NCBI GenBank assembly: GCA_014729505.1
Contig: WJJS01000015.1
Location: 35,300-99,299, forward strand
Reading direction: 5' to 3'
Source: Candidatus Woesearchaeota archaeon
GTDB lineage: Archaea; Nanobdellota; Nanobdellia; Woesearchaeales; ARS49
DNA length: 64,000 nt
Part shown: in pieces, positions 1 through 64,000 of the stretch
How positions within the stretch are numbered: the stretch's first letter is position 1
Layout: every line of letters begins with the position of its first letter
Translations under genes and position numbers: made by a program
Notes under the pieces: generated by a model
What the model was told of the DNA's origin: nothing
What the model saw: the letters and a program-made list of their open reading frames with translations, nothing else
Database searches by the model: none

Positions 1-901
1 TGTCATACTCTTTTACAGCGCAGATCTACTCATAGATGGCATTTCATCATACGCAGCAAAACTAGGATTAAGCGATGAGATCATAGGATTTGTTGTTGTA
101 GCACTGGCAGCATCAGTACCGGAAATGGTCACCTCAATAGGAGGAATCACGTCGGGAGAGCCAGGACTATTATTTGGCACGATCATAGGGGCGAACATGG
201 TACACATGGCACTGCTTGTGGGAGGACTAACGGTCGTAGCAAAGAAAATGAACATGCAGAGCAAACTGCTGCGACACAGCAATTGGTTTGTCTGGATGCT
301 CTTAATGCTGCCCTTTATCTTAGCAGCCGATGGATTGCTCAGCAGATCAGACGGCCTGATCCTCACAGCCGCGTTTGTCGTATACCTGGTAAGGCTCTGG
401 AAAAAAGAAGAGAAAAGCATGAAACTCAAAAAGACAGTGCGACTAGAACGCATCTGGAGGGATGCAGTCATCTTTCTTGGCGCACTTGCAGTACTCACAC
501 TTGCAGGGCAATTTCTCGTCTTTAGCGCGATCAATCTTTCAGACATCATCCAAATACCTGCGTATTTTATCGCGCTCACAGTAATCGCTGTGAGTTCAGC
601 GATGCCAGACTTCGCCGTAGGACTGCGCTCAGTGTTTCGAGGAGTACAAAAGATCGGACTTGGAGAAATCATCGGCAGCATGGTCGTCGAACTGCTATTA
701 TTTCTAGGAGTAATATCGATAATCCAACCAATACCTATTGAAGTGCCAAGTGTCCTCTCAGCATCGATCTTCTTAATCATAAGCATCACGATCACCATGT
801 ACTATTTGAAACTCAAAAGCATCACATGGAAGCATGGCATCGTGCTTCTCAGCTTGTACGCGTTGTTTGTGTTAAGCGAATTATATCAATTATTCTTTTA
901 G
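1..901 (+). CDS. Na+/Ca2+ exchanger (CaCA/YrbG-like) membrane protein, 5' end outside window
   Basis: Frame-2 translation from nt 2 is open and reads ...GLSDEIIGFVVVALAASVPEM... (alpha-1 repeat); alpha-2 repeat GEIIGSMVVELLLFLG follows; multi-TM; listed ORF 125..901 is the internal ATG. Confidence 0.7.
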   Translation, partial: VILFYSADLLIDGISSYAAKLGLSDEIIGFVVVALAASVPEMVTSIGGITSGEPGLLFGTIIGANMVHMALLVGGLTVVAKKMNMQSKLLRHSNWFVWMLLMLPFILAADGLLSRSDGLILTAAFVVYLVRLWKKEEKSMKLKKTVRLERIWRDAVIFLGALAVLTLAGQFLVFSAINLSDIIQIPAYFIALTVIAVSSAMPDFAVGLRSVFRGVQKIGLGEIIGSMVVELLLFLGVISIIQPIPIEVPSVLSASIFLIISITITMYYLKLKSITWKHGIVLLSLYALFVLSELYQLFF

Positions 902-939
902 AGACAACTCTTTTATAGCAGCCACACTATTTCAGATCC

Positions 940-1689
940 ATGATTTTAGTCGATGTACATACTCACTTGGATCATCCACGAATGATAACGGATGTGCAAC
1001 GTATTGTTGAGCGCGCACGAAAAGCAGGAGTCAAACGCATCATTAGCAACGGCAGCGAACCCGCTTCGAATCGAAAAGTCTTACAACTTGCAAAACAGTA
1101 TGATATTGTCCGCTGCGCTGTAGGAGCGTACCCCATTGACGCATTACAATTCGATCTCAACAAAGAAATAACTTCTTGGAGCAGATGCAAAGAAGACTTT
1201 GTTGCGCTTGGTGAAGTAGGACTTGATTATCTGTATGACAAAGAACGACAAGAAGAACAACGAGCCAATTTTGCAAAAATACTTGCAACAGCAAAAAAAT
1301 GGGACAAACCACTCATCGTCCATACGAGAAAAGCAGAAGAAGATTGTATCTCCATGATACTAGACTCGGGGATTGATCCGACAAAAACAATCCTTCACTG
1401 TTTTATGGGACGAAAAACACTTGTCAAGAAAGCTGCAGAGGCAGGAATGAACTTCAGCATTCCACCAATCATCTGTCGACTTGACCATTTCAAAATGGTT
1501 GTACGAGAAGTCAATATCAATCAATTATTTACTGAGACAGACGCGCCATTCTTAGGCCCTGATCGTGAGACGCGCAATGAACCGGCGTTTGTCAAAACAG
1601 TCATTGAAGAAATTGCAGCAATCAAAGGATTTGCACAAGAAGAAGTCGCAAACGCGATCTTTATGAATTATCAGCGCGTGTTTGAATAA
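940..1689 (+). CDS. tatD: TatD-family metal-dependent hydrolase/DNase
   Basis: N-terminal DVHTHLD, GEVGLDY and HTR motifs of the TatD/amidohydrolase fold. Confidence 0.85.
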   Translation: MILVDVHTHLDHPRMITDVQRIVERARKAGVKRIISNGSEPASNRKVLQLAKQYDIVRCAVGAYPIDALQFDLNKEITSWSRCKEDFVALGEVGLDYLYDKERQEEQRANFAKILATAKKWDKPLIVHTRKAEEDCISMILDSGIDPTKTILHCFMGRKTLVKKAAEAGMNFSIPPIICRLDHFKMVVREVNINQLFTETDAPFLGPDRETRNEPAFVKTVIEEIAAIKGFAQEEVANAIFMNYQRVFE

Positions 1690-1993
1690 CACGGTGTGAT
1701 AGCTCTTCAATATCGCTAAGCGAAGCGCCCTTCAATAACAATAATTCCGCAAGCTTATGCGTACTCTCCTTCCACGCCCCAAAATTAAAAATATAACTCT
1801 TAACCTGCACATCAATCTGTTCATTTTTCTGATTCCTGTTAAAAAAAATATCAAACGTATCAAAAGACATATGATCCCCATTATCCGTTAAGAATTTTCC
1901 AAGAGGAGAATCACGCTGATTGGCACAAGACACCATAATCTTTTCAAGCGCCTTTCGCGTGCGTGCCACTTCATCCATACGCAAAAAACACAA
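1661..1993 (-). CDS. hypothetical small protein
   Basis: 110-aa ORF filling the 410-bp gap between tatD and the true serS start; protein-like composition but no recognisable domain. Confidence 0.25.
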   Translation of the reverse strand: MCFLRMDEVARTRKALEKIMVSCANQRDSPLGKFLTDNGDHMSFDTFDIFFNRNQKNEQIDVQVKSYIFNFGAWKESTHKLAELLLLKGASLSDIEELSHRVIQTRADNS

Positions 1994-2100
1994 CTAACTC
2001 GTATAAAAGGTTTTTGAAAGTTGCAGACACGCTGCACAGACTAGCACAACACGCAAGACTCATACAAAAATATATAAACGAAGGTCAACCAAGAAGACAA

Positions 2101-3369
2101 ATGCTTGACATACATTATCTACGAGAACACGCACAAGAGGTCAAAGACAACCTCAAGAAGCGAAACGATCCGCAACTGCCGCCCATGGTAGATGAAGTGC
2201 TGGAACTCGACAAAGAATGGCGCGAAATCAAAAAAGAAGCAGATCAGCTTCGTCATGAACGCAACAAGATATCAAGCGAAATTAACAAAGCAGTAAAAGC
2301 AGGAAAACCAATCGATCAACTCAAGAAAAAAGCAAAAGACCTGCCAGAACAAATACAACACTACACAGAACAGATCACCGCTATCGAAAAGCACATGCGA
2401 GATCTTCTCCTGCGCATACCAAACATGCTGCACGACAGCGTACCCATAGGAACAGATGACTCTGATAACGAAGAAATCAAACGATGGGGGAAAACGCCAA
2501 CTCCCTCATTTCCACTCGTATCACACGCAGAACTGCTAGAACAACTCGGACAAGCAGATTTTGATAATGCGCGAAAAACATCAGGAGCAGGTTTTGTCTT
2601 CATACTCGACAAACTCGCAATGCTAGACCTGGCACTACAACGCTTTGCAATCGATCACTTACGCAACAAAGGATTCACACTCATCGCACCACCACTCATG
2701 ATGAGACGAGAAGCATACGAAGGAGTCACAGATCTCGGTGATTTTGAAAACGTCATGTACAAAATCGATAATGAAGACGAGTACCTGATCGCGACATCAG
2801 AACATCCCATCGCAGCACGACTCATGAACGACGTACTCGAAGAAAAAGAACTGCCACTCAAATTTGTCGGCGTCAGTCCCTGCTTTAGAAAAGAAATAGG
2901 CAGTCACGGCATCGATACAAAAGGATTGTTTCGCATGCACCAATTTAACAAAGTCGAACAATTCATCTTTTGCAAACCAGAACAATCATGGAAACTCCAC
3001 GAAGAACTTCAAAGGAACTCTGAAGAACTCTTTGAAGCTCTGGAGATTCCGTACCGTGTAGTCAACATTTGCACAGGAGACATAGGCATAGTCGCAGCAA
3101 AAAAATACGACATCGAAGCATGGTTTCCAAGAGAAGAAACATATCGGGAAGTCACGTCATGCTCAAACTGTACCTCATATCAGGCAGTACGGCTCAACAT
3201 TCGCTATCAAAAAGGCGAAGATCGCGAGTATATCCATACACTCAACAATACCGCCATTGCCACCTCTCGAGCACTGCGCGCGATAGTTGAACACTACCAA
3301 CAGCCTGATGGAACCATCAAGATACCAAAGGTCTTACAACCGTACTGCGGTTTTGATAAAATCGCATGA
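2101..3369 (+). CDS. serS: seryl-tRNA synthetase
   Basis: MLDIHYLRE... N-terminal coiled-coil arm followed by a class II core (motif 2/3 region ...FRKEIGSHGIDTKGLFRMHQFNKVE...); the ORF-track start at 1963 adds a non-SerRS extension, so the ATG at 2101 is preferred. Confidence 0.9.
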   Translation: MLDIHYLREHAQEVKDNLKKRNDPQLPPMVDEVLELDKEWREIKKEADQLRHERNKISSEINKAVKAGKPIDQLKKKAKDLPEQIQHYTEQITAIEKHMRDLLLRIPNMLHDSVPIGTDDSDNEEIKRWGKTPTPSFPLVSHAELLEQLGQADFDNARKTSGAGFVFILDKLAMLDLALQRFAIDHLRNKGFTLIAPPLMMRREAYEGVTDLGDFENVMYKIDNEDEYLIATSEHPIAARLMNDVLEEKELPLKFVGVSPCFRKEIGSHGIDTKGLFRMHQFNKVEQFIFCKPEQSWKLHEELQRNSEELFEALEIPYRVVNICTGDIGIVAAKKYDIEAWFPREETYREVTSCSNCTSYQAVRLNIRYQKGEDREYIHTLNNTAIATSRALRAIVEHYQQPDGTIKIPKVLQPYCGFDKIA

Positions 3370-3641
3370 GCATACACCCACTCGTTTGGATACTCGTAGG
3401 AACACTCGTCACCGGCATCTCCTGGTTTGTTGGTGACTCGCTCATTATCTTCTTTTATGTTGGAGTCGCTTTTTTTGCATGGGGACTCTTTTGGATACTA
3501 ATACGACGAATAACAGCACCAGAAAAAGCTCCGCGAGAAGGAGTACAACGACGAGCAAAACGTTTTGTCTGCTATCGATGCAAACAAGAAGTAGGACCAG
3601 TCACCCAGTACTGCCCACATTGCGGCGTACGCATACGTTAG
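3366..3641 (+). CDS. small membrane protein with C-terminal zinc ribbon
   Basis: Two TM helices then CYRC...CPHC; ATGA overlap with the serS stop (translational coupling). Confidence 0.4.
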   Translation: MSIHPLVWILVGTLVTGISWFVGDSLIIFFYVGVAFFAWGLFWILIRRITAPEKAPREGVQRRAKRFVCYRCKQEVGPVTQYCPHCGVRIR

Positions 3642-4228
3642 TCGAGAATCTGTTCTAAACCATAGTCGAATTCACGAAGCAAAGACAATGTCGTAAATAC
3701 GGGCAGGCCCTGCACTGCATGATAATCGCCCTCTATTTTCTCAATAAAATGAGCACCCAGTCCCTGATACGCATATGCGCCTGCCTTACCCATCGGTTCT
3801 CCAGTGGCAATATAGCGAGACATGAGTCGCGGACCAATAGTTCTAAAAGTAATATTTGCAAGACTTACGCTGCTTTTTGTGGCGCACACCCCTGCCACAG
3901 AGCAGCACACGGCAACACCCGTGTAAATGGTATGTGTTCGACCTGACAACAATTGCAACATTGCTAAGGCATCAGCGTTATTCTTTGGTTTACCGAGAAT
4001 AATCATACGCTCACTTACCACCGTATCTGCGCCGATCACTAAGGAACCTTCGTTTGCGCGAGCAACCTTCTCCGCCTTAGCAATAGCGAGTTTTACAACA
4101 TAGTCTGAAGGATACGTCGCAGGATAGGATCGCTCATCAATGCCACTCTCAACACAGCGAAAAGGAATCCCGGTCGTTTCCAAAAGTTCACGTTTCGGTC
4201 TTGAACCGGTTGCAAGAATAACATCCAT
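3638..4228 (-). CDS. maf: Maf-like nucleoside triphosphate pyrophosphatase
   Basis: MDVILATGSRPKRELL... N-terminus and overall Maf/Ham1-fold similarity; start taken at the internal Met (4228) rather than 4261. Confidence 0.8.
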   Translation of the reverse strand: MDVILATGSRPKRELLETTGIPFRCVESGIDERSYPATYPSDYVVKLAIAKAEKVARANEGSLVIGADTVVSERMIILGKPKNNADALAMLQLLSGRTHTIYTGVAVCCSVAGVCATKSSVSLANITFRTIGPRLMSRYIATGEPMGKAGAYAYQGLGAHFIEKIEGDYHAVQGLPVFTTLSLLREFDYGLEQILD

Positions 4229-4323
4229 GATCAGTACCGTCCTACAACTGCATATAATCATTTCGGGATTGTACAGGTACTATCACAACAAATATTATAT
4301 AGAACAAGAATAGGTATCTCCTT

Positions 4324-5394
4324 ATGAGCTATTTCAAAGACTTTCTTGGAGCGGACGAGTCTTTGTTTCGCAACGAAGACGCGCTCGATTTAGAATGGTT
4401 ACCAAAAGTCATACCCTATCGTGAAGAACAACAACAACATATCGCGACATGTATTAAACCCCTCCTTGCAAAACGCAACGGAAAAAACCTGTTTATCTAC
4501 GGAGATCCAGGAATAGGAAAAACAGCGGCAACACGCTCACTGCTTCGTGATCTTGAAGAAACGACAGACGAAGTGGAAGGAGTCTACATCAATTGCTGGC
4601 AAAAAAACACCAGTTACAAAGTCTGCGTAGAAATCTGTCATCTGCTCGGATACAAATTTACACAAAACAAGAACACCGAAGAAATCTTTGCAATCATCAA
4701 AAACATCGTCAACAAAAAAGCAGCAGTGTTCGTATTTGACGAAACAGACAAAATAGAAGACTTTGACTTTCTCTACAGTATACTCAACGATATCTATCGT
4801 AAAACAGTCATCGTCATCACCAACTACAAAGAATGGCTTGGCAGTCTTGAACCGCGCATACGCAGCCGTCTCATGCCAGACATGCTCGAATTCAAAAAAT
4901 ACAGCGTCAACGAAATAGAAGGCATACTCAAACAACGAATAGACTACGCCTTTGTGCCAGGAGTATGGACTGGGCCGCTTATACGGCGCATCGCAGAAAA
5001 AACAGCGACGGTAGGAGATATCCGTGCAGGCATATACCTCCTGCGACAAACAGGCATGCTCGCAGACAATGAGGGATCAAAAAAGATTACCAACGAACAT
5101 GTAGAAGCCACGCTTGCAAAACTCGACGAACAAGGCATACAAAAACCAATGGATCTCGATGAAGAATCGCGCAACATCTTAACAGTCATCAAAGAACTCA
5201 GTCCGCGAAAAATAGGAGACTTATTTAGCGCGTACAAAGAAAAAGGTGGCGGAGCAACATACAAAACCTTCCAAAGAAAGATTGCCAAACTCGAAAAAGC
5301 AAAACTTATTTCTACGAACAAGATCATTGGTGGCAAAGAAGGAACAACAACAGTGATCACGTATGGTCGAGCAAAAACGTTAAGCGATTTCTAA
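4324..5394 (+). CDS. cdc6: Orc1/Cdc6 replication initiator
   Basis: AAA+ Walker A GDPGIGKT, Walker B VFVFDETD, C-terminal winged-helix region; archaeal Orc1/Cdc6 length and layout. Confidence 0.9.
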   Translation: MSYFKDFLGADESLFRNEDALDLEWLPKVIPYREEQQQHIATCIKPLLAKRNGKNLFIYGDPGIGKTAATRSLLRDLEETTDEVEGVYINCWQKNTSYKVCVEICHLLGYKFTQNKNTEEIFAIIKNIVNKKAAVFVFDETDKIEDFDFLYSILNDIYRKTVIVITNYKEWLGSLEPRIRSRLMPDMLEFKKYSVNEIEGILKQRIDYAFVPGVWTGPLIRRIAEKTATVGDIRAGIYLLRQTGMLADNEGSKKITNEHVEATLAKLDEQGIQKPMDLDEESRNILTVIKELSPRKIGDLFSAYKEKGGGATYKTFQRKIAKLEKAKLISTNKIIGGKEGTTTVITYGRAKTLSDF

Positions 5395-5501
5395 GACCAC
5401 ATTTCAGATTTTCCATGAGTTGTTTGTGCAAAAGGAAATTCTCGCATCGCAAAACGCATCGCTTCAATTAACGCGCGCACATTTGCCGCGCCGTGCTATT
5501 G

Positions 5502-6026
5502 CTAAAAAGGAACATTATCGGGCTCGTCAAAATTCTCGTCAAGATCATACCACCCAAACACCTCTTCGCGGCACGGATCGACAAGATCTTGGCCAAAGTA
5601 CTCAAGCACGGTGTTACTTGGAGGCACCCATAACTCCAAAGATTGATAGCCTTCCATTAAACGATCCTGCATGATCTCGCGAAGAATAGAATCATAACGA
5701 AAGCGATACGATCCAAAAACACCGTCACGACCAGTACAGACGCGATCAAGAGCGCGATGCATTCGAGTACGTTTACAGTTAGACTTGCCCTGGCATTTGC
5801 TCCAGTCATTATACGCCGCTCTATACCAGTCAGGATTTTTATTTTCAACAGCGCGCACCATATGACCGGCGTACATCGGTTCTGGAGCTGGAATAAGGAC
5901 GACTTGCAATCGATTCTCGAGAAACTCGCGCTTGAGTTCGCGCGCTTCCTCGATAAAGAACTGATGCACCTCTACAGGTAATTCGCGCAAAGGACGCGTA
6001 TGGTCCCAAAGCTTTCCACGTTTCAC
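5502..6026 (-). CDS. hypothetical protein (Trp/His/Arg-rich)
   Basis: 174-aa ORF with a GTG start; no recognisable domain; same strand and frame as the next ORF but separated by in-frame stops. Confidence 0.4.
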   Translation of the reverse strand: MKRGKLWDHTRPLRELPVEVHQFFIEEARELKREFLENRLQVVLIPAPEPMYAGHMVRAVENKNPDWYRAAYNDWSKCQGKSNCKRTRMHRALDRVCTGRDGVFGSYRFRYDSILREIMQDRLMEGYQSLELWVPPSNTVLEYFGQDLVDPCREEVFGWYDLDENFDEPDNVPF

Positions 6027-6182
6027 TGCATACCCCCTCTGTACGATGGAGCCTGCAAATATCTTTTATCTTTTATGGTCAAAAAGAGGAAGAGTCACTA
6101 CTTACTAGAGTATACTCCAGTCATATTGTGTACGTGTCTAATTGACGTAGGGCGTTTTGCACTACTTTTTTCAAAGAGATAC

Positions 6183-6578
6183 TCACCAAAACAACTTATG
6201 AATTCTCGCAATAATACGCTGAGCTGCCCGCCGAGGAAAAGAGTACTGAGAGCGAAGAACAGGTCCGTTAGGACATTCAAGCTGGAGACTCGCGTATATG
6301 CAAGAGTGCTCATCAGCAGACACTCGTTGCTCGAGACTTTCTCTGTTATGGTGATACTGATGCCACTCCTCGTATTTGAGATGCTTACCCAGATAAGTCT
6401 CAGGGATTCTTGCATATACTGTGATAAGCGAAGTGTTATCGCCGCAGCGCAATTGCAGTCGCGTACAGGTCTTAGGTACTGGTTCTACTACAGTCACACA
6501 GGAATACTCGCGCAACGCATCAGTATCATCAGTGATCATCATTTCAAGGATGCCTTCAACATGAAATCTATTACGCAT
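6183..6578 (-). CDS. hypothetical Cys/His-rich protein
   Basis: 131-aa ORF; the overlapping + ORF 6000..6641 has non-protein-like composition, so the minus-strand ORF is preferred. Confidence 0.35.
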   Translation of the reverse strand: MRNRFHVEGILEMMITDDTDALREYSCVTVVEPVPKTCTRLQLRCGDNTSLITVYARIPETYLGKHLKYEEWHQYHHNRESLEQRVSADEHSCIYASLQLECPNGPVLRSQYSFPRRAAQRIIARIHKLFW

Positions 6579-6631
6579 ACCGTTTTTATGCTCGTCTCAC
6601 CTAAAAATATTTATATGCGAGACACTAGCCT

Positions 6632-7228
6632 TTGCGTATGAAAAAGAAGGTGACGCTCAAAGACCTAGATAAAAAAATATCTACGCTATTAAAAGAACAT
6701 AAAGAACTTCTCAAAGAACACAAAAAACTAGAAAAAACAGACGCCAAACTACTCCGGCAAGAAGAAAGCGAGCTCAGCGGTCTTGAAAAACTACAAAAAA
6801 TCCATGAAGACCTCTCAAGAGCAGTCAGTCCACACCCGCTACGAAGACTCACACTCAAAGATCTTGCGCAAGGAACGATAGGAGCATTCTTTGGAGTGCT
6901 TGCACATTTCACCTTCTTTTACGGAGTAAAAGTGGCACACCAGATTTCAGTAACACGCGCCATTCTGCTCTTTCCACTCTCATTAGTTGTTGGGGCGATC
7001 TTTTTGTATGCCACAGGATTTCGAAAAGTACCAAAACGATTTTTATGGTACCTGCCTGTACGATTATTTGCCCTGCAACTCATCGCAATACTCATGGCTA
7101 TTCTCGTACTAGCAATCTTTGAACCAGAATTCGGTCATAACATCGCAGACAGTTTTAAAGCAGTAGCAACAGTCAGTCTTATAGGACTCCTGGGAGCCAT
7201 CACTGCAGATCTCATAGGTAAAGAATAA
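6632..7228 (+). CDS. coiled-coil / multi-TM membrane protein
   Basis: Lys/Glu-rich coiled-coil N-terminus followed by 4 predicted TM helices. Confidence 0.5.
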   Translation: MRMKKKVTLKDLDKKISTLLKEHKELLKEHKKLEKTDAKLLRQEESELSGLEKLQKIHEDLSRAVSPHPLRRLTLKDLAQGTIGAFFGVLAHFTFFYGVKVAHQISVTRAILLFPLSLVVGAIFLYATGFRKVPKRFLWYLPVRLFALQLIAILMAILVLAIFEPEFGHNIADSFKAVATVSLIGLLGAITADLIGKE

Positions 7229-7668
7229 TGGCAAAAAAACAAACAAACGCACAAATCGTAGCACAATATGAAGAACTCAAAATGAAATCACTCGATCGTT
7301 TTGAAGTCCAGCTCGCACATGATATTCTCGATCACGATTATGAGGATATGCAAGTGCTTTTTACTATCACACTTATCAAGCTGGAAGGAGCAGAAGATAT
7401 AGAAGGAATTATAGAACTCCTCGACACAGAACGACCTTTTTGTACTACAATACAAAAACCCATTCTTGACAAACAAAAAAGACTGTTCAAAGAACTGGCA
7501 AGCGCAATGAAAGAAGCGATACGCATACTTAGTAGCAAACACTTCAAAGACACAGACACCTCAAAAATCGATCCACTTGTCAGACGAATGCACGATCTTT
7601 TAGAAGAACTGCAAGTAACCTCTCAAGAACTGCTGCGAGCCACTGGTCAAAAAATACGAGCAGCATAA
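7228..7668 (+). CDS. hypothetical soluble protein
   Basis: 146 aa; TAATG overlap with the upstream gene (coupled). Confidence 0.45.
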   Translation: MAKKQTNAQIVAQYEELKMKSLDRFEVQLAHDILDHDYEDMQVLFTITLIKLEGAEDIEGIIELLDTERPFCTTIQKPILDKQKRLFKELASAMKEAIRILSSKHFKDTDTSKIDPLVRRMHDLLEELQVTSQELLRATGQKIRAA

Positions 7669-7999
7669 CGCGCACCAACCACTGGACACGCGACCTCGTA
7701 ATACATAATACTTCTCCAAGAGTACTAGTGCATGAGGTGATGCACATGCAAACATACAAACCAGCAGTTATCCAACGATTGTTTCTTAAACAAATACGAA
7801 ACCTTACCAAGTACAATACTGTTTATATCGCGCCGCAAGACGACGAGGACCTGTACACGGATGAAGGTATAGATGCGGCGCTTGACGAACACCAAGTCAG
7901 CTCGAGAGAAGCAGGAGTGATGCGCGGTTATCTCGCTGCCTTATAATTTATATTTTTCTTTGCATAAAACCTTTTATATCGTCACCACTTGGTATCTTC

Positions 8000-8554
8000 A
8001 TGCAGATTATTACAAAAGGGGAGTATAAACAGAAGCGAGAACGACTTATTCAACAAATAGCGCAGGGCGCGCTTTTTATTTTTCCTTCAGACACGATTTA
8101 TCGCGTAGGATGCGATGCAACAAACTCACAAGCAGTCAAACAATTACGCGCGCTTAAGAAAACAACCATGCCATTCTCAGTTATTGCGCCATCAAAACAA
8201 TGGATACGACAACATTGTATCGTTAATGAAGAAGGAGAAGAAGCACTGGATCTCTTGCCCGACCGATATGTCCTCATCATGGATCTTCGCAATAAAAACG
8301 CCATCTCACAACATGTAACAAACGGTTTAGACGCAGTAGGTGTGCGAATACCGCGCAATTGGACACAGGAAATAGCCACACTCCTCAACAGACCGCTAGT
8401 TACGACCACCGCAAACGTTGCAGGAGGCTCACCAATGACCTCTCTTGACAACATACCGTCAGCACTACGTAAAAAAATCACCTTTTGCCTTGACGGAGGC
8501 GAAATACCACTACGATCAATAAATGTTATAGATCTTAGAAAAAATCAAGCTTAA
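8000..8554 (+). CDS. tsaC: L-threonylcarbamoyladenylate synthase (Sua5/YrdC/TsaC family)
   Basis: YrdC-fold signature (FPSDTIYRVGCDA ... TTTANVAGG). Confidence 0.8.
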   Translation: MQIITKGEYKQKRERLIQQIAQGALFIFPSDTIYRVGCDATNSQAVKQLRALKKTTMPFSVIAPSKQWIRQHCIVNEEGEEALDLLPDRYVLIMDLRNKNAISQHVTNGLDAVGVRIPRNWTQEIATLLNRPLVTTTANVAGGSPMTSLDNIPSALRKKITFCLDGGEIPLRSINVIDLRKNQA

Positions 8555-8810
8555 ACGCCGGTTGAGGAGAAGGTTCATCATCATCCTTTTTATCAACCTG
8601 ATCAAAAAACGTAGCCATACTACCTTCCTGACGATCCTCCATTTGACGCCGTTGTTCAAGATTACGAAAATCACGTTCATTAACCATCAACTGCAAAAAA
8701 CGAATAACCTTTCTCAAATCCTCTTTTGAATCACTTTCCGTATCAATAGTAAGCTTCATCTCTTTTGCCAAAGGGAAGCGGTCTACCATAAAAATATTTC
8801 GACTATCCAA
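8535..8810 (-). CDS. hypothetical small acidic protein
   Basis: 91-aa ORF immediately downstream of, and overlapping, the secreted protein gene. Confidence 0.3.
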   Translation of the reverse strand: MDSRNIFMVDRFPLAKEMKLTIDTESDSKEDLRKVIRFLQLMVNERDFRNLEQRRQMEDRQEGSMATFFDQVDKKDDDEPSPQPAFKLDFF

Positions 8811-9468
8811 ACCAGGAATAAAACAAACCGCGAATAGAAAGACTCACGCGCTGCCACCAGGACGCTTCCACTGTTGTGGGAACCGCTTCAAGAATACGCG
8901 TCACATTACCTTCTGCATCCTCATAACGCACAGTAATACTTGCAGGAGTATGCAAATCACTGCCTTTTAACGTAATAGTGAACTGTTCATGCTCCACCTC
9001 TTGTGGTGCAAACAATAATTGAGAACCGCGCAACCAGACCGTCACATTACGAGGCTCAGTATACGACACCTGCTCAAGAATAAAACTAACCTGAAACTCT
9101 TCATCATATCCAACCTTTTCAGGCGCTGTCAGATTCTTGAGCACGAGCTTAGGCATATCAAAATGCGAAAGAAAAATCTCTGCCTGCGCAGTTTTGCCAT
9201 CTCCAGAGGCATGCAAAGGAAACGTGTAAGAACCAAGAGGAATATCTTGAAGAGTAAACGTGATTGTCCGCGTCCCAAAGGGAGGAAGATCCACTGATTG
9301 ACACTCTCCATCAATGCAAACCTCCGTTGTAAACGAGTAATTGCGAGCACTCATAATATCACACCAGACCGTTGCAGGAGCCTGAGGTTCACACTCAATA
9401 CTGAACGGTTCAGACTGCGCAACAACCATGCCTGCAAGGATAACAAATACAAGCAAACCTCTTTTCAT
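8803..9468 (-). CDS. secreted protein with signal peptide and multiple N-glycosylation sequons
   Basis: MKRGLLVFVILAGMVVAQS signal peptide; several NxS/T sequons. Confidence 0.5.
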   Translation of the reverse strand: MKRGLLVFVILAGMVVAQSEPFSIECEPQAPATVWCDIMSARNYSFTTEVCIDGECQSVDLPPFGTRTITFTLQDIPLGSYTFPLHASGDGKTAQAEIFLSHFDMPKLVLKNLTAPEKVGYDEEFQVSFILEQVSYTEPRNVTVWLRGSQLLFAPQEVEHEQFTITLKGSDLHTPASITVRYEDAEGNVTRILEAVPTTVEASWWQRVSLSIRGLFYSWFG

Positions 9469-9725
9469 ATACTATAGAAAGAAGTTCTAGTATAAAACAT
9501 TGTCGCGATTTGGGCGGCGGAAAACCCGCCGCCATGAATCGCGCCCATGCGATCGGAGGTCATCATAAACGACACCTTCCTGAACCACTATCATACCTTT
9601 TTGCTGTAATGAAAGGGTCTGTAGAGCAGAAAGGACTAGCAGTTTAAGAATTTTATCATACAATGTCACACAAACATCATACTTTTTAGGGAAGATTTAA
9701 TAATCCTCAACTCCTCCTTTTTACC

Positions 9726-10565
9726 ATGAAAGAACGCGTCACCATCACGCTTGAAAAAGAGTTACTAACAGACCTTGATTCTCTGATCGGAAAAGATCAT
9801 CTCAAAAACCGTTCACACGCCATAGAAGAACTACTCAAAAAAGCACTAGGAAAACGCTGTGCAAAACGAGCACTCATACTCTGCGGAGGAAAAGGGACGC
9901 CATTACACCCAATCACTAAAGAAATTCCAAAATCACTCATACCAGTACACGGCAAACCATTAGCAGAACATCTCATAGAATTATTCAAAAAGTACGATGT
10001 TCGAGACATCATCTTAAGCGTAGGCCACAAAAAAGAACACATCATGCAACACTTTGGAGACGGCTCGCGCTTTGGCGTAACCATACGATACATCGAAGAA
10101 ACCACACCACTAGGCACTGCAGGATCTTTACTACTTGCAAAACACCTGTTTGAAGACACTTTTTTTGTCACCAACGGAGATGAACTCAAAAACCTAGACT
10201 TAGAACACTTCTACAACGAACACAAAAAAAACAGAAGCATAGCTACAGTAGCACTAACCACCGTTCGCGAACCCAGAGACTACGGCGTCGTCGACATGCA
10301 AGGATCGCGCATCGTCAGATTCTGCGAAAAACCAGCACCAGGAGAATCATCAAGCACCCTTATCAATTCAGGACTCTACATCCTCGAACCAGCAATACTC
10401 AACTACATCCAAGACGGATACTGCTCATTTGAAAAAACAGTCTTTCCCACAATCGCCAAAGAAGGACAACTCTACGGATACCTCTTCAGCGGACAATGGT
10501 ACGATATGGGAACAATAGATAATTATGAAAAAGCACTCAATGAATGGAAAGGAATTACTCAATAA
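9726..10565 (+). CDS. ribbon-helix-helix domain fused to a sugar-1-phosphate nucleotidyltransferase
   Basis: N-terminal RHH (MKERVTITLEKELLTDLDSLIGKDHLKNRSHAIEELLKKAL) then an NTP-transferase core (LILCGGKGTPLHPITKEIPKSLIPV ... TNGDEL). Confidence 0.75.
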   Translation: MKERVTITLEKELLTDLDSLIGKDHLKNRSHAIEELLKKALGKRCAKRALILCGGKGTPLHPITKEIPKSLIPVHGKPLAEHLIELFKKYDVRDIILSVGHKKEHIMQHFGDGSRFGVTIRYIEETTPLGTAGSLLLAKHLFEDTFFVTNGDELKNLDLEHFYNEHKKNRSIATVALTTVREPRDYGVVDMQGSRIVRFCEKPAPGESSSTLINSGLYILEPAILNYIQDGYCSFEKTVFPTIAKEGQLYGYLFSGQWYDMGTIDNYEKALNEWKGITQ

Positions 10566-10617
10566 CTGTTACATTCTCAGAGATACATTTAAAACACTAG
10601 TTTTCTAGCAACGAAGT

Positions 10618-10947
10618 ATGGAATTAGAGACTCTCAAACTCGCACTAGTGCATTGTTGGGGCAAAGACACCAGTTATCCTCCAATGGAACACTCCTGGTC
10701 CTCAAAGAATCCAGCCTATGGACAATGCTTTGCAACAGCACTGCTCGTTCACGATTATTATGGCGGACAACTACTCAAAGCAAAATTTGCAGACGGAACC
10801 GCACATTTCTGGAATACCGTTAATTCAAAAGAAATAGACTTGACAAAATCACAATTCAATAAACAACAGATTCCACAACCAACACTGCACAGCCGTCAAG
10901 AAATAGACGAAAACCCCCGATACAAAGAATATCACAAAAGATACTGA
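10618..10947 (+). CDS. hypothetical protein
   Basis: 109-aa ORF; no confident family assignment. Confidence 0.4.
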   Translation: MELETLKLALVHCWGKDTSYPPMEHSWSSKNPAYGQCFATALLVHDYYGGQLLKAKFADGTAHFWNTVNSKEIDLTKSQFNKQQIPQPTLHSRQEIDENPRYKEYHKRY

Positions 10948-11034
10948 TTATTGAAAAAAAGAGTGGAAGAGTATTTGCAACAATAATTACTACCCATACT
11001 ATTCGTCTTGTACTCCTGAGAACGAAGTTGAGAT

Positions 11035-11241
11035 GTCGGAGTCTGGATTTTCTCCAGGACAGCGTCAAGCAGAGCTTGACTGGCCCCGGTTCAAATCATT
11101 ATAACAGAAAAATTTGAGCGCTTATGCGCCCACAACGCCGTCGCCCGGATTTGAAACCAGGACAGCGTCAAGCAGAGCTTGACTGGTCCCGGTCCAAATC
11201 ATTATAACAGAAAAAGTGGTGACGCTCTCGCGTCATAGAAA
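11035..11241. repeat. two tandem ~105-bp units, each carrying a degenerate copy of the tRNA-Ser 3' end plus a conserved 56-bp core and a variable hairpin+T5
   Basis: 11138-11163 cgccgtcgcccggatttgaaaccagg matches the tRNA-Ser 3' end (11242-11266) for 20 nt then diverges; 11035-11058 is a more degraded copy; 56-bp cores 11059-11115 and 11160-11215 are near-identical (3 mismatches). Confidence 0.7.
11211..11235 (-). terminator. hairpin plus T5 tract immediately 3' of tRNA-Ser
   Basis: Minus-strand TGACGC-GAGA-GCGTCA hairpin followed by CCACTTTTT; a similar hairpin+T5 (GGGCGC ATAA GCGCTC + TTTTT) follows the second repeat unit. Confidence 0.4.
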
Positions 11242-11325
11242 CGCCGTCGCCCGGATTTGAACCGGGATATCCGTAAGGAAACCAGCTTAGCAGGCTGGCG
11301 CAGTACCAGGTTGTGCCACGACGGC
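11242..11325 (-). tRNA. tRNA-Ser (anticodon GCU), class II with long variable arm
   Basis: Manual fold: acceptor GCCGTCG/CGACGGC, D stem GCA/TGC, anticodon stem CCAGC/GCTGG with loop CTGCTAA, variable stem-loop TCC-TTAC-GGA, T arm CCCGG-TTCAAAT-CCGGG, discriminator G; no encoded CCA. Confidence 0.75.
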
Positions 11326-11404
11326 AATGTACGACAAAGAAAGACAAATGGTTTTAAAGTTTTCTACTCGATAGGTTTTTAAGTATTGATGACTTACTGA
11401 AGTT

Positions 11405-11677
11405 ATGGCAAAAAAGTCAAAACCGGACGCGACTCTTGCAATTGTAGGACTCATCTTTGGCAGTTTGAGCATCATGAGCTTTTTCTATCTTATGATTTCG
11501 CTGCCCTTTGGTATCACAGGACTCATACTCTCACTCATCCAACAACGACGGGAACCACACGGCATTGCAAAAGCAGGAATGATCGTGAGCATAATCGGAC
11601 TTGCAATAACAATACTCTTTCACATTGTTATGGTTCTCGCATACGTAGGACTCATAGCGTACGCTGCAACCAGTTAA
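11405..11677 (+). CDS. small membrane protein (2 TM)
   Basis: 90 aa with two hydrophobic helices. Confidence 0.45.
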   Translation: MAKKSKPDATLAIVGLIFGSLSIMSFFYLMISLPFGITGLILSLIQQRREPHGIAKAGMIVSIIGLAITILFHIVMVLAYVGLIAYAATS

Positions 11678-11742
11678 CACCGTTTTGTCACTTGGATACG
11701 CGTAAAATGTCACCATACTGCGGGACATACTGAAACAAAACC

Positions 11743-11750
11743 TATATAAA
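11743..11750 (+). promoter_or_regulatory. archaeal TATA box for initiator tRNA
   Basis: TATATAAA centred about 30 bp upstream of the tRNA 5' end, preceded by an A-rich BRE-like stretch. Confidence 0.5.
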
Positions 11751-11778
11751 GACCCCTCAAGTTTTCATACAGTATTCT

Positions 11779-11853
11779 AGCGGGGTGGGGCAGCCAGGAG
11801 TGCCCGGCGGGCTCATAACCCGCAGGTCGGTGGTTCAAATCCACTCCCCGCTA
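11779..11853 (+). tRNA. initiator tRNA-Met (CAU)
   Basis: A1:U72 acceptor pair (AGCGGGG/CCCCGCT), three consecutive G:C pairs in the anticodon stem (GCGGG/CCCGC), loop CTCATAA, T arm GGTGG-TTCAAAT-CCACT; archaeal initiator features. Confidence 0.85.
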
Positions 11854-11857
11854 TTTC

Positions 11858-12673
11858 ATGATGATATCAACTGCCGCGATTGAAAAGCAATCAAAATCGC
11901 AGCAATCAGAATCAGGATTCTTACTCACACAATTATGGCACGTACTTGCCACGCCGTTTCGACTCGTACTATTTGTCCTTGGCAAACGCACATTTGCAGA
12001 AGTTGCAACACCGGTAACAAACAGTGTCAGATTCTTTTTTGCACCGCGCTTTAGCATACTCATGAGTGCAGTACTCATCATTGTTTTTATCGCGAGCCTC
12101 TTTATCGATATCGTGCCATATCTTGCCTATCCAGCAGACCTGTTTAGCCTGCGTTTTTTTACCATTATCACCGCAGGATTCTTACATGCAGACCCTGCAC
12201 ACCTGTTTGGCAATGTCCTTGTCCTCTACATTTTTGGCAGAGTAGTAGAACGACGCATAGGAGCAACAAACACTGCACTCGTCTACTTTGGAGCGCTGAT
12301 CATTGCAGGACTATTCTCTGCGCTCATCAACATGGCCATAGGTGATAACACGCCAGGTCTTGGAGCAAGCGGCGCAATCATGGGTATCGTCGCAACTGCT
12401 ATGCTGCTCGATCCTTTCTACATTACTTACCAGTTAGGCATTCCTCTGCCGGTGATGATCATAGGATGGATAGCAATAGGAGCAGATGTTGCGGGTATAC
12501 TGAATCCAACAGAGGACGGCATAGGACACTTTGCACATTTAGGAGGATTTCTCTCCATAGCAATACTCGCGTTCTTTTTGAGCGGAGAAAACCGTTTACG
12601 ACTGCTCAAAGGACTCGTCGTCAACATCATTAGTCTTTTGATTGCAGGAATTCTGTTAGTGTTTGTTCTCTAA
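11858..12673 (+). CDS. rhomboid-family intramembrane serine protease
   Basis: GASGAIMG (catalytic Ser in GxSG) and HFAHLGG (catalytic His) within a 6-7 TM core. Confidence 0.8.
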   Translation: MMISTAAIEKQSKSQQSESGFLLTQLWHVLATPFRLVLFVLGKRTFAEVATPVTNSVRFFFAPRFSILMSAVLIIVFIASLFIDIVPYLAYPADLFSLRFFTIITAGFLHADPAHLFGNVLVLYIFGRVVERRIGATNTALVYFGALIIAGLFSALINMAIGDNTPGLGASGAIMGIVATAMLLDPFYITYQLGIPLPVMIIGWIAIGADVAGILNPTEDGIGHFAHLGGFLSIAILAFFLSGENRLRLLKGLVVNIISLLIAGILLVFVL

Positions 12674-13073
12674 ACTCTTCAGCCTTGCGCAAGTATTTCT
12701 TAAACACTTCGCGATACAACACTTGGGGCAAATCATCAACTTGTCGTGGAGTGATCCATCTATACTCAGAATGCTCATCAGAAATAACGACATTGTCAGA
12801 AGGACTTTGTGCCAAAAATACATGAGTATGACGAAACAAGTCCTCTGTTTTCACCTCAAAAAATTCAAGTTCATGAATGATCCTGACATCGAGCTGCGTT
12901 TCTTCTCTTACTTCGCGAAGAGCAGCCTTTACAGGATCTTCACCTGACTTTATCTTGCCACCAGGAACTTCCCATCCCTTAAGATGTGCTGCATTATCGT
13001 CGCGAGCTTTCCTGAGAATCAAATACCTATTACCAAAAAACACAAACACCTTCACCTGAAAAATCTTCTTCAT
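12630..13073 (-). CDS. NUDIX hydrolase
   Basis: Nudix box GGKIKSGEDPVKAALREVREETQL; start taken at the internal Met (MKKIF) giving an ATGA overlap with the upstream gene. Confidence 0.8.
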   Translation of the reverse strand: MKKIFQVKVFVFFGNRYLILRKARDDNAAHLKGWEVPGGKIKSGEDPVKAALREVREETQLDVRIIHELEFFEVKTEDLFRHTHVFLAQSPSDNVVISDEHSEYRWITPRQVDDLPQVLYREVFKKYLRKAEEFREQTLTEFLQSKD

Positions 13074-13414
13074 CGATGAGGACGACTCGTGTCCGTATGA
13101 AAAGAATGATGCACTTCCTTTAAGAGAGCGCGAAACGCGGCATGACAAGCCCTACTCAAATCAAAATCATGATGCTTATCCGTCTCAAAATCCCTTGAAG
13201 GACAAGACAAATGAATGTGCAACGAATACTTTTGCTGCGTTCCCTCCTTTTCATAACGCTTAACGTGCACAATAAGAGCGACAGTATTTTTTACAGCATG
13301 CTTAAGCTTTTCAAAATACTCCGTTGACAATGTGTTAACAACATTTTGCTCCTCAGGATCAAGAGCACTAACGCCAACAAACTGAATCCTATCACCTACA
13401 GGTCCTTTTTCCAT
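13070..13414 (-). CDS. possible ribosome hibernation factor (HPF/RaiA-like) small protein
   Basis: 114 aa; C-terminal half resembles the HPF/YfiA fold (VALIVHVKRYEKEGTQQKYSLHIHLS...DFDLSRACHAAFRALLKEV); assignment tentative. Confidence 0.3.
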   Translation of the reverse strand: MEKGPVGDRIQFVGVSALDPEEQNVVNTLSTEYFEKLKHAVKNTVALIVHVKRYEKEGTQQKYSLHIHLSCPSRDFETDKHHDFDLSRACHAAFRALLKEVHHSFHTDTSRPHR

Positions 13415-13446
13415 AACAGGCAGAAACCGCGATAACCATTTAAATC

Positions 13447-13929
13447 TTGCGCATACACAGAGAACAGATGAAAAAAAGATTAAGCAAATCAGACATCAAA
13501 GACCTTAACAGCACACTGGAAAACGAGTTTGGCCTTGAGTCTTTTTATTCAAAGAAAGACATCGTGGAACTTGAAGATTCAACATACATTCTCAAAAACG
13601 GACAACTACACTTTTTCTATCATGAACAACGACTCTTTCCAAGCCTAAAACTGCTACTCAAACAAGAATTTCTGAAACGGATTATCGTAGATATGGGCGC
13701 TGTACGCTTTGTAGCCAACGGAGCAGATATCATGAGGCCTGGTGTCACTCAAGCAGATGAAGATATCAAAGAGGACGAATGCGTTGTCATCATAGAAGAA
13801 ACGCATCACAAACCCTTGGCAGTGGGAATATCGCTATACGGCGGCAAAGAACTGCTTGCCATGAACACAGGAAAAGTAATACGTACCATCCACTACGTTG
13901 GGGATGCAATCTGGAATCACGACGAATGA
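13447..13929 (+). CDS. PUA-domain RNA-binding protein
   Basis: C-terminal PUA-like region (DMGAVRFVANGADIMRPGV ... VIRTIHYVGDAIW). Confidence 0.6.
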   Translation: MRIHREQMKKRLSKSDIKDLNSTLENEFGLESFYSKKDIVELEDSTYILKNGQLHFFYHEQRLFPSLKLLLKQEFLKRIIVDMGAVRFVANGADIMRPGVTQADEDIKEDECVVIIEETHHKPLAVGISLYGGKELLAMNTGKVIRTIHYVGDAIWNHDE

Positions 13930-14387
13930 ATCCGCCGTGTCTTTGGAACGTAATTTGACAACACGCCGTCTTTTAGATGCCCACAACCCATAAAATCAAT
14001 CGAAGATCCGACGAGATGTCTCACAATCTGAAAACCAGATCCTGAAGCGTCAAGTGGAAGATCCTGACCTCTGATCCAATGGTACGCCTGCTCATCAGAC
14101 AAGGTCACCACATTTTTTATTGCACGAGGTCCCAGCAATTGAGATCCTTCAATAGATAAGCGAACCTGCTCATCACGAACATTAGCAATGTACAAGCCAG
14201 CACTATTGATAATGCGCGCAGGTAATTCATCACATTCCCGTCGAAGAATGTAAATTTTCTTCTTTTCTGTAAGAATAACTGAAAACTCTTTGAGCAAATC
14301 ACTGAGTTTACAACCCCACTGTTTTTTCAAAAGTTCAAACATTTTTTTGGCATCCTTATTGTTGAGAATAGAAATCATATACCCCAT
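13917..14387 (-). CDS. NIP7-like (UPF0113) protein with C-terminal PUA-like domain
   Basis: N-terminal pattern (...KKMFELLKKQWGCKLSDLL...KKKIYILRREC...) resembles the Nip7 N-domain; overlaps the aIF5B 3' end by 13 nt (same strand). Confidence 0.5.
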   Translation of the reverse strand: MGYMISILNNKDAKKMFELLKKQWGCKLSDLLKEFSVILTEKKKIYILRRECDELPARIINSAGLYIANVRDEQVRLSIEGSQLLGPRAIKNVVTLSDEQAYHWIRGQDLPLDASGSGFQIVRHLVGSSIDFMGCGHLKDGVLSNYVPKTRRIHSS

Positions 14388-16123
14388 ACAGGATTTTCTT
14401 TTCGCATAATCTCTGCGATCTCTTTTAGAATCTCCTTTTCCTCCTCCTCGAGATATTTCTTAAACTCCTTATACGTTCGAAACTCACTCTCAGAAATTGC
14501 AGAATACAAAATATCTTCCTCATGAATTTGACGACCAACAGTCACATTAGGCAATGATGCTGCTACCTGCTTACCCTTTTCAGCTTTTTCAATATTTTTT
14601 TGATCGTGCTGAATACCCTTCATCGTGGTCAATTGAATACCGTCTTTGTTCATCAATGGCGTATTAGCAAATAACGTACCTGCAAGTACCTCGACGCCAA
14701 CAATAGCAGGATTGTTTTGACGAAAGACATACCCCTTAAGCAATTTTATCTTGCAAGGTTTAGTGATCTTATCAAGCTCTGCTAGTTGAATCTCCGTTCT
14801 TTTTTGCTCCTTCCACTTCTCATACTCTTCAATAAGTTTATAGATCACAGAATTGGTCAATGTCTTAACCGATTCTGAAACCACCCGAGCAGGAGGAATG
14901 TTAAATCCAAGAATAACGCCATCAAAGACATCCTTTTCTGCAGCAACCTCTGCATCAGCAATATCCTTTTTCGTAATAGGTCCAATAGTCGCACGACGAA
15001 TAGGAATATTCTGTTGTTTGAGCAACACCGATAATGCCTCAAGAGAGCCAAGACTGTCAGCCTTGATACTGATACCGCTAGAAGATGTTTCAATGAGAAT
15101 ATCTTGAACCTGAGCCTTAATGCTCTCTTTAACCTCGTCGAGAGCAGTCTTTACAACAACAACAGGCATGCCTGCAACGGCCTCCTCAATATCATTGGCA
15201 AGAATACGCACTCCAGTCGACGCGTGCACTTCAGTAATTGTGTTGAACTTTGCCTTTTCTCGCATTTCCTGCAAAGGACCGGGTTCAAAAAGACCCTTCA
15301 CCTTTGTGACGAGCGGTTCACCAACAGTGCCCACAACGATTGTATCTCCTCGACGAATCTTGCCTGCATACACAATGACATCCATCACCTTGCCAATGCC
15401 CTTTTGTTCCTTGATCTCCAAAATGGTTCCTTTACCAGGTTCGTCCGTCGAGGTTATCAAATTTTTTTCCAGAAATCGCTGAGCAAGACCTGCAAGCGTC
15501 ATAAGCAATTCGGGAATGCCTGCGCCAGTGCGAGCAGAAGTAGGAATGACAGCGATTTGAGACGTGTAATCACTAACGCGATCAAAACGCTCTGCTTGCA
15601 AACCAAGCTCATAGATCGCACCGATCAGTTCATACAACTTCGTCTCAAAACGAGCAAGAACAGCAGGATCCTGGCCATTAATTTTTGCAAGCAAAGGCCC
15701 GTCCTTTTCAGTCCACCCCTGAATAGTATCAATCTTATTAGCGACGATAACAAAAGGAGTCTTATATGATTTCAACACTTCGATAGACTCCAGCGTTTGC
15801 GGTTTAAGACCATCCATAATATCAACGACAAGAATGGCAATATCTGCGAGATTGCCACCGCGCTTACGCAAATTTGTAAACGCTGCATGACCAGGCGTAT
15901 CGATAAACAGAAGACCTGGAATAGTCAGTGTGATGCCAACCGTTTCAAGAAGAGCACCACATACTTTCTTAATAGTAGATAATGGAATAATACTGGCGCC
16001 AATCGCTTGAGTAATACCTCCTGCCTCGCGCGCAGCAACACCGCTGCCTCTAATAGTATCAAGAATGCTCGTTTTGCCATGGTCCACATGTCCCATGATC
16101 GTCACAATAGGTTGGCGGATCAT
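14375..16123 (-). CDS. infB: translation initiation factor aIF5B (IF2 homologue)
   Basis: G domain GHVDHGKT, DTPGH, NKID; four-domain aIF5B length (582 aa). Confidence 0.9.
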   Translation of the reverse strand: MIRQPIVTIMGHVDHGKTSILDTIRGSGVAAREAGGITQAIGASIIPLSTIKKVCGALLETVGITLTIPGLLFIDTPGHAAFTNLRKRGGNLADIAILVVDIMDGLKPQTLESIEVLKSYKTPFVIVANKIDTIQGWTEKDGPLLAKINGQDPAVLARFETKLYELIGAIYELGLQAERFDRVSDYTSQIAVIPTSARTGAGIPELLMTLAGLAQRFLEKNLITSTDEPGKGTILEIKEQKGIGKVMDVIVYAGKIRRGDTIVVGTVGEPLVTKVKGLFEPGPLQEMREKAKFNTITEVHASTGVRILANDIEEAVAGMPVVVVKTALDEVKESIKAQVQDILIETSSSGISIKADSLGSLEALSVLLKQQNIPIRRATIGPITKKDIADAEVAAEKDVFDGVILGFNIPPARVVSESVKTLTNSVIYKLIEEYEKWKEQKRTEIQLAELDKITKPCKIKLLKGYVFRQNNPAIVGVEVLAGTLFANTPLMNKDGIQLTTMKGIQHDQKNIEKAEKGKQVAASLPNVTVGRQIHEEDILYSAISESEFRTYKEFKKYLEEEEKEILKEIAEIMRKENPVWGI

Positions 16124-16227
16124 ACCATGACAGGTTTATCGTCGCTATTTAAATCATTCTACCAAAGCAGGTTTAATAGCGAATAACTACCATAATTCTT
16201 ATTAATCGCACCCTTTCGCCGCTTCCT

Positions 16228-17103
16228 ATGAGTAAGACAGGAAGTTTATTCGGATACCTAGTGCATACGATTCGTGCAGAAGTCATCAAGGTCAACGAGC
16301 ATCTACGAGAAGTGCACGCCGCATTTGCGCTTACTGACGATCAAGTTGCAAATTTGCGATTTTATCAAGGAGGAGCGGAACGAGCGCCCACGGGAACTGT
16401 TCCCGTAGAAGATACTGTGGTTCCCGACGAGTATCGGACGGGACGGCTCGTAGGACGTGTCTATCATCGAACGATCAATCCGCCCCTTTTTGCACAAAAC
16501 CAGCCTGGCGATGTGCGACAGAGAAAACTCGAATGGGTCGCAGAACACCTGGGGGCCATGCTTATGCACTACGCACGCGATGATACGGTTTTTCTTGATG
16601 GACTCATTGATGAGTATTCGACAGCACGGGATCCACAACTCTATGTTGAAGGATTTGGATCATACAGTATCGAAGATGAGACGCGCATACGGGAATACCT
16701 TCAGCAAGAAGGAATGCGAGAAGAATCAATACCTGCGCCGGGTGGCTTTGACATTATCCGAGACATACAGCAAGAAGAAAAAAAGGGGCCTGCAGGTGGC
16801 GAAGAATTAGCCAGACGAGAACAAGAACGGGCCATAGAAGAACGACTGGCCGACCTGCGAGGGCCAGAGTTTTCTAATCCTGTTGATATTTCCAGCAGCA
16901 TCGACATGGGAGACTACGCCGCCCACGAAGCAGGTTATGGTCTGCTTGGAAGTATAGCAAAGCGACGAGAACAAGACGCGTTTCTCATCGCTCTAGCACT
17001 CATGACGCAAAATGATATGGGGCCTAGTTATCGTACGATGGATAGTATCCTGCGAAGTTCCAAGACGGACGCTCTGGCAGCATTGGAAGTCATATTCTCA
17101 TAA
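16228..17103 (+). CDS. hypothetical protein
   Basis: 291 aa, Arg/Glu-rich; no recognisable domain. Confidence 0.4.
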   Translation: MSKTGSLFGYLVHTIRAEVIKVNEHLREVHAAFALTDDQVANLRFYQGGAERAPTGTVPVEDTVVPDEYRTGRLVGRVYHRTINPPLFAQNQPGDVRQRKLEWVAEHLGAMLMHYARDDTVFLDGLIDEYSTARDPQLYVEGFGSYSIEDETRIREYLQQEGMREESIPAPGGFDIIRDIQQEEKKGPAGGEELARREQERAIEERLADLRGPEFSNPVDISSSIDMGDYAAHEAGYGLLGSIAKRREQDAFLIALALMTQNDMGPSYRTMDSILRSSKTDALAALEVIFS

Positions 17104-17232
17104 TAGTACCTATGCACCCACTCCGAGAACTATAACTACTCTCGAATACTAACAATCCCGAAACCTTTAAATAGGGGTTGTGCGTGCAGGGTGGTAACAA
17201 ACACTGATTTATCAGTTTGGGGGGACAGAACA

Positions 17233-18225
17233 ATGAAGAACAGACGATTTGGATTGATCGCCGTCATGCTCTTACTCATCGCAGGACTCGCAGTCTCTGC
17301 GCAGGCATTTGACATTTCGATCACGAAAACTGAAATCAACGGAGTAGAAGTTTTTCCTGATAATTACGTCAGTCTCGACCTGGAAAAAGGCGGAGAACTG
17401 GAACTGGAAGTAGAATTTACCGCACTAGACGATCTCGATGATGTTGAAGTGCGCGCAGTCATACTCAGTTCCGAAGAGGACATCGAAGAGGTCCTCCCAC
17501 TCTTTGATGTGCGAGAAGACACCGAATACAAGAAAGAACTCACACTCGAACTTCCACGAGAAGTAGACGAAGACGAGTACAGAATCATGGTGATCATCTC
17601 GGACCGAGACGACGAAATCACTGAAACATACAACATCTACGTAAACAGCAGACGACACCTGCTGGCAATCGAAGATGTCATCCTACACCCATTTGGACGC
17701 GTCCAAGCAGGAGAATTTGTCCTAGCAAAAGTACGCCTAGAAAACTTCGGACAAAAGGATGAACGCAACGCTCGAATCATGGTAAGCATCCCAGAACTCG
17801 AGACCCAAGCAGTCACGTACATCAACGAGATAGAATTCGACGACCAAGCAGAAACAGAAGAACTATTGCTCATCATACCAGAATGTGCAGAAGAAAAACA
17901 GTATCGCATGAATATCGTCGTTGAATACAACGAAGGCAGGGACCATCTGACAGAAGAACGAACGATCTTTGTACGAGAAAACCCTGCTTGCAGTACTGAT
18001 CAAGAAGATGACGACGAACCAGCAGTAATCGTGCTTACACAAGACGGAGCAGACAATGCAGACGGTACAGAAGCGACAGGAGCCGCAGTAGCGGACGCTA
18101 GTGATAGTGAAGAAAGCTCCTGGACAGTACGAAACGTACTTGAAGTAGCCCTTCTTGCACTCGTCGTACTGCTTGTTATTGTCGGCTTGCTCATCGGCTT
18201 TATGAAACTGCGAAGCGACGACTAG
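17233..18225 (+). CDS. acidic cell-surface protein with signal peptide and C-terminal TM anchor
   Basis: MKNRRFGLIAVMLLLIAGLAVSAQA signal peptide; highly acidic body; C-terminal hydrophobic helix followed by KLRSDD; TATA-like CCTTTAAATA about 60 bp upstream. Confidence 0.55.
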   Translation: MKNRRFGLIAVMLLLIAGLAVSAQAFDISITKTEINGVEVFPDNYVSLDLEKGGELELEVEFTALDDLDDVEVRAVILSSEEDIEEVLPLFDVREDTEYKKELTLELPREVDEDEYRIMVIISDRDDEITETYNIYVNSRRHLLAIEDVILHPFGRVQAGEFVLAKVRLENFGQKDERNARIMVSIPELETQAVTYINEIEFDDQAETEELLLIIPECAEEKQYRMNIVVEYNEGRDHLTEERTIFVRENPACSTDQEDDDEPAVIVLTQDGADNADGTEATGAAVADASDSEESSWTVRNVLEVALLALVVLLVIVGLLIGFMKLRSDD

Positions 18226-18317
18226 TTGCTTCACTTTTTCCTTTTTTTCTTATCTTCTCCTTCTTAATGCGACTATCAACACATAATCTTTAAAAGCCAC
18301 CTGCTGTTTCCACGCGT

Positions 18318-20900
18318 ATGCAGAGCGAGAAAGAAATAAAAAAGATCTTCTACGAGAAGACTGATAAACATCCAGAACAATTCTATCCAGTACACACACT
18401 ACAAAAAAGAGGATTCACACGACACAAATGCACCTCCTGCGCACGCAATTACTGGCGCATACCAGAAGATGTTGAACAACGAGGACACAAAAAAAATACC
18501 TGCGGAGACATACAATGCCATGGAAGCTACTCTTTTGTTGGCAAGAGTCCCGCAACACGACAATTGAATTATGTTGAAGCTCTACAAGAGTATTTACGCA
18601 TCCACGAAAAACTAGGCTATACGCCAGTACAACGCTACCCGGTCGTTGCACGATGGAACCCGACCGTTGACTTTACCATTGCAGGCATAGCCTGCTTTCA
18701 ACCATATGTAGTAAGCGGAGAAGTAGATCCTCCGGCAAACCCCCTGGCCATGCCACAATTCTGCCTGCGCTTTAATGACATTGATAATGTAGGCATCACC
18801 GCAGCACATTACGTTGGATTTATCATGCTCGGTGAACAAACATTCGTACCGCCAAAAGAATATGATGTGAACAAATACATGGACGATCACCTCACCTGGC
18901 TAAACGAAGGACTGGGGCTGGATGACAAGTACCTCACGATCCACGAAGATTTCTGGGCAGGGGGAGGAAACTTTGGACCGAGCATGGAATTCTTCAGCGG
19001 CGGACTGGAACTATCAAACCAAGTCTACATGCAATACGAAATCACACCAGAAGGTTACCAAGAACTCGACATAAAAGTCCTCGACATGGGACAGGGACAT
19101 GAACGCATCCCCTGGTTTACACAAGGACTGCCCACAAGCTATGAAAGCACATTCCCGCCAGTAATGAAGAAACTGCGAGAACTCACAAAGATTCCCTTTG
19201 ACAACGACTTTATGACGAGATTTGCGCCGCTTGCAGGACAACTCAACACCGGAGAAGTCGATAATCTCGACGAAGCATGGAAGCGCATAGCACAAGAACT
19301 ACAGCTGACAGTTACTGACGTCAAAGCAAAAGTGTTACCAAACGCAGCACTGTACTCTGTAGCAGAGCACGCGCGAGCATTACTCTTTGCCCTTGCCGAC
19401 GGCGCATTACCCTCAAACACAGGAGGATATTACAATCTGCGCGTTATTCTCCGACGAGCATTAGGATTTATAGAACAGTATAGCTGGCAGTTCGACCTCT
19501 GCGACGTCTGCACATGGCACGCCGAGTACCTCAAACCACTCTTTCCAGATCTGCTAGAACAACTACCAAACGTGCAAAAAATCATCGAAGTAGAAAAACT
19601 CAAATATTACAGTACGCGAGAAAAAACAAAAGAACTCATCGCACAGCTCGTCACAAAACAAGTAACAACCGATGAACTAATAGAACTATACGACAGCAAA
19701 GGAATAAGTCCAGAAGAACTATCACGAGTAGCAAAGGAACAAGGAATAGAGATAACTGTTCCGGACAATTTCTATTCGCTTGTAGCAGCACGCCACGAAC
19801 AACACACCGCCATGCAAACAGTAAGAGAGGAAGAAATTCCTGTTGGAGATGTCCCAGCAACACAGGCACTCTATTTTGATGATTGGAAGAAAACAGAATT
19901 TGTCGCTCGGGTACTGGCAATTGTTGATCATTATGTGGTTCTTGATCAAACCGCATTTTATCCTGTCTCAGGGGGACAAGCAGCTGATAAAGGAATGCTC
20001 ATAGCGAATACAAAAAAAGGCGCCATTACTGCAAAAGTCAAAGACGTTATCAAACAGGGAAACCTTATCATTCACAAAATAGACACGGCGCTTCCGGTTG
20101 GAGGAGAAGTCAAAGGAACCATTGATTTTGAAAGACGAAAACAGTTAACACAACATCACACGACAACACACATCATTAACGCAGCAGCAAGACGAGTACT
20201 TGGAGATCACATCAATCAGGCAAGCGCGAGAAAAGATGTCGATCGAGCACACATAGATCTAACTCATTATCAAGGCGTCACTGAAGAAGAACTGCAACAG
20301 ATAGAAAACGAAGCAAACAAAATAGTTGCAGCAACAATCCCTATTCACAAAAGTTTTGTACCAAGAACGGAAGCAGAACAACGCTACGGTGTTCGCATCT
20401 ATCAAGGAGGCGTTGCTCCTGGAAAACTATTGCGCATAGTAAACATTGAAGGAGTGGATGTTGAAGCCTGTGGAGGAACACATCTCGATAATACCAAAGA
20501 GGCAGAACAGATAAAAATCATCAGCACAACAAAAGTCAAGGACGGCGTTATACGGCTCACGTTTTGTGCAGGAAAAGCAGCGAAACAAAAAGAAACACAG
20601 GAACACTCGCTCTTAATTGACATAGCAGCACTTCTTGAGGTAACGCCTGCACAAGTACCCGGCCGTGCAGAAGAACTGTTTACCAAATGGAAAAAAGCAC
20701 GAAAAGCAGTGAACAAAGACAAAAACATAGATCTCGCACAACTAGAACTGCAGTCAACACGAGAGGATACGGGAGACCTTCTTACACAAACCGCAGATCT
20801 TCTTAACACTCAACCAGAGCATGTACTCAACGTACTGCAACGATTTCTGCGAGAATTAGACGACTATAAACGAACACTATCATTACGAGACAAAGAGTGA
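18318..20900 (+). CDS. alaS: alanyl-tRNA synthetase (archaeal type)
   Basis: Archaeal AlaRS N-terminal catalytic domain; editing domain HxxxH (HTTTHIINAAA) and CGGTH motif; 860 aa. Confidence 0.9.
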   Translation: MQSEKEIKKIFYEKTDKHPEQFYPVHTLQKRGFTRHKCTSCARNYWRIPEDVEQRGHKKNTCGDIQCHGSYSFVGKSPATRQLNYVEALQEYLRIHEKLGYTPVQRYPVVARWNPTVDFTIAGIACFQPYVVSGEVDPPANPLAMPQFCLRFNDIDNVGITAAHYVGFIMLGEQTFVPPKEYDVNKYMDDHLTWLNEGLGLDDKYLTIHEDFWAGGGNFGPSMEFFSGGLELSNQVYMQYEITPEGYQELDIKVLDMGQGHERIPWFTQGLPTSYESTFPPVMKKLRELTKIPFDNDFMTRFAPLAGQLNTGEVDNLDEAWKRIAQELQLTVTDVKAKVLPNAALYSVAEHARALLFALADGALPSNTGGYYNLRVILRRALGFIEQYSWQFDLCDVCTWHAEYLKPLFPDLLEQLPNVQKIIEVEKLKYYSTREKTKELIAQLVTKQVTTDELIELYDSKGISPEELSRVAKEQGIEITVPDNFYSLVAARHEQHTAMQTVREEEIPVGDVPATQALYFDDWKKTEFVARVLAIVDHYVVLDQTAFYPVSGGQAADKGMLIANTKKGAITAKVKDVIKQGNLIIHKIDTALPVGGEVKGTIDFERRKQLTQHHTTTHIINAAARRVLGDHINQASARKDVDRAHIDLTHYQGVTEEELQQIENEANKIVAATIPIHKSFVPRTEAEQRYGVRIYQGGVAPGKLLRIVNIEGVDVEACGGTHLDNTKEAEQIKIISTTKVKDGVIRLTFCAGKAAKQKETQEHSLLIDIAALLEVTPAQVPGRAEELFTKWKKARKAVNKDKNIDLAQLELQSTREDTGDLLTQTADLLNTQPEHVLNVLQRFLRELDDYKRTLSLRDKE

Positions 20901-21038
20901 AAGCTTTTGCGAAGAACTCCAAGATATGCGATAATCTATTCACAGCCCCAATGCCAACCCCTATTTGTATATAGTCACTAACCTTTATATAGATGGACTT
21001 ATTTGAAGAGCATAGGATAAACTAAAAGAGGGTAGTGC

Positions 21039-22277
21039 ATGAGAGTATTGATGCTAGGGTGGGAGTTTCCGCCCTACAAAAGCGGCGGTCTGGGAACTGC
21101 GTGCTATGACTTAACAAAAGGTCTGTCAAACCAAGATGTACAAGTCACGTTTGTCATGCCAAAAACGCCAGAAGGTGCAAACGCAGAATTCGTCAAATTG
21201 GTAGGAGCTAACCAACTCACCGGAGATATTACGATCAATTTCTTTTCCACACTCTTACAACCGTACATGACACCAGAACAATACGACGCGGAATATACGT
21301 ATCACACTTCCAAGCAACCAAGTGACAAAGAATTGTACGGCGCAAACATGTACGCAGAAATAGAACGCTACAAAGCAGCCATCTGCAACATAATAAAAAC
21401 AGAACCTTTTGATATTATACATGCACATGATTGGATGACCTACGAAGCAGGAGTACTAGCCAAAGAACTATCAGGAAAACCACTCGTTATCCACCTGCAC
21501 GCCACAGAAGGTGATCGCACAGCAGGACACCCTAACACCTGGATTGCAGAAAAAGAAGCATACGGTTTTACACAAGCAGATCGTATTATCGCAAACAGTA
21601 ATTGGACAAAATCAAACATTATGAAAGAATATTCGGTTAACGCAGAAAAAATAAACGTCGTACACTGGGGGATACGACAAGACAATCCAGCGTACCGCCT
21701 TCGATTTCGCTCAGCACTAAACAAAAAAGACAAAATAGTACTCTCACTTGGACGCATTACCATACAAAAAGGCATAGACTATCTCGTACGCGCAGCAGCA
21801 CATGTAGTCAAACACGTGCCAAACGTCAAGTTTGTCATCGTCGGAAAAGGAGACAAACTCGGAGAAATCATAGGATTAGTCTCAGATCTTGGACTCTCAG
21901 ACAAATTCATCTTTCCAGGATGGCTCAAAGGAGCAGAAGTACATCAAGCATTTCAAATGGCAGACGTATTTGTCATGCCATCAGTCTCAGAACCATTTGG
22001 ACTTGTCGCTCTAGAAAGTCTCAAGAATAACACACCAATAATCATCAGCAAACAAAGCGGCGCCTCAGAAGTGGTACAAAATGCTCTTAAGGTCGATTTT
22101 TGGGACGTACACGCACTCGCAGACAAACTCGTCGGCGTACTCAAGTATCCCCAACTCCATGAAATACTTCAAAAACGAAGTTATCTTGAAGCATTCTCCT
22201 TTGATCTGGACACACCAGCAAAAAAATGCATTGAAATCTATGAATCAGTACTCGCAAAAAGGGAGGCGAAACTATGA
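21039..22277 (+). CDS. glgA: glycogen synthase-like glycosyltransferase (GT-B fold, GlgA-type)
   Basis: N-terminus MRVLMLGWEFPPYKSGGLGTACYDL typical of archaeal/bacterial glycogen/starch synthases; C-terminal GT1 region. Confidence 0.8.
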   Translation: MRVLMLGWEFPPYKSGGLGTACYDLTKGLSNQDVQVTFVMPKTPEGANAEFVKLVGANQLTGDITINFFSTLLQPYMTPEQYDAEYTYHTSKQPSDKELYGANMYAEIERYKAAICNIIKTEPFDIIHAHDWMTYEAGVLAKELSGKPLVIHLHATEGDRTAGHPNTWIAEKEAYGFTQADRIIANSNWTKSNIMKEYSVNAEKINVVHWGIRQDNPAYRLRFRSALNKKDKIVLSLGRITIQKGIDYLVRAAAHVVKHVPNVKFVIVGKGDKLGEIIGLVSDLGLSDKFIFPGWLKGAEVHQAFQMADVFVMPSVSEPFGLVALESLKNNTPIIISKQSGASEVVQNALKVDFWDVHALADKLVGVLKYPQLHEILQKRSYLEAFSFDLDTPAKKCIEIYESVLAKREAKL

Positions 22278-23476
22278 GAACATTATGCTGGTACTTCCAA
22301 GTGCACCAACCCTTTCGCCTGCGACACTATTCGCTCTTTGATATTGGGAATTCCCAAGATTATTTTGATGAACACAAGAATAGAGAAGTCATGAAAAAAG
22401 TCGCACAAAAATGCTATCTTCCAATGAACGCATTGCTGCTCAAACTTATACAACGACACGGTGACGCGTTTAACGTTTCCTTTAGCATCAGCGGCACAGC
22501 ACTCGACCAATTTGAACAATACGCTCCTGAAGTACTTGAAAGTTTCAAACAACTGGTTGCAACAGGCAATGTTGAACTGCTCTCAGAAACATACTATCAC
22601 TCGCTCTCATTTCTCTACGATAAAAAAGAATTCGACGAACAAGTAATAAAACACCGGACACGAATAAAAGAACTCTTCGACTATGAACCGACAGTGTTTC
22701 GCAACACAGAACTCATCTATAGTAACGAAGTAGCACAGCACGCCGCAGCAATGGGTTACAAAGCAATACTGGCGGAAGGAGCAGATCATGCACTGAACGG
22801 AAAAAGCCCAAATTATGTATACACTCCACAAGGAGCAGACATAAAACTCCTACTCAAAAATTATCAATTTAGCGATGATATAGCATTTCGATTCTCAAAC
22901 AAAGGATGGAAAGAACACCCGCTCACCGTCGAGAAATTCGCGGGGTGGCTTGATGCAGTCATGGGAGATTCAGTCAATCTCTTCATGGACTACGAAACAT
23001 TTGGCGAGCACCAATGGGAAGATACGGGCATCTTCAAGTTTATGGAGGCACTACCCTCAACGCTTCTACCACTGGGAACCCGGTTTATCACGCCCAACGA
23101 GCTAGCCACGACGCCACCCCGTGAAACACTCGATATCCCTTTTACCATGAGCTGGGCTGATGTCGAAAGAGATCTCTCAGCATGGTTGGGTAACAAAATG
23201 CAGCTTGATGCCATAGAACGATTATACGCACTCAAAGCAGGAGTGTTTAAGACCGGCAATCCTGCGTTGATCGAGACATGGCGAAAGCTTACAACGAGCG
23301 ATCATTTCTATTATATGTGTGTAAAATGGTTCTCTGATGGAGATGTCCATAAATATTTCAATCCCTACGACAGTCCATACGACGGATTTATCATTTTCAT
23401 GAATGTTCTCAATGACTTAGCCCTGCGTGTAGAGAACGCACAAGAAAAAACATGGCTTACGATAGGAGGTGACTAA
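22274..23476 (+). CDS. glycoside hydrolase family 57 (alpha-amylase / alpha-glucanotransferase-like)
   Basis: GH57 N-terminal signature WYFQVHQP; D-x-E-x-FG region (FMDYETFGEHQWE); ATGA overlap with glgA. Confidence 0.75.
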   Translation: MRTLCWYFQVHQPFRLRHYSLFDIGNSQDYFDEHKNREVMKKVAQKCYLPMNALLLKLIQRHGDAFNVSFSISGTALDQFEQYAPEVLESFKQLVATGNVELLSETYYHSLSFLYDKKEFDEQVIKHRTRIKELFDYEPTVFRNTELIYSNEVAQHAAAMGYKAILAEGADHALNGKSPNYVYTPQGADIKLLLKNYQFSDDIAFRFSNKGWKEHPLTVEKFAGWLDAVMGDSVNLFMDYETFGEHQWEDTGIFKFMEALPSTLLPLGTRFITPNELATTPPRETLDIPFTMSWADVERDLSAWLGNKMQLDAIERLYALKAGVFKTGNPALIETWRKLTTSDHFYYMCVKWFSDGDVHKYFNPYDSPYDGFIIFMNVLNDLALRVENAQEKTWLTIGGD

Positions 23477-23938
23477 ATGAGTTTGTTTCCAGAACGCAAA
23501 CTAGCCCGCTGCCCAGGCGGACAAGAATTTTTCGCCTATAACGGCGATCAGTACTCGAGCCTCTACGATCTTGCTCGAGGATTAGAACACATGGATGAGG
23601 GTGCCTTTGCACACCATGTCAACCACGAACGGAATGACTTTCACAATTGGGTGAAAGATGTGATAGGAGATGCCACGCTGGCTCACGGACTCCAGCATTT
23701 GCACACAAGAGAAAGCATGATGCGACGAGTCGTACTGCGCATTCGATTTCTAGAACTCATGAAAGATGCAGAAACCCGCGCACCAGTGACAAAAGTCAAA
23801 AAGAAAGAACCTGGCAAGAAAAGCACTGCAAAGAAAAAAACGGCAAAGAGCACAACAAAAAAACCAAAAAAGAAAACCACTACAAGCAAAGCAACAAAGA
23901 AAACGACAAAAAAAACAACAAAGAAGCGAAGGCGCTAG
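23477..23938 (+). CDS. hypothetical protein with C-terminal Lys-rich (histone H1-like) tail
   Basis: Globular N-terminal ~100 aa followed by a ~50-aa KKTxK-repeat tail; start overlaps the GH57 stop (coupled). Confidence 0.45.
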   Translation: MSLFPERKLARCPGGQEFFAYNGDQYSSLYDLARGLEHMDEGAFAHHVNHERNDFHNWVKDVIGDATLAHGLQHLHTRESMMRRVVLRIRFLELMKDAETRAPVTKVKKKEPGKKSTAKKKTAKSTTKKPKKKTTTSKATKKTTKKTTKKRRR

Positions 23939-24543
23939 AGAATCTTTGCCTTCCCTTCTCCCGCCAAAATTTGTGCGATTTCTGTAGGGATTACTGCAGC
24001 ATCGCCAGGTGAGAAAGGACCAAATTCGTTGAGATCAGTATCGATAAAAGTATCGACATCCTCAAGAAATTCAACTTTAGTACCCTGAGGAGTTTTCACT
24101 TTCTCTTTTGGTTCGCTCGTCCGTTCTTTAGCAGTAAGCAAGTCTTTAAGCGTTGATGAACGATACTGCTCAAGAACGCTCAACAAGGCATCAAAAAAAG
24201 GCTTTTCCCGCTTATGAATATGAGAAGTATCAACAACTGCGCTTTGAGTACGCACCATATTAACAGCCATATCAATAATTTTCTTTTCACGACGAGTATA
24301 AATATCTGAAAGAATCGCGCGCACGTTTTCAAGCTGTTTTTCAATTCTCCTCGTTTCCTTTTGAGAAAACACATCATTTTTGTCTTTGCTATCCCTGAGC
24401 ATCTTCTCCTTTTGAGCAAGATAATGTGCTATATCCTCAAAAAAAGCAGGATTGAGACGCTGCAATTCATCCTTATTCTTCTCACTACGCAAGAATTCAT
24501 AAATAGTCTCGTAGGTAATAACTGTGTTCTCCATTTCCCCCAT
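23935..24543 (-). CDS. GINS subunit (Gins51/Gins15-like)
   Basis: N-terminal alpha-helical A-domain (ITYETIYEFLRSEKNKDELQRLNPAFFEDIAHYL) and C-terminal small B-domain (KVEFLEDVDTFIDTDLNEFGPFSPGDAAVIPTEIAQILAGEG) match the archaeal Gins51 pattern. Confidence 0.5.
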   Translation of the reverse strand: MGEMENTVITYETIYEFLRSEKNKDELQRLNPAFFEDIAHYLAQKEKMLRDSKDKNDVFSQKETRRIEKQLENVRAILSDIYTRREKKIIDMAVNMVRTQSAVVDTSHIHKREKPFFDALLSVLEQYRSSTLKDLLTAKERTSEPKEKVKTPQGTKVEFLEDVDTFIDTDLNEFGPFSPGDAAVIPTEIAQILAGEGKAKIL

Positions 24544-24582
24544 AGCTTTTGAACGCGCGAGATATTTAAAGCTTGCGCGACT

Positions 24583-25221
24583 CTAAAACAGTTGTCGCAA
24601 CACATCAGTCGTATACATAACAATGGCTCGCGCCTGCTGCTCACTGGGTTGAAAGACAGCTTTTTTCTTATGCACCGCATGAATGCGCACCTGATTTATC
24701 AAATGAATCTGATTGGTAAGAGCAGGATCAAGCTCAACACCCTCTGCGACAAGTTTGGCAATCACATTACCAAGTCCAATACCCGGTGCTTTTTCCAACA
24801 AGTCCTTTCCTGTAGTTTCAAAATATTTACGATGCAGGGCAGTTTCAAGAATGCGAGCACATAAGATGATGGCAGAGCGAAAACAACTCGCGTCCAAACA
24901 ACGATTCAACTCCGCAAAATCTGCGTGCACTTCATCACGAATCTCGTAAGGTAAGGGTGGAAGACCTGCCTGTGCCGGCATCTCGATTGTTTCAAGAGAT
25001 TCCAAAACCACCTGTGGATCAGTCTTATCAAGCAACGACGAATACTCTGGAAGTTTCTCGCTTAAGCGTTTCAATCCCGCACGAATACGTCGAACAGTAG
25101 CAGCACGCTTCACCTTCACAAAATCATTAACCGGAGCCCTTCTTTCAACAAGATCACCTTCATCGGCAATGACACTAGAAAGATCGTCACGCAACTGCAT
25201 TACGAGTTTTCTTATGTCCAT
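24583..25221 (-). CDS. hypothetical protein, possible HEPN-like C-terminal domain
   Basis: C-terminal helical region with an Rx4H motif (RIHAVH) and a DUF4145-like pattern; tentative. Confidence 0.3.
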   Translation of the reverse strand: MDIRKLVMQLRDDLSSVIADEGDLVERRAPVNDFVKVKRAATVRRIRAGLKRLSEKLPEYSSLLDKTDPQVVLESLETIEMPAQAGLPPLPYEIRDEVHADFAELNRCLDASCFRSAIILCARILETALHRKYFETTGKDLLEKAPGIGLGNVIAKLVAEGVELDPALTNQIHLINQVRIHAVHKKKAVFQPSEQQARAIVMYTTDVLRQLF

Positions 25222-26402
25222 TGTGATAACCTGCTTTGTGGGGTTCCTAACAATTTACTTCTCTTGAAAAGACTTTCGATCTGCACGCCGAATTTTTTTC
25301 GAACAATATTTTGCACAAATTCTTGGGCAAGCGTGGACGTACTAAACACTACCGGTTTGTTTGACAAGGCCTGACGAGCAGCTTCTCTGGTCACCCAGAC
25401 ACCAAGAGGAGTAGTGTATTCATCAGTAATCATGCGAAGAACAAACACAGAAGCTTGACGACGAATCTTATGAAAATACTGTGCGAGCGCAAGACGAACA
25501 GAATAATACCCTCCAGCACACTGTTTGGCATAACCCTTTCGGCCAAAATGAGACTCGTAATCCGTCGAGTATTGCAAGCAGTCATTTTTACATCCGGGTA
25601 CGTACACCTCGAATAATTCGTACGAGAAAGGAAGAGGTGAGAAAATAAAAAAATAGTAATTTCCCATGTACTTGCCGATACATACCTGACACTCCGTGGT
25701 AGAAAAAGTTTTAATCTCTTCTAGCAACGGTTTTGCAAGAGTATCGTCTGTAGCAGTAATACTCCACCTCGTCGGGACAAGCTTACGATTTGCTTTAACA
25801 CCAAGAACACCAACACTCAAAATACGCGACAAATAATGCTCATCAAAACCCGCTCTACTCAAGTACTGCATAGAAGACGCAGCAGGACGATCAGAGTCAG
25901 AGACTACTTTATCAACTTTAGTGTGTGTTGAAGGATTTGACATCAGAATCGCTTTAGACACTGCGCCTTGAGGACCAAAAGGAGCGGCCGCCTGATTAAA
26001 AGTGAGAGCAGGAGCAGGAGCCTTTTTTAACGTGACCTCGACATCAACCGGTCTGCGAGCAAGAGCGATATCCTGAACGCGCTCCACTTGTCGAGAAGAA
26101 GAAGTAATGTGCGAGATTGCGCGAGCGTTTACCAGACTCCTGCGCAGACCAACCACGTCGGGAATAGCAAATTTTTGACGAACCCACGACGTAGGATCGT
26201 CATACACCCTTGTATTTTTCTTCTCAGGAACAGTCAGCATACCAACATTAACATGGGGATAACCATAATGACCAATAAAAGGAGCAGGACTTTCTGCCAC
26301 ATATTCTGCCTTCGGTTTCACTTTCGCGACTGCAGACATAGCTCTTAGAAACAAAGGACAAGAAGTATGTTCATGAGAGCCCTTACAGTACACACAATGC
26401 AT
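25212..26402 (-). CDS. Nre-like putative DNA-repair protein with C-terminal PIP-like motif
   Basis: N-terminal Cys/His cluster (MHCVYCKGSHEHTSC); about 400 aa; C-terminal QSRLSQWT resembles a PCNA-interacting box; start chosen at the internal Met (the ORF track extends to 26543). Confidence 0.35.
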   Translation of the reverse strand: MHCVYCKGSHEHTSCPLFLRAMSAVAKVKPKAEYVAESPAPFIGHYGYPHVNVGMLTVPEKKNTRVYDDPTSWVRQKFAIPDVVGLRRSLVNARAISHITSSSRQVERVQDIALARRPVDVEVTLKKAPAPALTFNQAAAPFGPQGAVSKAILMSNPSTHTKVDKVVSDSDRPAASSMQYLSRAGFDEHYLSRILSVGVLGVKANRKLVPTRWSITATDDTLAKPLLEEIKTFSTTECQVCIGKYMGNYYFFIFSPLPFSYELFEVYVPGCKNDCLQYSTDYESHFGRKGYAKQCAGGYYSVRLALAQYFHKIRRQASVFVLRMITDEYTTPLGVWVTREAARQALSNKPVVFSTSTLAQEFVQNIVRKKFGVQIESLFKRSKLLGTPQSRLSQWT

Positions 26403-26436
26403 ACGTGAAGTTTCGCATAAGGATATAAAAGCATTT

Positions 26437-26724
26437 ATGTCCGCAAGACTTAAAAGCAAACGAGAAGAAATTTCCTCCATGTATCGACTAGAACACTGCA
26501 CCACAAAAGCCGCGTTTAAAGCAGAACCAACGCAAAAGACCACACTAGATCTTGAAACACTGCGCCATAGCTACACCGTACTGCTTGATGCAGGACTGGT
26601 CATTGTACTGCGCATCAACAATACAGAAGTCATCACCCATTCATACGGCGAACTGCTCATCAAAACGGACGACAAAAACAAGGCAGAACACATTGCACAA
26701 ACAGTGTATACTCATAAAACATGA
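26437..26724 (+). CDS. hypothetical small protein upstream of the thiI-like gene
   Basis: 95 aa; ATGA overlap with the next gene. Confidence 0.25.
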   Translation: MSARLKSKREEISSMYRLEHCTTKAAFKAEPTQKTTLDLETLRHSYTVLLDAGLVIVLRINNTEVITHSYGELLIKTDDKNKAEHIAQTVYTHKT

Positions 26725-27344
26725 AAGCAATACTCTTACTCTCAGGAGGATTTGACAGCATCGTCGCATACGATATGCTGAAAAAATATTACGAGATAGA
26801 CGCGATACATTTCCACTACGCCCCCATTACGGACAAAAAAAGTACAGAAAAAGCACTCGCTCTTGCAAAGCACATCGGATTGTCAAGAGTACACGTTTGC
26901 GCCATCGCACCCGTAGAAGCAGAAATACTCAAGCATTGCGACAAAAAACACTTCTTTGTGCTCTCAAAACGAAGCATGATGCGCATTGCCGCACTCCTCG
27001 CAAAAGAATTGGGAGCAGAAGCACTGATAACAGGAGAAAGTCTGGGCCAAGTCGCAAGTCAAACACTACAACATCTTGCCATTATCGCAGATGCAGTACC
27101 GCTTCCAGTACTGCGACCATTGCTAACATGGAACAAGGAAGAAATCATTCAACACTCCCGACGAATAGGAACATACGATATTGCCAAAGGACCAGAAATG
27201 TGCAATATCCTCGGACCAAAACATCCCGCCACCAATGCAACACTGCGCGCCATACAACAACAGGAAAGAAATTTCGACAAAGAACAATTGGCACAAACGA
27301 GTTATCAGGAACGAGAACTCATTCTTCTACATCCTCCATTATAA
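26721..27344 (+). CDS. ThiI-like PP-loop ATP pyrophosphatase (stand-alone adenylation domain)
   Basis: PP-loop SGGFDS and the ThiI-type motif ITGESLGQVASQTL; no THUMP domain in this ORF. Confidence 0.65.
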   Translation: MKAILLLSGGFDSIVAYDMLKKYYEIDAIHFHYAPITDKKSTEKALALAKHIGLSRVHVCAIAPVEAEILKHCDKKHFFVLSKRSMMRIAALLAKELGAEALITGESLGQVASQTLQHLAIIADAVPLPVLRPLLTWNKEEIIQHSRRIGTYDIAKGPEMCNILGPKHPATNATLRAIQQQERNFDKEQLAQTSYQERELILLHPPL

Positions 27345-27786
27345 TACGTAACGAATGATCCTTACCACTACATTTCTTAAGGATTCTAAACGTATCAGTA
27401 TCCTCATCCTCTGACTGTTGCAACATTCTGTTTGTATACTCATCAGGATAACCAAACGCGTCATAGAGTTCACAATGATGCAAACCAAGAGCTCGCTCAA
27501 GAAGAGCCAAATGCTCTCTTGTTGGAGCCCTGCGACCACGCTCGTAGGACACCACATCGTAAAGAGTCAGACCAACTGAAGGATCAATCGTGCGGGCAAA
27601 TTCAACCAAATCACCAGGACCCATAGGACAACGCTGTCCGGCCCTAATCTTGATACGGCCCTCCTCAGTATACAAACTACGCGGAAAACGAGAAACAACA
27701 GAAAGACTTTTGCGATACTCTTGGATAAGGCGTCCTGCTTTACAATAATCAACGTCTTCTCTGACAGGACCTGCTATTGGATGCAT
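27319..27786 (-). CDS. XRE-family HTH protein
   Basis: Central helix-turn-helix (LTLYDVVSYERGRRAPTREHLALLERALGL). Confidence 0.4.
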   Translation of the reverse strand: MHPIAGPVREDVDYCKAGRLIQEYRKSLSVVSRFPRSLYTEEGRIKIRAGQRCPMGPGDLVEFARTIDPSVGLTLYDVVSYERGRRAPTREHLALLERALGLHHCELYDAFGYPDEYTNRMLQQSEDEDTDTFRILKKCSGKDHSLRIIMEDVEE

Positions 27787-27889
27787 ACCGCAGAATCGAC
27801 CCGTATCGCTTTAAAAGCTTTCTCCCACGATAAAAACGACACGAAAAGAGGACAAAACCTTTATAAAGGGGCGAGATCCTCGCACACGT

Positions 27890-28273
27890 ATGGGAGTTAA
27901 TCACCGAGCACGACAAGGACGTAAACCGTCAGGCGGACGCTATATATCCCGGCGCAGCAAGCGAGTCTTTGAACAAGGACGATTGCCAAGCGCCTCAACA
28001 GTAAGCGAAAACAATAAAGTAACAATGCTGCGCACAAGAGGCGCAAACAGCAAGGCCCGCGTTACGCGCGTCCATACAGTCAATCTCTTTGATACAACAG
28101 AAAAAAAGCACGTCAAAGCAACCGTAAACAAAGTCCTTGAAAACGCTGCAAACCGTCACTTCGTACGACAAAACATTATTACGCAAGGAGCGGTTATAGA
28201 AACTGATAAAGGAAAAGCCCGCGTTACGAGCAGACCAGGACAAGACGGCACGGTAAACGCTATACTTCTTTAA
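27890..28273 (+). CDS. rps8e: 30S ribosomal protein S8e
   Basis: RKPSGGR N-terminal signature and S8e length (127 aa). Confidence 0.85.
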   Translation: MGVNHRARQGRKPSGGRYISRRSKRVFEQGRLPSASTVSENNKVTMLRTRGANSKARVTRVHTVNLFDTTEKKHVKATVNKVLENAANRHFVRQNIITQGAVIETDKGKARVTSRPGQDGTVNAILL

Positions 28274-29904
28274 TCCTCTCTAAACAAGTCAGTAGCAAGA
28301 GCAGAACTTGGAGAGCGAACCACTTGCTCCAGTTTAATATGCGCATATCCAAGACGAGGTTTTTTCTTGCCAGACTGCACCAAATGCACAAGACCATTAT
28401 TTGTTCTCGTCACACCCTTATTTTCAGAGAGCACCTGATACGGATCACCAATAATAACCATCTTCGTACTGATACCGCCACGAGACATGATTCCCTCAAG
28501 CATATCGCGGGTAAACCCCTGTGCTTCATCAATAATCACATACTTATTGGAAATCGTGCGCCCACGCATATACGTTGGAGGTTGCACTTCAAACACTTCA
28601 CGATCCTTTAAACGCTGAATCTGATCCTTAATCTTTTGCAGAGGAACACCTTCAGTACGAAAAATGACAGAGAGCAGATCTTCAGCGGGCTGAGCCCAGG
28701 GCGCCATTTTATCCTTTTCCTTACCCGGCAAATACCCGATATCGCCACCAAGAGTTGCCAAAGAACGCACATACACCACGCCGGAAAACAATCCCTGCTG
28801 TGCCTGATACAATCCTGCAAGAAGCCCAAGATACGTTTTTCCAGTGCCGGCACGACCAATAACTGACAAATGCAGCACATCAGGATTAAGAGCGAGTTCC
28901 ATAAACGCTTTTTGTTCACGATTCAATTCCCAGCTCGTATTAAACGGCAGGTTCACAACCGACTGACGGCCGTTGCCTTTTCGCAGCGTGTTTTGCATTT
29001 TCCAATAATGCGGCGATCCTCTCATAGCAGCACCATCAGCACTCACAAATCCAGTGTATTCTCTATCAGTACCTGTGGCATGCAAAATAACTGCCTGATG
29101 AGGAAAGATATCTCTTGTGACCAGACCAGTAACCCTGTCGAGAGGAATAACTGCCGCATCAACAGATTGAGAAGTGCCGCCATTACCCCGAGCAGCCAAA
29201 CAACTCTTAATCGCATCAAGTTGCTCACTGGATACTTCAACACGCTGAATACCCGTCCACAATTCTCCAAGACGACCAGCACTTTCAAAACGGAACTCTT
29301 CGGCCAGCAAATCAAGCTCGAGCGCCTGAGTTCGCGCGCTAAGATCATTTGACACAAAAATGACACGGGCAAGTCCTGCAAGTTCTTGTTGTGCGCGCAG
29401 AGCGCTCAAAACAATTTTCGTATCCGCATTAGCCTGCAAACGATCTGTTATATCAATTCCGTACTGTTCGCGATCAAGTCGCGCAATCTCATCAGTATAC
29501 CAGGATTTAAACACGACACCGCCTTGAGGACGAACAATACCGCTGCGCAAACATTGAGCATCTTCAAGACCTTTGCGAACGATTTCTTCGATTTCCTGCT
29601 GAGAGCGAAGAGCATTACGGCGAGGCTCCCAGTCCTTGCGATCATTGGCTTTCACAGAGTCGAGTTCCCGCTGCACGATATTGCTCAGTCCCACAACGTT
29701 TGCGCCCGGCGTTTGTGCAGGAGTACCGTCCAGAGAACCACGCAGCTCGCCGAGCAAAATGCGCAAGGCGCGGGGATTTAAACAGAGCACGTTAGTATCC
29801 GGAAAGAAGACCTGTACAGGCCCGCTACCGGCTTTAAGGCTTTTGATTTTGTCTCTCACGGCCTGCCAGTCAGTAGCTAAGAGATTCTTCATAGCACAGA
29901 GCAC
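28270..29904 (-). CDS. PhoH2-like protein: N-terminal PIN domain fused to a PhoH-family ATPase
   Basis: Walker A GRAGTGKT, Walker B VIIDEAQ, C-terminal PhoH region; the N-terminal ~150 aa are PIN-like; 544 aa. Confidence 0.8.
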   Translation of the reverse strand: MLCAMKNLLATDWQAVRDKIKSLKAGSGPVQVFFPDTNVLCLNPRALRILLGELRGSLDGTPAQTPGANVVGLSNIVQRELDSVKANDRKDWEPRRNALRSQQEIEEIVRKGLEDAQCLRSGIVRPQGGVVFKSWYTDEIARLDREQYGIDITDRLQANADTKIVLSALRAQQELAGLARVIFVSNDLSARTQALELDLLAEEFRFESAGRLGELWTGIQRVEVSSEQLDAIKSCLAARGNGGTSQSVDAAVIPLDRVTGLVTRDIFPHQAVILHATGTDREYTGFVSADGAAMRGSPHYWKMQNTLRKGNGRQSVVNLPFNTSWELNREQKAFMELALNPDVLHLSVIGRAGTGKTYLGLLAGLYQAQQGLFSGVVYVRSLATLGGDIGYLPGKEKDKMAPWAQPAEDLLSVIFRTEGVPLQKIKDQIQRLKDREVFEVQPPTYMRGRTISNKYVIIDEAQGFTRDMLEGIMSRGGISTKMVIIGDPYQVLSENKGVTRTNNGLVHLVQSGKKKPRLGYAHIKLEQVVRSPSSALATDLFRED

Positions 29905-30100
29905 CAGCGCGTGCTTATTAATGACATCTGTAATATATTCTGTATATTACAATTATATTCTCACGCGTACGCTTTATAAATGCCCATTTATTGTAATGGT
30001 ATTGTTGGCCATTCCTTCCTAGTGCCTAGCTTACTCGAACTTCAGAAACGACTCATAAGTGTCACTAAATAGTAGTTAATATTCGAAAGATTTAAATAGG

Positions 30101-30994
30101 GTGTTTTCCAAGAGTAGACACATGTATCAAAGAAAGGTGACATCAGTACAACACGTACGATCAGTTGCGATCACAAGCCTTTGTTACGTGGCAACGATCG
30201 CACTACTCTCCCTCCTACTCGTGGAGCATATCGCCTTGGTATTTCTCGGTATGCTCCCCTTTTTACTACATCTCTTTATCAACTTTATCCCCTTTCCAAA
30301 AAAGACCTCGCTACGTATGTGGGCGAGTGCTCCACTTGGCGCACTTGCGCTTTACGCAGTATGGGCGGCAGGTATCCTACCAACAATTAACAACATGGAC
30401 GGGCCTGCAGTCACCGTACTCAACCTCCTCTTTTCTTACGCAGCAAACGGACTAGCACTATTTGCACTGCGCATGCCAGCACGAGTCAAAGTCAAGACCC
30501 GAAAAGAAATCATAGAAGTACCGAAAATAGAAACGAAATACGTGCGCCTGCCCAGCAACGATCAACAATATCAAAAAGAAATAGCGCGCTTACGCACACA
30601 ACTTGCACAACAAGAAACAGTAGAAACATCACTACGAAGCATAGAAGACAAATGCAAATCAATAAATTTTGTGATCGGCAGAGTCTACAGTGACAAAAAT
30701 GGCGGCAGCAAAGAACTGCGCAACACACTTCGCATTGACCGCGAACTCTACAATACCTTTTCAGCATTGACACAAAACCTCGCCGCAGAAGAAGTGCCAA
30801 AGTTACGAAGAGTACTTGGACGATTGCACACCGCTTTACACCGTTTAAAACGTCCGGAAAGCGAACTGATTACAGGGGGTCGACAAGACAGCGTGATCAC
30901 TATTTTAACACAGGACAAAGACCCGGTGCAAGATTACTTTACAGAAGCAACAGAGATTACCTCACGATTACTCAAACAGTTTAGACACAGGTGA
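30101..30994 (+). CDS. membrane protein with C-terminal coiled coil
   Basis: 4 TM helices then a helical/coiled region. Confidence 0.45.
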   Translation: MFSKSRHMYQRKVTSVQHVRSVAITSLCYVATIALLSLLLVEHIALVFLGMLPFLLHLFINFIPFPKKTSLRMWASAPLGALALYAVWAAGILPTINNMDGPAVTVLNLLFSYAANGLALFALRMPARVKVKTRKEIIEVPKIETKYVRLPSNDQQYQKEIARLRTQLAQQETVETSLRSIEDKCKSINFVIGRVYSDKNGGSKELRNTLRIDRELYNTFSALTQNLAAEEVPKLRRVLGRLHTALHRLKRPESELITGGRQDSVITILTQDKDPVQDYFTEATEITSRLLKQFRHR

Positions 30995-31995
30995 CAACAA
31001 TGACAACAATCATATGGTTTGAACACATGTACCAGCCGGCGTGGAACAACAACGCGTACGGCACTTGGGATCCACAACGAATGATACAGGAATGTTATCG
31101 GCCGAATGCCAAACTCATGAAAAAACTCGGTGTCAAAATCAATATGAACATCACCCAAACGATGTATGACTTCTTCAAAGAGAACCATGCACTCGATGTC
31201 TTGGAAATATACAAAGAACTCGGCGCGCAAATAGAATACGTCGGATCAACAGCGCATCACATTCTAGCTATCGATCAATTCGCGCGAGTACTGCCTGCAG
31301 AAATCGAACAACAACATACTTTCATTGAACACTATTTTGGTCAATCGCCAACAACATTCTTCCCACCCGAAATGGCAATTGACAACACTACAGAAACGAC
31401 AGCAAAGAACGCAGGTTACAAAGGATTGATCGTCTCGGGCGGTAAGCCAAACTTTGCCACCTATGAAACAACAGGAGTCTTTGAAAACCAGATAAAGATA
31501 TTTCCACACCACAACAACTTGTCAGGACAATTCGCGTTTCCCGTCAACGGCTTTAGCAGCGATCACGATTTGCAACGCGTCATCGACACTGTAGAACAAT
31601 GCACACTTCCAGTACTATTCGCATTTGATCATGAAAGTTTTGGAGGATACCATAATCCGAACGTCCTCGCCATGAAAAAACGCTTCTTTGAAACAGGAAA
31701 AGAACGAGGATGGAACTTTGTGCACTTTTCGGACTTACTCGATAGTAAATCATATGGTCGTGTCACATTGCAACCAACAACATGGGTAGGTAGTTACGGC
31801 AAATGGGACAAAATGCCAGAGAGAAGCGCAGTAATTACCAAAGCACTTGCAAGCATGACCATGCACAACCAACAATATCTGCGAAAATGGGTGCTGCCTA
31901 GCTGTCATTTACACGTAGATTACGCAACAGACTTATTCTGGAACTATGTGAGAAAAGCACAAATTCCCGCACTGACCGTCAACGCGCAGGACTGA
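30991..31995 (+). CDS. GH57-like / polysaccharide-processing family protein (divergent second copy)
   Basis: N-terminal IWFEHMYQPAW resembles the GH57 HQP motif and FDHESFG parallels the DYETFG region of the upstream GH57; tentative. Confidence 0.4.
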   Translation: MTTMTTIIWFEHMYQPAWNNNAYGTWDPQRMIQECYRPNAKLMKKLGVKINMNITQTMYDFFKENHALDVLEIYKELGAQIEYVGSTAHHILAIDQFARVLPAEIEQQHTFIEHYFGQSPTTFFPPEMAIDNTTETTAKNAGYKGLIVSGGKPNFATYETTGVFENQIKIFPHHNNLSGQFAFPVNGFSSDHDLQRVIDTVEQCTLPVLFAFDHESFGGYHNPNVLAMKKRFFETGKERGWNFVHFSDLLDSKSYGRVTLQPTTWVGSYGKWDKMPERSAVITKALASMTMHNQQYLRKWVLPSCHLHVDYATDLFWNYVRKAQIPALTVNAQD

Positions 31996-32157
31996 AACAT
32001 ATGAAACGTCACTCCATCATTGCACAGCACATACTTCTCTTAACGAAGTCCAGACCCTCTTCGTGCAGCAAAGCCGAAACAACTGTTCGATTACCGGAGT
32101 TTCGCCAATGTTCTGCTGCCAAAACCATTAAATACTTCTTTTCCTCTTTTCCCATAT

Positions 32158-32715
32158 ATGGCTCTATCAAGCATACTGCTCGTGGTGGTGATTATTGCAG
32201 TACTTGTCGGCCTGTTTTTTCTCTACAAAATCGTCACTAAACTCATACGCATTATCATGACCATAGTGCTTGTAGGACTCATAATCGCTGCAGGAATAGG
32301 AGCGTACAGCAGTGCCACCTCATTTTCAGATGCACATCGCCTGTTTCTCTTCACAGAAAACAATACTACACTTGTAGCATTTGAAAAAATGGACGACAAT
32401 AGCAGCGCACTTCTTGACATCCCAAGCAGTACCAGTGCATACGAGTACATCATCACGGTAACACCGCAGGCCTTAGCACATCTCACAGAAGTACAGTTTG
32501 GAGGTGAAGGACGTACTTACAAAGAGATGCTGGAAGTTATCAAAGGCGAGGACAAAAGACGAGCAAGCCTTGCATTTATAGAAACATATGACACTGCAAA
32601 CAAAGGATTATGGATCATCAGACAAATGAAAAAGAGCACGATTGCCGTACAACCATCGCCCTTTGCATTCAGACTCGGCACATGGATGCCAGATTTCGTG
32701 CTCGGGAGCGACTAA
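32158..32715 (+). CDS. membrane protein
   Basis: Two N-terminal TM helices plus a globular region. Confidence 0.4.
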   Translation: MALSSILLVVVIIAVLVGLFFLYKIVTKLIRIIMTIVLVGLIIAAGIGAYSSATSFSDAHRLFLFTENNTTLVAFEKMDDNSSALLDIPSSTSAYEYIITVTPQALAHLTEVQFGGEGRTYKEMLEVIKGEDKRRASLAFIETYDTANKGLWIIRQMKKSTIAVQPSPFAFRLGTWMPDFVLGSD

Positions 32716-33039
32716 ATGGGAATACTCAATAAGATCATGTTTTGGAAAAAAGACGAAGACGAATTCACATTGGACGAACCGGACACTGAAGAAGTGGGTC
32801 CGCCAAAAGACGCCGTACCGCCACCACCAGGCCCGTCGGGAAGCGATCCGATAGTACAACCCATCAAAGAAGCAACACCGCCCCCCGCATTAAGTCCCTC
32901 TGCAGACATGCAACCATCACACTCTGGCAAAAGCCTTGAAAAAGATGTACAAATCATGCAAGCAAAACTCGATTCCATCAATGCAAAACTCGATGCCGTT
33001 CTTTCGCGAATAGAACGCATAGAAAGCAAACGCATATGA
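32716..33039 (+). CDS. Pro-rich / coiled-coil small protein
   Basis: PPPPGPSG linker and C-terminal coiled coil; tightly coupled to the neighbouring genes. Confidence 0.35.
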   Translation: MGILNKIMFWKKDEDEFTLDEPDTEEVGPPKDAVPPPPGPSGSDPIVQPIKEATPPPALSPSADMQPSHSGKSLEKDVQIMQAKLDSINAKLDAVLSRIERIESKRI

Positions 33040-33485
33040 AGCATTCGAGACTTTTTTTTCTTCTTACTGTTCTCATTCTCCTCCTCGATCAGATCACAAA
33101 ATGGATAGTGAGAAGCAGTTTAACAATGGGAGAAAGCATCCCGTTACTGCCGGGAGTCCTGCACTTTACGCGCATACATAATACCGGAGCAGCTTTTGGA
33201 CTGTTACAACACTATACAACAGTACTTATAGTCATCAGTTTTATCGTCTTGATCTTTTTTGTCTATGCCTACCGCGATATCGTAGGACAACAATCAACAA
33301 GCATCTTTGGTGCGCTCATCCTTGCAGGAGCACTCGGTAATCTCATAGACCGATTATTCTTTGGCTATGTCACGGATTTTATTGACTTTCTCATATGGCC
33401 GGCATTCAATATTGCAGATACCGCACTGACTGTGGGAGGAATCAGCGTCGTCGCTTTGTACTTGTTCACCAAAACACTTAAATAA
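33036..33485 (+). CDS. lspA: lipoprotein signal peptidase (signal peptidase II)
   Basis: LspA motifs NTGAAFG, GNLIDR, FNIADTA across 4 TM helices. Confidence 0.8.
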   Translation: MKHSRLFFLLTVLILLLDQITKWIVRSSLTMGESIPLLPGVLHFTRIHNTGAAFGLLQHYTTVLIVISFIVLIFFVYAYRDIVGQQSTSIFGALILAGALGNLIDRLFFGYVTDFIDFLIWPAFNIADTALTVGGISVVALYLFTKTLK

Positions 33486-33511
33486 GCTATACCCTTTCCT
33501 GTCGACGAGAG

Positions 33512-33817
33512 GTGAACAATATTTCCTTAGACCTGTTTTCCATCGTGTATGGCAGCACACAGTTTGCCACTGCACTTCTAGCTCTTGTTGCCATACTCTT
33601 ATCACTTGTCCTTTTTGCACGAGCAAAGCAGGATGCCGCATGGAAACTACTGGCTGTAGGATTCATTCTCTTTGGCATACGCGCGGTCATCGGCGCTTTG
33701 GAAACATTCTCCATTACCAGTGCCCCAGTACTATATGAACTCTCCTTGACAGGAGCATTACTCTTTTTAACAATCGCAGTAGTAGCAAGAATCGCCACAA
33801 AGGGGGCGAGACTATGA
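33512..33817 (+). CDS. small membrane protein
   Basis: 3 TM helices. Confidence 0.3.
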   Translation: MNNISLDLFSIVYGSTQFATALLALVAILLSLVLFARAKQDAAWKLLAVGFILFGIRAVIGALETFSITSAPVLYELSLTGALLFLTIAVVARIATKGARL

Positions 33818-34101
33818 ATCTTGATACTGCATTACTTACTGCCGCACCATTTTTTCACCTGATGCTATTCTTCCTTCTAGGAGGGGTATTCATCGTTCTC
33901 TTGACTTTACGCAAGGAAAAAGAGGTGCTACTGCCGTGGAAAGTCATCTTCGCGGCAGTACTCCTCCTCTTAGTAGAACTCGCCCTAGGCATTGCAGCAG
34001 GGTACAGTGGCAGCATTATCGTCGTACGAGGATTTCTCGACCTTCTTGCAAGCACACTGTTTATCTACGCCATACTCGTACAACTAGAATTACTTCGATA
34101 A
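33814..34101 (+). CDS. small membrane protein
   Basis: 3 TM helices; ATGA-coupled to the previous gene. Confidence 0.3.
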   Translation: MNLDTALLTAAPFFHLMLFFLLGGVFIVLLTLRKEKEVLLPWKVIFAAVLLLLVELALGIAAGYSGSIIVVRGFLDLLASTLFIYAILVQLELLR

Positions 34102-34386
34102 AGGTATTCTCGTATATTTTTTACAACCCGTACAAAAAATAACGACCTTACCATTCTGCACCCTGACACGCGCATTCTTGCCAGGCACGAGATACGCGTA
34201 ACAATGTTTGCAAAACTTACGCTTTAACGCCCGCGGAATACGCACCTTAAAACGCATAGCAATCTTTCGAGCAAGACTGACATAACGCGTAGACAGCGCA
34301 GGATCAATAGAAAACACTTCTGCAGCTAGCTCAAACAATTCATGAATACGCTTTCTAGCAATACGCTTAAACGCCTGTTTTGCCAT
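34090..34386 (-). CDS. rnp4: RNase P protein component 4 (Rpp21/Rpr2)
   Basis: N-terminal helical region (IARKRIHELFELAAE) plus C-terminal zinc ribbon CKHC...CTGC. Confidence 0.7.
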   Translation of the reverse strand: MAKQAFKRIARKRIHELFELAAEVFSIDPALSTRYVSLARKIAMRFKVRIPRALKRKFCKHCYAYLVPGKNARVRVQNGKVVIFCTGCKKYTRIPLSK

Positions 34387-34420
34387 AAGACCTATAAATG
34401 ACGAGTGCTATAAAAGCTCT

Positions 34421-35629
34421 ATGTTTCGATTTTTGAAGAAATGGCTGGCAAAACCAGAACACATCGCCTGGGAAGACCTAGAACAGGAACTGCAAAATAG
34501 GGTACAAGAAAAAGAAAAAGAATTCAAAAAACATATTGAAGAACTGAATGTCATGCTCACAACACAAGTGGAACACACCACAAGTCAATGCAGTGAATTT
34601 CTCAAAAAAACACTACACAATGACAAAATCACAAAGCGAGAAAAACAATTCATGCAAGGAAACCGCGAAGCATATGTTAAAGCACTCACGCAATACGTCC
34701 ATCAATTACCCGTATTTTCCCGCCAGAACTTTTTTAACCAAATACAAGAATACAAAGAAAAAAGCACACAATTGGCAGAAAAAGTACAACGACCAAAACA
34801 AATACTCTCACATTTCTTTGCACGAGAACTACGAGAAATAGAAGCGCCGCTAAAAACAGTAGCAGAACAACTGCAACGCATAGAGCACTACTATACTACA
34901 TCACAACTTCAAAGTACTACAGAATTACTTAAGGATCTCAAAACATATGCTGCACAGGTACAAGAAAAAAAGAAAACAACCGAAGCACTAACAAAAAAAA
35001 GAGCAGAATATTCAACACTGCAAAAACGAAAAGAAAAAATCGATGAAAAAATGCAACAATTACGCGACGGAGCCCGACTTAGACAGGCAAAACAAGAGAT
35101 CACACAATTAAAAAAAAGAGTGCAAGATATTCAAGAACAAATAACAGATCTTTTCGCATCGCTTCGCAGTCCTCTAAAAAAATATGCAAAGCAATACCGC
35201 CGGCCACTGGCAGCACAATACAGTCAAGACTCATTAGAAGCACTTTCACAGGATATGGATCTGCGCATAAATACTGTCTTAAAAGAATGCAATGATGCTC
35301 TACATTCTCTTGATCTAAAGCCAGACAAGCTACAGAAAGCACAACAAGCATTCAATGAGGTAACACCCTCCTTACTGTCAACACTACAGCAACAACACGC
35401 ACTGACAACAAAAAGATACGAACAAGCATTACAAGAGCTTCGAGAACATCCAGACATGGTCACACTACAAGATCTCAAAGAGCAACTGGCAATGACAGAA
35501 GATGCGATTACTGCAGTACAGCATGAAATAACCAGTCATGAAAAACAATTACAATCATTTGCCCCAGAATCATTGCACCACTCCATTATCAGACGGGCAC
35601 GAGAACGACTTCGCATAGTTGTTACTTAA
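34421..35629 (+). CDS. long coiled-coil protein
   Basis: 402 aa, almost entirely heptad-like Lys/Glu/Gln-rich helices. Confidence 0.45.
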   Translation: MFRFLKKWLAKPEHIAWEDLEQELQNRVQEKEKEFKKHIEELNVMLTTQVEHTTSQCSEFLKKTLHNDKITKREKQFMQGNREAYVKALTQYVHQLPVFSRQNFFNQIQEYKEKSTQLAEKVQRPKQILSHFFARELREIEAPLKTVAEQLQRIEHYYTTSQLQSTTELLKDLKTYAAQVQEKKKTTEALTKKRAEYSTLQKRKEKIDEKMQQLRDGARLRQAKQEITQLKKRVQDIQEQITDLFASLRSPLKKYAKQYRRPLAAQYSQDSLEALSQDMDLRINTVLKECNDALHSLDLKPDKLQKAQQAFNEVTPSLLSTLQQQHALTTKRYEQALQELREHPDMVTLQDLKEQLAMTEDAITAVQHEITSHEKQLQSFAPESLHHSIIRRARERLRIVVT

Positions 35630-36857
35630 TTTTTTTGCTGCGACGAAGCGCTGTTACTGCAGGCAGTTCAAGACCTGCAACAAGTGTTAAAGCTGCACCG
35701 CCGCCGGTACTCATGAAATCGATGTTTTTAGCAAGACGTAAACGATGTACTGCTGTAGCACTGTCACCGCCGCCAATCACACTAAATGTTTTACTCTTTG
35801 CAATAACCCTACTAATCTGATTTGTCGCCTTTGAAAATTTCGAAACTTCATACCATCCAAGAGGACCATTCCAAAAAAGCGTTTTGGAGCTCTTAACACT
35901 CTTTGAAAAAAGTTCGACTGTTTGAGGACCAACATCAAAACCTGCATGAGTACTCGGAATAGCTGACGAAGAGACAATTACCGCTCTGGAATTCTTATCT
36001 TTAGCAGCAACTACATCAGGAGCAAGAATAATTTTGCCAGGATATGATTGTAGCAACCGACGAGCAAGATCAATCTTATCATCCTCTACAGGGCTCTTAC
36101 CAACAGAACCACCTTGAGCTTTAACAAAAGTAAACAGCATTGCACCGCCAATCAGCACTTTATCAGCTGACTTGAGCAGAGCCTTAAGCACGTCAATCTT
36201 TGAATACACCTTTGCACCACCCAATAACGCGACAAACGGACGTTTAGGCCTGTTTAGCAAAGAACCGAGAACGTCAAGCTCTTCAATTAATCGCAAACCT
36301 GCAAGACCTGGCAAGAATTGAGGAACGCCCACCATAGATGCATGCTTTCGATGACAATTACTAAACGCCTCATTAACATACGCCTGCGCAAGTTGTGACA
36401 ACTGCTTTGCAAAAAGTTTGTCATTAGCTTTCTCCTCAGGATAAAAACGAACATTCTCCAACATGAGGATATCCTTTGGTCCGAGTTTTTGCACTTCCAA
36501 AAGTGTGTGAGCACCAATACAATCAGTTGTATGAAACACTCTCGTCTTGATCAGTTCTGACAATCGCGCTGCGAGCTTTGCTGTTCTGAACCGCTTCTCA
36601 CGATTTTTAGGACGTCCCAAATGCGTCAATAACAAAATCCTGCAGTTCTTTTTTCGCAAATAGGAAATAGTAGGAATCGCGGCACGAATACGATAGTCAG
36701 AAACAAGACGTCCCTTATCATCGAGTGGTTCGTTAAAATCAACACGAACAAGAACGGTTTTGTTCTTCACATTCGCATTAGCAATAGATGTACAATCCAT
36801 CTGAGGACCTCCTTTACTCACTTGATGTGCGCAACCTTTTAAATCTTTTTTTTCCAA
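35622..36857 (-). CDS. pgk: phosphoglycerate kinase
   Basis: VLVRVDFNEPLD N-terminal motif and full PGK length; true start probably the internal Met at 36800. Confidence 0.9.
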   Translation of the reverse strand: MEKKDLKGCAHQVSKGGPQMDCTSIANANVKNKTVLVRVDFNEPLDDKGRLVSDYRIRAAIPTISYLRKKNCRILLLTHLGRPKNREKRFRTAKLAARLSELIKTRVFHTTDCIGAHTLLEVQKLGPKDILMLENVRFYPEEKANDKLFAKQLSQLAQAYVNEAFSNCHRKHASMVGVPQFLPGLAGLRLIEELDVLGSLLNRPKRPFVALLGGAKVYSKIDVLKALLKSADKVLIGGAMLFTFVKAQGGSVGKSPVEDDKIDLARRLLQSYPGKIILAPDVVAAKDKNSRAVIVSSSAIPSTHAGFDVGPQTVELFSKSVKSSKTLFWNGPLGWYEVSKFSKATNQISRVIAKSKTFSVIGGGDSATAVHRLRLAKNIDFMSTGGGAALTLVAGLELPAVTALRRSKKIK

Positions 36858-36890
36858 ACACTTAAATAGAATGCTTTTGAAAAGCGCAGT

Positions 36891-37940
36891 ATGTCATTTC
36901 AAGGTACTGCACTGCGCGTTGTTGCCGCAGAAAAAATAGAACAACAACCTCTCACCATATCCCGCATTCCCGAAAACCACGTCCTCGTCTCTCCAGTACT
37001 TGCAGGGATCTGCCAATCAGATCTTCGCTATTATTTTGGCAGACGATCACCAGAAGTACTTAAAAAAAAATATCCACTCGCATTACTACATGAAGGAGTG
37101 TGTAAAGTAGAAGAAGCAACAGCGCAATTTGACAAAGGAGAATTAGTTGTTCTTATACCAAATATTCCATGCACTGTTCATCAGGGAGACAACTGTTATT
37201 CATGCACACACGGACTGCCGGAAAATTTCTGCCAAAATGTGCGATTCATGTCAAGCAGTGTAGACGGCATGACACAATCTCTTTTCGTACAACATTCCAG
37301 TTGTCTTGCACGCATCCCAGAACACGTAAGCAAAGAATGCGCAGTCCTCGCAGAATTATTATCAGTCAGCCACTGCGCACTGCAAGCACAAAAAGTAAAA
37401 AGCACTGACCGCGTTATAATCTTTGGTGCCGGACCAACAGGATATCTCTGTGCCAACTTTTTCTCATCATTTTATGGAATTACCAAAGATCGCTTATACC
37501 TCGCAGACATACAAAAAGATAGGTTACAACGAGCACAAGATTTTGCGCAAACACTAGTAATTGGACAAGACACTTTGCCAAGAAATGTTGATCTGGCAGT
37601 AGAATGTGTTGGACGACACCACGCAGCAAAAGCAATAAAGACCGCACAGGAATGCCTGCGAGTGCAGGGAACCCTATTATTGCTTGGCGTAAGCGAAGAA
37701 CCACTCCCCATAGCTACACGACCACTCCTTGAAAAAGGAATACGAATGGTAGGTTCGACGAGAAGCGGACGCAAAGATTTCCCGCCCGTGCTTGAACTCA
37801 TGACTGATGAACAATTCTCACAACGCATACTGCGCATACTTGACGAGAAACGTTTTACCGCAACAAAAGAAGGACTGACAAACGCTTTTACCTATGCAGA
37901 TCAAGGACGAGGAACAAAAGTACTACTAACGTGGACTTAA
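36891..37940 (+). CDS. Zn-dependent medium-chain dehydrogenase/reductase (threonine/sorbitol/alcohol dehydrogenase-like)
   Basis: GICQSDLRYY (GxCxSDxH-like catalytic Zn motif), a structural-Zn Cys cluster, and a Rossmann GAGPTG. Confidence 0.75.
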   Translation: MSFQGTALRVVAAEKIEQQPLTISRIPENHVLVSPVLAGICQSDLRYYFGRRSPEVLKKKYPLALLHEGVCKVEEATAQFDKGELVVLIPNIPCTVHQGDNCYSCTHGLPENFCQNVRFMSSSVDGMTQSLFVQHSSCLARIPEHVSKECAVLAELLSVSHCALQAQKVKSTDRVIIFGAGPTGYLCANFFSSFYGITKDRLYLADIQKDRLQRAQDFAQTLVIGQDTLPRNVDLAVECVGRHHAAKAIKTAQECLRVQGTLLLLGVSEEPLPIATRPLLEKGIRMVGSTRSGRKDFPPVLELMTDEQFSQRILRILDEKRFTATKEGLTNAFTYADQGRGTKVLLTWT

Positions 37941-37995
37941 GTGAAGGCCTGCGTTCTCTATGTCACCTCACTCCTTTTTTTTCAAAACACACATC

Positions 37996-38550
37996 TTAAC
38001 GCCATGAAGAAATAACTTTCCAATTCTTTGCAAGAAATTCCACAAGCGCATAATACGCTTCAAGCGTTGCAACAACCATGGTCCAAAAAACAATAACATA
38101 CATGTATTGAGCAATAAAAGAAGAATAGGGAGCCAAAGCAAAAAGAGCAGAAGCAATAATAATCGTGATCACTTGCAAGCCAAACTTAATCTTGCCACTC
38201 CATTCAGATTTAAGAATAACCCCCTCTGCCTTGACCATACTGCGAATGCCAGTCACCAGATAATCACGAAAGAGCATAAGTATAACAAGCCACATAGGAA
38301 TAATTCCCAAATCCCCGAGAGTAATTAAGGAAAAGGCAACAAGGATCTTATCAACAAACTGGTCATAAAATGCACCAAACTTTGTTTGCAAACCCCTCTT
38401 TCGAGCAATATATCCATCGAGAAAATCAGTAACCCACGCGAGAATAACCAGAAAGGGAACAACCATTCTTGTCAACGGAATATACAAAAAAATCACAATA
38501 AGCGGTACAAGAAGCAAACGAATAGTAACCAGCGTATTAGGAATATTCAT
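37996..38550 (-). CDS. CDP-alcohol phosphatidyltransferase
   Basis: Signature DFLDGYIARKRGLQTKFGAFYDQFVDKI (D-G-x2-AR-x8-G-x3-D-x3-D). Confidence 0.8.
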   Translation of the reverse strand: MNIPNTLVTIRLLLVPLIVIFLYIPLTRMVVPFLVILAWVTDFLDGYIARKRGLQTKFGAFYDQFVDKILVAFSLITLGDLGIIPMWLVILMLFRDYLVTGIRSMVKAEGVILKSEWSGKIKFGLQVITIIIASALFALAPYSSFIAQYMYVIVFWTMVVATLEAYYALVEFLAKNWKVISSWR

Positions 38551-38603
38551 ATTCTGCGTGCAAAGAGAGAATCTTTATATACATTTCTACGTTTTTTTGA
38601 CAT

Positions 38604-39131
38604 ATGCTCATCTTACAACTCCTCTACTTTATGCTTCCAGCATATTTTGCAAATATGGCACCGGTCTTTGCACGACAGCATCTCGAATGGCTCAATATAC
38701 CACTCGACGGAGGAAAAAAATGGAGAGGAAAACCCATTTTGGGATCACACAAAACGCTACGAGGAGTAGTTAGTGGAGTAGTGGTCGGAGTTGTTGTAGC
38801 TGCCGTACAGTATCTTTTGCTTCCAATTACAGGATGGTTGTCGCTGTATTCTTATGAGCACTGGATACTACTAGGACTTGCACTGTCTTTTGGAGCGCTA
38901 CTGGGTGATATACTCAAGAGTTTTTTCAAACGACAAATCGGCGTAAAAAGTGGCAAAGCATGGGTTCCCTTCGATCAAATAGACTATGCTGTTGGAGCAC
39001 TTGCGATAGGCGCACTCGTGTACTTTCCAGGATGGTTGAATGCTCTATACATAGTCCTACTCAGCGTCACATTACATTTTATCGTCAACGCGATAGGCTT
39101 TGCCCTTGGCATACGAAAACAGATATTATGA
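38604..39131 (+). CDS. carS: CDP-archaeol synthase-like (CarS/DUF46 family) membrane protein
   Basis: 175 aa, 5 TM; N-terminal LPAYFANMAPVF ... ILGSHKTLRG pattern of CarS. Confidence 0.6.
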   Translation: MLILQLLYFMLPAYFANMAPVFARQHLEWLNIPLDGGKKWRGKPILGSHKTLRGVVSGVVVGVVVAAVQYLLLPITGWLSLYSYEHWILLGLALSFGALLGDILKSFFKRQIGVKSGKAWVPFDQIDYAVGALAIGALVYFPGWLNALYIVLLSVTLHFIVNAIGFALGIRKQIL

Positions 39132-39682
39132 AAGAACTGTTTCGAAAACTCTTCCACATGCTCGTCGGACTACTGCTCATAGCAGGTTATTTTTTAGCAC
39201 AACAATGGATAAGTCTCACCGCAATCTATTACCTTCTTTTTGTTGGTATGACTAGCAGTTTAGTTATTGACGCTGTTCTCGCGCATCTAAACTGGTCAGC
39301 ACCGGGCTACAAACAATTACAACGACAACATGAACGCAACGGTATTCATAGCAACAGTTATTTCCTTCTTGGAACACTGCTCTCATTTATCATGTTTGAA
39401 CAGCACATCGCACTTGCAGCAATACTGATGCTTATCTTTGGCGATGCATTAGCAGCACTCGTCGGCAAACGATGGGGAACACCATTTCTTGGCCAAAAAA
39501 GCATAGAAGGAAGTCTAACCATGTTTGTCGTCAGCCTGATCGTAGGTTTATTTGTTGTCGAATCACTGCCCGTCGTCTTTATTATGGCAATAACAGCAAT
39601 GATTGCAGAGCGTTTTTCCGGATCTCTTGATGATAACGTGATGATACCATTATTTGCAGGACTTACAGGATCACTACTCTAA
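39128..39682 (+). CDS. CTP-transferase family 1 membrane protein (CdsA/dolichol-kinase-like)
   Basis: C-terminal motif LIFGDALAALVGKRWGTPFLG..KSIEGSLTMF typical of the CdsA/Sec59 family; start taken at MKELF (39128) overlapping the carS stop. Confidence 0.55.
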   Translation: MKELFRKLFHMLVGLLLIAGYFLAQQWISLTAIYYLLFVGMTSSLVIDAVLAHLNWSAPGYKQLQRQHERNGIHSNSYFLLGTLLSFIMFEQHIALAAILMLIFGDALAALVGKRWGTPFLGQKSIEGSLTMFVVSLIVGLFVVESLPVVFIMAITAMIAERFSGSLDDNVMIPLFAGLTGSLL

Positions 39683-40182
39683 AACACAAACCATGACACG
39701 AAAGCGATGAGCACCAAGAGCGTCATAGAAAGAAAAACGCTTCTAATACCAGTTCTTTGAAACAATAAAGATCCTGTTGGAAATCCAAGAAGAAACGCAA
39801 GCGACGCAACCATCTGCAATTGTCCGACGCGATAACCTGCTAAAAGGGCTGCGCCTAGTAATCCGTACAAGACGTATTGGCTCGGCGATCCTTCATGACA
39901 AAGCCAACACAACGGAGACGAGACATTCTTGAAGTGCAGGAGTGCCACAAGCAGTACCAGCACACCGATAATACCGCTTGTCACGATTGTCGACAAGAAA
40001 CCAGACAAAAACACCCAGGCAATGAGCAGCACGAAAATTTCTTGACTGAACTGCAAAAACACCCGTGCATGAACAAGTTCTTCCTTAGCCCATTTTCCAA
40101 CGAGAAAACCAAGAAGAAGACCGACTGATGAAATAACACTGAGAGCAAGATAGACCATTATTCCCATTGAGAATGACCCCAC
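39679..40182 (-). CDS. membrane protein
   Basis: 5 TM helices. Confidence 0.35.
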   Translation of the reverse strand: MGSFSMGIMVYLALSVISSVGLLLGFLVGKWAKEELVHARVFLQFSQEIFVLLIAWVFLSGFLSTIVTSGIIGVLVLLVALLHFKNVSSPLCWLCHEGSPSQYVLYGLLGAALLAGYRVGQLQMVASLAFLLGFPTGSLLFQRTGIRSVFLSMTLLVLIAFVSWFVF

Positions 40183-40409
40183 TGAATAAGCAAATCGACA
40201 CCAAGACGTTCGACTTCAAGCGGGATGTCGCAAGCACCATAACACGAGCCAAGCCAAATAATGATCTGAGCAGATGTATGAGCAGTGAGATGATCATAGA
40301 TTTCACCAGCTCGAGGCTTAAGACCGTCAGGTAATTGAATACAAACTGTTTTAGCCTTCTCATCGATTATGCGCTTCACTACACGATCCAGTTCCAAATC
40401 ATAATGCAT
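40158..40409 (-). pseudogene. dph2: N-terminal fragment of diphthamide synthesis protein Dph2 (83 aa; truncated)
   Basis: YDLELDRVVKRIIDEKAKTVCIQLPDGLK...GSCYGACDI...GHS matches the Dph2 N-terminus; the ORF stops after GHSQWE; the remaining ~250 aa including the Fe-S cysteines are absent, and the downstream ORF is an unrelated membrane protein in another frame. Confidence 0.45.
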
Positions 40410-40444
40410 ACGTTCTGCTGAGAAAAAAAGGTATAAAAAGATAA

Positions 40445-40556
40445 CGCCCCCGGCAGGATTTGAACCTGCGACCTGACGGTCTCTTTCAAAGCTTGCTTAG
40501 AGCAACAAGCGAAGCAAGATAACAGCCGTCCGCTCTAACCACTGAGCCACAGGGGC
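40445..40556 (-). tRNA. tRNA-Asn (GUU) with a 39-nt intron at the 37/38 position
   Basis: Manual fold: acceptor GCCCCTG/CGGGGGC, D arm GCTCAGTGGTTAGAGC, anticodon stem GACGG/CCGTC, loop CTGTTA|intron|A, T arm GCAGG-TTCAAAT-CCTGC; intron lies at plus 40481-40519. Confidence 0.8.
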
Positions 40557-40768
40557 ATGATCGCTTGAGCAAGTCAGAGATTTATAAACGTTTCGCGACA
40601 AGTCAGGCGGTGACTGCGCTTTTTGTCAGCTCTTGTTACAGACATCGCTGCATTATGCGCGACGCGCACCTGTTAGCACTTATTGCTACCATGTGCACTG
40701 CCCTGAAATGCGCCAGCTCCTTTGGAGTTGCACAATCCTTAAATAACGCGCTTGTCTTTTTTTGCGTT

Positions 40769-41371
40769 ATGAAAGTGAAGCTAAAGCACCTCGTTGCGTT
40801 AGGGATTTTGATCATTGCCGCCTATCTTGCTTACTGGTATACGATTCCAAGCTATCCAGATATTATTACCCCAAAACCGGATTTTGGCAATCCTGACTCG
40901 CCCATAAAAATCATTGAGTTTTCAGATCTGCAATGTCCTGCATGCGCTCAAGCCCATCCTATTGCAATACAACTACTCGAAGAATACGGAGATGACATCA
41001 GCTTTCAATTCTACCATTTTCCGCTGCGCAGCATACACGCATACGCCCAAAAAGCTGCAGAAGGTGCAGAATGCGCCAATGATCAAGGCATGATGAAAGA
41101 ATATATCGACGCAGCATTCAAAAATAACAACCGATTATCGACAAGCGATCTTAAACTCTATGCGAGCGCACTAGGTATGGACGACACCTTCAATGATTGT
41201 CTTGACAGCGGGGCAAAAGCAGCGCTAGTTGAAAGTGATTACCGAGTCGGCATTTCAAAAGGAGTAAAAGCAACGCCAACATTTTTCATCAATGATGAGA
41301 AAGTTGAACAAGTCACACTGCAGTCTCTAAGAACAAGAATCGAAATGTTACTTGCAAGTGCTAACGCCTAG
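40769..41371 (+). CDS. DsbA-like thiol:disulfide oxidoreductase with N-terminal TM anchor
   Basis: CPAC active site in a thioredoxin fold preceded by one TM helix; start taken at MKVKLKH (40769), since the ORF-track extension to 40565 abuts the tRNA. Confidence 0.7.
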   Translation: MKVKLKHLVALGILIIAAYLAYWYTIPSYPDIITPKPDFGNPDSPIKIIEFSDLQCPACAQAHPIAIQLLEEYGDDISFQFYHFPLRSIHAYAQKAAEGAECANDQGMMKEYIDAAFKNNNRLSTSDLKLYASALGMDDTFNDCLDSGAKAALVESDYRVGISKGVKATPTFFINDEKVEQVTLQSLRTRIEMLLASANA

Positions 41372-41474
41372 TAAATATCACAAGGAATTATCGAGTTAAA
41401 AGAACATTTTTTATACGATAATTTGAAGTCGAAGGCAAACTTTTTCTAAAAGTTTGATCAAAAGAAGTGAGTAT

Positions 41475-41491
41475 GGGGACTTGTAGTCCCC
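41475..41491 (-). terminator. hairpin immediately 3' of tRNA-Ile
   Basis: GGGGACT-TGT-AGTCCCC perfect 7-bp stem. Confidence 0.35.
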
Positions 41492-41500
41492 AACGCTCTA

Positions 41501-41574
41501 TGGGCCCGCGAAGATTTGAACTCCGGACCTCACGATTATCAGTCGTGCGCTCCACCAGGCTAAGCTACGGGCCC
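41501..41574 (-). tRNA. tRNA-Ile (GAU)
   Basis: Acceptor GGGCCCG/CGGGCCC, anticodon stem CACGA/TCGTG, loop CTGATAA, T arm CGGAG-TTCAAAT-CTTCG, discriminator A. Confidence 0.85.
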
Positions 41575-41614
41575 GCAGGACAAAGGCGAGCGTGCCGTGT
41601 TATAAAGTTTTTGG

Positions 41615-42433
41615 TTACTCGTCATACACGGTCCTATCATTGTCGTCGAGCGCCACAGTTCTAGCAAGCTCTTTGTTAATACTAAACTCTTTTCCAAGAT
41701 CGGGTAACGAAAACGAAGAGAGACGGGCAACCACTCTTTCAATAACCTTTATTTTTGCTGCGCGGCGCACGGTACGCTTTGAATCATCACCAATATTTTC
41801 CAAGCGATTATCGCTGATAATCAGAACTGCACAAGCGCGCACACCAATATCCTCTGCGCGCGCATACAACGCTGCCACTTCCATCTCCAGACTATCAGGA
41901 TTAATTTTTTTATAGAACGGATTATTGTGAGGAAGCTGCAAGGTCACCGCAGGAACAGTAATATTAACGCCCTTATGCAGCGGGATGTGGTCCCGCAAAC
42001 AATCATACACCTTGTTCAGTAACTCCTTATCAGGCCGATCAACATGACGATCAGGAGTAATTGCATGATACAACCCGTGGAAATGAAACGCTTCAACAGG
42101 CAACACAACAGAACCGACAGGCACGTCATGAAAACCAAACGCGTACCCAATGAAAATAATGTTACGACAACCCCCATCATGCATCTCAGTCATCACATCA
42201 ACAACAGCAGGAGCGCCATACACGTTACTGACAAGCGGATAATACTTTCCATCCTTTTTGACCAAATGACCATGATACACTGCATCTTTTGAAGAAACAA
42301 CCTCATCAAAAAATCCAAGTACCTGTTGTTCAAACTCCGGCGAATTCGTCCCGGCAAGAATAATACCGACATCTTCAAAACTGTCCTTTCCAAATAATGA
42401 TTTTGCCCACGTTCCCATAACGAAAGCACTCAC
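41615..42433 (-). CDS. nucleoside phosphorylase family protein (PNP/UDP/MTAP-like)
   Basis: C-terminal EMEVAALYARAEDIGVRACAVLIISD matches the PNP_UDP_1 family pattern. Confidence 0.55.
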   Translation of the reverse strand: MSAFVMGTWAKSLFGKDSFEDVGIILAGTNSPEFEQQVLGFFDEVVSSKDAVYHGHLVKKDGKYYPLVSNVYGAPAVVDVMTEMHDGGCRNIIFIGYAFGFHDVPVGSVVLPVEAFHFHGLYHAITPDRHVDRPDKELLNKVYDCLRDHIPLHKGVNITVPAVTLQLPHNNPFYKKINPDSLEMEVAALYARAEDIGVRACAVLIISDNRLENIGDDSKRTVRRAAKIKVIERVVARLSSFSLPDLGKEFSINKELARTVALDDNDRTVYDE

Positions 42434-42505
42434 AATACCTGTATAAAAAGTTTATGACCTGAGGGCGTAACTGGACATGCGCCCATAAGGTTTAAAAGCT
42501 AACAA

Positions 42506-44011
42506 TTGATGTGTGAGCATATGATTTCAACGATAGCTGCGCCGACGACAGATCCAGTACTCAATCTTGCACTTGACACGGTGCGACAAGGAAAACAAGC
42601 GCTCGTCTTTGTAAACACCAAGCGATCGGCAGAAAAAGTAGCTGAAGAGATCAGTAAAAGAATTGAAGGCAAAGCATACAACGCACTAGCAGAAAAAGTT
42701 CTTGGAGCATTGTCAAAACCAACAAAACAATGCAAACGATTAGCTGCAATCATCAAAAAAGGAGTGGCCTTTCACCACGCAGGACTTGCCAGTGCGCAAA
42801 AACACCTGATAGAAGACACTTTCCGTGAAGGAAAAGTCAGCATTATTTGTTGCACACCGACATTGGCTGCAGGACTCAACCTACCAGCGTACCGCGCTAT
42901 CATACGAGATCTTAAACGATATGCAGGACGATTTGGCATGCGATTTATTCCCGTCCTTGAATACCACCAAATGGCAGGGCGGGCAGGACGACCTGGCTAT
43001 GATGATCACGGCGAAGCAATTATTGTTGCCACTGCACAAGCAGAAGCAGACGACATCTATGACGAATATATTTGCGGCGAACCTGAAAACATCCAATCAA
43101 AACTCAACGTTGAACCGGTCATGCGCACGTATTTATTATCACTTATCTCGTCAAAAATCATCCAAACGGATGATCAAATACTTGATTTTTTCAAAGATAC
43201 GTTTTGGGCATACCAGTACGAAGATATGGCACGACTCGAGGACACCATATACAAAACATTATCTGTATTGTTGAAATGGCAGTTCTTACTTGAACAAGAC
43301 GGGAAATACCGCGCAACAGCAATCGGACACCGCGTAGCACAACTCTATCTCGACCCGCTAACCGCACATCATATCGTCAAAGGCATCAAACGATCACCAA
43401 CAGTAGCACTGCGACCAGTGAGCTTTATACAACTCGTCTGTCACACCAATGAAATGTGGCCATTACTCTCAGTGAAATCAAAAGAATACGAACTAGTACA
43501 ACAAAAAGTAGTTGAATGGGAAAACCAATTACTTGACAAAGAACCAAGCATGTTTGAACTCGATTACGAAGACTGGCTTAAAAGCATCAAGACAAGCCTG
43601 CTCTTTTTGGACTGGATCGATGAGCACAGCGAAAACTATCTCCTCGAAACCTACAATGTTCGACCGGGAGAACTCAAAGCAAAACTAGACAAAGCAGAAT
43701 GGTTATTGTATGGCATGTCGGAACTCTCCATACTCCTTGATCGCCACGATCTCGTGTCTCACATTAGCAAAGTACGCATACGACTCAAAAACGGCGTGCG
43801 AGAAGAACTGTTGCCATTATTAAAACTCAAAGGAGTGGGACGCGTACGAGCACGACAACTCTTTAGACACGGAATAAAAATTCCATCAGATCTGATCAAA
43901 GCAAAAGCCACGCTTCCCCGACTCTTAGGACCAAAAATAGCCAAGAACTTATTATCGCAATTAGGACATGAAATGGATACAAACACAGGACGGCTCGCTG
44001 ACTTTACATAG
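42506..44011 (+). CDS. Hel308/Ski2-type helicase, C-terminal half only (RecA2, winged helix, ratchet, HhH domains)
   Basis: Helicase motifs IV-VI (FHHAGL, QMAGRAGR) followed by WH/ratchet and a C-terminal HhH region; no Walker A/DEAH RecA1 domain, and only 72 bp of non-coding DNA lie upstream. Confidence 0.75.
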   Translation: MMCEHMISTIAAPTTDPVLNLALDTVRQGKQALVFVNTKRSAEKVAEEISKRIEGKAYNALAEKVLGALSKPTKQCKRLAAIIKKGVAFHHAGLASAQKHLIEDTFREGKVSIICCTPTLAAGLNLPAYRAIIRDLKRYAGRFGMRFIPVLEYHQMAGRAGRPGYDDHGEAIIVATAQAEADDIYDEYICGEPENIQSKLNVEPVMRTYLLSLISSKIIQTDDQILDFFKDTFWAYQYEDMARLEDTIYKTLSVLLKWQFLLEQDGKYRATAIGHRVAQLYLDPLTAHHIVKGIKRSPTVALRPVSFIQLVCHTNEMWPLLSVKSKEYELVQQKVVEWENQLLDKEPSMFELDYEDWLKSIKTSLLFLDWIDEHSENYLLETYNVRPGELKAKLDKAEWLLYGMSELSILLDRHDLVSHISKVRIRLKNGVREELLPLLKLKGVGRVRARQLFRHGIKIPSDLIKAKATLPRLLGPKIAKNLLSQLGHEMDTNTGRLADFT

Positions 44012-44600
44012 CGAACAATACGACGAGACTTTGCATTCTTTAAGTGGTGCAAAAGAAGAAGCCATAAAAAAATACGTCGAGCCATGCATGATTTCAGGTC
44101 ACACAAACATTACTATTCTTGATATTTGTTTTGGTCTTGGGTACAATAGCGCAGCAGCACTTGATGCAAGACGTGCAGGTAAGACAAGCATTGTAGCGAT
44201 TGAAAACGATGAGACTATCCTGCAACAAGTCCTCAACATGGACTATCCTTTTTCAAGTCACGAAATGCTCTGTCACGCTATACGACAAGGATCATATGAG
44301 GATCAACACGTATCCCTACAACTTGTAGTAGGCGATGTCCGATCAGTGGTACCAACATTACCATGTACTTTTGATGCTGTCTTTTTCGATCCGTTCTCGC
44401 CAAAAAAATGTCCAGAACTATGGACAACAACACTGTTTGCTCAGGTTTTTCGCGTCATGAAACCGGGAGCAGTACTGGCAACATACAGTTGTGCGCGCAG
44501 CGTACGAGAAGCGATGATCAGTGCAGGATTTCACGTACGCGACGGTCCATGTGTTGGACGAAAAAGTCCGGCAACCATAGCAATTAAACCCAGTGAGTAA
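43968..44600 (+). CDS. SAM-dependent methyltransferase, MnmC-like (DUF752)
   Basis: FFDPFSPKKCPELW motif characteristic of the MnmC methyltransferase domain. Confidence 0.5.
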   Translation: MKWIQTQDGSLTLHSEQYDETLHSLSGAKEEAIKKYVEPCMISGHTNITILDICFGLGYNSAAALDARRAGKTSIVAIENDETILQQVLNMDYPFSSHEMLCHAIRQGSYEDQHVSLQLVVGDVRSVVPTLPCTFDAVFFDPFSPKKCPELWTTTLFAQVFRVMKPGAVLATYSCARSVREAMISAGFHVRDGPCVGRKSPATIAIKPSE

Positions 44601-44766
44601 CACAGCACAAGACAATACTCAAGGCAGAAACGTTTATATACAGGTTTTTTGGTCAGTAATACACGCTGGAGTACAATCTTGACGTGACGGCAACTCTTTA
44701 TGTTATCCGAACAGATGGTCTTCGGTTCTCAAGGCGCGGTTGCTCACGACCGTGCTTATCACACAC

Positions 44767-44858
44767 GCCCGAGTAGTATAGTCTGGATAGTACGCACGGT
44801 TGCGGAAGAATACTTTTGCAAAATCCGTGTAACCGGGGTTCGAATCCTCGCTCGGGCA
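44767..44858 (+). tRNA. tRNA-Arg (GCG) with an 18-nt intron at 37/38
   Basis: Acceptor GCCCGAG/CTCGGGC, anticodon stem CACGG/CCGTG, loop TTGCGG|intron 44806-44823|T, T arm CGGGG-TTCGAAT-CCTCG, discriminator A. Confidence 0.7.
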
Positions 44859-45100
44859 TGTTTTACTTGTTAGATTTTCTTTGTTTTTCTATGGCTCGTC
44901 TTCGAACCCGGGTTCGTCACCTCGAAATCTGGGATTTCGCGGACCTCGAACACCTGTGGTGTTCAAGGAATCCTCGCTCGGGCATACTTACATTGCCTTT
45001 TGGGCTTTGTTTTGTTTTTCTATGGCTCGTCTTCGAACCCGGGTTCGTCACCTCGAAATCTGCGATTTCGCGAACCTGTTAGGCTGGAGAAAACACCAAT
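44859..45100. repeat. two tandem ~130-bp units downstream of tRNA-Arg, each with a ~70-bp conserved core (palindrome CGAACCCGGGTTCG plus a 7-bp-stem hairpin) and a partial copy of the tRNA-Arg 3' end
   Basis: Cores 44880-44945 and 45006-45075 differ at 2 positions; 44967-44983 gaatcctcgctcgggca duplicates the tRNA 3' end (44842-44858); hairpins CGAAATC-TGG-GATTTCG (44921-44938) and CGAAATC-TGC-GATTTCG (45051-45068). Confidence 0.7.
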
Positions 45101-45106
45101 ACAAAA

Positions 45107-46861
45107 TTAGGATCTGCCGCGCTGTTTGTTGTACAATTCTTCGACAAGATCAAGATCAGAACTATCCTCCACGCCGCGATCCGCACGCAACGCGAGAAAA
45201 CGAGGAAAACGCAACGCATAACCACTGGAATACGTAGGTGACTTTTGGATTTCCTCATACGCCACCTCGATGACGACAGAAGGATTCACTACCACTTCTT
45301 TACCGGTCTCTTTAACAATGAGAGGTTTGAGCAATTCAGTCATCTCTGCAAACGAAAAACCCTCCTCAGGCTTTTCCTTTAGACCCGTTGCTACACGTCC
45401 AATCTCAACAAGATCCCCATTGGCATTGCGCACAGCAATACGAAAACTACTAATCCAATGAGCGCGCTTACCCTCGCCCCATTCGCCACCGACAATAACA
45501 ACATCAAGCGTTTCCATCACAGGCTTAAGTTTTACACCATACCCTACGCGTTTGCCGGGCTTATACATTCCCTCGATGTTTTTAATCATTAACCCCTCAT
45601 TACCACTCTTTAACGATTCCTTGTAAAAATCATCAATCTTTTTTGCATCATCAGTGACAAGCTGATCAATCACACGAATCAAGGGTTTGTTCACCACAAC
45701 CTTAAGGAGTTTTTTGCGACGCTTCTCAAACGATTCTTTGATCAACGTTTTACCATCGAGATACATTAGATCGAACATGTTCAGTTCCACAGGCAATTTC
45801 TTAGCAAGCTCTTCAATATCATACTTACGTTTAATACGCTGAGAAATATTTTGAAACGGCAAATACTTGCCGGTCTTGACACTAAAACCGACCGCTTCAG
45901 AATCAATAATACAAGAAGAAACCTTAATGTTTTTTTTCACTAACGCAATGAGTTCAGGAAATTGCTTGGATACCTCTTCAAGACGACGAGTAAACATCCA
46001 CACCTTATCAGCATTTTTATGAATCTGCAAACGAAAACCATCAAACTTATACTCACAAGCAGCAGGACTACCAACCGTTTTCAACGCCTCTTCAATAGTC
46101 TCTGCCTTCGGATACAACATCACTTTAATAGGTTTACCCGGTGTAAGCTCAATAGAACTAAGACCTTTGCGACCTTTCTTTTCTAGTAATTCAGCAATCT
46201 TTGCAAAATCATTAGTCAAATTATACGCCTCTTCAACTTCATCAACGGCCTGCGCGTAATCTTTTCGATCAGTACCAAAGACAAGAGCATTCTTCTCCTT
46301 GTCATAAGACACCTGTATTTCCTTTGACAAATACGCCCAGACAATCGCATCACGCATCACCCCCTCGCCAAGACCAGTGCGCATATCACCAATGACCGTA
46401 CGCACCAAATACTTCGCTTCCAAAGGGCTGGCACTGGACAACAGTTCAGCAATAATCTTTACCTTACGATCAACAGTACCCTGACCTTCAAGCTCTGCAA
46501 GCTTTTCAAGATTCTTCTGCACTTTATCAACAGTAAGTGATTGTGAAAACAGTGTTGATTGAGTCTTCTTCTTAGTTAACTCTTCAGCAACCTCGCCAAT
46601 ATCGCCAAGCTTTTTCCAACGCATCTCAATCTTGGCAATGGATTCTCCTGTGCTCACACTCAATGCCTTAAGCAACAAACGGGAAGCCACGCCCATTTTA
46701 CGAGAATCCCAATCAGGAAACACCTTACCCTCAATAAGATAAATAATATGACAACCGCCCTTATGAGACTGCAAAAACTCGCCGACAAGAACAGTCTTTT
46801 CAAGACGTTTAGACGTCTTCTCAAGAGACGCATAGAGTTTTACAAGATCAAGATAGTCCAT
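45107..46861 (-). CDS. lig: ATP-dependent DNA ligase
   Basis: Adenylation motif KxDGxR (EYKFDGFRLQIHK), OB and DNA-binding domains; start at the internal Met (46861), since the ORF-track N-terminal extension is hydrophobic and non-ligase. Confidence 0.9.
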   Translation of the reverse strand: MDYLDLVKLYASLEKTSKRLEKTVLVGEFLQSHKGGCHIIYLIEGKVFPDWDSRKMGVASRLLLKALSVSTGESIAKIEMRWKKLGDIGEVAEELTKKKTQSTLFSQSLTVDKVQKNLEKLAELEGQGTVDRKVKIIAELLSSASPLEAKYLVRTVIGDMRTGLGEGVMRDAIVWAYLSKEIQVSYDKEKNALVFGTDRKDYAQAVDEVEEAYNLTNDFAKIAELLEKKGRKGLSSIELTPGKPIKVMLYPKAETIEEALKTVGSPAACEYKFDGFRLQIHKNADKVWMFTRRLEEVSKQFPELIALVKKNIKVSSCIIDSEAVGFSVKTGKYLPFQNISQRIKRKYDIEELAKKLPVELNMFDLMYLDGKTLIKESFEKRRKKLLKVVVNKPLIRVIDQLVTDDAKKIDDFYKESLKSGNEGLMIKNIEGMYKPGKRVGYGVKLKPVMETLDVVIVGGEWGEGKRAHWISSFRIAVRNANGDLVEIGRVATGLKEKPEEGFSFAEMTELLKPLIVKETGKEVVVNPSVVIEVAYEEIQKSPTYSSGYALRFPRFLALRADRGVEDSSDLDLVEELYNKQRGRS

Positions 46862-46913
46862 AATCGCTAACAATAATGATTTGTTAATAAGAGTTGTTGT
46901 TTGAAGAGTTGTC

Positions 46914-48473
46914 TTGATAGCAAAAGTTATTATAGTTGTCAGTCCCCTTAAGAAAAAAATGTTGCACAAAAGAGGTAGAACACAACATACTGCAGGAATA
47001 CTGTTCTTGTTTATCATCGTGCTAGCGGCAAATGCCGTCATAGCGTTTCATGGTTCTGAATGTACTACTTTGAGAGATTGTCCAACGTATTGTGTGCAAA
47101 ACATCATTTACGAAGAACCGTCCTGTGTTGAAGGGTATTGCGAATACCATGTTCGCCAGTGTCCTGATAACGAATATTGTTATGTAGAATCCTACTGGCC
47201 AACTGCAGTATACCCGGATCAGGCCCGAACAATTGGAGGACAGCCCTTTTTAAGCGCAACAGAAGCTACTTTTGCATGCAAACCTAAAACAGGAACCACT
47301 TGCGGCAATTTTCGCCTGAATGAGGGCGAAGAATGCGATCCTCCATCCGGATTAGGACAATCCGCTCAATGTGTCATCACTTTAGCAGATCAAGAATTTG
47401 TTGATGAGTACTATGATCAAAAGATGAGCTACACTGATAGCGTGGTATTAGCGCGAATGCAACATTACGGGTGTAATGATCAATGCAAATGCTTCGCTTT
47501 TTTCTGTGGTGACGAAATCGTATCAGATTTTCACACCGCTCCCTCGCCTAAGTACAGAGACGAACCATGGTACGATGAGGGCCTTGAGAAGGATATTGAT
47601 AATGAAGAATGCGACCCTCCGGGAACTCCCCACCCTACAAATCCATCACTGCGCTGTGATGCATACTGTCAATGGAATGAAATCGGTCAAGAATCAGTTC
47701 CGCCTGAATGTCATCGTAACGAAGACTGCGCAAAACGATTTCCTGCTAGGTGCAAAAACGAATTAGAGCTCACCATTCCCTGGTGTAAGGACAGTACATG
47801 CACACAAGGAATCTATGAATGTGATGATGATCAGGAATGCAGAAATGAACCAGAACCGGGATGTTATATCAGAGAATCGCGACCAGCAGAAGAACCTGCA
47901 ACAGAAACAACTTCTGCCTTCCCGCAAACAGTTGAAAAATTACAAAAAGCAATGAAAAACAATACCAAATTTTCTTACCGCGGCATAGAACTGCCCAAAG
48001 GAAACTATCAATTTATTATCACAGACAATGCTGCGTTCGTCGAAAGAAAGTATGCGCTTGACATCACAGAGACAAGCCTGTTATTAACCACCGGTCCTCG
48101 ATCCACTACTCTGGTAACCTCCTCAAAAGACGCGCAGCACGTTCTTGATCTCCTCAATGAAGAATCGTACTTTGTCGCAGCAACATTTGCACAACGGCAC
48201 TTTATACAGAATTCGCCACGTCTGGTCGACAATATAGAGGCAGCAATAACGCGAACACTATCTGCAAACCTCGAACGCCATCAAAACTCAATACTCAGAG
48301 CTCAAGACGTTCGCAATCAGGAACTCCCGCTAGCAAGCGCGGCGATAGAACAAACTACGAGTTTCATAAGAACTGCATTTACTCCCGTTCTCGCTCTGCC
48401 TGATCTTATTAGTAACATTCGCGAACAAATCCAATTACCTGCATCCTTAAGAGGGACTCATGAAATCATCTAA
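46914..48473 (+). CDS. secreted cysteine-rich protein with repeated GEECDPP motifs
   Basis: N-terminal hydrophobic signal/anchor; about 40 Cys; two ...EECDPP... repeats resembling the myxococcal cysteine-rich repeat. Confidence 0.5.
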   Translation: MIAKVIIVVSPLKKKMLHKRGRTQHTAGILFLFIIVLAANAVIAFHGSECTTLRDCPTYCVQNIIYEEPSCVEGYCEYHVRQCPDNEYCYVESYWPTAVYPDQARTIGGQPFLSATEATFACKPKTGTTCGNFRLNEGEECDPPSGLGQSAQCVITLADQEFVDEYYDQKMSYTDSVVLARMQHYGCNDQCKCFAFFCGDEIVSDFHTAPSPKYRDEPWYDEGLEKDIDNEECDPPGTPHPTNPSLRCDAYCQWNEIGQESVPPECHRNEDCAKRFPARCKNELELTIPWCKDSTCTQGIYECDDDQECRNEPEPGCYIRESRPAEEPATETTSAFPQTVEKLQKAMKNNTKFSYRGIELPKGNYQFIITDNAAFVERKYALDITETSLLLTTGPRSTTLVTSSKDAQHVLDLLNEESYFVAATFAQRHFIQNSPRLVDNIEAAITRTLSANLERHQNSILRAQDVRNQELPLASAAIEQTTSFIRTAFTPVLALPDLISNIREQIQLPASLRGTHEII

Positions 48474-49137
48474 TATACTCTTTGAACCATACCGACGTTT
48501 TGGTCACACCTTTACCATAGCTTTGCTGCTTTGTTTTGGAATAGTATTTTTTACTTTAGCAGAAGGAGCGCGATTCGCTTCGTATCTCGGGGTGATTCAG
48601 GACACGGTAGTATCAATTATTGTTCAAACAGTATTACTACTTGGAGGAATGCTGTTTTTCATATACTTTCTAGGATTGCTCTTTGCACCTACGCGCAGAC
48701 ATAAGAACAGCATATCCGAGACAGGCGTAAAACTATTTTTTGTTATTTCTATCTATCTCGTCATGTACTCTCTGGCTTTCTTCATTCCAACGATTGCAGG
48801 AACCATCTTTCGATGGATACTCCTCGCATTTTTACTGGTGTTTTTACCCTACATACTGCTGCGCGTCACTACCGGACGCTTTATGGACGCTTTTGCGTAT
48901 GGTACTCTTTTTTCAGGCATTACTAAAAAGTATTTCCTCACATGGCTACAACTCATTCCACTTCTTGGGCTCTACTGTGGTATTCTTGCCGGATTAAGCG
49001 CATTGCTGTTGCGAATACCTGTGGGTCAAACAATGTTTATTGCAGTCTATGCTGTCGGCATATTTCTTTGTTGTGTGTTAATCAGTGCAGGACTCCTCTC
49101 TGCAGTAGCATTGTTGCGGACTGCAAAACACCACTAA
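48460..49137 (+). CDS. polytopic membrane protein
   Basis: 6 TM helices. Confidence 0.4.
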   Translation: MKSSNILFEPYRRFGHTFTIALLLCFGIVFFTLAEGARFASYLGVIQDTVVSIIVQTVLLLGGMLFFIYFLGLLFAPTRRHKNSISETGVKLFFVISIYLVMYSLAFFIPTIAGTIFRWILLAFLLVFLPYILLRVTTGRFMDAFAYGTLFSGITKKYFLTWLQLIPLLGLYCGILAGLSALLLRIPVGQTMFIAVYAVGIFLCCVLISAGLLSAVALLRTAKHH

Positions 49138-49156
49138 TCAGGAAACTGTTTTATAC

Positions 49157-49789
49157 TTGCGATTCTTTCTCTTTGTTATGGATCTGTATAGAGTTATTGA
49201 AAAGAGGAGAAGTGTGCGGGCATTTATGCCAGATGAAATAGAATTTGACAAGATCGCAAACATCATCGAAGCGGCACGTCACGCGCCAAGCGCAGGCAAC
49301 CTCCAAGCATGGAAGTTCATAGTCATTTGGGAGGAAAAAACGCGACACGCTATTGCAGAACTCTGTGTGCGACAGGAATGGATAGCACAAGCGCCGGTAC
49401 TTATTGTAGTGTGTGCAGAACTCGAAGCGGAAAAAGAATTCTACGGTCAGCGAGGAGAATTATACGCACTGCAAAGCGCAGCAGCAGCAACTGAGCACCT
49501 CCTGCTGGCTGCAACAAAAGAAGGATTAGGCTCTTGTTGGGTTGGAGCGTTTCAAGAAGGACAAGTCTCGCGATTACTCGAGATTCCAGACAAAGCACGA
49601 CCTACAGCCATCATTGCACTGGGCTATCACGAAGGCGGAGTTGCCCCTATGGTCAAGAAAAAAGTAGAGGATATTACTTTCTTTCACAAATGGGGCAATC
49701 GCACAAGCGATCTTATAGCCAAAAAGCATGAATATTATAAGTACTTAGAGAAGATACTACAGAAAGGAAAAGCATTGCTTTCCAAATAA
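49157..49789 (+). CDS. nitroreductase-family flavoprotein
   Basis: RRSVRAF...PSAGNLQAWKF nitroreductase signature. Confidence 0.8.
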   Translation: MRFFLFVMDLYRVIEKRRSVRAFMPDEIEFDKIANIIEAARHAPSAGNLQAWKFIVIWEEKTRHAIAELCVRQEWIAQAPVLIVVCAELEAEKEFYGQRGELYALQSAAAATEHLLLAATKEGLGSCWVGAFQEGQVSRLLEIPDKARPTAIIALGYHEGGVAPMVKKKVEDITFFHKWGNRTSDLIAKKHEYYKYLEKILQKGKALLSK

Positions 49790-49833
49790 AAAATAGACGA
49801 TATCTTTAAAAATGCTGTTCTAGACGCACTCCT

Positions 49834-50313
49834 ATGAGTGTAGGACTTCAACGAGATCTAATAGACATTGTCTCCTTTTCTGCAAACCCTTTATCTGAAG
49901 AGGCAAAACCGCTTGTCAAAAAGTTTTTGCAATATGCAGGGCTTCGCACACCCGAATACCAAGAATCAATGAAAGGAGTGTGGGCCCGGCTCCTTGTAGA
50001 AGGATGTACAATGTGTGAAAGAGCAAAAGTCACGTATTTCAACCTAGGATCTCATGATACTGCAACTGAGTATGTGCGACCAATAGTAATGGATCATTTC
50101 GCCGTCTTTGATATCTGCATACTCGAACCAGCACAAGTTGTCTATTCGCATGTTCGCGCCACACAACCACTCATGAGAGAATTGCAGCGAGTGGATCGTT
50201 TAGAACGGTACAGTGCAAGTGTACTCAGTGTTAATCTGTGCGACGCCACCTTGAAGAAAGGTGCAACAGCAATTAGTGACATTCACCGCGCATGGAACGA
50301 AAAATCGCGCTAG
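49834..50313 (+). CDS. hypothetical protein
   Basis: 159 aa, no recognisable domain. Confidence 0.35.
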   Translation: MSVGLQRDLIDIVSFSANPLSEEAKPLVKKFLQYAGLRTPEYQESMKGVWARLLVEGCTMCERAKVTYFNLGSHDTATEYVRPIVMDHFAVFDICILEPAQVVYSHVRATQPLMRELQRVDRLERYSASVLSVNLCDATLKKGATAISDIHRAWNEKSR

Positions 50314-50612
50314 TTTTGCAAAAAAGAGTTATTTCTCGTCGGGAAAATACAACAATTATGTAGTCTTACCTCTATGTTAAACAATAATTAAGCTTAAATA
50401 CTAGAAATGATTACCAAAGAAATTAAGGTTACGAGTTTTGGCGAACTCGTTTTGGTTGGTAATTTGACTGAAAGTTTCTGATTGGCGTCAGACTTTCATT
50501 GGCACCGGTCACGTTTGTTGGCGCAAACAAGACCGAACTGGTTCTAAGAGAGTAGGGAGTAAACGTTCCTAATAAACATTTCGGTAGTGTAAACTACAAA
50601 AGACAACCAAAA

Positions 50613-50618
50613 GGGGGG
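50613..50618 (+). promoter_or_regulatory. strong Shine-Dalgarno (GGGGGG) for ftsZ
   Basis: G6 tract 8 nt upstream of the ATG at 50627, at the end of a ~300-nt leader. Confidence 0.4.
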
Positions 50619-50626
50619 TTAAAACA

Positions 50627-51688
50627 ATGGATTTTTTCCTGGAAAAGGCAAAAGAACAACAACTAAATTTCGGAGCACAAGAAGTGGGCCGAGCAAATAT
50701 TAAAGTAATCGGATCAGGCGGATCCGGCAACAACATGGTCACCTGGCTGTACAAGCGAGGGATCAAAGGCGCCGAAATACTGGCGTGCAATACAGACACG
50801 CAACACCTGAACATTTCTGAAGCTGATAAAAAATTCCTTATTGGAAAAGATATCACACGAGGACTGGGATGCGGTGGTTTTCCAGAAAAAGGAAAAGACT
50901 CTGCAGTAGAAAGTATCAACGAAATCAAAGAACTACTCAAACCATCAGACATGGTCTTTGTCTGTGCAGGCATGGGAGGCGGTACAGGAACGGGAAGTGC
51001 CCCAGTGATAGCACAAGTCGCCCGCGATCTTGGAGCAATAGTTGTAGGAGTAGTAACCATGCCCTTTACGATCGAACGTGCACGCCTTGAAAAAGCAGAG
51101 TTTGGACTAGATGCGCTGCGCAGAACAACAGACACGGTCATAACAATCGACAACAATCGCTTGGTCAAAATAGCAGGCAATCTGCCTATCCAACAAGCGT
51201 TTGCTGTAGCAAACGAACTCATCGCGACAATGATCAAAGGCATCGTAGAAACGATCAGCATGCCAAGCCTGGTCAACCTCGACTTTGCAGATGTCCATGC
51301 GATCATGAAAAACGGAGGCATCGCTGCTATCGGCGTAGGCACTTCAGACACTGCAAACCGCGTACCAGAAGCAGTCAAAGGAGCATTAGAAAACCCACTG
51401 CTTGACATTGACTACAATGGAGCGACCGGAGCACTCATCCATGTCTGGGGAGGTACAGATCTCACGCTTGACGAAATCAACCAAGCAGGAGAGCTCGTCA
51501 CCGACAAATTAGACGAGGATGCCAATGTGATCTGGGGAGCACGCGTCAGCGAGGACATGAACGGCAAACTCATGGTGATGACAATAGTTACCGGAGTCAA
51601 CACGCCGTTTGCGTACACAAAACGCGGCCTTGTCCAGGAACGAAAAACGTACAACGACGAGTTGGGCATAGAATTGCTCAACGACTAA
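50627..51688 (+). CDS. ftsZ: cell division GTPase FtsZ
   Basis: Tubulin signature GGGTGTG and full FtsZ architecture. Confidence 0.92.
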   Translation: MDFFLEKAKEQQLNFGAQEVGRANIKVIGSGGSGNNMVTWLYKRGIKGAEILACNTDTQHLNISEADKKFLIGKDITRGLGCGGFPEKGKDSAVESINEIKELLKPSDMVFVCAGMGGGTGTGSAPVIAQVARDLGAIVVGVVTMPFTIERARLEKAEFGLDALRRTTDTVITIDNNRLVKIAGNLPIQQAFAVANELIATMIKGIVETISMPSLVNLDFADVHAIMKNGGIAAIGVGTSDTANRVPEAVKGALENPLLDIDYNGATGALIHVWGGTDLTLDEINQAGELVTDKLDEDANVIWGARVSEDMNGKLMVMTIVTGVNTPFAYTKRGLVQERKTYNDELGIELLND

Positions 51689-51762
51689 GGCTCACCACCA
51701 CGGTGTATTCTCGCCTTTCCTGATACCACCCCCAAACCCTTAGGAAAGGCAACGCCCCTTCC

Positions 51763-52206
51763 TTGCCCCCGCATGGAAGGGCTCTTTTTACTATGGTAGC
51801 CGAGACAGAACTTTTGGGACGCGCACTTTTAGCAGTAGGAGTTGGCGCGCTCATCGGACTTGAGCGAGAAATACGACGAAGTCCTGCAGGACTGCGAACA
51901 CATACCCTGGTCTGTTTGGGATCCGCACTTTTTACTATTGCCTCAATTACTATTGGCGGCAACGCAGACATTTCCCGCATCGCAGGACAAGTAGCAGTAG
52001 GTATAGGATTTCTCGGTGGCGGCGTGATCTTCAAACTCAAAGACAGAGTCGTAGGTCTTACCACTGCAGCAGATTTATGGGTGGTTGCAGCACTAGGACT
52101 TCTCATAGGCATTGGACAGTACCTGCTGGTCTTTGTCTCACTCGCACTCGTATTGTTCCTCCTCATAGGCGGCGCGTTTCTTGAAAAAAAAGGTTTGCAC
52201 ACATGA
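51763..52206 (+). CDS. MgtC/SapB family membrane protein
   Basis: GLEREIRRSPAGLRTHTLVCLGSA and GLTTAADLW motifs. Confidence 0.75.
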   Translation: MPPHGRALFTMVAETELLGRALLAVGVGALIGLEREIRRSPAGLRTHTLVCLGSALFTIASITIGGNADISRIAGQVAVGIGFLGGGVIFKLKDRVVGLTTAADLWVVAALGLLIGIGQYLLVFVSLALVLFLLIGGAFLEKKGLHT

Positions 52207-52967
52207 GTCTGGCATTCATAGGACTAGGACTAGCAACAGAACAAGACGTAAGCACAGGAGCACTTGAACTCATACAAAAAGCAGACGTTCTCTACCTAGA
52301 AACATATACTTCTGTTCTGCAATGTAGTATCAAAGACCTGGAGAAATTTTATGGTCATGATATTATCAAAGCAGACCGAGAACTCGTTGAGCAACGAGCA
52401 GAAGACACGATACTCCACGATGCGAAAACACAACAAGTCTGCTTTCTAGTCATCGGCGACGTGTTCAGCGCAACTACGCATCTGGATCTCTATCGTCGCG
52501 CAAAAGAACTCCGCATACCAATCAGCGTCCATCATAATGCCTCCGTGCTGACAGCCGTGGGCGCCACTGGATTACAACTCTACAAATTTGGCAAAGTCAC
52601 CTCAATCCCCCTAGAACATGAACAGGTGACCACTCCCTACGAATATCTAGGCCAGAACAAATCCATTGGTGCCCACACGCTGTTTCTCCTCGATCTTCGA
52701 CCAGATGAGAACCGATTTCTTTTGATTCGTGAAGCAATAGAGTACCTCTTACAACAAGAATCAAAACAGAAAAAAGGATTGCTCACCAAGAAAACCAAGG
52801 CAATAGGTTGTGCCCGGTTGGGAAGCAAGGACGCAGTGATACACTATGGAACACTTGAAGCATTGACAAGACAAGAATTTGGCAACGCACCATATTGTCT
52901 CATCATTCCAGGAGTTTTGCACTTCATGGAAGAAGAAACACTACAACTCTATACTATCAGACAATGA
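52203..52967 (+). CDS. dph5: diphthine synthase (tetrapyrrole-methylase superfamily)
   Basis: MSLAFIGLGL... N-terminus; typical Dph5 length and motifs; ATGA-coupled to the MgtC gene. Confidence 0.85.
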   Translation: MSLAFIGLGLATEQDVSTGALELIQKADVLYLETYTSVLQCSIKDLEKFYGHDIIKADRELVEQRAEDTILHDAKTQQVCFLVIGDVFSATTHLDLYRRAKELRIPISVHHNASVLTAVGATGLQLYKFGKVTSIPLEHEQVTTPYEYLGQNKSIGAHTLFLLDLRPDENRFLLIREAIEYLLQQESKQKKGLLTKKTKAIGCARLGSKDAVIHYGTLEALTRQEFGNAPYCLIIPGVLHFMEEETLQLYTIRQ

Positions 52968-52986
52968 AAACCAACTATAAGGAAAT

Positions 52987-54057
52987 ATGCACATGGCCGC
53001 ACTAGACTGCTTACAGAAATCCATTGAACACGTCGAACTCCTCCTACACTGGTTTGCCACATCACATTTTAGCGGCCAATTACGAGATCTTCTCGAAGAT
53101 TATCAGCGCGATGCGCAAGCAATAGAAGAAAGCGGTGCTTCAGAAGACGAACAATTTGATGATCTAGTAGCACTTGAAGAAAGTGTGCAAATCCATTCCA
53201 AAGAATTTGATTATTCATCAGGACTCCATCGATTACAAGTAGTAGCCGGACAAGTCCTCACCTGTATACAAGATATTTTGACCTCGCTAACAGGTTCTAC
53301 TGTTGCACATCCTACTATTCCAGGACTTCACGAACCACGAACAACAGTTGAAGACAGAATAACACTTGTTAAAAAAGAATGTAGCGAAGAATTTCAAAAA
53401 GCAGAGAACGCCGCGCGCACGATCGCGTCATACACTCCTTCGATCATTACTGCACTAGACAATCAACGATTCAAAGAAGCACAAGATCTCACCCTTGCGT
53501 GCCGCCAGATAGTACAAGACATCATCACCTCTCTTACCCGCGTGCTAGCACTATTACGCTCCCTTCTCAGCGGAGTAACGTACAAATACTACAAACATAG
53601 CTATTACTGGACGTATGATAGTGCGTATGCGACAGAATTGCAAGAAGGCCATGTGCTTAGGGGAGTACTCAATGTTGTACACGCCGTCCAAACAAAAATA
53701 GCAGAAATGCTTGATGAGGGAAAACCGCTACCTGATAACGCGTTTCAACTCTCCATGCGAACAGGAACAATAGAACAAACAAGTGGCGGACTTATGATGG
53801 GAAGACAGGATGCAGGCAAACATACACGAATACTGTTTTACTGTTACAGAAAACCACACACATCCGTAATCGACATTCGATTCTGTGAATACATCGGACA
53901 CGATACTCATAACGAAGGAGTAGCAAAAAATAAAGGACGTTATGCAGATCTCATCAATGGCCTGCTCGCCAGAAACACATATGGAGCGATTCATCACGAA
54001 GACAAGGATTTTAACGAGACCTGGATATATTGTGCAACGGTGGCAGATATCCTCTGA
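52987..54057 (+). CDS. hypothetical protein
   Basis: 356 aa, helical, no recognisable domain. Confidence 0.35.
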   Translation: MHMAALDCLQKSIEHVELLLHWFATSHFSGQLRDLLEDYQRDAQAIEESGASEDEQFDDLVALEESVQIHSKEFDYSSGLHRLQVVAGQVLTCIQDILTSLTGSTVAHPTIPGLHEPRTTVEDRITLVKKECSEEFQKAENAARTIASYTPSIITALDNQRFKEAQDLTLACRQIVQDIITSLTRVLALLRSLLSGVTYKYYKHSYYWTYDSAYATELQEGHVLRGVLNVVHAVQTKIAEMLDEGKPLPDNAFQLSMRTGTIEQTSGGLMMGRQDAGKHTRILFYCYRKPHTSVIDIRFCEYIGHDTHNEGVAKNKGRYADLINGLLARNTYGAIHHEDKDFNETWIYCATVADIL

Positions 54058-54547
54058 AAAAATACTTCGTACGCTCACAAATATCTGCAACATTCCAAGA
54101 AGTCACATCAAGTGCACAAGGCTCCAACAACCATGAAGAACTTTCATAAGGATCCTGACTGTTATCCTCTAGCGAATACAGCATCAAACGATCCTTCTTT
54201 CGCGCAATAGTAAGAGCTGCCTGAGGTCCCTGAACACTAATGGAATCCTCAACATAACGGTTCTCAGTCATGTGCACAAGATCTAGAAAAAGACGCTCTG
54301 GGACTCTGCCCTCGCGAAGCATAGTAACTACGTCGTCACATAAAAACTCATGTCTTGCATACGCGTTAGGAACGCCATGAACAGTACTGGAGTACGTCAG
54401 AGAAGGAGCGCAATCATGTATTTTATTCAATGATAAGGAAAAAGGATCCGCAGAGCCGTGAGTATCTGTACGAGATTCGCCGCACGACGCCCTCAAACGC
54501 GCATACACTGCGCTCACCACCTCATCTTGAAAAAAGATGTCCCCCAT
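54011..54547 (-). CDS. hypothetical protein
   Basis: 178 aa; its 3' end overlaps the previous gene by 47 bp. Confidence 0.3.
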   Translation of the reverse strand: MGDIFFQDEVVSAVYARLRASCGESRTDTHGSADPFSLSLNKIHDCAPSLTYSSTVHGVPNAYARHEFLCDDVVTMLREGRVPERLFLDLVHMTENRYVEDSISVQGPQAALTIARKKDRLMLYSLEDNSQDPYESSSWLLEPCALDVTSWNVADICERTKYFFRGYLPPLHNISRSR

Positions 54548-54611
54548 ACCGTTTTTGTGCTCTCATCCCTTTTAAGACTTACGGACACCTGCGACAATGA
54601 CAAGAAGAATA

Positions 54612-54619
54612 TTTATAAA
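54612..54619 (+). promoter_or_regulatory. TATA box upstream of the tRNA-Gln leader / pseudo-tRNA
   Basis: TTTATAAA about 29 bp upstream of 54645; no comparable TATA directly upstream of the intact tRNA-Gln. Confidence 0.45.
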
Positions 54620-54644
54620 GGACGCAAGGGTTTTTTCGCACAAC

Positions 54645-54739
54645 AGTCCCGTAGTGTAGTGGTCCTGCGCAAATCTGCGATTTGCTGGTCTCGCCTCGCA
54701 AGCTCGGCAAGAAATCATCAGGCACTTCATTACAACAAC
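54645..54739 (+). pseudogene. truncated duplicate of the tRNA-Gln 5' part with a 47-nt insertion carrying a GCAAATC-TGC-GATTTGC hairpin (likely leader of the tRNA-Gln transcript)
   Basis: 54645-54664 is identical to tRNA-Gln positions 1-20 (plus 4 upstream nt); after the insert, AATCATCAGGCACTT matches tRNA-Gln 21-35 with 1 mismatch; no T arm or 3' acceptor. Confidence 0.6.
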
Positions 54740-54812
54740 AGTCCCGTAGTGTAGTGGTCAATCATCTGGCACTTTGGATGCTAGGACGGCGGTTCGAATC
54801 CGCCCGGGACTA
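54740..54812 (+). tRNA. tRNA-Gln (UUG)
   Basis: Acceptor AGTCCCG/CGGGACT, anticodon stem TGGCA/TGCTA, loop CTTTGGA, T arm GGCGG-TTCGAAT-CCGCC, discriminator A. Confidence 0.75.
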
Positions 54813-54827
54813 TCTCGAGGTGACATC

Positions 54828-55535
54828 ATGACTGACATATATTCTCTAAAAGTTCAGGCACAACACTGCGACGCAACGATTCTACTCAACGGATTTCCAG
54901 TTGTTCGAGGAAACGTAGGTGCAGGAGGATACCCGATAAACCCTTATCTGGCCGGAGACAACACGCTAGAAGTCACACTACAAGCAAGAGGGCAAGGAGC
55001 ACATTTTTCTGGAGGAATCAACATCGCACAAAAAGGAGGTGTCGTGAGTACAGACCGTCAACAAAGCGATTTGATGAACTTTTCATTCTCCAAAGAACTT
55101 GAAAAGGGACCATTGACAAAGACGTTTACTTTCACTAGCACAGGAGCAAACTTTAGCAACCGACTCGTTAGCGCCCCGATACTTGAAGACAAGAACGCGT
55201 TACTTGATTATGCAATGAACGTCCAAAAAGCAATACTCGACAAAGACAAAGAAGCACTGCAAAGACACATGAAAACAAAAATGCTAGACTATGCAAAAGC
55301 GTTTGGAGTGCCTGACGAACACATGCTACAAGAACTCGACAACTTTATTCACATGATGTTTCAAGAAAAGCCAATCCTCTTTACAAGAGAACAAGTGAAG
55401 GCGACGCCGTGGTGTGACAAACGCATCTGGGAACTCAAAGTCACACCTGACAACGCACTTTTGCGCACAAAAGAAGGATGGACCATGCCTGTCTTTGTAG
55501 GTCTTGTTGACGGAAAGATTACCATCGTACGTTAG
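54828..55535 (+). CDS. hypothetical protein
   Basis: 235 aa from the MTDIYS start; the ORF-track start at 54774 would overlap the tRNA. Confidence 0.4.
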   Translation: MTDIYSLKVQAQHCDATILLNGFPVVRGNVGAGGYPINPYLAGDNTLEVTLQARGQGAHFSGGINIAQKGGVVSTDRQQSDLMNFSFSKELEKGPLTKTFTFTSTGANFSNRLVSAPILEDKNALLDYAMNVQKAILDKDKEALQRHMKTKMLDYAKAFGVPDEHMLQELDNFIHMMFQEKPILFTREQVKATPWCDKRIWELKVTPDNALLRTKEGWTMPVFVGLVDGKITIVR

Positions 55536-55602
55536 GAAAATTCAGGCAGTATGTTGATCAATAAAAGAGTTTGCGCACCAAAGATGTTACACACTTCGCG
55601 CA

Positions 55603-56262
55603 TTACACTTTTTTTTGCAGTGCAAGAATAGCTTCCATCGTTTTGACCATATCCTCCTGTTGCACATAAATCAAAAATTCGGGAGGAACAATAATCATAT
55701 CTTCAATATTAATCTGCTGAATCGCAATTTCGCTTGCAATCTTTGCAAGAATGCCCTTTTGCTTGACTATCCGTTCATCAAAGACCACATTAATCTCTGC
55801 GAGATGTTCATTTCTTTTTTCAATATGTTTAGCAGGAATTACCTTCAACACTTCTTTCAGGTGGCTGTCTTCAACAATGATTTTAATCCAGCGCGACGCT
55901 TTACTTACGCGCACAAAATCCTTATCAGCACTCATATCAAGGACGCGAGCAACATATTTCTCCGCGCGACGATTAAGAGTTAGTGAAGTAACATTATTCT
56001 TGGACAGAATCTTTGCCTGATCAAACATACGATGAAATTTTTGTTCCATCGTAGAGGGTTTGCGTTCCTTGACATACCGGCGAATCGCAGAAATAATCGA
56101 ATCAATACTTCCCCTGACCTTCTTTTTTGTCATCAAGTAACGCGCAAGAGCGCGAATATTGATAATGTCTCGTGCAAGATCAGTCTTTATCGTCGCGTCT
56201 GCATCAATATGATTCCACACCGTTTTAGTAATGCTATTATTGCCCATGACTTGCGTACACAA
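55603..56262 (-). CDS. hypothetical protein (possible C-terminal ACT-like fold)
   Basis: 219 aa; no confident assignment. Confidence 0.35.
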   Translation of the reverse strand: MCTQVMGNNSITKTVWNHIDADATIKTDLARDIINIRALARYLMTKKKVRGSIDSIISAIRRYVKERKPSTMEQKFHRMFDQAKILSKNNVTSLTLNRRAEKYVARVLDMSADKDFVRVSKASRWIKIIVEDSHLKEVLKVIPAKHIEKRNEHLAEINVVFDERIVKQKGILAKIASEIAIQQINIEDMIIVPPEFLIYVQQEDMVKTMEAILALQKKV

Positions 56263-56450
56263 CGGTCAAAATGACATATTTGTGTAATGTTTCTCTCTAA
56301 ATGAATAATATGTGCCACAAACTTTATAAGTGTATGGGTTATCCTAGGCGATAATGGCGAATATGCTGAATACCAAGATTTACGTCTTTTGGTAGTCAGC
56401 GTGCTCTTTCTCCCGCCGCACGCAAATAAGGGGGAGAGAGCAGTAGGTGA

Positions 56451-56990
56451 GTGACAATGGAATATGACGCGGTTGAAATGGAAAACATGATGAAAGAAGG
56501 AATGCGCGAAGTCTACGTGGGTCGCGACGGCACCATGAGCAAAATTGCAGATACTTCCTATACACCACTGAACCGATCCTACTGGGGTCCTCGAAGAGAT
56601 ACCACACTACTCTGTTCAGTAGCAAAAGATACTAATGAACACCACATCACGCTACGATTCTTTGGCGCAGGACGCAATCCTGACAGAACCAAGGAACTCA
56701 CACAACTTGTGCGAACAGAAATGGGAAGCATACTGCCATGCCGCTCGAGAGGATTAGTCACTGCGTATGACGATAACGGTGGTTATGTATGCAATGATGA
56801 AAGAGGAAGGCCCGATGCGGTACAAGTCCGTGCAATAGTACACAACAATAACTCAAACACGCTTGAACTCTCCGTTAAAGGAGTGTATGGAGCACAGGAA
56901 CTAGAAGGTCCAGTACGAAGAATCATGCAAGGCATGCTCGCCATGCGAGAAGGACCAGAAAAAGAACTACCCCGAGGAGGATACTTCTAA
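56451..56990 (+). CDS. hypothetical protein
   Basis: 179 aa; TAATG overlap with the next ORF. Confidence 0.35.
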   Translation: MTMEYDAVEMENMMKEGMREVYVGRDGTMSKIADTSYTPLNRSYWGPRRDTTLLCSVAKDTNEHHITLRFFGAGRNPDRTKELTQLVRTEMGSILPCRSRGLVTAYDDNGGYVCNDERGRPDAVQVRAIVHNNNSNTLELSVKGVYGAQELEGPVRRIMQGMLAMREGPEKELPRGGYF

Positions 56991-58084
56991 TGCACACAAC
57001 ACCACTATCTGTCAAATCAGAATACGGAAGTGCAGAATGGTTGCGAGAAGAGACAGAAAAAGTACGATCGCGACTGGGATTACCACCACAAGATACACAT
57101 GCACTGCTAGAAGACGAACAGCTCAAAGAAGTCCTGCTACGCCAGCACCAACATCGAAGTCGCGTAGAACAAGAAGAACGACAACTCATGCATTATCGTG
57201 CAGAAGATGTCAATCACTGCGCTCGACAAGTCTGGGGCCGACGAGAACTACAACGTCTGGGGGTAATTAACGGAGCAGCAGACAGACTCTTAGCCAACCA
57301 AGAACTCCTGCACGCACTCACGCATCAAGATGCACACAAGCGCTACGCACCAACAGCCAGAGAGCGAGGAGGATTTGTGTTTGGACTTGGATACGTCAGA
57401 CGATTCATCGATGACGAACTACGATCCTACAGAGCAGAACAACAAACGCCCCAAGTAGCAAACGGCATCTGTGACCTCGATCACCTGTTATGCGTGTCAG
57501 GAATGATGCTTGCAGGAATGAACCCTGATGCGGTCCTCGAAGGTCAACGCTGCGGTTCACCAGCAATGGACCGTCGGCGTTTTGGCCTTGAACGTTCAGC
57601 AGACGGTTATCATTTACAATCCACAGCAACAAAACGACAGTATCATCTACGACGAGAAAAAAAGAAAATGGTGTTTACCCATCAATCAGTGCATCCCGTC
57701 GTGTATGAAAAAACAGTCAGTGAATTTCGCGATGGTCCACGATTACGACCATTAACGCTCGTACCATCAGGAGCCAGTCAGCACCAAGTGGCAACATTCA
57801 TGCACAAAGCAGGACAGCATCTGACAAGAGAGCCGCGAGAATCAGTAGACAATGTGCGTGTCAACGGATCAACAATGGAATATGACCAGCATTTCTGGAT
57901 CGACAGAGATGAACTACACGATCTGGACTCCTCGGGCTGTGCAACACAAGCAGAAGTATTTGACGATCCGGAAAACAGATTCTACACGGCACACGTGACG
58001 CTGCGAGCAAAAGAATGCATGGAAAACCATACGCCAACACTGACATACCTGCTCACCGTGACCGTCGGAAAACGAACACTATAA
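56990..58084 (+). CDS. hypothetical protein (Arg/His/Gln-rich)
   Basis: 364 aa, no recognisable domain; composition atypical for the window. Confidence 0.4.
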   Translation: MHTTPLSVKSEYGSAEWLREETEKVRSRLGLPPQDTHALLEDEQLKEVLLRQHQHRSRVEQEERQLMHYRAEDVNHCARQVWGRRELQRLGVINGAADRLLANQELLHALTHQDAHKRYAPTARERGGFVFGLGYVRRFIDDELRSYRAEQQTPQVANGICDLDHLLCVSGMMLAGMNPDAVLEGQRCGSPAMDRRRFGLERSADGYHLQSTATKRQYHLRREKKKMVFTHQSVHPVVYEKTVSEFRDGPRLRPLTLVPSGASQHQVATFMHKAGQHLTREPRESVDNVRVNGSTMEYDQHFWIDRDELHDLDSSGCATQAEVFDDPENRFYTAHVTLRAKECMENHTPTLTYLLTVTVGKRTL

Positions 58085-58091
58085 ATTTTTT

Positions 58092-58898
58092 TTATTTCAA
58101 TTCACACACTTTACATTGTTCAGCAATCTTCTTTGCCTTTTGAAACGCGATACCCAGCAACGTTGCCAGTTGTTCGGGTGATTTTCCATGAATATCGCTA
58201 AGCAACAACACCTCTTTTTTTATACATCGTTCCAATAAATCAGGCGTTATACCGCGCAACATCGTAATAGGATACGCTTTATACTTCTCAATGTTTGACT
58301 GCAAACTATCATCCTTTGGATAACTCCAACCAAGCAAACGCAGACCAACACTCTTTGCATACCTTGTAGAATGGCCAGAGAATTTAGTGTTTGTTGCAAG
58401 CATAGGTTTGGTAAACTCCTTTTTTACATCAAGAAAACGAGCATACACATACAACGGAGTCTGAATATGAATAGTCAAATGCTCCTTACTCTTATGCTTA
58501 CACTCGACCATCAACACCTGAGAACCCTTCTTTGCCTTCACATCGATCTCATGGGTTACTGCCTTACCATGCGAAGTAACATTTCGACGACACTCAAAAC
58601 CCTGAAAGACTAAAATGCGCTCAATAAGAGCTTCAAAAGGAAAACCACTCCTGCCAAAACGATACAAGGCACCCTTCAAATCATACTTTGGAGCAACAAT
58701 GGGCTGCAATTTTCTAAACTCGCGAAACGCAAGACCAAAGAGTTCCTTTGTCGTCATACCATTATAGATCTTTTTGCGAACAAGAGCCTTAATCTGTTCA
58801 ATAGTATGCTTATCAGCACCTGCCCTCTTCAACGACTTCGCTAACTTTTTCTCGTCATATTTCTCCTTTGAACCATCGCCCTTAATGATGTATGTCAT
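58092..58898 (-). CDS. ATP-cone domain fused to an Mrr-like PD-(D/E)xK restriction-endonuclease domain
   Basis: N-terminal ATP-cone (MTYIIKGDGSKEKYDEKKLAKSL...); nuclease core HEIDVKAKKGSQVLMVECKHK (D...E-x-K). Confidence 0.65.
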   Translation of the reverse strand: MTYIIKGDGSKEKYDEKKLAKSLKRAGADKHTIEQIKALVRKKIYNGMTTKELFGLAFREFRKLQPIVAPKYDLKGALYRFGRSGFPFEALIERILVFQGFECRRNVTSHGKAVTHEIDVKAKKGSQVLMVECKHKSKEHLTIHIQTPLYVYARFLDVKKEFTKPMLATNTKFSGHSTRYAKSVGLRLLGWSYPKDDSLQSNIEKYKAYPITMLRGITPDLLERCIKKEVLLLSDIHGKSPEQLATLLGIAFQKAKKIAEQCKVCELK

Positions 58899-59803
58899 TG
58901 TTTGCCTCCGTAATAAAATTCAGACCAAATAAGATAATGATCGCTAACCTCGTCAGTAACAGAAGAATCCACGCCGCTACGAGCAAAACGCGGAACTGTT
59001 CGCTCACTAATGATCATCTGATCATAGGTACAGTCCGTTTTTGAGACGGTAGTATCAGCACGATCAGGAATCAACCAATACTGCGCACGCAACGCAGGGG
59101 CCTCATCCTCGTCAAGATACGAACAATCAGCATTGAGATCGCCAGCAATAATCACATGCTCATGAGTCTGCAATTCATTATTGAAAAAATACGCAAGACC
59201 GGCCAGTTCATTGACATTATCTGAAGGACTTGTATGAGCAGTCAACATGCGAAAAGTAAAATCCTCGACTTGAAACGTTGCAGCAAAAGGCTGGCGCTGC
59301 ATACGCCCAGTATCTTGAGGTGACGTATCACAAGTTTGTCCCAGCTCTTTATCATCATCAAGAAGTCCTGCAGAACCAACAAGAGATACCATGTCACGAT
59401 CATAGATGATCGCATAACGCTCATCCTTTACCTGAGGACTCATGAGAATAGAATAATTCCTGTTGCCAAGATGCGTTTGCAAGGCTTTTGTGACGAGTTC
59501 ACACTTAGGACCGGGACAGGCGTCCTGATTACGAGAGCACCCTTCATCAATCAATTCATCAACATTACTAATCTCTTGTAAAACGACAATGTCATACTGA
59601 CCGATACGCTTGGCAATATCGCTCATTACCATATCATTGCCTGCCTTTTTTTGCCCGAAATTCTCAATATTCCACGACGCGATAGAGATTGTAGGCCTCG
59701 AATCTTGCATACCGGTAACCCATCCAGTGATCTGCGGTTTAAAAGTTACAAAGGCAGTGCCAAGTACAAGCAACAATAATACAATACTACGAAGTTTCAC
59801 CAT
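58895..59803 (-). CDS. secreted endonuclease/exonuclease/phosphatase (EEP, DNase I-like) family nuclease
   Basis: Signal/anchor MVKLRSIVLLLLVLGTAFV; EEP motifs SWNIENFG, VVLQEI, GDLNAD, SDHYLIWSEF; ATGA overlap with the downstream ATP-cone/Mrr gene. Confidence 0.75.
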   Translation of the reverse strand: MVKLRSIVLLLLVLGTAFVTFKPQITGWVTGMQDSRPTISIASWNIENFGQKKAGNDMVMSDIAKRIGQYDIVVLQEISNVDELIDEGCSRNQDACPGPKCELVTKALQTHLGNRNYSILMSPQVKDERYAIIYDRDMVSLVGSAGLLDDDKELGQTCDTSPQDTGRMQRQPFAATFQVEDFTFRMLTAHTSPSDNVNELAGLAYFFNNELQTHEHVIIAGDLNADCSYLDEDEAPALRAQYWLIPDRADTTVSKTDCTYDQMIISERTVPRFARSGVDSSVTDEVSDHYLIWSEFYYGGKQ

Positions 59804-59865
59804 TTTTTACTGTCAAAAGCAAGAGTACCATCACATTTAAAAATATTGGTAACGCCAAAGACTAT

Positions 59866-60381
59866 ATGGCACACGTCATCCTCGATTTAGAATCACTTAA
59901 AGCACTAGCGACAAAAAGCCGCCTAGCTATACTCAAACAATTACAACAACGGCGACATACCGCTTCAGAACTCGCAAAAGAAATGGGACTGCGCGTACCC
60001 ACTGTTAGAGAACACCTTACAAGTCTGGCCCGAGCACAACTTATACAGCGACACGATGAAGGACATAAATGGAAATATTATTCGCTCACGACAAAAGGAC
60101 GAGCCATCGTAGAACCACAAGAACGACGATTCAGTATCGCGCTAGCAACATTTATCATCGGCGCACTGGGATTCGTGTTCTCCATTAGCGCAGCAATAAC
60201 AAACAGAATCGCAGAAGACGGCGTGCAAAGTCCGGAACTGATGGATGCAGGTGTACGCGCACTGCAAGCAACACCGGTGCTCAGTCACAACGCACCAAGC
60301 TATACCTTCATCTTACTTAGCGCGATACTCTTTTGTGGAGTAATCATTATATCACTTCTAGGACTACGCCGACGTTCATAA
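59866..60381 (+). CDS. ArsR-family HTH regulator with C-terminal TM segments
   Basis: Winged HTH (SRLAILKQLQQRRHTASELAKEMGLRVPTVREHLTSL) followed by two hydrophobic helices. Confidence 0.65.
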   Translation: MAHVILDLESLKALATKSRLAILKQLQQRRHTASELAKEMGLRVPTVREHLTSLARAQLIQRHDEGHKWKYYSLTTKGRAIVEPQERRFSIALATFIIGALGFVFSISAAITNRIAEDGVQSPELMDAGVRALQATPVLSHNAPSYTFILLSAILFCGVIIISLLGLRRRS

Positions 60382-60412
60382 GTCTTTTATAGTGAAAAAG
60401 AAATAAGAAGGT

Positions 60413-61339
60413 ATGGCACGAACTGTTACCATTGTCATAAGCACGTCTTTACTCTTGCTTCTAGCAAGCCAGGTAACGCTCTTTTACCTGTTCTATGAAT
60501 TTGACAAGGACACTACTGCGAGATTTTCAACAATGCTTGCCAATGATCAACTCCTAGAACAAGGAATAGAAGATCTCAACACTCATATCGCAAGTACCAC
60601 ACAACAATTAGAAACAGCAATACTGAACACGCGCCAGGACCTCGGTGAGCAACTAATAAGCGTACAGCAAGAACTTGAAACAAGTACCGCCGCGTTTGCA
60701 CAAGATATTGCCGCTCTTGAACAAAGCCAGGCACAAACAAAAGCAAGCCTACAGGATTCAATACGAAACCTGCAATTGTCCAACCAGGATTTCAGCGGCA
60801 CCATACAAGACGTCCTGCCAAGCGTGGTCAGCGTGCTGACAGACGAAAGTCAGGGCAGCGGCGTTATTGTAGACAGAGAAGGACTAGTACTGACGAATTA
60901 TCATGTCATCGAAGACGCTACTATGATACGCGTGGTAACCGTTGAAGGGGATGTGTTAGGAGTAGACGTGCTAGGCTTTGCAGACAAACGAGATCTTGCA
61001 GTACTACACATACGAGGAGACCGAAGATGGGATGCACTCGATTTTGCAGACGACACGTTTGTAGGACAAAACGTTATTGCCATAGGCAATCCAGGAGGAC
61101 TGGGATTTAGCGTAACGGAAGGTATAATAAGCAGTACTAACAGAATCTTTGACGGATTGCACTTTGTGCAGATCTCAAATCCTATCAATCCGGGAAACAG
61201 CGGAGGACCACTCGTCAACATCGAAGGAGACATCGTAGGCATCAATACCCTCAAAATAGAAGGATTTGAAGGAGTTGGTTTTGCCATTCCAGCAACAGAT
61301 GCAGAAAATATCCTTGCACAAGCAAAAGAGTTGATATGA
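60413..61339 (+). CDS. membrane-anchored trypsin-like serine protease (HtrA/S1C-like, no PDZ)
   Basis: Catalytic triad contexts TNYHVI, DLAVLHI, GNSGGPL; N-terminal TM plus coiled coil. Confidence 0.75.
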   Translation: MARTVTIVISTSLLLLLASQVTLFYLFYEFDKDTTARFSTMLANDQLLEQGIEDLNTHIASTTQQLETAILNTRQDLGEQLISVQQELETSTAAFAQDIAALEQSQAQTKASLQDSIRNLQLSNQDFSGTIQDVLPSVVSVLTDESQGSGVIVDREGLVLTNYHVIEDATMIRVVTVEGDVLGVDVLGFADKRDLAVLHIRGDRRWDALDFADDTFVGQNVIAIGNPGGLGFSVTEGIISSTNRIFDGLHFVQISNPINPGNSGGPLVNIEGDIVGINTLKIEGFEGVGFAIPATDAENILAQAKELI

Positions 61340-61460
61340 AAAAAAAATACGGAAACGTCATCGCCATTGTAGTCGCACTCCTCGCTATCATAGCCGTTGC
61401 GATACTACTCAGCTTCGTCCTTTAGAAAGCATTATATAGTTTGGAGTTGCATAACGGCGT

Positions 61461-61706
61461 ATGTTCAAAAGAGGGGATCCATCAACAGTCTTTCTCTTAC
61501 TCGCAGTAGGATTACTGCTTCTCGGCGGAGTATACTTATCAATTTTGTCAAGCAGTGGGAATGACATCACGGGAGCTGCAGGACAAACAACAGAAAGCTG
61601 TTCCACGTGCATGGTATGCACAGCACAACCAGGAATCTGCATTTCATTATTCGTACTCGTAACCTGCATTGCAGGCATAGTCGTAATAGAATTTACACGA
61701 TCATAG
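61461..61706 (+). CDS. small membrane protein
   Basis: 81 aa, 2 TM helices. Confidence 0.3.
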   Translation: MFKRGDPSTVFLLLAVGLLLLGGVYLSILSSSGNDITGAAGQTTESCSTCMVCTAQPGICISLFVLVTCIAGIVVIEFTRS

Positions 61707-61747
61707 GACGCAAGCTATATATACTACTCTCTCTTTATCGTAGCGAT

Positions 61748-64000
61748 ATGGTGATAAAAAAAGGGGCGACTATAGTTCTCTTCCTTTTATTTTGTAGTCT
61801 GGCAATGACTGCAGGCGCAATAGAAGTTGCCGATGAAGCGGCATGCGCAGGCACACCAGACCCCTCACAATATACGTATCCAGACAATTCAGGAGCGTGT
61901 TACCAAGCAGTACTTGCAAAAGCAAGCGATGCAGTCAAATGCTATTGCGCTGCAACAGGAAAATGCAGCGTGCCACGCTGTTCTTGTGCAACAAAACGAT
62001 CAACAGACGGGCATTTAAACATTGAATATGCCGAAAGTGATTTAGACGTTATAAAAGAATGCACTGGCAACCCTGCAGCAACAGGACTGTCAAGCCTCTT
62101 TGGAGCAGGCGACACGTTTATCGCTGATGACAGCACTGCAGGAGTACTCATCACTGATCCAGCACTCTGCGGCAACGGTGTCATAGATCCAGGAGAATCA
62201 TGCGATCCTAACAAAGCACCAACAGGATGCAGTGAACTACGCATCTGTGGCACACCAGCAGACCCGCGACCATGCAGGTGCACCTGTGATTATGAACGCA
62301 ACGCTGCAGGACAAGTCGTCAAAAAAAGCACAGGCGCCATAGGGGATCCCTGCAAAGGACGAGCAGCAGCAAACAAAGAATGGACATTCGACGAAGCATC
62401 ATGCACGTGCAAAGAAGTCTGTCAGGATAATCCACCAGTATCATTTACTCAAGCCAGTTGTCGCGCACAACATACGAGCAAAACAAAATGGAACGAAGAT
62501 ACCTGTGCATGCCTCTTCTGCGGCGACGGCACATACACTACAGATCCAGACGTGAGCTGTGACACCGTAGCAGGCACGGACCCGGTTGGCGCATTTGCCT
62601 GTTCGTACAAAGAAGAATGTAACGCACTGACATGCGGATGCGATTTCTGCACTGACGGCGTCAAAGCCTCATTACTCGCCGATTGTCAAATAGAAGCCTT
62701 CATTGAAGATATAGATCTCATGATGGATCCAGGAAACTGGCTATATGATTACCGCATACCAGGAAGAAATCCTGCACTACATCATAAACGAGTCAATTTC
62801 GCATCCTTGAAGATTGCAAATGATTGTAGCAAATGCACCTGGTCATACATCATCACCAATCCACCGCGCCCACCACCAGGATGGATGCCGCCAGGAGGAT
62901 GGCCCATTCCTTTACCACCACCATGGCTTGGACCCGCACCACTCAATATTACATCAACAAACGTGACCCCTGTCAATGCAACACCGCCCAACATGACAGG
63001 AAATATCAGACCAGTAAACGTGACACCACCAAACGGTACAGGGGGAGTCATCTTTACTGACACGGACGGCGATACCATTTACGATTTTGCAGACAATTGC
63101 GTTCTCATACCAAACGCGCAACAAGAAGACTGGGATCTCGACGGTATTGGAGATGTGTGCGACAATTGTATATATTTTTTGAACCCAACACAAGCAGATA
63201 CAGACACTGATACGTACGGCGATGCATGCGACCTCTGCCCGACAGAAGATGATCGCATCGATACAAACGGCAATGGTGTTCCAGACTGTCTAGAAGGGCC
63301 ATCACCGCCGCCAACACCATGGTGTACTGACGCAGACAATGACGGACTCTACGTCTATACCGCAACAGGCAACGCGACTATGCCGCCAGGAGCAAGCTTC
63401 AGTTGCGCAGTACAAGGACATTACGACTGTGATGATACAGACCCATTACAAACAAGCGAGTTTTTACCAGAAGCATGCGACGGTTACGACAATAATTGCA
63501 ACGGACTCGTCGATGACGGACTAGGCAATCTCACGTGCGGACAAGGCATTTTTGAAAACACCGTACCGGCATGCGTGAATGGACAAGCACAACTCTGCAC
63601 ACCAAAAGATGCATGCCCCAATGACCCGCAACGCGATGCAGATCAAGACGGCATCTGTGGCGACGTCGATAATTGCCCGCTCATAGGAAATCCCAGTCAA
63701 GCAGATGACGATAATGACGGCATAGGAAATGCATGCGATAACAATACCATCGTCAATACACCTACCTGCGGCAGTGTCACCGTTACCAGTCCATCAGGAT
63801 CCATAGGAATCAATTGTCCAACAGGATCTGGAGGGTCCCGACGGGGAGGATCAGTAACAGTAAGCAATATCACTGTTGGTTATCCAGAACTTAGCGTCGA
63901 GATCAGCTGTTTAAAAACGATCATCAGCACACCATATATCTGTGTTGAAGAAGGACTGAACAGTATCACATATACGCAAATCCTGCCAGGAGACGAAGAG
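61748..64000 (+). CDS. large secreted cysteine-rich surface protein with myxococcal-type Cys-rich repeats and thrombospondin type-3-like Ca-binding repeats; 3' end outside window (not in ORF track)
   Basis: Manually translated frame 2 is open from the ATG at 61748 to the window end (>750 codons): signal peptide MVIKKGATIVLFLLFCSLAMTAGA; CGNGVIDPGESCDPN repeat; TSP3-like DTDGDTIYDFADNC..DLDGIGDVCDNC, DTDTDTYGDACDLC, DADQDGICGDVDNCP, DDDNDGIGNACDN; the minus-strand ORFs listed inside it are antisense artefacts. Confidence 0.7.
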   Translation, partial: MVIKKGATIVLFLLFCSLAMTAGAIEVADEAACAGTPDPSQYTYPDNSGACYQAVLAKASDAVKCYCAATGKCSVPRCSCATKRSTDGHLNIEYAESDLDVIKECTGNPAATGLSSLFGAGDTFIADDSTAGVLITDPALCGNGVIDPGESCDPNKAPTGCSELRICGTPADPRPCRCTCDYERNAAGQVVKKSTGAIGDPCKGRAAANKEWTFDEASCTCKEVCQDNPPVSFTQASCRAQHTSKTKWNEDTCACLFCGDGTYTTDPDVSCDTVAGTDPVGAFACSYKEECNALTCGCDFCTDGVKASLLADCQIEAFIEDIDLMMDPGNWLYDYRIPGRNPALHHKRVNFASLKIANDCSKCTWSYIITNPPRPPPGWMPPGGWPIPLPPPWLGPAPLNITSTNVTPVNATPPNMTGNIRPVNVTPPNGTGGVIFTDTDGDTIYDFADNCVLIPNAQQEDWDLDGIGDVCDNCIYFLNPTQADTDTDTYGDACDLCPTEDDRIDTNGNGVPDCLEGPSPPPTPWCTDADNDGLYVYTATGNATMPPGASFSCAVQGHYDCDDTDPLQTSEFLPEACDGYDNNCNGLVDDGLGNLTCGQGIFENTVPACVNGQAQLCTPKDACPNDPQRDADQDGICGDVDNCPLIGNPSQADDDNDGIGNACDNNTIVNTPTCGSVTVTSPSGSIGINCPTGSGGSRRGGSVTVSNITVGYPELSVEISCLKTIISTPYICVEEGLNSITYTQILPGDEE

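Follow-up and report, generated by a model that had tools for sequence, protein, structure and literature searches.

tRNA-derived fragments around live tRNA genes of Woesearchaeota: probable debris of recurrent insertion or duplication

Partial copies of a tRNA gene lying beside the intact gene are normally taken as the borders of large integrated elements. For integrases that target tRNA genes, the usual identity block runs from within the T loop or T stem to just past the 3' end. Among the archaeal cases of such tRNA-targeting integration are SSV1 and pNOB8 (summarised in PMC3293823), the documented tRNA-integrated elements measure 1.8-23 kb (PMC3293823; PMC9897764), and seven cases have been described in 20 genomes of the Thermococcaceae (PMC9897764). 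We analysed a tRNA-Arg locus within a 64,000-nucleotide stretch of DNA from a Candidatus Woesearchaeota archaeon (hereafter the window), together with related loci from other genomes. Here such copies lie at a scale of about 100 nt with no element genes, at roughly one in five of the tRNA genes sampled from an archaeal order, and in two genomes a new gene sits between the two exact halves of a complete old one.

The live gene, a tRNA-Arg(GCG) at 44767-44858 on the forward strand, matches the Rfam tRNA family (RF00005) with 49.2 bits, and is recovered by ARAGORN with the intron search only, its canonical intron being 18 nt long (44807-44824). The neighbours of the array are a methyltransferase and a DNA ligase, the latter matching a Candidatus Woesearchaeota protein in NCBI at 100%; the array lies between converging tRNA-Arg and ligase genes, as an earlier note on this DNA had stated (Table 1). 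Oligo-T terminators are used in archaea, and this is the basis for the terminator call directly behind the tRNA. On the promoter side, no AT-rich box was found in the 40 nt preceding the gene, and the position of the TATA-like element would imply a leader of about 100 nt, beginning near 44660. Between this element and the gene lies a decayed 5' relic, at whose orthologous position the relative L004 has a near-exact 5' copy of 28 nt. The leader block of the window is identical to that of L004 at 32 of 38 bases, as against 29% at the four-fold sites of the ligase.

Table 1. Features at and around the tRNA-Arg gene (positions in the window)
Feature	Position	Strand	Basis and remarks
TATA-box-like TTTATATA	44633..44641	+	read from sequence; sole promoter-like element 5' of tRNA-Arg
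Strongly decayed tRNA 5' relic (acceptor/D arm) GGTCAGTAATACACGCTGGAGTAC	44651..44674	+	hand alignment to AGTAGTATAGTCTGGATAGTAC; weak alone
Conserved leader block with anticodon-arm-like hairpin (GCGCGGT...ACCGTGC, 44733-44754)	44727..44766	+	GCGCGGTTGC compared with the tRNA's GCACGGTTGC
T-rich stretch (TTTT, TTTTCTTTGTTTTT), probable archaeal terminator of tRNA-Arg	44859..44895	+	sequence; role inferred
Repeat copy 1 (unit core)	44866..44946	+	direct-repeat search and alignment
T-arm copies: antisense one at 44901-44914, adjoining an older one in sense orientation at 44905-44924	44901..44924	+	local alignment, tRNA positions 65-84
Hairpin CGAAATC-TGG/TGC-GATTTCG	44923-44939 and 45054-45070	+	inverted-repeat search; 7-bp stem, 3-nt loop
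Hairpin CCTCGAACACC-TGT-GGTGTTCAAGG, including GAACACC-TGT-GGTGTTC at 44947-44963	44944..44968	+	inverted-repeat search; fold
Exact 18-nt tRNA 3'-end copy GAATCCTCGCTCGGGCAT (last 17 tRNA nt and the next T)	44968-44985	+	matches 44842-44859
Repeat copy 2 (palindrome 45034-45047, hairpin 45054-45070)	44997..45077	+	direct-repeat search and alignment
Distal end motif CTGGAGAAAACACCA	45084..45098	+	motif search, 2 matches against 0.06 expected
ATP-dependent DNA ligase, convergent, bounds the array	45107..47041	-	Pfam DNA_ligase_A_N/M/C

Downstream of the gene, the two tandem units with a conserved core that had been noted earlier were recovered as a direct repeat of 81 nt at a spacing of 131 nt, which is 90% identical overall, with mismatches that are unevenly placed (two in the last 62 nt, a core that is 97% alike, and six in the first 19; p=0.0017). 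The hairpin CGAAATC-TGS-GATTTCG and the perfect 14-bp palindrome reported for the core, CGAACCCGGGTTCG, are both present in each unit, the latter at 44903-44916 and 45034-45047 and in these two units only. The copy of the tRNA 3' end is likewise real and exact, but it had been placed one base off, at 44967-44983. Its identity to the gene begins within the T loop, the insert between the two copies is 109 nt, and the 3' fragment proves to be the end of a decayed copy of the 3' portion of the tRNA, the 5' half of its T arm surviving in decayed form as the 3' arm of the hairpin at 44944-44968. Behind repeat copy 2, the intact 3' fragment is absent. The inner GAACACC-TGT-GGTGTTC hairpin had been overlooked in the first reading. 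The palindrome is itself the junction of two copies of the T arm joined head-to-head: the antisense copy, TTCGAACCCGGGTT, agrees with the T stem/loop of the tRNA, AACCGGGGTTCGAA, at 13 of 14 positions, and the sense copy, AACCCGGGTTCGTCACCTCG, with the tRNA-Arg T arm at 16 of 20. Judged by these alignments, the Arg units derive from the T arm of the tRNA beside them and do not form an independent repeat family.

These matches exceed chance, a 29-nt core having two matches against 0.00 expected and the 17-mer, with three mismatches permitted, two against 0.13. CTGGAGAAAACACCA is found a second time where the tRNA-Ser array ends distally (11043-11057, reverse strand), and AAATCTGNGATTT has just three occurrences in the window, one in each Arg unit and one in the 5' relic of the tRNA-Gln. 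Tandem Repeats Finder reported neither the Arg nor the Ser array, probably because each holds fewer than two full copies. The search for other copies of the Arg unit that the earlier note had proposed yielded none in the window, in 86 fetched loci or in viral contigs. Scans of genome and metagenome collections with the exact tRNA-Arg pattern gave zero matches, and a ligase-based metagenome scan returned only distant loci without the tRNA.

The tRNA-Ser gene (11241-11326, reverse strand) shares the layout of tRNA, unit, 3' fragment and unit, in agreement with the first reading, with an exact 22-nt copy of the 3' end at 11134-11155 and a 59-nt repeat (11054-11112 and 11157-11215, 97%). Five of the seven families of short-range direct repeats in the window are situated at the tRNA-Arg, tRNA-Ser and tRNA-Gln genes. 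Each unit mirrors its own tRNA's T arm, the equivalent of the palindrome at tRNA-Ser and in other genomes tracking the T-arm sequence of each tRNA, and it is for this reason that the units look locus-specific, as had correctly been observed. The stem sequences of the hairpins vary among loci and genomes, which argues against recognition by one sequence-specific protein.

A survey covered 80 related loci and the window, with 85 tRNA genes called by ARAGORN in intron mode, a few of these calls giving a wrong isotype; as it was restricted to ligase-linked loci, tRNA-Arg is over-represented. Of the 85 tRNA genes, 19 have an exact self-copy 13 nt or longer no more than 400 nt away, compared with 27 of 1645 shuffled tRNA/flank pairings (Fisher p=2.6e-14), and a downstream 3' fragment, with two mismatches permitted, lies 46-161 nt away from 20 of the 85. 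Counted within 200 nt, self-copies are found at 19-20 of the 85 genes, or about a fifth (~22%), and none was found beyond 400 nt within ~6 kb on either side. Their polarity is without exception, all upstream copies being 5' parts and all downstream copies 3' parts. Breakpoints lie at the T and D loops: 18 of 20 blocks begin within the T arm (p=6e-9), and the upstream relics end at positions 20-32 or have an insert there. The length of the duplication varies from 14 to 24 nt across loci. In 17 of 20 cases the stretch separating the copies shows no relation to what comes after them (A-B-A-C), so that an insertion pattern fits better than simple tandem duplication. The tandem form is seen at the Arg and Ser loci of the window and at L025; in the window, the spacers are similar with a score of 65, as against at most 15 in shuffles, and their divergence is mosaic, whereas 17 of 20 related loci have no second copy of the spacer. 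Inverted T-arm copies occur at 8 of the 20 loci with a fragment and at 0 of the 62 without one (p=3.5e-6). The window shares the order antisense T arm, hairpin 1, hairpin 2 and 3' end with L005, L008, L025 and L080, the stem sequences differing among the five loci. The module is present at about 40% of the tRNA-Arg loci.

In L007 the two relic halves are complementary, positions 1-23 lying upstream and 24-74 downstream with an intact gene between them; when joined, they form a valid tRNA-Arg(GCG) that shows three compensatory pair changes relative to the inner gene. The outer 5' acceptor strand of the window, unlike that of L007, is decayed and unable to pair. The relics of L086 are likewise complementary and surround an intact gene, with positions 4-24 upstream and 25-57 and 58-74 downstream. 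The inserted segment of L007 has junctions that share no identity block with the insertion site. The two-unit arrangement of the window is not conserved in its nearest relatives, L004 lacking downstream units and L005 having two of different sequence. L014 and L055 have ligases that are 90% identical and the same tRNAs, yet only L014 carries a unit, a contrast that reflects fast turnover of the units; the module has been lost in L055, L004 and L019. L025 stacks two different types of unit, and L010 and L065 share a hairpin motif in theirs. In L010, L021, L025, L049 and L080 a T-run follows the distal fragment and not the live tRNA, and the unit is there probably co-transcribed with the gene. 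Between L008 and L014, the unit core is 82% identical over 51 nt compared with 43% at the four-fold sites of the ligase. At the tRNA-Gln of L021, one helix contains a U.G pair that is valid on the tRNA-sense RNA only.

On balance, we consider it probable that recurrent insertion or duplication inside the gene has regenerated an intact copy while displacing the old ends outward, and that the units are debris of the tRNA-Arg gene. The parts are derived from tRNA, their polarity is strict, the breakpoints are centred on loops, the halves are complementary and the arrangement is frequent in Woesearchaeota. From these observations we infer an order of events in which DNA bearing a replacement end of the same tRNA would repeatedly have been inserted or duplicated within the resident gene, at the T arm for events on the 3' side and at the D loop or anticodon region for those on the 5' side; in loci of the L007 and L086 type, the inserted DNA would have brought a whole copy. 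Each event would regenerate one intact gene and displace the former end outward, where it would decay. The live gene is enclosed in dead pieces of itself: a decayed 5' part upstream, between promoter and gene, and 3' copies downstream, the latter consisting of the T arm and the 3' strand of the acceptor, direct and inverted, with short snap-back hairpins. In the window, a 3' module reaching from about tRNA position 39 to the 3' end and flank, with a period of 126-131 nt, would have been duplicated again in tandem, and the patches that are still alike between the units could have been maintained through gene conversion or selection. As to the agent, we lean towards recombination or repair acting on the structured T and D arms and away from a classical element that carries an integrase, with template switching, fold-back synthesis and homology-anchored illegitimate joining with sister or foreign DNA as candidate routes. 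The non-tRNA part of the units is not copied from the surrounding 2 kb, as no matches of at least 11 nt beyond chance were found within 2 kb on each side, tandem copies apart, and this counts against a purely local form of template switching. Most of the array probably lies past the oligo-T terminator of the tRNA and is without a required function. The mosaic divergence of the unit cores, of L008/L014 and of the leader shared by the window and L004 points to selection or gene conversion, and hence pure debris may be too simple a description. We also entertain, as a rather doubtful extension, a dedicated and still active process by which Woesearchaeota rebuild tRNA genes from inside through a fresh end or whole copy at the T or D loop, with the relic modules partly exapted as leader and trailer structures of the pre-tRNA.

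A rival origin is classical site-specific integration, which we regard as possible if unlikely. Plasmids or viruses bearing an integrase would have used the stretch from the T loop to the 3' end of the tRNA-Arg as attB; the elements would later have been nearly all deleted, or would have been miniature, non-autonomous ones moved in trans, leaving direct repeats of the attL/attR type separated by some 100 nt of element arm, and repeated integration would have stacked the units. The direct repeats of 14-24 nt, which extend from the T loop/T stem to just beyond the 3' end, fit the identity block of integrases, and a repeat of a tRNA segment that starts in a loop is indeed present at the tRNA-Arg (44842-44859 and 44968-44985). 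The A-B-A-C pattern at 17 of 20 loci, the T-run behind the distal copy in several relatives, as expected of an original gene end, the stacking of two unit types in L025 and the few motifs shared across tRNAs or genomes (the L010/L065 hairpin, and the motif common to Arg and Gln) point the same way. However, a motif scan of all loci for tyrosine recombinases found no integrase-like protein adjoining any of the 85 tRNAs, the only Xer-like proteins being two in L033 and L041, neither of them next to a relic-bearing tRNA; Pfam searches of the 74 ORFs of the window returned no integrase among the 25 most frequent of 67 families, and no integrase or mobile-element genes lie in or beside the 109-nt insert. 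All 20 inserts measure at most 161 nt, with no insert of kilobase size within ~6 kb on either side, and a DNA circle of ~100-130 bp is physically awkward. Moreover, the antisense copies track the resident tRNA's T arm, as attP arms need not, the L007 junctions lack an identity block, and scans of viral contigs with the core, the att-like 17-mer and the generic Arg 3' end gave no matches or chance ones in coding regions, Woesearchaeota being poorly represented in plasmid and virus collections.

Retention of the antisense T arm, hairpins, 3'-end copy and 5' leader as a functional module acting on the pre-tRNA or the DNA strikes us as rather unlikely. In a read-through RNA, for example, the antisense T arm could pair with the real one and the distal copy could serve as an alternative acceptor strand, in quality control, as a processing scaffold, as a terminator backup or as a decoy. 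Consistent with this, the L008/L014 core and the window/L004 leader are better conserved than the neutral sites given above, the unit cores of the window are 97% alike beside diverged flanks, the architecture recurs in five loci with differing stems, some relatives have no T-run between tRNA and unit, the U.G pair of the L021 helix is valid on tRNA-sense RNA only, and in the minimum-energy fold of 44645-44985 the 5' strand of the tRNA is paired to the distal fragment and the T arm to its antisense copy (z=-3.6). Yet the module readily disappears, accompanies no more than some 40% of the tRNA-Arg genes and in the window lies behind strong T-runs; the RNA of the unit alone is not unusually stable (z=-1.2), and nearly all stems are perfect Watson-Crick helices with loops of 3-4 nt, which suit young DNA palindromes better than old RNA helices. 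The similarity of stems across genomes is explicable by descent from the conserved T arm, the conservation may also reflect gene conversion with the live tRNA, and neither a BHB at the insert borders (by hand check) nor an Rfam family was found. The idea put forward in the earlier note, of a separate element whose loop-less palindrome would be bound by a dimeric DNA-binding protein or recombinase, appears very unlikely: two perfect 14-bp palindromes are present and a recombinase acting at T-arm-like palindromes is conceivable, but the palindrome is explained by the abutting sense and antisense copies and changes with each tRNA, no more copies exist in the window or the 86 loci, and no candidate protein is encoded nearby. 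Involvement of recombination as such stays plausible, while the palindrome as its binding site is unsupported. Scarcely credible are an assembly artefact in the repeat and a coding sequence for a small protein. Two ORFs, 88 and 118 aa long (44816-45082 and 44881-45237, forward strand), do overlap the units; these, however, also overlap the tRNA or the ligase, and both unit mismatches are non-synonymous in the ATG frame, while the architecture is common to dozens of independent assemblies from different studies and the repeated pieces are shorter than assembler k-mers.

Several further candidates were tried. An attP on a virus or plasmid was represented by three matches of the 17-mer and one of the generic Arg 3' end, all by chance in high-GC phage genes without a tRNA. 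A BHB intron or split gene calls for 3-nt bulges set 4 bp apart, and this 4-bp helix is lacking at the insert borders (H2 is TCAA, where AACC or TCCA is required), as checked by hand for the T-loop inserts in the window and in L080 and for the one in the D loop of L007. For a MITE, IS or casposon, the unit ends are not inverted repeats, the duplication has no fixed length and copies elsewhere are absent; a palindromic operator or recombinase site is unsupported, as the palindrome is confined to two units and its equivalents track each T arm. In Rfam the tRNA alone passes, everything else having E values of 0.06-8, far below gathering scores. A minihelix with the 5' acceptor strand within the unit is absent for Ser and Gln, a tRNA-like gene read from the unit's other strand was not convincing, no boxes of C/D or H/ACA RNAs were seen, and a PBS-like priming site on the minus strand lacks the TGG needed for pairing with CCA. 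Strand or replication direction is no cause either, with 3' relics at both the forward tRNA-Arg and the reverse tRNA-Ser; GC skew was uninformative.

The relics may record the breakage and renewal of tRNA genes, and they offer concrete, datable intermediates for the long debate on how tRNA genes came to be split or to bear introns. The relatives of Nanoarchaeum are the group in which such split genes first came to light. Should the dedicated rebuilding process exist, the loci described here would be living intermediates towards split and disrupted tRNA genes in DPANN archaea. There is also a warning for annotation, as these genomes commonly contain fragments of pseudo-tRNAs, long leaders before tRNAs and palindromes made of T arms. 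tRNA genes are further marked as hot spots for micro-rearrangement and synteny breaks in very small genomes.

Of the known systems, the archaeal att repeats (SSV1, pNOB8-type, PYG1 and Thermococcales proviruses) resemble these loci in having a directly oriented partial copy of the tRNA end next to an intact gene, in the identity from a loop to beyond the 3' end and in the regeneration of the intact gene. They lie 1.8-23 kb apart, however, whereas the Woesearchaeota copies are 46-161 nt away with no integrase or element genes, and only the Woesearchaeota intervals contain antisense T-arm copies and snap-back hairpins; ~22% of the tRNA genes are affected, compared with a rough estimate of <1% for Thermococcaceae. 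Target-site duplications of casposons and transposons, and MITEs, likewise have the tRNA 3' end duplicated on either side of a short insert, but the Woesearchaeota units have no terminal inverted repeats, a variable duplication of 14-24 nt and no casposase or transposase, and are unrepeated elsewhere. Local tandem duplication with concerted evolution would resemble the head-to-tail repeats at the Arg and Ser loci of the window, and template switching at quasi-palindromes, or fold-back duplication, the direct-inverted-direct order of T arms, the perfect stems with 3-nt loops and events of <200 nt; against both, most relatives lack a second spacer, the spacer is not from nearby DNA, and the breakpoints are confined to tRNA loops. 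In the tRNA disruption model for Caldiarchaeum (Sugahara et al. 2012, PMC3293823), a 5' tRNA fragment similarly lies upstream of an intact gene. The split and multi-intron tRNA genes of Nanoarchaeum and Thermoproteales, too, have halves separated by inserted DNA, and differ in that the Woesearchaeota loci have no BHB motif, no complementary leader and trailer for trans-splicing and no recombinase gene in the insert. The Woesearchaeota breakpoints coincide with sites of non-canonical introns or splits in Thermoproteales (20-26, 32-38 and 57-59). Unlike the halves in Caldiarchaeum, Nanoarchaeum and Thermoproteales, those of Woesearchaeota are dead or dying, with an intact copy of the gene standing between them.

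The tRNA-Arg(GCG) gene is one of six tRNA genes found by Rfam in the window; it was overlooked by default ARAGORN and recovered in an intron search. The earlier note described two tandem units, palindromes and a copy of the tRNA 3' end downstream of it, and the repeat search shows this array to be real, with the repeat core and a 17-mer of the tRNA 3' end occurring in the window far above chance expectation. The layout of tRNA, unit, 3' fragment and unit likewise stands, as does the ligase gene converging on the tRNA, while the 3'-end copy is present with its actual position one base further right than had been given. The search also found two kinds of hairpin downstream of the tRNA, each with a 7-bp stem and a 3-nt loop. 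The flanking genes are housekeeping genes; the ligase product matches an NCBI Candidatus Woesearchaeota archaeon protein at 100% identity, with the next best homologue at 64%.

Features of the tRNA loci in the window and relics in related loci
Feature	Position	Basis or detail
tRNA-Arg(GCG), intron-containing	44767-44858	Rfam, 49.2 bits
tRNA-Arg(GCG) intron, 18 nt	44807-44824	ARAGORN with intron search
Direct repeat, 81 nt, 90% identical	44866-44946 / 44997-45077	repeat search
Exact 18-nt repeat of tRNA-Arg 3' end	44842-44859 / 44968-44985	repeat search
14-bp palindrome CGAACCCGGGTTCG, two copies	tRNA-Arg downstream array	repeat search
ATP-dependent DNA ligase gene	45107-47041	convergent with tRNA-Arg
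Sole TATA-like box upstream of tRNA-Arg	44633-44641	126 nt 5' of gene
tRNA-Ser(GCT) array	11043-11240	minus strand
tRNA-Gln(TTG)	54740-54812	
TATA box of tRNA-Gln	54612-54619	
Upstream 5' relic region of tRNA-Gln	54640-54739	
L007 relics	tRNA positions 1-23 / 24-74	upstream / downstream
L086 relics	tRNA positions 4-24 / 25-57 and 58-74	upstream / downstream; 53-nt insert in T loop
L049 relics	tRNA positions 1-32 / 52-74	upstream / downstream

The units themselves contain pieces of the tRNA. A 20-nt stretch is 80% identical to the T arm of the adjacent gene (AACCCGGGTTCGTCACCTCG versus AACCGGGGTTCGAATCCTCG), and a 14-nt stretch, TTCGAACCCGGGTT, is 93% complementary to the same arm. The palindrome is the junction between these antisense and sense T-arm copies, which explains it and leaves the earlier proposal of a protein-binding site unsupported. 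GGTGTTCAAGG, which directly precedes the exact 18-mer, represents a decayed 5' half of the T stem and T loop, and pairs with its own complement as a hairpin (44944-44968). Alignment of the two 131-nt periods places the start of the duplicated segment probably near the 3' strand of the anticodon stem. Divergence between these periods is uneven: the 3' end matches at 18/18 positions, the core at 60/62 and a T-rich stretch at about half.

The resemblance to the tRNA-Ser locus is borne out by the repeat search. There the tRNA is followed by a terminator-like hairpin with a T-run, then by the T arm in antisense (GATTTGGACCGGGA), a hairpin with a 7-bp stem and 3-nt loop, and the T arm in sense together with the 3' end. 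After two such modules comes a decayed T-arm-like end, the third in the array (CCTGGAGAAAATCCAGACTCCGAC), with a compensatory change in its stem. Both terminator hairpins pair, though their sequences are not the same. On the tRNA-sense strand, the motif CTGGAGAAAA(Y)(M)C(M)A is common to the distal ends of the Arg (45084-45098) and Ser (11043-11057) arrays, with 2 matches in the window against 0.06 expected. The tRNA-Gln locus is a mirror image of this layout on the upstream side: the TATA box is directly followed by 5 nt of flank and positions 1-20 in exact copy, then by a 47-nt insert with the hairpin GCAAATC-TGC-GATTTGC, whose motif AAATCTGCGATTT is shared with Arg unit 2, and finally positions 21-35 with one mismatch before the real gene. 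As the TATA box precedes the relic, the real tRNA-Gln is predicted to have a leader of ~95 nt. The Arg, Ser and Gln loci account for five of the window's seven short-range direct-repeat families.

The intron-containing tRNA-Asn(GTT) (40445-40556, minus strand; Rfam 59.9 bits), also missed by default ARAGORN and placed by its intron mode at 40444-40557 with a 39-nt intron, has no relic nearby. In the region 41410-41500 (minus strand), the tRNA-Ile precedes a hairpin with a 7-bp stem and 3-nt loop, GGGGACT-ACA-AGTCCCC, with a T-run, and ~75 nt downstream is T-arm-like CGACTTCAAATTATCG (12/15 match to the T arm of this tRNA), a resemblance that could reflect either a very old relic or chance. Separately, an A-rich imperfect tandem repeat (23800-23925; periods 12 and 24, ~70% matches) lies inside an ORF (23477-23938), where it probably encodes a low-complexity Lys/Asn-rich protein tail.

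A scan for the exact tRNA-Arg pattern gave zero matches in genome and metagenome collections; therefore, we collected 80 Woesearchaeota ligase loci (handles of the type L007), and in these and the window ARAGORN in intron mode called 85 tRNA genes. Exact self-copies that are 13 nt or longer and lie no more than 400 nt away accompany 19/85 of these, against 27/1645 shuffled tRNA/flank pairings (p=2.6e-14), and none lies farther off in the ~6-kb flanks on either side. Allowing two mismatches, 20 genes are followed at a distance of 46-161 nt by a 3' fragment; these include 11 tRNA-Arg(GCG), or ~12/30 counting L014, whose contig ends before the fragment, isotype counts being approximate because some intron-mode labels are wrong (L015, L031, L016). 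For instance, 'tRNA-Stop(tta)' is a tRNA-Gln with an intron, and the 'tRNA-Ala(tgc)' of L016 carries a GCG anticodon arm. Polarity across the 85 genes is strict, upstream copies being 5' parts only and downstream copies 3' parts only. In 18/20 loci the identity block begins within the T arm, in most cases at positions 57-59 of the T loop or where the T stem ends, and in 17/20 the spacer between copies is unrelated to the sequence past the distal copy, a repeated spacer being limited to the Arg and Ser loci of the window and L025. Antisense T-arm copies occur in 8/20 loci with a fragment versus 0/62 without (p=3.5e-6).

Local alignments indicate that relics on both sides of a gene are the two halves of a single gene, as at L007, L086 and L049. 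The joined halves of L007 form a valid tRNA-Arg(GCG) in which, compared with the intact inner gene, the acceptor, anticodon and T stems show three compensatory base-pair changes, and the predicted minimum-energy fold of the whole region has the outer tRNA surrounding the nested inner one. On the simplest reading, a resident gene would have received an intact copy with short flanks where its D loop borders the D stem. The inner tRNA-Arg genes of L007 (297-370) and L086 (5755-5828) are flanked by a 9-10-bp inverted repeat (GGGAAATAAA, 5 nt, tRNA, TTTATTTCCC; and GAAAATCAA, 6 nt, tRNA, TTGATTTTC), which is not a bulge-helix-bulge motif and would lengthen the acceptor stem of the precursor. The upstream relic of L022 (4924-4999; positions 9-24 and 28-57) shows a compensatory anticodon-stem change together with an anticodon altered from GCG to GCA, suggesting former tRNA constraint.

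The sequence from the TATA-like box to the tRNA-Arg of the window contains a heavily decayed stretch resembling the acceptor and D arm, and a hairpin resembling the anticodon arm. At the corresponding place L004, whose ligase is 63% identical and whose synteny is kept (helicase, methyltransferase, tRNA-Arg, ligase), shows tRNA positions 1-28 copied almost exactly, together with 10 nt of 5' flank, then a 55-nt insert and positions 29-38. Thus, the tRNA-Arg is enclosed on both sides by its own pieces, and looks like an older, more decayed version of the nested pattern, with the 5' relic reaching to ~43 upstream and the remainder from ~44 to the end downstream. The block directly 5' of the gene is identical at 32/38 positions between the window and L004, against just 29% at ligase 4-fold degenerate sites.

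Units are quickly gained or lost, as the following loci imply. The tRNA-Arg genes of L008, L014, L055 and L019 are identical; L008 and L014 share a homologous unit that L055 lacks despite 90% ligase identity between L014 and L055, and downstream synteny between L008 and L055 stops exactly at the tRNA 3' end. In L019 and L022 the cassette (promoter plus gene, ~125 nt) is inverted relative to L008, with identical tRNA sequences and opposite orientation to the neighbouring gene. Hence, the tRNA genes act as synteny breakpoints. The L008/L014 unit core is nevertheless 82% identical over 51 nt versus 43% at ligase 4-fold sites (p=9e-9), and this, with the mosaic divergence in the window and the conserved leader block, points either to selection or to gene conversion involving the live gene.

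In the best-supported reading, which we consider somewhat probable, ends of tRNA genes were repeatedly inserted or duplicated within a resident gene and left the Arg units as relics, and one more tandem duplication followed in this genome; as the agent we would favor recombination or repair acting on the structured T and D arms. Hand checks found no bulge-helix-bulge motif at T-loop or D-loop insert borders, and neither terminal inverted repeats nor a fixed target duplication was found. Copying of non-tRNA spacer parts from the neighbouring 2 kb was not seen, and none are common to different loci except in L008/L014 and one hairpin in L010/L065. That the units are classical integrase scars is unlikely: the regenerated genes and direct repeats are of the kind expected, yet a catalytic-motif scan of all loci found no integrase near relic-bearing tRNAs and only two Xer-like proteins (L033 and L041), neither adjoining one. 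No integrase family is among the 25 most frequent of 67 Pfam families in 74 window ORFs, and no free element with a matching site was found in the viral collection. An exapted functional module, to which the conserved core would be congenial, is quite improbable. In a read-through transcript (44645-44985) the tRNA 5' strand is predicted to pair with the distal fragment and the T arm with the antisense copy (z=-3.6); RNA of the unit alone is not unusually stable (z=-1.2), Rfam has no match for the units, and they contain no convincing ORF.

The main value of these observations is the lineage-wide pattern exposed, more than the single tRNA-Arg locus. Partial tRNA genes beside intact ones are well-known borders of integrated elements. 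SSV1 or the 21-kb PYG1 have 44-bp repeats at their borders, and in Thermococcaceae seven cases were reported in 20 genomes, with elements of 9-23 kb (PMC9897764). In Caldiarchaeum, a 5' tRNA-Thr fragment and the gene downstream of it are 1.8 kb apart, with a recombinase between them (PMC3293823). The literature searched contained no report of such relics in DPANN archaea, which is not proof of novelty. The Woesearchaeota loci resemble integrated-element borders in that the gene is regenerated, a direct repeat is present and the breakpoint is centred on a loop. However, they differ in their scale of ~100 nt without element genes, in units that hold antisense T-arm copies and snap-back hairpins, in their nested complementary halves, and in their frequency of ~22% of the Woesearchaeota tRNA genes sampled.

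Follow-up and report, generated by a model that had tools for sequence, protein, structure and literature searches.

A putative displaced 5' fragment of tRNA-Gln stands between the live gene and its predicted promoter in a Woesearchaeota archaeon

Fragments of tRNA genes are normally read as the borders of integrated elements that are kilobases in size. Displaced fragments at such elements (attL/attR) have been catalogued in Islander (PMC4383910) and described for the Thermococcaceae (PMC9897764). In Caldiarchaeum subterraneum, a 5' fragment of tRNA-Thr and the live gene downstream are 1.8 kb apart, separated by an element that encodes a recombinase, and this fragment has been connected to intron gain and mobile-element recombination (PMC3293823). 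SSV-type ("suicidal") integrases carry the attachment site inside the integrase gene and target the 3' ends of tRNA genes, rarely the 5' ends (PMC7253208). Casposons, which use a Cas1-family integrase, integrate at the 3' end of tRNA-Pro with a fixed duplication of 15 bp, and inverted repeats are needed (PMC5137440).

We analyzed a 64-kb stretch of DNA from a Candidatus Woesearchaeota archaeon (hereafter, the window), in which the intact tRNA-Gln gene is preceded by a partial copy of its own 5' half, the stump (Table 1). The first piece of the stump is one copy of a direct repeat whose second copy (54735-54759) comprises 5 upstream nt and the first 20 nt of the intact tRNA; the two are identical throughout, and no shuffle of the window reproduced such a match. 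A first-pass annotation had reported an exact duplicate of tRNA nt 1-20 at 54645-54664; exact it is, but the repeat is 25 nt long rather than 20 or 24. Homology resumes after an insert of 48 nt (47 nt had been proposed). Here 14 of 15 positions match the tRNA, an alignment score reached by none of 2000 shuffles, the sole mismatch being a T-to-A change in the anticodon stem, and the homology then ends in the anticodon loop, at nt 34/35. Because it both resumes after the insert and stops at this point, the stump reads as an interrupted 40-nt 5' fragment (-5 to +34). Between its second piece and tRNA-Gln proper lie 12 nt (54728-54739), of which 7 precede the second repeat copy. The 15-nt match with its single mismatch, the 12 unrelated nt, the intact tRNA and the hairpin of the insert (GCAAATC-TGC-GATTTGC, at 54669-54685) all stood as first described. 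The repeats are separated by 70 nt, and the live gene lies 95 nt downstream of its truncated copy. This distance would also accommodate one tRNA followed by a short spacer, as at the related locus L103.

Table 1. Coordinates of the features at the tRNA-Gln, tRNA-Arg and tRNA-Ser loci of the window
Feature	Position	Strand	Evidence or detail
BRE/TATA promoter, TTTATAAA at 54612-54619	54604..54619	+	predicted start ~54642-54645
Stump piece 1: ACAAC + tRNA-Gln nt 1-20, direct repeat copy 1	54640..54664	+	25/25 vs 54735-54759
48-nt insert at the D-loop position of the stump	54665..54712	+	sequence reading
Stump piece 2: copy of tRNA-Gln nt 21-35, one mismatch	54713..54727	+	alignment, shuffles
7-nt junction CATTACA, stump to second repeat copy	54728..54734	+	direct sequence reading
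Intact tRNA-Gln(TTG)	54740..54812	+	ARAGORN; Rfam tRNA 58.3 bits
ORF after tRNA-Gln, no assigned function	54828..55535	+	open reading frame; Shine-Dalgarno-like GAGGTGA at 54817-54823
tRNA-Arg(GCG), 18-nt canonical intron	44767..44858	+	Rfam 49.2 bits; missed by ARAGORN
Arg 3' scar	44842..44985	+	18-nt exact repeat 44842-44859 = 44968-44985 around 108-nt spacer
Two 67-nt Arg units, 97% identity	44880..45077	+	44880-44946 and 45011-45077
tRNA-Ser(GCT), 11242-11325, and its 3' scar	11054..11325	-	22-nt exact copy, 11240-11261 = 11134-11155

The promoter at the locus appears to belong to the stump. The first T of TTTATAAA lies 33 nt before 54645, where stump nt 1 begins; at the intact tRNA-Ser, Asn and Ile genes of the window this spacing is 33, 32 and 32 nt, and a purine-rich BRE precedes the TATA box at all four. 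No second TTTATAWA box was found on the + strand of 54560-54830. The first-pass annotation had taken the box for the only one and had raised a separate promoter directly upstream of 54740 as the point against its own reading; we looked for one, and the 50 nt before 54740 have no TATA-like box. Runs of at least 4 T are also absent between the stump and tRNA-Gln, the sole T-run at the locus lying upstream of the predicted transcription start. As in a long-leader pre-tRNA, then, a promoter is predicted before the leader, with neither promoter nor terminator found in silico from the leader start to the tRNA. Given that there is no T-run and no promoter of its own, the simplest reading is a precursor with a ~95-nt leader, as had been proposed; the in silico evidence supports a live tRNA-Gln that would be read from the BRE/TATA of the stump. 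An ORF that begins 15 nt past tRNA-Gln, with no T-run after the tRNA, is probably on the same transcript (Pfam and PHROG searches with this ORF gave no match). Related contigs often have tRNA genes in tandem, spaced 4-40 nt apart, so excision of internal promoterless tRNAs should be routine in this group. No RNase P RNA was found within the window; we assume that this genome has RNase P from the literature, in which one or more RNase P protein genes are reported for every archaeal genome examined and DPANN archaea lack the protein-only enzyme HARP (PMC6380272).

Our preferred explanation, to which as a whole we give a probability of roughly 0.55, is that 54640-54734 is a displaced, non-functional 5' fragment of tRNA-Gln, split by the insert. 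That the stump is dead and the gene is served by read-through from the old promoter seems to us highly probable, judging from the sequence. The stump would have retained the original BRE/TATA promoter of the gene, and a second copy of the 5' segment would have joined the old 3' part to give a live gene 95 nt downstream. RNA polymerase would initiate at the predicted start, pass the stump, which has no terminator, and continue through tRNA-Gln and probably the ORF; RNase P cleavage at 54739/54740 would then free the tRNA from its leader. As to origin, we tentatively favor site-specific recombination by an integrative element in the anticodon loop, at odds somewhat short of even. The attachment site of that element would have brought the tRNA 5' half and recombined in the anticodon loop, nearly the whole element would later have been lost, and the stump would have decayed further.

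The tRNA-Arg and tRNA-Ser genes of the window are each accompanied by a copy of their 3' end, ~100 nt downstream of the tRNA. The repeat begins at T-loop G57 in Arg and at T-loop T54 in Ser, and it reaches 1 and 2 nt, respectively, past the tRNA end. Each Arg unit carries the hairpin CGAAATC-TGG/TGC-GATTTCG (44923-44939, 45054-45070), with an additional hairpin, GAACACC-TGT-GGTGTTC, at 44948-44964; the Ser locus likewise has two 59-nt units (97% identity; 11157-11215 and 11054-11112), each with GTCAAGC-TCT-GCTTGAC. At both loci the spacer is 97% identical to the DNA beyond the displaced fragment, apart from the 22-27 nt directly after each repeat, which are diverged (about half identical by eye). 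Five of the seven short-range direct-repeat families in the window lie at these three tRNA loci, suggesting a process specific to tRNA genes. The TATA box nearest tRNA-Arg (44633-44640) is 134 nt upstream. The leader of this gene (44665-44766) opens with GCTGGAGTA (compare GCCCGAGTA), 32 nt past a consensus TATA box, and contains a hairpin like an anticodon arm. We considered it as a decayed 5' copy of tRNA-Arg and rejected this candidate, the alignment not being significant (507 of 2000 shuffles match the score); such a copy is only a suggestion.

Within the Gln insert, the perfect hairpin sits in a block with a TGGTC direct repeat on either side; the insert further holds the tandem CTCGCAAG/CTCGGCAAG, and its small direct duplications are TGGTC and CTCG(G)CAAG. 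A 13-nt core is identical to 45056-45068, in an Arg unit. The motif AAATCTGSGATTT occurs at exactly three sites in the 64 kb (44925, 45056 and 54671); with a one-mismatch site (16350) this makes four against 0.28 expected, a count that no shuffle reached. The Arg copies are tandem duplicates of one unit, and therefore only two occurrences are independent, both at tRNA scars and none away from tRNA loci. Perfect hairpins with a 7-bp stem and a 3-nt loop are enriched in the window (13 vs. 3.7 expected), 8 of the 13 lying beside tRNAs. The hairpin family that the first-pass annotation drew between the Arg and Gln loci thus survives as a motif link beyond chance and as recurrence next to a second tRNA in the window; the deeper link is the partial duplication of a tRNA end, which is found also at Ser with an unrelated hairpin. 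We found no known RNA family in the Gln leader or the Arg region with Rfam at a permissive E-value threshold, and no terminal inverted repeats at the insert ends by inspection. The arms of the Arg hairpins resemble the Arg T-arm. Copying of hairpin arms from the cognate tRNA was rejected as a general rule: it is true for the Arg hairpins and for one hairpin of the related locus L076, not for Gln.

The same class of scar is present at tRNA-Arg, tRNA-Ser and other tRNA loci of Woesearchaeota and Nanoarchaeota. It consists of an exact copy of one tRNA end (16-32 nt, the range also at eight analogous short-range loci) with its inner breakpoint in a cloverleaf loop and a hairpin-bearing spacer of 36-110 nt, the copies lying 68-131 nt apart without element genes. 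Exact partial copies of at least 15 nt accompany six out of 29 tRNAs in DPANN contigs and zero out of 134 in other archaea (Fisher p = 2e-5); a separate blastn survey that included the window found partial copies at nine out of 34 tRNAs. In other contigs of Woesearchaeota/Nanoarchaeota the same design recurs at six tRNA loci or more, four of them tRNA-Gln. A perfect 5' stump lies 68-100 nt upstream of the live gene at four independent tRNA-Gln loci (the window, L088, L107 and L120), with the first 14-20 nt perfect in all four and the adjoining sequence diverged. The stumps of the window and L107 both appear to end after nt 34 (L107 aligned by eye), and at the other scars the inner breakpoint falls within the D-loop or the T-loop. 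In relatives, the majority of tRNA-Gln loci lack a stump. L088, L107 and L120 have homologous inserts despite unrelated gene contexts and two different isoacceptors, and their hairpins preserve pairing through paired changes; two L120 inserts at different tRNAs have ACCAAAA...TTGGTA in common. Host-specific flanking sequence is included in the repeats, as much as 18 nt of it upstream in L088 and 15 nt downstream at L120 tRNA-Asp, and L076 is a near-perfect plain tandem duplication of 96 bp (period 96) that starts in the T-loop. The palindromes of scars look genome-specific (AAATC-TGS-GATTT here, ACCAAA..TTTGGT in L088/L107/L120). D-loop introns also appear to be present in the group, e.g., in the tRNA-Gln of L085.

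At L088, a 45-nt 3' fragment of tRNA-Gln, starting at nt 31, marks the boundary of a 2.2-kb remnant, and an ORF that reads out of the tRNA has an integrase match (phrog_5127, E = 2.6e-9; weak PF16795). From its sequence, this remnant shows what looks like an SSV-type arrangement with a truncated integrase, the putative full-size process at tRNA-Gln. We found no free element with scar sequences in searches of viral contigs and metagenomes. Viral contigs gave zero matches to the Gln 20-mer, the Arg unit and the Ser unit, and an 18-mer retrieved two viral tRNA clusters with complete tRNA-Gln genes, which are irrelevant to the scars; a 27-mer of this tRNA-Gln gave zero matches to close relatives in metagenomes.

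Set against the described systems, these loci resemble att duplications in having an exact direct repeat of one tRNA end, one copy in a working tRNA (at Gln, 25/25 nt and 58.3 bits) and the other dead, with inner boundaries in the anticodon loop or T-loop (Gln nt 34, Arg 57, Ser 54), where crossover usually falls. They differ in that the copies are not kilobases apart and have no integrase or cargo between them (the 70 nt at Gln hold no element body, which is present only at the related L088), the repeats enter host flanks, and the Gln 5' piece keeps a promoter and has an insert in its D-loop, an interruption that is not classical. The fragment resembles that of C. subterraneum tRNA-Thr in that it precedes the live gene and is oriented like it; here, however, no gene lies between, and the live gene apparently depends on the promoter of the fragment. 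The likeness to SSV-type systems comes from L088, which also has a tRNA-Gln 5' stump besides its truncated integrase ORF and 3' fragment, and from the window stump, which is of similar size and has the same anticodon-loop boundary. In contrast to such systems, the window has no detectable integrase remnant, and 5'-end sites are rare for these integrases. As with casposons, the T-loop region would guide integration, an adjacent segment is duplicated and tandem arrays are possible, but the repeats have no fixed length of 15 bp, terminal inverted repeats and cas1 are lacking in the window, and the 5'-side events would be unexplained. MITE-like elements have dispersed copies and a constant flanking duplication, whereas the window has two independent copies, with tRNA nt 21-35 following the insert. 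Finally, the promoterless live tRNA would be cut from a longer transcript as are members of tandem tRNA clusters, except that the upstream "cistron" is a dead 5' copy of the same tRNA, which in the predicted fold can compete for the acceptor 3' strand.

Several observations speak against an origin by integration. Among the ~60 ORFs in the window we found no integrase, transposase or Cas1, and just 7 nt (window) to ~45 nt (L107) remain at the position expected for the element. All nine short-range spacers measure at most 110 nt, where random deletion of kilobase-sized elements predicts otherwise, and identity blocks of attachment sites do not usually extend into host flanks, as these repeats do. 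Nor is the D-loop among the classical integrase sublocations. The plain duplication at L076 and the Arg/Ser spacers look instead like local events. This brings in repair of breaks, or slippage in replication, without any mobile element, an origin that we take seriously though we think it unlikely: the tRNA gene would break, or replication would stall, in a single-stranded loop (D, anticodon or T), and synthesis-dependent end joining would then duplicate the stretch from loop to flank and add filler that often forms short hairpins. L076, the 97% identity of the Arg/Ser spacers to the sequence past the partial copy, the short gene-less spacings at every locus and the excess of 7-bp/3-nt hairpins all agree with it, as do the T-arm-like arms at Arg and the small duplications in the Gln insert. 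It does not account for the homology of the L088/L107/L120 fillers across gene contexts and isoacceptors, for Gln hairpin arms that do not come from the cognate tRNA or for the diverged 22-27 nt after the Arg/Ser repeats, which simple duplication leaves unpredicted, and the strict limitation to tRNA genes and loops requires an extra assumption. The first-pass annotation had offered a model in which a small mobile element with a hairpin entered the tRNA-Gln D-loop, giving a target duplication of ~24 bp, with the Arg units in the same family. The core AAATCTGCGATTT common to the Gln insert and an Arg unit, short direct repeats beside the hairpin blocks (TGGTC at Gln, ACCTCGAA at Arg) and the sequence shared by the two L120 inserts are what such an element might leave. 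We nevertheless find it improbable: with nt 21-35 resuming after the insert, the 25-nt repeat does not flank it, repeat length varies between loci, terminal inverted repeats are lacking, the two independent motif copies are both at tRNA scars and the Ser hairpin is unrelated. We know of no transposase with such long and variable target duplications. Its other option, a local duplication followed by insertion, is compatible with the data. Tandem duplication of the whole gene, with the upstream copy decaying in place, we rejected, the stump having no in-register similarity beyond nt 20 and its anticodon-stem piece being a copy of the TTG gene itself, not of a CTG paralogue.

Two further readings assign the leader a role. 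It could be a selected functional RNA in which the 5' strand of the stump acts as a cis decoy for the acceptor 3' strand and so controls tRNA-Gln maturation and ORF expression. In the predicted precursor ensemble the stump strand does pair with the acceptor 3' strand (mean pair probability of 0.92 vs. 0.002; -56.8 vs. -52.5 kcal/mol), and both the perfect 14-20 first nt of the four tRNA-Gln stumps amid diverged sequence and the paired changes in the L088 and L120 hairpins would suit selection. Recent events would give perfect identity as well, however; the stump is absent at most tRNA-Gln loci of relatives, no RNA family matches, the leader fold is unremarkable (z = -1.9), and thermodynamic folding leaves out co-transcriptional folding and base modification, such that we lend this reading little credence. 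Alternatively, the stump could be exon 1 of a single split-type gene, with all that follows, as far as the equivalent position of the downstream copy, forming a giant D-loop intron cut by the splicing endonuclease. The promoter does place the transcript start at or just before stump nt 1, and there are the apparent D-loop introns of the group. Yet neither the fold nor inspection by eye revealed a bulge-helix-bulge motif in 54645-54739, be it at 54664/54665 or at a matching 3' site, the splice contexts are identical in sequence and by inspection unable to pair together, and a complete, uninterrupted tRNA-Gln lies downstream, which makes this reading scarcely credible.

Beyond the preferred explanation of a displaced fragment, an active process specific to the Woesearchaeales lineage may be leaving miniature scars at tRNA genes, with 5' stumps serving as cis decoys that gate maturation of tRNA and ORF; we hold this broader proposal to be doubtful. 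Such scars could be made by mini integrative elements that have no genes and are mobilized in trans by an integrase, or by a nuclease cutting tRNA genes at their cloverleaf loops.

Gene-less tRNA fragments ~100 nt from a live gene accompany about one-quarter of the sampled tRNAs in one archaeal group and none of 134 elsewhere. In DPANN genomes, the annotation of tRNAs and promoters will be led astray by such stumps and long leaders. As to genome dynamics, recombination in these small genomes appears to be concentrated chiefly at tRNA genes, and scars can separate an essential gene from its promoter. As to RNA processing, the live tRNA apparently needs to be freed of a leader that imitates its own 5' strand, so that the Gln leader offers a natural test of RNase P specificity and of how pre-tRNAs fold.

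The block upstream of the live tRNA-Gln is a truncated copy of its 5′ end (the stump). The first-pass annotation had described an exact upstream duplication of the tRNA 5′ end, which we confirm as a 25-nt repeat (ACAAC plus tRNA-Gln nucleotides 1–20). The hairpin reported in the following insert is also present, but the insert is 48 nt long and not 47 nt. The subsequent 15-nt, one-mismatch copy of nucleotides 21–35 reaches a score attained by none of 2000 shuffles; 7 unrelated nucleotides separate it from the second repeat copy, in agreement with the 12 nt noted before the tRNA itself. Because homology resumes after the insert and ends past nucleotide 34, in the anticodon loop, the upstream block is a 40-nt 5′ gene fragment (−5 to +34) interrupted in its D-loop. 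A displaced 3′ fragment of tRNA-Gln is absent from the entire window.

Upstream of tRNA-Ser, tRNA-Asn, and tRNA-Ile lies a TATA box of the TTTATAWA type (CTTTAAAA at tRNA-Ser, CTTTATAA at tRNA-Ile) accompanied by a purine-rich BRE, with the first T of the box 32–33 nt before nucleotide 1 (36 nt for the TATA box of tRNA-Met). Such a motif occurs at 54612, 33 nt before the stump, and the 50 nt preceding the live tRNA-Gln hold no BRE/TATA-like motif. The sole run of four or more Ts within 54600–54830 (at 54631) lies upstream of the predicted transcription start, and the next ORF begins 15 nt downstream from the tRNA, with GAGGTGA ahead of it and no preceding T-run. Tandem tRNA genes 4–40 nt apart are often seen on related contigs, so promoterless downstream tRNAs are normal in the group. 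Taken together, these features support the putative ∼95-nt leader that had been proposed. From the sequence, we consider it likely (probability ∼0.8) that recombination left the stump as a scar with the promoter still in place: Polymerase would read from this promoter through the stump into the live tRNA-Gln, which RNase P would then release from the leader. Every archaeal genome examined has been reported to encode one or more RNase P proteins (PMC6380272). The tRNA-Arg gene likewise seems to have a leader of ∼100 nt; its nearest consensus BRE/TATA box lies 134 nt upstream (window positions 44633–44766). This leader begins GCTGGAGTA and tRNA-Arg itself GCCCGAGTA, and a shuffle test found no significant resemblance between the two.

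The tRNA-Gln locus is a member of a class of scars, in which an exact partial copy of one tRNA end lies near the live gene. An exact 18-nt copy of the tRNA-Arg 3′ end (from T-loop G57 through 1 nt past the end) follows that gene after 108 nt, and an exact 22-nt copy of the tRNA-Ser 3′ end (from T54 through 2 nt past the end) follows tRNA-Ser after 84 nt. Both loci contain two units of 97% identity: 67 nt long at tRNA-Arg, each with CGAAATC-TGG/TGC-GATTTCG, and 59 nt long at tRNA-Ser, with a hairpin (GTCAAGC-TCT-GCTTGAC) that differs from the Arg/Gln one. The T-arm also recurs in inverted form within the 59-nt units. Of the seven families of short-range direct repeats in the whole window, five sit at the Gln, Arg, and Ser loci. 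The window contains 13 perfect hairpins that combine a 7-bp stem with a 3-nt loop, versus 3.7 expected (∼3.5-fold), eight of them adjoining tRNAs; hairpins with 4- and 5-nt loops occur at the expected number. Chance is an unlikely explanation for the AAATC-TGS-GATTT core that the Gln and Arg scars have in common. This upholds the link previously drawn between these loci, and the core may reflect a shared binding site or shared ancestry. An imperfect copy of the Gln hairpin within an ORF is probably a chance match (E = 1.6). The second hairpin downstream from tRNA-Ile, which may belong to a class of bidirectional terminators, resembles the AACTTTT...AAAAGTT leader hairpins of the comparison loci L088 and L120.

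The window is ordinary chromosome of Candidatus Woesearchaeota archaeon, of the DPANN group. Housekeeping genes fill it (Orc1/Cdc6, SerRS, aIF5B, GINS, FtsZ, DNA ligase, PGK, and others), together with six tRNA genes (Ser, Met, Ile, Gln, Asn, and Arg), and none of the ∼60 ORFs matched an integrase, transposase, or Cas1. Beyond a 100%-identical Candidatus Woesearchaeota NCBI protein, the nearest relatives of the alanyl-tRNA synthetase have at most 59% identity. Cumulative GC skew drops steadily over the whole window, without a turning point.

Features of the window and of the comparison loci
Feature	Position	Strand	Description
Orc1/Cdc6 gene	4324–5394
tRNA-Ser region	11054–11261	−	intact tRNA and partial copy each trailed by own distinct GC-rich hairpin and T-run
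Near copy of Gln hairpin	16348–16362		GCAAATTTGCGATTT, 14/15, inside ORF 16228–17103
Second 7-bp/3-nt hairpin	16390–16406		ACGGGAA-CTG-TTCCCGT, ∼28 nt past GCAAATTTGCGATTT
Alanyl-tRNA synthetase	18318–20900
tRNA-Asn(GTT)	40445–40556	−	intron ∼38 nt; found by Rfam, missed by ARAGORN default run
tRNA-Ile downstream hairpins	41437–41492	−	both perfect: GGGGACT-ACA-AGTCCCC, AAACTTTT-AGA-AAAAGTTT; no partial tRNA copy
tRNA-Arg leader hairpin	44734–44757		like an anticodon arm
tRNA-Arg(GCG)	44767–44858	+	intron 18 nt; found by Rfam, missed by ARAGORN default run
tRNA-Gln neighbors	52987–54547, 54828–58084		five ORFs without Pfam or PHROG match, plus a further one (52987–54057) with sub-threshold Pfam match only; first downstream ORF in frame with open frame starting within tRNA at 54774
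Exact direct repeat	54640–54664, 54735–54759
Stump insert	54665–54712
Insert hairpin	54669–54685		perfect, GCAAATC-TGC-GATTTGC
Resumed tRNA-Gln copy	54713–54727
L107 (Woesearchaeota)			exact 16-nt 5′ copy, 100 nt upstream of tRNA-Gln(CTG)
L088			32-nt repeat (−18 to +14), 68 nt upstream of tRNA-Gln(CTG)
L088 decayed element	640–2975	−	∼2.2 kb, at tRNA-Gln(CTG); 45-nt repeats; truncated SSV-type integrase ORF; also ribbon-helix-helix protein and ClpP/NfeD-like ORF
L120			21-nt repeat, 81 nt upstream of tRNA-Gln(TTG); from metagenome search for two tandem 5′ ends
L120 contig, tRNA-Asp			30-nt 3′ copy, 64 nt after tRNA
L076			near-perfect 96-bp tandem duplication, beginning in T-loop
L085			21-nt 3′ copy, 62 nt downstream
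L085 tRNA-Gln(CTG)	501–605		∼33-nt D-loop insert, appears to be a non-canonical intron; Rfam 49.8 bits; missed or misnamed by ARAGORN

The tRNA-Gln 5′ 18-mer matched at least 119 loci in a search of species-representative genomes, with the source genome not among the matches listed; no close relatives of it were present in the collections searched. Counted at any position within each locus, exact partial copies of at least 15 nt occurred at six of 29 tRNAs on DPANN contigs versus none of the 134 from other archaea (p = 2e-5), in a small sample picked through one tRNA-Gln sequence. Inner breakpoints map to loops of the cloverleaf. These are the D-loop (14/15, 14/15, 15/16, and 20/21), the T-loop (53/54 to ∼59/60), and, after nucleotide 34, the anticodon loop, the last in the window and, as aligned by eye, in L107. 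L088, L107, and L120 carry homologous inserts, in which CCAGAC is followed by a hairpin and by CACCAAA..TGGTG and paired changes preserve the stems; these inserts occur beside unrelated genes (including ribosomal protein genes and Hef) and at two isoacceptors.

We tentatively favor an origin in which an element integrated site-specifically at a tRNA gene and was later lost, leaving the scar. Such an origin would account for the restriction to tRNA genes, the breakpoints in cloverleaf loops, the exact repeats restoring a functional gene, and the homologous inserts in unrelated contexts. L088 provides a full-size example of integration: The remnant follows the live tRNA-Gln and terminates in 45 nt copied from tRNA nucleotide 31 through 2 nt past the tRNA end, and the ORF reading out of tRNA-Gln matches an integrase (phrog_5127, E = 2.6e-9; weakly PF16795, "archaeal phage integrase"). 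Judged by its gene arrangement, L088 is direct evidence of integration at tRNA-Gln of the SSV type, whose integrase gene contains the attachment site and is split by integration, after which the trapped element decays (PMC7253208). Its fragment is like the window stump in its anticodon-loop boundary and in size (∼45 vs. 40 nt). A tRNA 5′ fragment upstream of a live tRNA in Caldiarchaeum has been described as the trace of a recombinase-encoding element (PMC3293823). The L088 contig is labeled Methanosarcinales and may be mis-binned, because its tRNA-Gln is identical to that of L107 at 71 of 73 positions (manual count).

Several observations speak for break repair or slippage at tRNA genes and against integration, namely that every spacer is short and without genes, that repeats run into host flanks, that L076 is a clean tandem duplication, and that the Arg and Ser spacers are like the DNA past the fragment; we regard break repair or slippage as doubtful. 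The initial proposal of a small element inserted into the D-loop with a target duplication is unlikely, given that the 25-nt repeat does not directly border the insert, repeat lengths differ among loci, and the insert has no inverted ends.

The scar may also affect folding of the transcript. Thermodynamic ensemble prediction for the 168-nt precursor has AGUCCCG of the stump, and not the true 5′ strand, paired with the 3′ acceptor strand (mean predicted pair probability 0.92 vs. 0.002; predicted energies of −56.8 kcal/mol with stump pairing vs. −52.5 kcal/mol). The predicted pairing may play a regulatory role, or it may be a cost that the scar imposes.

Follow-up and report, generated by a model that had tools for sequence, protein, structure and literature searches.

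A putative two-gene operon of hypothetical proteins beside an AF1548-type nuclease gene in a Candidatus Woesearchaeota genome

Taxonomically restricted hypothetical families have been surveyed in the DPANN archaea, and hypothetical proteins predominate in the genomes of these organisms (PMC9258230). Against this background we consider two adjacent genes, ORF1 and ORF2, located in a stretch of 64,000 nucleotides from a Candidatus Woesearchaeota archaeon (hereafter, the window), which has a GC content of approximately 44% and looks like typical archaeal DNA. Several described systems invite comparison. One is presented by the type II toxin-antitoxin modules, in which, as in the pair considered here, a small upstream gene is coupled to a larger downstream gene in the same orientation and with a short overlap, and which also resemble the pair in rapid divergence, patchy distribution, position in a variable region and the presence of nuclease genes nearby. 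Another is the AF1548-type nuclease family (PDB 1Y88), for which literature searches revealed no described partner proteins. ORF1 and ORF2 possess no similarity to this nuclease; the gene next to them encodes a clear member of the family. A third is the catalytic domain of BirA, the biotin-protein ligase, suggested by a structural model of ORF1.

The gene pair and its expression signals

ORF1 (56457-56990, + strand, 177 aa) and ORF2 (56990-58084, + strand, 364 aa) correspond to loci GF342_03990 and GF342_03995, and their translations are identical to the hypothetical proteins MBD3319041.1 and MBD3319042.1 from a metagenome-assembled genome (MAG) of Candidatus Woesearchaeota archaeon. The MAG contig carrying the pair is 100,137 bp long. 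The original prediction, made from the DNA sequence alone, listed two ORFs of 179 and 364 aa, and both are indeed present on the + strand, but a length of 177 aa fits ORF1 better, based on the spacing of the Shine-Dalgarno site and on the NCBI annotation. This site, AGGTGA (56445-56450, + strand), is positioned 6 nt 5' of the ATG at 56457, while it directly abuts the alternative start, GTG 56451, and the ATG, as annotated by NCBI, seems the more likely start codon. A strong Shine-Dalgarno site for ORF2, GAGGAGGA (56974-56981, + strand), is embedded in the 3' end of ORF1, 8 nt 5' of the ORF2 ATG, and the stop codon of ORF1 overlaps the start codon of ORF2 in the sequence TAATG (56988-56992, + strand), read directly off the DNA, in agreement with the translational coupling proposed originally.

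Further signals are found on both sides of the pair. A candidate archaeal TATA box, TTTATAA (56323-56329, + strand), which may act as a promoter element, judging from its sequence, falls within the 194-nt intergenic region that separates ORF1 from a divergently oriented gene for an ACT-domain protein, and this box could drive the transcription of ORF1 and ORF2, of the ACT-domain gene on the opposite strand, or of both. Just 5' of the ribosome-binding site of ORF1, folding predicts two neighbouring hairpins in the 5' leader (56363-56441, + strand), the leader segment 56340-56470 having a minimum free energy of -42.7 kcal/mol (z -2.9 versus shuffled sequences); a search of Rfam with the structured leader produced 0 matches. 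Immediately 3' of the ORF2 stop codon, a tract of eight T residues (58086-58093, + strand) reaches into the stop codon of the nuclease gene that converges on ORF2, and, in keeping with the way transcription ends in archaea, it is a likely archaeal oligo-T terminator. The proposed operon would thus read, in order, candidate TATA box, structured leader, ORF1 with its Shine-Dalgarno site, ORF2 with its own site and the TAATG overlap, and oligo-T terminator, and the shared orientation and the overlap of the two genes suggest that they would be co-transcribed.

As to the possibility that these ORFs are spurious and that the region is non-coding or pseudogenic, we consider it practically negligible. 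The one point in its favor is the absence of database matches. Against it stand the long frames, confined to a single strand, the opposite strand containing no comparable ORF, the very low chance of an open frame of 364 codons arising in DNA of 44% GC, the native codon use, the Shine-Dalgarno sites, and the conservation at the protein level in a second genome, in which gene order is kept and the length of ORF2 is nearly the same (364 versus 365 aa). As an independent contig carries homologues of both ORFs in unchanged order, sequence comparison identifies them as genuine protein-coding genes.

Neither sequence contains a signal peptide or a membrane segment, and the GRAVY values of the two proteins are -0.67 and -0.75, respectively. 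Both would be soluble cytoplasmic proteins, representing two families so far found in two genomes only. ORF1 and its homologue share the block Y-V-C-N-D-E-x-G-x-P-x-x-V-Q-V-R-A (residues 110-126). In ORF2, the N-terminal approximately 125 residues are predicted to be helical and are little conserved, while the remainder is conserved and includes the motifs P-Q-V-A-x-G-x-x-D-L-x-x-L-L-C-x-x-G-M (residues 154-172) and F-W-I-D-R-D-E (residues 302-308), in what is predicted to be a beta-rich C-terminal half.

Single-sequence AF2 models were of low confidence, with a pLDDT of 54.5 and a pTM of 0.52 for ORF1 and a pLDDT of 42 for ORF2. They suggest an alpha+beta protein for ORF1, and a helical N-terminal half followed by a beta-rich C-terminal half for ORF2, and models of this quality are too poor for assigning a function. 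The ORF1 model did lend itself to one specific reading, that ORF1 is a divergent enzyme or ligand-binding protein resembling biotin/lipoate-protein ligases (class II aminoacyl-tRNA synthetase-like fold), with ORF2 as its partner. We find this highly improbable. In this low-confidence model, the biotin/lipoate-protein ligase fold scores only slightly better than type III secretion chaperones and START/Bet v 1 folds, no match to the Pfam family BPL_LplA_LipB (PF03099) is detected at E <= 1, and searches of PDB with single sequences and profiles reveal no such relative. ORF1 thus differs from the BirA catalytic domain in carrying no sequence signal of it.

Relatives of the pair and the adjacent nuclease

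No match to ORF1 or ORF2 was found at E <= 1 in Pfam, NCBIfam, PHROGs or PADLOC, consistent with the original description of two uncharacterised proteins with no recognisable motif, and searches of PDB sequences, with single-sequence queries and with two-sequence profiles, returned noise only. The homology check proposed earlier for membership in well-known housekeeping families accordingly gave no placement by Pfam, NCBIfam or PDB searches. In a word-indexed search of 5.8 billion proteins, ORF1 and ORF2 were each a singleton, matching only themselves. With ORF2 as the query, HMMER was run exhaustively over 1.84 billion cluster representatives and recovered one other protein, P0123 (365 aa; E 3e-8), 26-30% identical to ORF2 across the C-terminal two thirds. 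Six-frame HMM searches of approximately 1 Mb of Woesearchaeota loci added no further family members, and no paralogues of either gene are present within the window. A weak match to ORF1 on two of these loci (L009 and L010) was dismissed, as it represents a pilin-like membrane protein. The idea that ORF1 is a copy of the C-terminal domain of ORF2, prompted by a shared 15-nt repeat encoding MEYD, was ruled out by BLASTP and hhalign.

P0123 is encoded on a metagenome contig of 2,021 bp (L091; ENA ERZ925376, run ERR688342), whose genes follow one another as in the window: a homologue of ORF1 (positions 3-416, cut by the contig end; 33% identity, E 1e-12), the homologue of ORF2, and, tail to tail with the latter, a homologue of the nuclease (1546-2019, - strand; 62% identity). 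No Pfam match was found for either the ORF1-like or the ORF2-like protein of this contig. As judged from these identities (33% and 26-30% versus 62%), the pair diverges at approximately twice the rate of the adjacent nuclease, and ORF1 and ORF2 form a gene pair that is conserved and evolves fast. The two instances do not share the TAATG coupling; on L091, the genes are separated by a 32-nt spacer containing a T-run and an AAGGAG site.

The nuclease gene of the window (58092-58898, - strand) converges on ORF2. Its product combines an N-terminal ATP-cone, a PD-(D/E)xK domain of the Mrr type and an AF1548-like C-terminal domain, an assignment resting on Pfam (ATP-cone, Mrr_cat and AF1548-like_C), on the match of residues 81-263 to PDB 1Y88 (E 2.7e-31) and on the homologue on L091, while PADLOC returns only weak Mrr-type or PDDEXK matches. 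The start of the nuclease gene overlaps the stop of a gene for an EEP-family nuclease/phosphatase in the sequence ATGA, and these two genes appear to form one operon. The EEP protein has a hydrophobic segment at its N-terminus.

This proximity raises the possibility of a three-gene system, in which the pair and the AF1548-type ATP-cone/Mrr nuclease would function together, as a sensor/regulator with its effector, or as an inhibitor with its nuclease. In the two instances known, ORF2 and the nuclease gene meet tail to tail, 7 nt apart in the window and overlapping by 4 nt on L091, and the nuclease holds its 62% identity as the pair diverges. However, convergent genes would not be co-transcribed, and the nuclease seemingly shares an operon with the EEP gene rather than with the pair. 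In addition, no relative of ORF1 or ORF2 was found near six remoter nuclease homologues (34-47% identity), from Nanoarchaeota, Hydrothermarchaeota, Nitrososphaeraceae and Flavobacteria, so there is no family-wide co-occurrence, and it follows that the AF1548-type nucleases do not generally need ORF1 or ORF2. The neighbours of these six are unrelated and partly of housekeeping appearance, such as MutS/MutL-like ORFs (recognised by eye from their N-termini). Likewise, a relative with the same flanks, described below, carries other genes upstream of the block formed by the nuclease, EEP, ArsR-type regulator and protease genes. On balance, a functional three-gene system seems unlikely to us.

Composition, genomic setting and origin

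The original prediction described both proteins as rich in Arg, His, Gln and Trp, setting them apart from the Lys/Glu/Ile-rich proteins of the window. The statement holds for Arg, which is high in both (10.2% in ORF1, z +2.2; 10.4% in ORF2, z +2.4), and the contrast holds for Ile, which is low in both (2.8% and 1.1%, respectively). His is raised in ORF2 only (5.8%, z +2.6, versus 1.7% in ORF1), Gln is mildly elevated in ORF2 (z +1.2) and low in ORF1, and Trp is enriched in neither (0.6%, z -0.5, and 0.8%, z -0.2). In a ranking of 58 genes by overall amino-acid distance, ORF1 comes 7th, and ORF2 falls outside the top 12. The ORF2 homologue P0123 is not biased in this way (Arg 6.6%, Lys 6.8%, Ile 4.4%), and the bias is thus no trait of the family. 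At the DNA level, GC3 is 0.41 in ORF1 (z +0.2) and 0.39 in ORF2 (z -0.2), against a window mean of 0.397, and synonymous codon fit (z +0.5 and +1.0, respectively) is typical of + strand genes. The GC content of codon positions 1+2 in ORF2, 0.539, is the maximum for the window, and the tetranucleotide distance of the pair region is at the 94th percentile, exceeded by several other parts of the window. With the silent-site measures being native, it is the amino acids that are odd, and the mutational signature of the DNA is not; the codon-usage and tetranucleotide comparison proposed earlier as a check speaks against a recent foreign origin. On L091, a contig of 53% GC, GC3 ranges from 0.61 to 0.73 in the three genes, so that each copy fits its own genome, and the recurrence of the pair with the nuclease on such a contig agrees with the pair having been resident for a long time, or at least having had long to ameliorate.

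The window encodes FtsZ, MgtC and diphthine synthase (DphB) immediately upstream of the region. Identity to the closest DphB proteins is only 61-66%, and among the loci fetched no FtsZ is closer than 82% identity (L095). The lineage is thus poorly sampled, and this by itself accounts for the orphan look of fast-evolving genes. The pair is located in a variable stretch, whose gene content changes from one relative to the next, with conserved blocks on either side, FtsZ-MgtC-DphB on the left and nuclease-EEP-ArsR-protease on the right. One relative (P0006; a 27.6-kb contig of JGI 3300072015) has both flanks in common with the window, its left flank encoding DNA ligase, nitroreductase, FtsZ, MgtC and DphB, and its right flank encoding the ATP-cone/Mrr nuclease, the EEP nuclease, an ArsR-type regulator and a trypsin-like protease. 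The gene content between these flanks differs from that of the window, consisting of three - strand genes (for proteins of 192, 84 and 188 aa) and a gene for an AI-2E transporter, followed by three + strand genes (for proteins of 103, 139 and 932 aa). In other relatives the left block is retained, and the genes beyond DphB are unrelated. The synteny comparison called for by the original prediction thus confirms a variable stretch, but it also reveals the recurrence of the pair with the nuclease on L091.

One proposal made from the sequence was that of a horizontally acquired island. In its explicit form, the pair would be the cargo of a genomic island recently inserted at the tRNA-Gln gene, and in its favor one may cite the shifted amino-acid content (Arg high, Ile and Lys low) together with the extreme GC1+2 of ORF2, a pseudo-copy of the 5' half of tRNA-Gln located 95 nt upstream of the tRNA, and the gene content between the flanks, unlike that of the nearest syntenic relative. 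The pseudo-copy, however, is the only repeat found and is on the side away from the pair, and the 3' half of tRNA-Gln occurs only once in the 64-kb window, leaving no att repeat. No integrase or recombinase domain was detected by Pfam in the ORFs from 52987 to 60381. The pair does not sit directly beside the tRNA, since a 235-aa ORF and the ACT-domain gene intervene. The latter (55603-56262, - strand) is conserved in Woesearchaeota and, in three relatives (L027, L039 and L067), directly adjoins DphB in tail-to-tail orientation, which removes it from the ORFs at 54828-56262 that had been counted as island cargo. The block at 52987-55535 (a 356-aa ORF, a 178-aa ORF, tRNA-Gln and the 235-aa ORF) has the look of an insertion between DphB and the ACT-domain gene. 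Adding to this the native GC3 and synonymous codons, the unremarkable tetranucleotide distance and the recurrence of the layout in a second genome, a recent transfer is largely refuted, and we regard the tRNA-Gln island as quite unlikely. What stands of the island proposal is the difference in gene content between relatives sharing the flanks; the place of the pair is a variable stretch or a breakpoint of synteny, and it lacks the marks of a mobile island.

Similar considerations apply to the possibility that the pair is a remnant of a DPANN virus or another mobile element. Virus-derived genes are typically orphans that diverge fast and sit in variable regions, as this pair does, and the viruses of DPANN are poorly sampled. 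However, no relative of ORF1 or ORF2 was detected in PHROGs or among 2.9 million viral contigs (IMG/VR), using single sequences or alignments, ORF2 has no tblastn match among GenBank phages or in plasmid records, and the ORF1 model has no fold match in BFVD. The neighbouring ORFs have no viral relatives either, and Pfam recognises no capsid, terminase, integrase or replication genes near the pair. We deem a viral remnant very unlikely.

Proposed role and comparison with known systems

Overall, the explanation that we favor, with slightly better than even confidence, is that ORF1 and ORF2 form a clade-restricted bicistronic operon for two soluble proteins, an old resident of the genome that has kept its adjacency to the nuclease gene, and for which an accessory role is proposed. 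The pair would be a long-standing resident of the lineage and not a recent import, and its two products may be made in a fixed proportion and act as a complex. Several observations weigh against this explanation. Only two instances are available, and the layout kept in both could reflect plain vertical inheritance with no functional link to the nuclease. The coupling is lost on L091, and no antitoxin DNA-binding, toxin or defence domain has been found. In the closest syntenic relative, the site is occupied by the genes for the 103-, 139- and 932-aa proteins. Finally, the structure models are of low confidence (pLDDT 42 and 54.5), which leaves the complex and the fold as conjectures.

As to the role of such an operon, the reading that we judge likeliest, and even so consider rather improbable, is that of an accessory module that the cell can do without and that evolves fast, serving in conflict or stress, be it in the manner of a toxin and its antidote or as a modulator of the nuclease. 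What suggests this role is that the genes are coupled, diverge rapidly and are rare, and that they occupy a variable neighbourhood containing nucleases. Going further, the pair may represent a previously unseen two-protein conflict system, acting as a toxin and its antidote, or as a sensor/regulator of the ATP-cone-gated PD-(D/E)xK nuclease, with folds and families new to the databases and evolving under antagonistic selection; this more specific proposal we hold to be unlikely. Regardless of which applies, ORF1, ORF2 and the gene for the AF1548-type ATP-cone nuclease make up a defined, testable three-gene neighbourhood. Should the pair prove to regulate or counteract the nuclease, this would provide the first functional handle on a widespread uncharacterised nuclease family, and would give a function to some of the many genes of DPANN that are still uncharacterised.

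Returning to the described systems, the resemblance to type II toxin-antitoxin modules has its limits. The proteins of the pair (177 and 364 aa) are larger than usual for such modules, and the coupling, as seen from the 32-nt spacer on L091, is not conserved in the second instance. Neither ORF matches an antitoxin DNA-binding domain (HTH, RHH, AbrB or Phd type) in Pfam or NCBIfam at E <= 1, or a known toxin superfamily (PIN, RelE/ParE, MazF, HEPN, Fic, GNAT, Zeta, HipA and others) in Pfam, NCBIfam, PADLOC or PDB, and no component of the defence-system models of PADLOC-DB v2 is matched by either. The orphan families of DPANN (PMC9258230) present a parallel of a different kind. The pair shares with them the lack of a functional prediction, the narrow lineage range and the fast divergence. 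However, these families are lineage-wide, while the pair is far rarer, with two instances among approximately 15 billion proteins, and they are represented by single genes, as opposed to the fixed two-gene arrangement described here. In conclusion, judging by their sequences, the products of ORF1 and ORF2 are new as protein families, while as a genomic feature, a clade-restricted, fast-evolving hypothetical operon is ordinary for DPANN.

The nuclease block downstream of the orphan pair

The ATP-cone/Mrr (AF1548-type) nuclease gene (58092-58898, minus strand), convergent with ORF2, belongs to a four-gene block (58092-61339) that also encodes an EEP nuclease, an ArsR-type regulator, and a trypsin-like protease. 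The EEP nuclease possesses a hydrophobic segment at its N-terminus and is likely exported, while the regulator carries membrane segments at its C-terminus. As the order and orientation of the four genes are maintained in the nearest syntenic relative, the JGI 3300072015 contig, the nuclease pair looks like long-standing lineage content rather than a mobile defence island. The ATP-cone/AF1548-type nuclease has homologues at 34-47% identity (loci L001-L006) that are patchily distributed, their hosts being Nanoarchaeota, Hydrothermarchaeota, Nitrososphaeraceae, and several Flavobacteriia, suggesting inter-domain transfer of this gene.

The tRNA-Gln region and the ORF1 leader

The DphB and ACT-domain genes are directly adjacent in three relatives (loci L027, L039, and L067); in the window, a block (52987-55535) stands between them, comprising a 356-aa ORF, a 178-aa ORF that overlaps its tail, tRNA-Gln (54740-54812), and a 235-aa ORF starting 16 nt past the tRNA. 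None of the proteins of this block has a family match or a viral match, and codon use in its ORFs is native. Upstream of tRNA-Gln is a pseudo-copy of its 5' half (both within 54640-54812), made up of 25 nt identical to the start of the tRNA, five leader bases included, an insertion of 48 nt, and then AATCATCAGGCACTT, the match ending at the anticodon loop. A second copy of the 3' half was not found within the window. The pseudo-copy may be an old recombination scar or a decayed duplicate.

At 56354-56441, the leader of ORF1 contains an upstream ORF of 13 codons, MANMLNTKIYVFW, which starts about 25 nt downstream of the candidate TATA box (TTTATAA, 56323-56329). Two stable hairpins (z -2.9) are predicted here, and the upstream ORF overlaps the first of them. 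No Rfam match was detected for this leader, and the ORF/hairpin could represent a leaderless leader peptide, a regulatory structure, or chance.

Features of the wider window

Synonymous codon fit sorts almost cleanly by strand across the whole window, with nearly all minus-strand genes below the mean and nearly all plus-strand genes above it; three plus-strand genes are exceptions. GC skew is persistently negative and AT skew persistently positive throughout, indicating a strong strand-specific mutational bias. Two further tRNA genes, of 112 nt (40445-40556, minus strand) and 92 nt (44767-44858, plus strand), were matched by Rfam and not called by ARAGORN; both are probably intron-bearing, tRNA introns being common in Archaea. 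Tetranucleotide deviation within the window peaks at 61565-64000, where a reading frame stays open for more than 800 codons and continues beyond the window edge. Its Cys-rich product, probably secreted, carries repeated DxDxDGxxDxCDNC motifs that resemble the calcium-binding thrombospondin type 3 repeats.
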